Source of the DNA: Tubulanus polymorphus
Lineage: Eukaryota > Animalia > Nemertea
NCBI RefSeq assembly: GCF_964204645.1
Contig: NC_134025.1
Span: 6,014,001 to 6,078,000, forward strand
Direction: 5' to 3'
DNA: 64,000 nucleotides
Shown: piece after piece, positions 1-64,000 of the stretch
Layout of the letters: every line of letters begins with the position of its first letter
Numbering within the stretch: position 1 is the first letter of the stretch
Program-made: the position numbers and the translations under genes
The notes under the pieces: model-generated
The model's database searches: none
What the model was told of the DNA's origin: nothing
What the model saw: only the letters and a program-made list of their open reading frames with translations

Positions 1-2440
1 GATTATTCATCATTCATACTGTTATCACAGAATCCCGTCAATAGACAGATTTTCATTAAAAAAAACTCCTCGATGCAATTGACGGGAGATATATGAGGCA
101 TTTTTAATTACTTGAAGCCAGAAAATGAACGATCATGAAATGCGGCTTGAAGGTGAACTTTTTTGGGCGCGAAAAAATTGGACAAAACGAACGTAAAGTC
201 AAAGACACATGCTAACATTTAATATGATAGAAAACCATTCAATAAACATGTGAAGGGGCAACGGGTTGTTAATTTTCGGGTTTTAGGATCGCTAGCCCTG
301 TTACGTTAGAGATTGTACTGAATGTCTCAATGCGTCAATATTCCCTGATACGCTACAAAAGCGGTCGTCACCGTAATAACGACCTACATATGTATCTACG
401 GAGGTCAATCGCTGAGTGCTGGTACTTAAGTAATTAAAAACTAATTAAAAATTAAGTAATTTTAATTACTTTGAACTTTCAAGTCGTGGAGTCTCTTTTC
501 TCTCATGGACCCCTTTCGGTGAGGCCAGTGAACCCCGACCGCCACCACCCCGCCTACCGCCAGGCTTTCTCAATGTACTCCTCTATACAAATTCATAAAA
601 ATTAACCCCATGATATTTTGTGAATATTCTTTGTAAATATTCTGAAAATTATACAAAATCATTTTGTTATCCTTAATTCACGTATTTAAACTACCAGTGC
701 GACGCGGCCCGCGAGTATTGACGAAATACGTCCGTGACCATCATTTTCGTTGCCGCGATTTAGCCAATGCCCATGTGTCCCGGATGTAAACTACACTTTT
801 TGAGAAGGACGTATGGAATACCTCAAGGGCCATACGACTTATGAGTTACGTTTTACGAGTTACGATTTACGTTTTACGAGTTAATATGTCAAAGTCGAAA
901 CTTGGTGAAGCGCACAGCCAGAGTTTTATCGATTTAAATAGAGGCGAGTGCCCTTTCGGCAACTTATATAGAATTCTACGTTGTAAAAAACATAGGTTTT
1001 GCGGGGGGGCACGTGTTCGGTGTGGTCCGTGGCCAAAGAAAATCACCCAAAATGTCGAAGATCTATTCAAGCGAAGATTCGCCGTGATCAAATACATGTA
1101 TAGAAAAGGAATTCCTTTTTGCGAAAAAAAACATGCTTTGAGAGTGTTGATTACAAATTGATAAGCCTTGTTTGTTTTATCTTTCATACCAGAATAAATC
1201 TTTCTGTATCGTCAGATATCTTCTACGAACGGCTTTAACAGTTATGTTTTACACAAGAAATTTGTTTCCAAGTTCTACATTGTAAAGAATGTAGGTTTTG
1301 CTGAAGGAAGGCACCCGGTGGCGTGACCAAAAAAAATCACCCAACATATGATAGACTCGAGCGAATAAAGGGACCCGTGATTAAAGAAGAAAAAAAAAAT
1401 CATTTTCTGCGAAAAACAACGTGGGAGTTTGGGGATGTTGATTACATATTGAGAGCCTATTGTTTTATCGATTATACGAGAATAAATTTTTCTGTAGTTA
1501 AAAAACGTCAGATTTCTACATTAAATCTCATGGCTTCAATAGTTTTATACGTTTTACACTAAAGATTTGTTCCTAAGTATTACAACGGGTTGCATGGGTA
1601 CGGAATTAATGGAACAACGGTATTTTAAATACGGATTAATAGCGAATTTTACTCGAAACGGAAAAGGGGATAACGTTTGAAAAACGGGAGTAAAAAACAC
1701 ATAAAGATACGATATGTTAAAAAACGAACGGCATTTTACTCCCAAGGATTGGCAAAATTTTTAGTTAATTATTCAGTTCTTGTGTGTGGGGCGGGTCGGT
1801 CATTTTGTAACACGCGGACCGCGCGCGCGCGCGTTATTCTCCGGGACTCGACCCTTAGTGATGCTGTGAAACCGGCGCGCTTGTTATTCTAAAAAATTCG
1901 ACCCGTTGCTAAGGGACTGTGCTTTTTGTGGGATTCGAATCCAGTCTTCCAATCGGTTTCTACGGAGAAATACGAACTAAAAATAACATTTTTTGACAAT
2001 ATTTTGAGGATATTTTTGGTAAATATTCTGAAAATTACACAAAATCATTTTGTTATCCTACATTGACGTATTTAAACTACCCGCGCGTCGCGGCCCGCAA
2101 GTTTCGACGAAAGTTCGTCCGTGACCGTCATTTTCGTTGCCACGCTTTAGCCAATGCCCATGTGTCCCGGATGTAAACTACACTTTTTGAGAAGGACGGT
2201 ATGGAGAAATATAGAAAATTTGAATTTGCCTCCTACGCGCGATTAACTTTTAAGGAGCTTCCAGCTCGCGCCTTCGGCGCTCGCTGTGCGCTTATTAAAC
2301 CAGGCGGTGCCTAACACTTGTAACAAACGTCTCTGTGACACGTTAAAGCGAACGGCTCTAGATACAATGGGGGAAAGATTACTAAATTAGGTAAACGTAC
2401 CAACAATGATAAAGCCTCACGTCACCATTCACGTAATGTC

Positions 2441-4914
<2,474 letters not shown>

Positions 4915-5977
4915 TGCCACTATATTATATTATGTATTACATGAACGATATTTGTATACTGTACTTTGTACAAAGTTACAATAAACGAAATGAAATGAAA
5001 TGAGAAAAGGAATTCATTTTTGCGAAAAAAAACATGCTTTGGGAGTATTGATTACAAATTGAAAGCCTTGTTTGTTTTACGACAATAAATCTTCCTGTAT
5101 CGTCAGATATGTTCTACGAACGGCTTTAACAGTTTTATATGTTTTACACAAGAAATTTGAAGATTAAAAAAGCGAAAAACAACGTGGGAGTTTGGGAATT
5201 TTGATTACATATTGTGGAGCCTATTGTTTTATCGATTATACGAAAATAAATTTTTCTGTAGTTTAAAAACGTCAGATTTCTACATTAAATCTCATGGCTT
5301 CAATAGCTTGATGTTTTACACTAAAGATTTGTTCCTAAGTATTACAACGGGTTGCATGGGTACGGAATTAATGGAACAACGGTATTTTAAGTACGGATTA
5401 TAGCGAATTTTACTCGAAACGGAAAAGGGGAATAACGTTTGAAAAACGGGAGTAAAAAACACATAAAGGCTTTTCCTCCGGCTACCCGCTGTACAGTAAT
5501 TTTCTGGCCGTCTTCGTTTCTTTTTTGTTGCTTTCCGTTTCATATTTAAATGTGATCCAGTTTTAGTTGAAGCTATTCTATCAACTATGGTCGGAAGCAA
5601 AAGAAGGAGTAATATAAAGTTTAAGTGAAAAATTGTTGGGAGGTCCCCAAATGCAAAGGGTCCTTGCGGAGTCCGTATACAATCGTAGTAAATGGATATG
5701 ATTCCGGTTCGCAGTCCGTGTTTAGTATTTCACATGTCGCGCACGAAGGACGTGGACCCGGAAGTAAAACGGCTCCTGTCACCGTCGTAGCGACCGAGTC
5801 CGTTTGCGAATGATAATAAAGTGCCGCGTAATTTATGGACATGCCAGAGGCCCACCTCAGAAGTATGTATTTATCTTTCTCTTATATTATAGACGTACGT
5901 GGGAGTATTTTTCGGGTATGATTGCGGTTTAGGTGTCCCTAATGCTAATGGTTTGTACCTAACCTTACACCGTGTAA

Positions 5978-7756
5978 CACACCAGGGACTTGTCACAATT
6001 GATAGTGAATGAATAAAACCAATATCAATGACCAGGTCCACTATCCCTGTATAATATATAAACAAGGGTGGCAACAAATTGTCAATCTGACAATGACTTC
6101 TCCACTTCAATCGACTGTAATTCCAAAAATTCTCAACCGATTCACATGAAATAAGCTTTAATACAACCTACAAGACTTTCTGCTTCGAACAAGCCTTCAA
6201 CCACCACTCTCCGACAATTATCTCACAACGAAATCACCTTTTTTGACGAGAGATAGCTCAAAATGGAGGTCTACCGATTCTATGGTGGACAGCAAAATGG
6301 TCGTTTTTTTCACTTCAAACGATGATTTCTATGTGAGATCTTAGAGAAAACCCCAACAAACCATACATTTTTTTAAACTACGCGGTCATACCTGTACGCT
6401 AATCTCATTTATTTGTATAATCCACGCGCTCAAAATCGAACAAATGTACGAAAAAGTCACCTGAGCTCAGACCACTATTCCAAAATCTTCTATATCCTAT
6501 AGTAAAAACAAGAAATTCGAGAGTTTAGTTCATATATAAGGGCGTAAATTCAAGGGAAATCCTGCTTATGGCTCATAGGCCAGCATCTTAGCTACGCATT
6601 GAAGTGGTTTTCGCCCCACATACCCAACCTAACTTTTGAAATAATCAAACTTTTAGAAAGGAGGGGTATCCCAGTACAGGTATTCCAGTACATCCGAGCC
6701 AAATATCTAAGGGAATCCCCCACCGTGTTTGGTACCCTTACTCCAAGCAAAAAAGTCCAGGGAATCCCTTATTTCATCATCAAGCTGTCTCTCAGGATCA
6801 ATGGAATTCATACATATAACCGAAATTCGTTACCTATCCCATTTGCAGAAATTATGGCAACATTTATGGGGGACCTCTTCTTCACTCTAGGTACTATTTT
6901 TGGGGTCCGGCCCTACGCATCTTCGAGCTACTAACCTAATTGTGGTCTGATGCCACCTCGCACTATTGCGCTGGCGGCCATTAATCACGTGACGTGCATA
7001 GGTTCGGGCTATGTTAATAGAACCGCGACAAGTCTACGTCTGTAGACTTGAAAAAAGGAAATATTTGCTAATAATACCTCCCCTCAGACGAATGTTGCAC
7101 TATATCTTCATAATACGGATATTTTATTAATTAACAGAAATTTTAATAAATTTTGTAATGTTTTTCGAAATCTCTAAGCCAATCAATACGCGTGAAATAT
7201 TTAGCCCATTACTACGATATCACGTGATAAATGGCCGCCCAGTTGATGACAAGTTGAACGCCGTGTTCGTCCTCATTTTCGATTTTGAGCTTGTTAGCTC
7301 ACCCATCGCGTGGATTATACAAATAAATGAGATAGGCGTACAGGTATGACCTCATAGTTTTAAAAAATGTATGGTTTGTTGGGGTTTTCTCTAAGATCTC
7401 ACATAGAAATCATCGTTTTAAGTGAAAAAAACGACCATTTTGCTGTCCACCATAGAATCGGTAGACCTCCATTTTGAGCTATCTCTCGTCAAAAAAAGGT
7501 GATTTCGTTGTGAGATAATTGTCCTAGAGTGGTGGTTGAAGGCTCGTTCGAAGCAGAAAGTCTTCTTGGTTGTGTTAAAGCTTATTTCATGTGAATCGGT
7601 TAAGAATTTTGGGAATTACAGTCGATTGAAGTGGAGAAGTCATTGTCAGATTGAAAATTTGTTGTCACCCTTGTTATTTTATTATACAGTTGCAGGGATA
7701 CTGGTACCCCCATCATTGGTCTCATCCATTATCAGTCGTGACAAGTCCCTGTGGTG
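5978..7756. mobile_element. Non-autonomous DNA transposon with ~450-bp terminal inverted repeats (CMC superfamily/Chapaev3-like by termini)
   Basis: 5978-6428 is the reverse complement of ~7307-7756, near-identical over ~6050-6428. Ends read CACACCAGGGACTTGTCAC ... GTGACAAGTCCCTGTGGTG, with TAA on both flanks (5975-5977, 7757-7759). No transposase in the spacer. Superfamily assignment is inference. Confidence 0.8.
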
Positions 7757-9197
7757 TAACAACAGTAACACTTCTTATAACACTAGCGCCACCCAGTGGA
7801 TAGGTGACCCAAACTGCAGTTCGACCATTTTTCGTTTTGCTGCTGGGATTGGAGCCGAGACGAGAGAGTTGTCTAAAAAAGTAGTCCACGACGGCCACGC
7901 ACTGCTGCTGCATGTCCTTCCTGTCGTGTCCGAGTGTTCTGCAGTCCTCTGTATCTCTTGTTGGCGGAGGGTTGGGATCGGGTCCTCCTTATTATTGAGA
8001 TGACGTAATTTACCGAGATCAACGGAGATGACATGAAATATAGCATAGTTATTTATTCCTTATCGATTTTAACACTTGAAATCATGTTATATCAGTAATT
8101 GTAAGGTTGGGATCCATTTGGTAATCGTTGTGCCAAATTGAGGTTAATGTGCCTAATGTAGAATTTTTTCTGGGGCTTCTATTTTACTGTACTAGCTTTA
8201 CCTTGGCATGGGCCTTCAGGCCTAACCCAGTAAGCTACCCGTTCAATTTGTAGTCAATAAATCCTTAAGCATGTTTGTTTTGTAGAGAATGATTTTCTTT
8301 CATATATGATCAGGAATCTTGGCTCACAGAACAGTAAATTGTCTATTTGTTAATTTTTTTATATTTTGGGTTATTTTCTTTGTATGTTTCATGCCAAATA
8401 TTACAGGTGCCTTAAGCTATTTTTTTTTACATGTAAAATTTGAAATCATATTTTTTATTGGAACATTCAGTAGTTGTATTTAATATAACATTATACTTTT
8501 GTTCTGGTTTGGTTCAACATTTAGTTTATTAATGGTCTGCGTTTATTTTGTGATATTTTAAATGCTGACTGCGCTATCAAACTTGTTAATGTTTATATGC
8601 AAAAGATAGTTTGACAGGTTTTAATTAATTCTTATTCATTCCCAGCAAATATACCCATTATTACAATGACAGTTGATAATCGATCATGGTTTTGTTTGCT
8701 GCGCTTCTGTGGCATTTATAGTATACATACTCATTTCAATTAAGTAGTGCTATTCAGTAAGGCCCAATTTTCTAATATCAGATGAATTTCCTTTGTTTCT
8801 TAAAACATTATGAATTAAGCCTACTCAATATATCAACCAGTCATAGGCCTACATCAAAGTTAATATTCAGGCACATTGGAAGCAATTTTCGATTGGTGAA
8901 GCCAATTGCCGATTTTTGACAGGTTCTTATATTCATTGCAGTGAAATATTTTAATAGAAAAATGAATAAATACCCATGAAATTTAGGCAAAGGGCTAAAT
9001 ACATTCACTTTTCATCCGTTGTTGAAGAAGATTGGGCCAATTCTTTCAAAATTTAGCTAATGTGAGCCTACTTGGAGATATTTCGGGTATCCAGTAGGTG
9101 ACTTATATGTTAAATTCTGTCCATATCCCGGTACATGTATCTGTGGTTTGAATCTGATTTCATTCTTTTATTTAAGAAATAGCTGTATGACTCGCAA

Positions 9198-15292
<6,095 letters not shown>

Positions 15293-16234
15293 CAAAATGT
15301 ACCTTGAAATCAAATAGTTTCGAATGTTATTAAAGAATCAGCATCGTCCACTATTACCAGTATGTAACCAGCAGGATATAGTTGGGTTTGTGAACAGCGA
15401 TCATGATAAGTCATTGTACAAAATGTAGTTGAATTTTCCGATAGCCTGCAGTGGGGTTATCCTATGATTTTATCTCAAAGGTTCTTAAATCTGTTTTCTG
15501 TTACATGTAAGCCTACCTGGTTGCTGTTTTTTTTTAAATTTTTCTTGCTGTTGATTATTTATGTAATTCTATCACTGAAAATACGTATGCCCCGTTACAT
15601 CATGGACTTTAAAGTGTCCGTTTTACATACATTGATCGAGTGATTTCTTATTTAGTGTTTGAACTTGGTGTTAGGTGTTAATGTTGCGCTAAAAGTGTAA
15701 ATAAAATACTTGTGTTTAGTGTCATATGTAATTATGTGAAAAAGATTAATATACACCGGTACCGTATCATTATTATTATTATCAAAATAAATATCATTAT
15801 CAGATTAATTTACCATCAAAGTTTTATTTTTTATTTCACTTTCAAAGTCTATAGTGATATATATTACACTATTTATTAATCAAGTATATGAGTTGATTTA
15901 TTTATTGAACAATTGTAAAGTTGAATGACGAGTGAATGAAAATAAACTTCAGTATGATATAACTATATACTTTGTATCCAGTTCCGTGTTAGTAATATTG
16001 ACTAAGTGGATTCTCCGTTGAATTCTATCAGGCGACACTGTGTATAACACACGTCACTACATAGCAGCACTGCACTGTATTACCATTGAATTAACAGAAT
16101 AGTTCTATGGTATTACGCACAGTCTAGTACTGTAAACCTCAACTGATAACAAATAGAGATTGAATTGACTGTTCATTCAAACTATGAATATCTAAGTTCA
16201 AGTTCTGGACCGCACGTGTGCACTCAGTTACAAA

Positions 16235-19200
16235 ATGTCGAAGCATATATCAAGCTGTGGTTTGTGTAACTGGCAGAAATTAGTCTGCGCTGGGACGCGG
16301 ATTCAGATACTGAGGAATTTCGCTGTTAGAAGTGGCGATACACCTGATTTACCTGACTATAATACAGATGTAAATATTCATGAACATAAACTGAAGCGAC
16401 CGAAACCGGCGTCCGAGCGCCCATCCTGGAAAGGACTTCGGAATCTGGAGAAAAGGACTGAGGTAATTAAAACAAAATAACGCGAATGAGTAGTGGATAC
16501 AAATTAGATCTATTATTTACATTTCAGAAAATAAAGTATAAAAAGTACTAACTACAGTGGAACCTGTTAATACGAAAATCTTGCGGGCAAAACTGATAGT
16601 GATATTGTTGTAATTAACCGTTTCGTGTATTAACTAAAGTTGATATAACTTGAGTTGATATACATTTCATAGTGGGACACATCATGATAGAAATCATACA
16701 CGGGTTGCATACAGCTACGAGCAATTGTTCAGATAATTGCTCGTAGCATACAGAATCGTATTAACGAGGTTCGACTACCTCCAAGTGCTCACTCAGTCAG
16801 TGGCCTGAATGTATGGCGTTGGTATGCTTGTTTAATCGGATATTCCGCGGAGGTTCGTAAAATTCAAAGGTTACGGCAAAATCTATAGAATTTAAACATA
16901 AAAAGGCAGGGGTGGATCTAGACGGGAGCACGTGCTCCGGTCGCAAATTCTGAGTGCCCTTTTTGAAAAAAGTGCGAAAAAAATTTTCCACTATAAAGTT
17001 CATTATCACATTGTTTCCATATTAATAAATTCCCATCTCTTAAAGAATTGTTGCAGAATGTCATTTTTGTGTCTCAGGTGCCTGGAAATTGCATTAAAAT
17101 GGGTTGAAATTCAAAAATTTTCTAGCAGAGGTCCCCCAGACCCCCGCGAACGCTTCGCGCCTTCGGCGCTCGCCTGTCATAGATAGGCCTAGTGCCTTTT
17201 CTTATGAATTGCCCTTTTTTTCAATTCTGTGCTCCTGTCATTGCCTGCCTCTAGATCCGCCCTTGAAAGGCGGTCGTTGACGGCAAAATCAATCCATGTC
17301 ATATAGGGCCCGGTCCTACTTACCAGTGCTTTGACCTATTTTATCGAACCATTTCGTCGAAAATTGCTCGGGAAAATTGTTTGTCAGTCATTCGCAACGC
17401 TTTTTAATGCTTGCGAGCGATTATATTTCGTCGCCACGTGGAAACAAAGTTTCGTCAATTTGTTCGTCAATTCTTCACATTCCATTCGCCAAGCTGCATT
17501 GACGAATTGACGAAATTGACGAAATCGTATTTTGGCATTTTTTTGGCACACAGGGTCCCCAGGGGCGGTAGGTTGAAATATACGTGATTTAAACACGTTA
17601 CCGGGCGCGGGTCCGATGGTGATAAGGCTATAACGAGAGGTTACATGAGAATCTATACAATCAAAACATATATATGTAGACGTGCGTTGACTTCAAATTC
17701 GTTGCAAAATCAATCCATTGATTTTGATATTCTAGGGATCACTGATTCCGGATACTTTGAAAACCATTGAGGGTGATGAAGAATTCAAAACAACCCTTGA
17801 AAAGCTGAAGAAATTTGGCCAAAAGAAACTGACGCGTGAAGAACGCACTAGACGCCGGCGGGCACTGGATAAATTTGGAATTCCAAATTTCAATAGATTT
17901 TTACAGGAAAAGAAAAAAGAATTTGGAGTTGAAGGTAGGTTTCTAGATCGGTTGTCGGCATTTTTTTGTTATGAATCACGCTTTGAGCTACAAAAACGGG
18001 TCAAAGCATTATGGAGAACGGTGGTATCACCAGTGGCATCATATATACAAGGAATTATCTTTATGAATTCAGATGGCAAAACGCACCTGGGAAAGAACGC
18101 GATCAACGTATTGCAGTTGAATATAGGTGTATATTGTAACCAAGCATGCAATCATTGCCATGTCGAATCTTCGCCAAAACGTAAAGAGATGATGAACAGA
18201 GATGTAGCTGATAAATGCTTGGAGGTTTTATCTAAAAGTCCTCTCATTCAGACTGTGGATATAACTGGTAAATGTGTAGAATGCATAGCTTCAATTTCCT
18301 CCATGGACGTTAATGTGTTATTTTCTAATCTCATTTAGCGATCTAATTTTCCAATCAATCGCTGAATTCTGAATGTGAATTTTGAATAAATAGGGCACCA
18401 ATAGGGCCAATGACATTGAAAATGAGAATAGGTCTACGAATAGAAACATTTTTGAACGGTAGATCACGAAGATAGTTACAAAGTAAAGATTCCTCTGCGG
18501 AGATTCTATCACTTATCCATCTTTGACAGGAGGAGCCCCTGAATTGTGCTCGGAATTTCGCTATATAGCTAAGAAGGTGCGAGATATGAAACTACACTCG
18601 ATTGACAGATGCAATCTAACTGTACTCTCAGAACCTGGTAAGAGAACTTGAAATCGACTTTTCAAAGGAAAGCGGATTGTATCATTGAAACAATATTCGT
18701 TCTAATTTTCTAGGACAAGAAGATTTGGGCGAATTTTTGGCGGATAATGGCATCCATGTGATCGCTTCTTTGCCTTGTTATTCGTCCAAAAATGTTGATA
18801 TGCAACGAGGAAAAGGTGTATTTGACCGCAGTATCAGAGGCCTTTTACTACTGAACAGTATGGGGTATGGAAGGCCAGGTAGCGGCTTGCAATTGGACCT
18901 GGTTTACAACGCTGCGGGTAAGTGTTGAAAATCAATCCTTGTTCGAAATTTAGGCTAAATATTTGGAGTGGAGTTTCTTTTTCTCGAAGTTACGATTGAT
19001 AGTTACTCACGCGAGCGTAGGAATCTCCCATGACATCATTCATCTGGGAGGAAAGCGTATGACCGGTTGCGCTCGTCTACATACCGGTATATAATGGTTG
19101 TTTTTATTTACAGGTGCTTACTTGCCTCCGCCTCAAGAAGAGTTAGAAGCTCATTACAAAAAAGAACTTATGGGGACATTTGGAATCGAATTCAACAAGC

Positions 19201-19768
19201 TTTATACCATGACTAATATGCCAATAAAACGTTTTGCTGATTTCTTGCATAGACGGTACTGAGCGTAATTAAATGAAGAAGAGAATCACTCGCATCATTA
19301 TTTCAGATTGTAATATTTGAATAGGCGTAGAATCCTTTATTTCGTATATCTTTCTCATTTATTAGCAACGAATTGGAAGAATATATGAGCATTTTATTGC
19401 GCAATTTCAACATAAATACGATTGACAACTTAATGTGTGTAAATCACCTGAGTGTAAATTGGAATGGAACGTTATCAGATTGTGATTTCAATCAGCAGCT
19501 CGCCCTCGGAATCAAAGGTAAGGAAATATCTTTTCGAGTGGTGGTGTTCAGAAATCAAGTCTGTGCCAATATTTTTGAAAGGATTTCAATTGCCCGGCTA
19601 GTGTACGTGTTAATTGTGTATTTTTCAGACAAGAAAGATGGCAAAGACCTATCGATATTTGACATCGAATCCACGGAAGAACTGCACAATTACCCTGTTA
19701 TGTTGGATAACCACTGTTTCGGTTGTACTGCTGGGATGGGGTCCAGCTGACAGGGCGTTCTAGCATAA
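16235..19768 (+). CDS. Radical SAM / DUF3641 (ArsS-like, Cys-rich C-terminus) protein; predicted selenoprotein with Sec at TGA 19748-19750
   Basis: Eight exons with consistent phases: 16235-16462, 17736-17934, 18073-18267, 18530-18637, 18714-18917, 19114-19255, 19366-19517, 19629-19768. Motifs: LQLNIGVYCNQACNHCHVESSPKR (CxxxCxxC), VDITGGAPEL, IDRCNLTVL, ASLPCY, LDLVYN, TNMPIKRF, DCDFNQQL, HCFGCTAGMGSS-TGA-QGVLA-TAA. Family recognised from memory of these motifs. Confidence 0.9.
16553..16778. mobile_element. Tc1/mariner-type MITE remnant
   Basis: TA-CAGTGGAACCTGTTAATACGA ... TCGTATTAACGAGGTTCGACTA inverted ends in intron 1 of the radical SAM gene. Confidence 0.55.
16907..17265. mobile_element. 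MITE, CAGGG-end family, 5-bp TSD
   Basis: Ends CAGGGGTGGATCTAGA ... TCTAGATCCGCCCTTG; direct repeat AAAGG at 16902-16906 and 17266-17270. Confidence 0.78.
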
Positions 19769-19788
19769 AACCAAAAATGATTGTTCTA

Positions 19789-19864
19789 GATGGACTGTTG
19801 ATGACGTTCGTTCTCAAAATCTCACCTTCGAGAGGGGAATTCGAACCGATAACTTAAGTTCATC
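19789..19864 (+). promoter_or_regulatory. Eukaryotic SECIS element, form 2
   Basis: Helix I GAUGGACU (19789-19796)/AGUUCAUC (19857-19864), 8 bp. Core A-UGAC (19801-19805)/CGAU (19847-19850). Helix II GUUCG+UUCUC pairs with GGGAA+CGAAC around a UU bulge. Unpaired AAAA (19816-19819), apical mini-stem UCUC/GAGA. Lies between the TAA stop and AATAAA. Folded by hand. Confidence 0.9.
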
Positions 19865-19939
19865 ATTCATTACTCTTTATGTCCCTTATCTATGCCAGTG
19901 CAAATTGTGTTCAATTTCGAGCAATTTTGTTTTTTATTC

Positions 19940-19945
19940 AATAAA
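19940..19945 (+). terminator. Polyadenylation signal of the radical SAM gene
   Basis: AATAAA ~75 nt after the SECIS, followed by a GT-rich element (tttgtagtgtggttg). Confidence 0.65.
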
Positions 19946-22017
19946 CGATAAGCTTTTGAACTTTGTAGTGTGGTTGATCCGGGTCATAGATATATAGACT
20001 AGGGGTCATTCATTTAGTAAATACGCATTGGGGAGGGGTCTGTGTAATTTCGTAATGCTTAATGTAGGCTGTATGAAAAAGTGGCCAAGAAACTTAAAGA
20101 ACTCAAAGTTTGTAGTAAAAGAAAAGAAACAATTACTGCATCAAAAATAAAACTTTTTATTAGTCAAATTGTCAACAATCTTTGAAGATTAAGTTAAATT
20201 CATTGGATTAACTACATGAGTTGACTGAACTGAAAATCGATCCATAAATTGCCCATCATTACCTTAAGAAAATAAAATCCAAGTTAGGAAGGCCTACACG
20301 AATGCCTAGGTCTGGTAAACCAAAATGATAATTTCAAAAAACGTCTAGAAGTCTCGGTCCAGCAATAAGTAACTTCAAATTAGAATTCAGAATATAAAGT
20401 TATCTATCAAAAACTTGCGACGTCTGCTGTATTCATGGAGGAGTTAACAGAACAGAATTGCAGTGTTCACTTTTCAGCAGTTCTAATCATCAATTGATAT
20501 GTTTACAGGAAATCTCAAAATAGTTCAAATAATTATCTCTATCAGTTTTTCAGTATGTATGTCTTAGAAACATTGGATGTTGAGTCTGGAATCTTAAACA
20601 CAACGATTAAATCATGGATTAAACCAATTCGTTTTAGAGTCCATGATTAAATGAAAAAAATAAATTGCACAAAAATGCATTTGAATAGTTGGTAGAATAT
20701 TGATGCGTAGATACCAGTGTCACGTCGAAGTTCTTATTATAACTTTTCAAAGTCGGATTCTTCAGTGTTCGGATTCATTGACTCGGGGGTTTGCACAATA
20801 CAATCTTTATACAAATTGTGACAATTATTCTTGTATCACCTTGGATTTTTTTTTCGTGGAAAACTTGCCGTGAAATTAATAGTTAATCACCTACAATCTT
20901 TTCGTTGTCATGATAATTAAACATATCGTGTTGTATCGTTTTCGCAGTCGATTAAGGCCTATTGGCCTATAATTTGACTGCCTCGACGTTTCACTTAAGT
21001 TGCCAGTCGTTTCCCTCAATTCCGGGAAACATTCAAGCCCAAGGCTCTCGACCCCCGAAGTAGGAAATGCTTTTCTTGCCAGTGTTTCATGACCAAGACG
21101 TTATTTGACTAAAGCATTTTTAGATGGAGCATACACATATCTTTCCAACGGCGAGCTCCAACCACTGTGGCGGAGAAGGAAGTAGGGACTGATCAACGAA
21201 GAATGCTCAATTTTTGGTTGGATCTCGTAGCACTAAGGAGTCTCCGACCCTGTAATTGTTATTTACCTGACTAGATCGTAAACCGGCAGTTTATGTCGTC
21301 TCTTGCTCTTCGATAACTCAACTATGGATTTCAAATGACAATGCAGGATGCATATCTCAAAAGTCTATCAGTAACAAATTGATTTTTTCACTAACATTGA
21401 TTTATGAAAGGAAATGTGCAAATTAATCGGTAATCAACGGTAAGGCCATCAGTAACATCATCGCCTATCACCATCATCTTCAATCGGTGTAATCCCATCG
21501 TCAAATTGCTTATGGCTGCTGACTAGCCTCTTCTCCCGATAGCTGTCATCATAACGCGATTTTGTTGTTTTAGTCGCAATAAAAAGCGATAAAGATCTTA
21601 TTAGATCCCCGAAAAGTGGATGTATTAGGATCGTAGCTATCATATAGGCATGTACAGCGACCTGCCGTGCTCAATCGTGTGGTCGACCATTTCCAGGTCC
21701 GAACCTTGGAGTAATCAGACTGATTAATCCAAGGACTAAACTGACATCGGTTTCGTTTAATTCAACTATAGTCGACTAACTCGCTACTCCCAATAACCGT
21801 AGTTCGTCCGCTGAGGGTTGAGACCGGCAACCAGTCTAGCTATCAATCAGTGTCCGGTTTCTACGTCCAATTCTGCGTAATTTCGGTAACGCGCGACACC
21901 CGGAACTCATGGAACTCTAAATTCAAATCAAAATTCTTTGAAGATGAACATTGGGGCCCTTATTTCATGAAATAAGCTTAACATATCTAACTCAATTGTC
22001 AAAAAATAGATACAGCC

Positions 22018-58666
<36,649 letters not shown>

Positions 58667-58833
58667 TAGCTGCGTTTTATGATCGAACGAACTGTAAAGA
58701 ACTGTAGGCAGCTCATCAATTCTGTTTTTAAATTCTTTTTTTAAAAAGTTTGCTCCAATTCAAAATATTTCCCGATAACGTGTCTGCTAGCGATATGTAC
58801 ACACAGATATTTCGAACGTGCATTTATAAAACG

Positions 58834-58839
58834 AATAAA
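58834..58839 (+). terminator. Candidate polyadenylation signal of XRN2
   Basis: First AATAAA ~170 nt after the TAG of the last exon. Confidence 0.55.
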
Positions 58840-61800
58840 ATCTTAATTGAATTGCTGAATGCTAATATTTGTGTAAGAAAATATTGACTACTTTTAGGAG
58901 GTTTTTTGATTTTGTTATGTTATATGGATAGATGGAGCTACTAAGGCATGAAATGAAGGGTTATACGTGTAGTACTTTTTATAAAAAAAACTAAGTGTCT
59001 TCGAGATTTTTTTTTATTGCAAGAAATAATTTTTTCGAGCCTATATACATATATGAATGGGGCCATTTGCACTATTCGCTATTATCACGCTCTTAATTGG
59101 CCTCTTAAACATCAGAACAGCCTAAGTTCTATAGGCATTTTAAACAATAAATTATATGAAATAATTCGGTGACAATCGTTGAGTAGGAACTCTCGATGTG
59201 GTTCTTTTGCTTGTATAGCACTAGAAATTCGCAAACATATTTGCGCTTGAGTCGCGGGGTATTGTGAGCTAGATGGTGTTTAACAGTCGCCTAGATGCCA
59301 GTCTTCGCTACTTGGCCTTGTTTTTCGTGAATGATAGTAGCAATTTGATATTAAACCAGCACCACTTTGAAATGTTCACCATGACATATCTGCAAACAAT
59401 ATTCAGCGGCCTTTTGACACTATTTTTGAGCGCTTCTGTCTCTCGCAGTTGCATTTGACGACATTTTGCCGCTAAAACCGTGTTTATAATTTTGCGAAAT
59501 ATGTACATACGTAAGTTGTATTTAGGGAAGATGAAATGAAACATATATACATGTACGTATTTGGCGATTTATGTGAAATGTCAAAGAAGAAACTATTGTA
59601 TAGATTTATCGTAAAATCATGGTTTATGTATTTTTTTCCTTTGTGAAAACGGATTTTGAATCTTTGTGAAGAATAAAGGTGTATCATCCAAAAAAAGCTT
59701 GAAGTCTCGTTCTGTCGATTTTTAATTGCGTGCAAATTTGAATCTCATCCATACAGTGCTGCCACTCTTGGCCGCACCGGAAAATTTTTCCCAAGCTACG
59801 CACGTTTTCGCATTACCGGTACACCGTCCGAACCGGAGTAGACTGTCTTATGCCAAATGCAAATTTTAAAGATTGAAAGTGAGAGTTAAGATTTCTGACC
59901 GAAATGATGATTGTTTTTGCGATAGAAAAGGAAATACCCTGTTGAGTAGTGCGGCGGAGTCAACTGAAAAAAAACCTGTCCTACCGTTTAGTCGCCTGGA
60001 TGTCCTCGACTGTACTGACTGTGTTTATCACGTTTATACCAATGAACAATACGAGATGAATTCATCCCCTCGGGCTGCTGAATCCAGTTTCATCACTCAT
60101 TGTAACACCGTATCCTGAGCAGCGTGAAGCGAGCTTTATTTCACTTCACAATTTCCCAAGTACACTAGAATTACTGCCCTATACACATAAACTATGAAAG
60201 CCTTTTAATTGAATGCACTGATGAACAGGTAATATTTGTGTGTTGGATGGATTTGTAGTTGGTTTATCGCTGCACAAGGGCTGTTAACTATTTAGCGTGA
60301 ACAAAAACGAGGGCTTTTACCACTGATTAAAAGCCCCTGACTTATTCGGCGTGGTTTATTCGCCGATTCTCCGGTATAAAAGGCGTTAATTTAGCACAAT
60401 TTTTGAGTAAAGCACTCGGCAGTATTTCCGGGATCCTTACTATCTATCTCGTTACCATACACGCAAACCGCGATGGACGATGGCGTGAATGAGTGCGCAA
60501 AAAACACACACGAATCCGTCCCTTTACTTTTCACATTATCGCTGAAGCTTAGCAGTAGGTAATCGTGGAAAACAGGCATCGTACTATCGGGCGCGAATCG
60601 ATGAGAATTAGAAACTTCGGTGGTCAATAGAAATAGTGAGTTCAAATACATGAACACTGATTAATTTGGGAGTGGGGTGTCGATTTTGGTCCTCGATTCA
60701 TAAAGTTGATTCATAATGATTCAAGATTCTATCAGATGTGGCCAGTCTTAATTGGTCGTTATGTCGTTAGATCAGATTGTCATTGTTTCGTAAGTGACAT
60801 CCCACGGAGACAAGCGACTCGATATTTACTAGACTACGCCATTAAAATTCTGTCACGCAGTTGAAATCAATTATAAAATACGGTCCTAGAACCCTGTGGT
60901 GCCCAGGCCATCTTGAGTATCATTTTCTGCTCGAATTCTCACTTAAAAATCAACGACGAAAATTCGGTGCAACTTGGAGCTTGGATACGCCGAAAAAGAA
61001 GTATGGTCCGGTCTGTTGGGGATTGTTAGCGAGCGCCGCTCTTTATGGCTCTTCAGTTCGGACAATACATTTTACACACGGGGCAGATCCCGTGAGATAT
61101 ACTTCAACAAGTCACCCAACAAAATCTCATAATCTTCAACTAATTGCTGTATAGACGCTCGGGTAATTTATCTTCAAAGACATTCGTCGATTTTTTTTTG
61201 TATAGTTTATCGTGTTGTCCCTTGAGTAAGCCGTCGGCTTGTTCGCTCGTTTCTGGGGGGCTTGCGACGAGCTGTTATGCAACATCTAAAAAGTAGCACA
61301 CACGACACTGAGTGACCGGGGCACTACTACCTGCGAGGCCCATGTTTTGTATTGTACCCGTGTCCTAACGCCCCCGGGCCGTTCTACACAATCCTGTATA
61401 GGTGCTTTATTACAGTTGTATACGTAGTGCCTTGGGCAGTAAATGCTATTGAAATAACATTTTTTTCTCAATTTGCGTGAGGAGTTCTATGACATGTGGC
61501 CCTGAGAATGTGATGTATGATTGAAAAATTGAAAGCTTTTTGTCATCTCGCTACACAACATGTTAGTCATTTGTATACTTACTACTTTGAGAGACAATTA
61601 GACATGGTCCTGATGGTTTGCCTGGAAACAGAGACATTCATGATTAAGGATTGTTCAGGATTTTTACCTATAAACCTTTAGACGTTCGATATTAGCTGGA
61701 TTATTAAGTGATTTTCGCTGAAATGTGAAAGCCCTCGAATGCTCAACGTGGCATTTGAAATATATGTTAAGTTGCTCGATATAAAGGTGAAGGAGCTCGG

Positions 61801-64000
61801 TAAAATCTAACAAGTGCCAAATAAGTATAGTACAGCTCAGTTGGAAACCGTACCTTGATACAAATTTCAAGACATCAAAAACCTACAATTAAGGGCCAAG
61901 CAGTTGATTTTCATTATCGAACCGTCATTTAAGAAGCTTTGATCGCGACAGGGCGTCACTAATCACATTCAGACGACAATCTCTTGCTTGCGCGTATGAA
62001 TGTGACCAGTAGCTGGTGTACGGCGTCTCCCGCAGCAAGAATCAGCCCCGTACCAGGCGCACACAATAGTCGATAGAACCCTCAGATGGCTAGGGTCACC
62101 GGGCTTTACCTGATAATTATAGTATCGTGTATTTTGTGATTTGTTGGTAAACACACAATCAAAAGATGCTTATCTCGTATATTGGACCTAATTGAATCGG
62201 GTGAAACGACTTCCTCCATCAGGGGGCTTCTTTTTAATTGACATAGAGAGATAGTATATCGAATGAACAGAATGGGTTGAGTAATTTTTCCCATGGATCC
62301 ACGTGCAAATGCAATAACTTCCTCTTATTTTGAATAGAAATATATTAATCTCGATCGCACAATTAGCTCGTTAAACGATTAATGTAGATCTGATAATTTT
62401 ATTGTTAAGTAAAGTATAGGAAGAGGGTTTTAAGAATCAGCTTCGCGTTTACATCTCGAACTCGTTGAAGAGCCAAGTTGTGTAAACTATATGGAATTAA
62501 TGTCGAAACATTGAACATAAATCCCTGTGAATTGGCATATTTCTATTATCTAACTGTATCCGTCCGTAAGCGAGCACCAATTTATTAATCCGTCGGATAG
62601 AATGATGATTTTTCGCATGCGTTCACGGGACGAATAAGAAGTTTTAGATGGCATACGGTAGGCTTCACTCGGCCCTTCCTCGTTAATCGTTACAACGGCG
62701 CGATGAATAGAGCGACGTTATTGAAGGGGATGTATCCGTGAAAGCGTTTTTAAGCCCCAGTACAAGAGATTGGGTACAGCTGACCGAAAAACGTTTTATC
62801 TCGGCTCACAAAAGACGTTTTATATTTTACAGTTAATTTGTCGACGACAATGCGCGCGCGGATAAGATTTAACCGAGTTTTAGGAGGTGTATTCGTCGTC
62901 GTAGAATGATCGGTATTGTTATAACCACCGGCTTCCTCTTCTAGAGTGCCATTTCCGACACCTTCGCGTCGACGATGCATTTGAGAATTCCCATCAGCGA
63001 TCGTCTGGCGATTATAGCGACATGAGTTGATCAACAAAGAAAAAGATTCATCTTTGGGGGCTTTGCTGAAATTCGAAGCCTAACCCGATCCCCAGCTTAA
63101 TTTGACTTCAGTAATTTTTTTGTGCATGTAGATAACATAATCTTGATAAACCGTATTTTTGTTGACTAACGAATTAAAGAAAACGATCAGTACTTTCATC
63201 AGGTATTTGATCCTAATCTAGAATTTCATGCTGGGTTGACACAGTCTACAGCGCATGGAACACGCTAGAGGTAATGCCAGCGGCGGAATTACAGATGACA
63301 GCGACAAAAGTCAAAGAACGCGCGGTACAGAAATTCAGCCGAGATAATTGGGCGAATTACGGGCAACGATGTCGGTACGCAGAGAACGTTTCAGTCCGAC
63401 AATTAGCAAATTACCAAGGCGGGCTTGACTGAATAACGGAACTTAAGTGATTCTCTGAGTTCTTTTACCTGGCGATTAACGACTAGGTGAGAGTTATAGA
63501 GCCCGTCTAAGATCACCGTGAAGAGCACGTCCCATACAAGATAACAACCCTCTCCACGACGGTCGAGATTTCGCCGAGTATCGATGACTGTTATGGTGCC
63601 GGAAGCCGGTAGTCTAACGAAGCCACTTCGAGCCGACTTGCTGGTACTTCTTCGGGTCTCAGATCTGCGAAAAAAAGAACTGAATTGAGGCGGTATAATT
63701 CACATGCCTGACTTGAATACGTAATGATTAAGCCAATGCAGGGTGTGGTCGACCGCGTCATGTACGTTATCGCTTTCTTTCGCTCTGCTTTTTTCAAATC
63801 TCATGTTGACCTTAAACATGCGTGTATATATCTAGATATTTTGACACGTATATATTCATCCATCCAAACTGATAATAATAATCGTCCCTATAATCTAATA
63901 GTATCGACGAATAAGCAAGTTAGTTTGAATTTTGGGGGAATAGGAACTAATTGAACTAACTTTTCTGCAGTGCTACTCCGCGCGTGCGGTACATGTCAAC

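Follow-up and report, generated by a model that had tools for sequence, protein, structure and literature searches.

Does the UGA codon near the end of a radical SAM gene in the nemertean Tubulanus polymorphus terminate the protein, or is it read as selenocysteine (Sec)? The window analysed here, 64,000 nucleotides of contig NC_134025.1 (positions 6,014,001 to 6,078,000 of the RefSeq assembly GCF_964204645.1), contains a spliced gene of eight exons (16235-19768; Table 1), whose product comprises 455 residues including one in-frame TGA. The spliced frame of 456 codons has stops at codons 450 (TGA) and 456 (TAA) only, and its 14 Cys and 3 Trp codons are all standard. A first-pass annotation, made from the letters of the window, had read the last exon with TGA at 19748, QGVLA and TAA at 19766, and had stated that the open reading frame falls six residues short. 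Both statements hold: the exon translates as HCFGCTAGMGSS-TGA-QGVLA-TAA, and the UGA together with the five codons behind it accounts for the six residues lost in the ORF and database version. Since the TGA stands where relatives have a Cys, and a SECIS-shaped hairpin lies just behind it, the gene likely encodes a selenoprotein; judging from the sequence, we consider it very probable that UGA 450 is recoded to Sec in a protein of the ArsS family.

Table 1. Features of the ArsS-family gene and its 3' region (positions within the window)
Feature	Position	Strand	Basis and remarks
Coding exon 1	16235..16462	+	Joint 16460>17734 (cut +2) in run X2; carries the eukaryote-type PDYNTD segment
Coding exon 2	17736..17934	+	AG/GT ends, X2 joints; helical N-terminal extension
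Coding exon 3	18073..18267	+	Acceptor set by X2 joint 17932>18071; TIGR04167 73.5 bits
Radical SAM CxxxCxxC in exon 3	C164 18135, C168 18147, C171 18156	+	Kept in 104/104 homologues
Coding exon 4	18530..18637	+	Profile search, X2 joints, splice ends
Coding exon 5	18714..18917	+	Profile search, X2 joints, splice ends
Coding exon 6	19114..19255	+	Profile search, X2 joints, splice ends
Coding exon 7	19366..19517	+	DUF3641 region, PF12345; invariant C383 (19436), C398 (19481)
Last exon, coding part	19629..19768	+	Invariant C439, C442, then UGA, QGVLA, TAA; TIGR04167 positions 266-303 of 303
In-frame TGA, codon 450, predicted Sec	19748..19750	+	Only TGA among 456 codons
TAA, predicted true stop	19766..19768	+	Tail of 6 residues, as in 36/41 Cys homologues
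Form-2 SECIS-type hairpin	19789..19864	+	Anatomy, pattern searches, Rfam match below threshold
Candidate polyadenylation signal AATAAA, first 3' of hairpin	19940..19945	+	X2 contig continues beyond

Contigs of four runs (X1 to X4), which belong to one study that is possibly the window's own source and whose library type is not on record, were aligned to positions 15900-20400. In run X2, a single contig of 2339 nt spans all seven introns, each of them bounded by GT..AG, and, apart from a single letter at 20265, agrees with the window throughout 19627-20400, so that TGA and hairpin share one spliced molecule. Cleavage of the mRNA before 19864, which the first-pass annotation had named as a finding that would speak against its proposal, is not what this molecule indicates, as it continues past 19864; contigs, it should be noted, cannot show mRNA ends. 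The contigs of X1, X3 and X4 contain none of the seven joints and cover UGA and hairpin without differences. The putative start of exon 1 is the sole stop-free in-frame ATG within 16139-16300, and exon 2 has no NCBIfam match, its segment being absent from the bacterial model. An acceptor of exon 3 at 18052 was ruled out by the X2 joint, which places it at 18073. As the X2 contig passes through a 3' repeat and runs 240 letters past 20400, a long 3' UTR or several 3' ends are possible.

Two observations on this region can be added. Repeats at 16650-17720 (intron 1) and 19977-20400 (far 3') are marked in all four runs by many short contigs, high depth and loose ends. Ahead of the putative start lies a short upstream ATG frame (16169-16195) of three codons followed by TAA; here, X2 and X3 have lost two letters and gained five relative to the window, probably an allele.

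To which family does the protein belong? Six of the eight exon pieces match TIGR04167 (rSAM_SeCys ArsS; PF04055 plus PF12345/DUF3641) in order and reach the last model position; scanned separately, the last one with C in place of U, they sum to 339 bits, the cut-off for a whole protein being 300. PF12345 (DUF3641) gives 87.9 bits (cut-off 24.9), and the animal homologues P0003 and P0004 (63-65% identical) as well as P0053 score 402-407 bits with TIGR04167. Identity of the spliced protein is 65% to Owenia, 65% to Lingula and 63% to Priapulus. With the known family it shares the domains, including the CxxxCxxC motif and the C-terminal Cys-rich DUF3641 domain with Cys or UGA at 450, the predicted C-terminal GxxU Sec and the invariant cysteines, of which seven core residues (C164, C168, C171, C383, C398, C439, C442) are present in 104 of 104 homologues. 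In contrast to bacterial ArsS, we find a spliced animal nuclear gene with about 150 extra N-terminal residues and a likely mitochondrial presequence, with a eukaryotic 3' UTR SECIS-type hairpin in place of the bacterial element and with no adjacent arsM. Two sources (PMC13188914, PMC9312934) list TIGR04167, in their accessible parts, among the predicted selenoprotein families of prokaryotes, with the motif GxxU. The assignment to the radical SAM/DUF3641 family and the mention of bacterial Sec members in the first-pass annotation agree with this; the name ArsS/TIGR04167, the short distance between UGA and SECIS and the likely mitochondrial presequence had escaped it.

Homologues were restricted to a length of 351-2000 aa. 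Among the best 120 of 262, 63 stop exactly before the UGA position, 41 carry Cys there and 16 are without the motif, while U occurs in none of these 120 stored proteins. Every homologue reaching past the column (41/41) thus has Cys in it, with Gly two residues on in all 41, Gln as the next residue (QG) in 38 of them, and a tail of 5-7 residues, mostly six. The alignment that the first-pass annotation had suggested as a check on its recoding proposal hence bears the proposal out, as does the spliced molecule extending past 19864: an in-frame UGA is aligned with a conserved Cys, and conservation continues beyond it, as looked for in a selenoprotein gene. Of the 25 animal records that carry a name within these 120, 16 are cut at this point, 8 have Cys (seven echinoderms and Priapulus) and one is without the motif; twelve further cluster members from molluscs and amphioxus, the Pacific oyster included (P0128, P0129), are all cut at GSS. 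Reading the UGA as Sec would correct a systematic annotation error, since 16 of the 25 named animal records in this set end before the predicted Sec. For the 63 shortened proteins, the codon that follows can be seen only through a matching locus (L003, corresponding to P0079), which belongs to no named animal.

More codons can be seen in 53 metagenome loci, where the position is occupied by TGA in 8, TGC in 25 and TGT in 18, the motif being absent in 2; TAA or TAG occurs in none of the 51 motif-bearing loci. Five of the eight TGA loci, two of the loci being near-identical, continue with QG plus 3-5 residues, and three are without QG: L005 has one Ser and then a stop, L010 and L013 an immediate TAA. 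In these tailless loci (L010 1017-1022, L013 1069-1074, L005 1348-1356), either Sec is the final residue or the tail has genuinely been lost. Rfam finds no SECIS in the eight TGA loci, not even when the UTRs of three of them are scanned by themselves, and two energy-filtered patterns find one in 0 of 8. A pair-count pattern, written after inspection, yields hairpins in two of the eight TGA loci and in none of the 43 Cys loci, which are a weak control as most of them look bacterial; in shuffles it matched 3 of 1000 for L006 and 0 of 1000 for L008. The two SECIS-type hairpins (L006 1332-1395, L008 1425-1487) lie in eukaryote-like loci, and Rfam detects neither. Hairpins noticed by eye in L003/L004 and L053 failed the pair-count pattern and were not counted.

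A phylogeny was calculated with FastTree from 115 rows, omitting 16 matches without the tail motif and with ten loci assumed, unchecked, as bacterial outgroup. The window protein falls within a set of 38 rows (support 97) containing the named bilaterians, nearest to Owenia, Lingula, Lineus and Priapulus (6 rows, support 90), while echinoderms form one clade and molluscs another. This placement points to a protostome invertebrate as the most likely host and suggests that the gene was passed on vertically within animals. The cut or Cys state changes at least 12 times on the tree. An amphioxus query retrieved brown algae, and no vertebrate, tunicate, insect, nematode or cnidarian, among the named rows of its best 120 of 2136.

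What lies behind the UGA? The first-pass annotation had described a complete form-2 SECIS with an 8-bp helix I, a UGAC/CGAU quartet, AAAA and a mini-stem, and this anatomy is confirmed: helix I (19789-96/19857-64) has 8 of 8 pairs, the core is formed by UGAC (19802-05) and CGAU (19847-50), helix II has 10 of 10 pairs and a 2-nt UU bulge, the apical AAAA (19816-19) is placed 11-14 nt from the core UGA, and the apical mini-stem measures 4 bp. All the elements common to eukaryotic form-2 SECIS (RF00031), that is helix I, UGAN/NGAN core, helix II, apical AA and mini-stem, can accordingly be recognised. The Rfam score is subthreshold, as SECIS_1 (RF00031) covers model positions 1-64 of 64 with 21.5 bits (E 0.12), the gathering threshold being 35. 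Folded in SECIS shape, the element reaches -19.2 kcal/mol compared with -19.8 for the unconstrained minimum, and its folding energy is no better than that of shuffles (z -0.21). Two search patterns were applied, both written with the element already known, so that the following chance rates are optimistic: the first finds a single site in 128 kb (both strands), namely the hairpin at 19789-19864, and four matches in 40 shuffled windows, none as good as the hairpin; when the 300 nt following the TGA are shuffled 1000 times, the second matches in 2 cases, and elsewhere in the window it picks up two weaker sites on the minus strand. The hairpin is SECIS-like by anatomy and outside RF00031 membership in Rfam. 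Anatomy, pattern controls and one contig place this SECIS-type element in the 3' UTR of the same transcript as the UGA.

The distance between the two deserves attention. From the UGA, it is 38 nt to helix I and 51 nt to the core, whereas for mammals the accessible part of the source gives distances of 207-5207 nt, with a reported minimum of 51-111 nt (PMC3316567). A spacing of 51 nt just reaches the bottom of this minimum range and constitutes the main argument against efficient recoding. In the homologous loci L006 and L008, UGA and core are 43 and 53 nt apart, which suggests, from two examples, that short spacing is a family trait rather than a sign of decay. The short distance also offers a natural test of the spacing rule.

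Could the UGA then be a real stop, with the protein ending at GSS and with tail and hairpin being decaying relics, or with the hairpin simply too near the UGA? The hairpin has kept every one of its 22 helix pairs, and the read-through tail retains the QG and the six-residue length of the Cys homologues, neither of which fits with decay; in addition, the complete lack of TAA and TAG among the 51 motif-bearing loci and the comparably short spacing in L006 and L008 speak against termination. On the other side stand the distances of 38-51 nt, at or below the mammalian minimum (PMC3316567, accessible part), the Rfam score below threshold, the 63 of the best 120 database proteins that end at this very point, and the three of eight TGA loci without a QG tail. 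Weighing these, we hold a real stop to be improbable. A second possibility is read-through without selenium, with Cys, Trp or Arg inserted at a leaky UGA-C, or a UGA that generally is a sense codon in this organism. A C does follow the UGA codon, a context known to be leaky, and Cys works at the equivalent of position 450 in echinoderms and Priapulus; yet the standard Cys and Trp codons and the lone TGA of the gene do not agree with such decoding, a complete SECIS-shaped element would be superfluous, and a TGA at 15290 seems to terminate the frame of the adjacent NRAMP gene (its putative true end), which argues against a general sense codon. This explanation is very improbable in our opinion, and recoding to Sec remains the reading followed below.

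The location and the structure of the protein can be outlined by prediction. Among its first 30 residues are 4 R/K and no D/E, and the N-termini of 24 named animal homologues contain 2-8 R/K and 0-3 D/E. Such a composition, with basic residues and few acidic ones, is typical of mitochondrial presequences, and the N-terminus likely is one. For the Cys homologue P0004, AlphaFold gave a model, based on an 88-row alignment, with a pLDDT of 88.8 and a pTM of 0.90 and with low confidence for residues 1-16 and for the final five (449-453, pLDDT <50), which directly follow the Cys/Sec position. Among solved structures, the folds closest to the model are those of EpeE, SuiB and BlsE, SPASM/Twitch-type radical SAM enzymes with 13-16% identity. 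According to the accessible parts of two further sources, ArsS adenosylates DMAs(III) to DDMAA (PMC13598754), and in ArsL, a C-terminal Cys tail binds As(III) and is needed for the C-As bond without being a cluster ligand (10.1101/2024.02.01.577332). ArsL, the radical SAM enzyme of arsinothricin with its RCCLKC tail, can serve as a model of an arsenic-binding tail for the Sec tail predicted here; it differs in belonging to another family, in forming an ACP radical instead of a 5'-deoxyadenosyl radical, and in having three Cys rather than one Cys/Sec.

By analogy, the following mechanism may be proposed. UGA 450 would be read as Sec by recoding of the SBP2/eEFSec type that the 3' UTR hairpin controls; the resulting protein, with the end GSS-U-QGVLA, would be directed into mitochondria by its presequence. 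There, C164, C168 and C171 would hold the SAM-binding [4Fe-4S] cluster and C383, C398, C439 and C442 would ligate an auxiliary cluster, while the Sec on its flexible tail would bind dimethylarsenic(III) and present it to the 5'-deoxyadenosyl radical. The product would be 5'-deoxy-5'-dimethylarsinoyladenosine, an arsenosugar precursor. The auxiliary cluster and the mobile, arsenic-binding Sec tail are suggested by the invariant cysteines, by the low confidence of the tail in the model and by the analogy to ArsL.

Provided that the UGA is recoded, we lean towards arsenic chemistry of the ArsS type, an assignment that the comparison with known enzymes makes reasonably probable. The animal members score about 100 bits above the equivalog cut-off, the seven core cysteines are invariant (104/104), and close homologues are carried by brown algae, which are known accumulators of arsenosugars. 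Alternatively, the animal selenoprotein may have ceased to make arsenosugar precursors and may act on a different mitochondrial substrate, for instance a small molecule of thiol, selenium or Fe-S type, in which case Sec would serve as a redox centre or ligate a cluster. This alternative concerns the function and leaves the recoding untouched; it is possible, though the weaker assumption. It draws on the long extra N-terminal helical domain of the eukaryotic members, as seen in the P0004 model, on the ArsM partner gene not being found nearby (none of the window's 134 long ORFs encodes an arsenite methyltransferase or a member of any methyltransferase family), and on the sequence search for a solved ArsS structure, which returned none apart from one weak match. 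To our knowledge, the only ArsS member assayed is cyanobacterial, which we also count in its favour. The high scores, the invariant cysteines and the algal homologues, as listed for ArsS-type chemistry, speak against such a substrate.

Taken furthest, these data would suggest that a large number of invertebrate lineages (sponges, molluscs, annelids, brachiopods, nemerteans, copepods, hemichordates and amphioxus) inherit a mitochondrial Sec-tailed ArsS, which is miscalled six residues short in public annotation as a whole, changed to Cys in echinoderms and priapulids and apparently was lost in vertebrates, and that they make their own arsenosugars with it instead of solely taking them up with food, tying selenium supply to arsenic handling, with a SECIS working about 45-55 nt from the UGA, under the range accepted for mammals. 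As a whole, we offer this as a tentative and rather doubtful proposal. If ArsS activity is kept, the enzyme would permit a direct test of whether invertebrates, shellfish among them, produce some of the arsenosugars they contain. It would likewise permit the role of Sec in a radical SAM enzyme to be probed, as natural Sec and Cys forms coexist.

How new would such a selenoprotein be? A 2019 article by Baclaocos et al. (J Mol Biol 431:4381) is said to describe an 'RSAM' selenoprotein in the Pacific oyster. It is perhaps of the same family, as the oyster has an ArsS-family gene, annotated to GSS (P0128, P0129); likewise, the algal 'FeS oxidoreductase' selenoprotein may belong to ArsS. Our literature search found no paper naming an animal TIGR04167 member as a selenoprotein, the likeliest sources (Baclaocos 2019, and the metazoan selenoproteome review of Tico and Mariotti) being outside its reach. 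The terms 'RSAM' and 'radical SAM' are absent from the accessible parts of the 2012 metazoan selenoprotein survey and of PMC3473315, PMC13134290, PMC12822975, PMC7539508, PMC6627142, PMC7435645 and PMC13059024, and from the accessible supplements, one file of PMC13134290 and part of those of PMC12822975. An animal ArsS selenoprotein probably is already known in outline. Novelty is modest, since the family is already listed as a prokaryotic selenoprotein family and in view of the oyster report.

The surroundings of the gene contain no tRNA gene within the window. Upstream, on the plus strand, lies a gene for an NRAMP metal transporter (Pfam matches 12399-14198, gene roughly 11100-15292), the one whose last frame appears to end on TGA 15290; its adjacency to a metalloid enzyme is probably due to chance. 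Downstream follows a gene for an XRN 5'-3' exonuclease (23040-25014, plus strand) with matches to XRN_N and XRN_M. At 2339-4005 on the plus strand, an RVT_1 reverse-transcriptase domain extends across two frames and represents a broken retroelement. Finally, the NRAMP intron region contains two similar stretches in opposite orientations (14319-14750); the short peptides read from the two strands are nearly the same, and a small inverted repeat element is the likely explanation.
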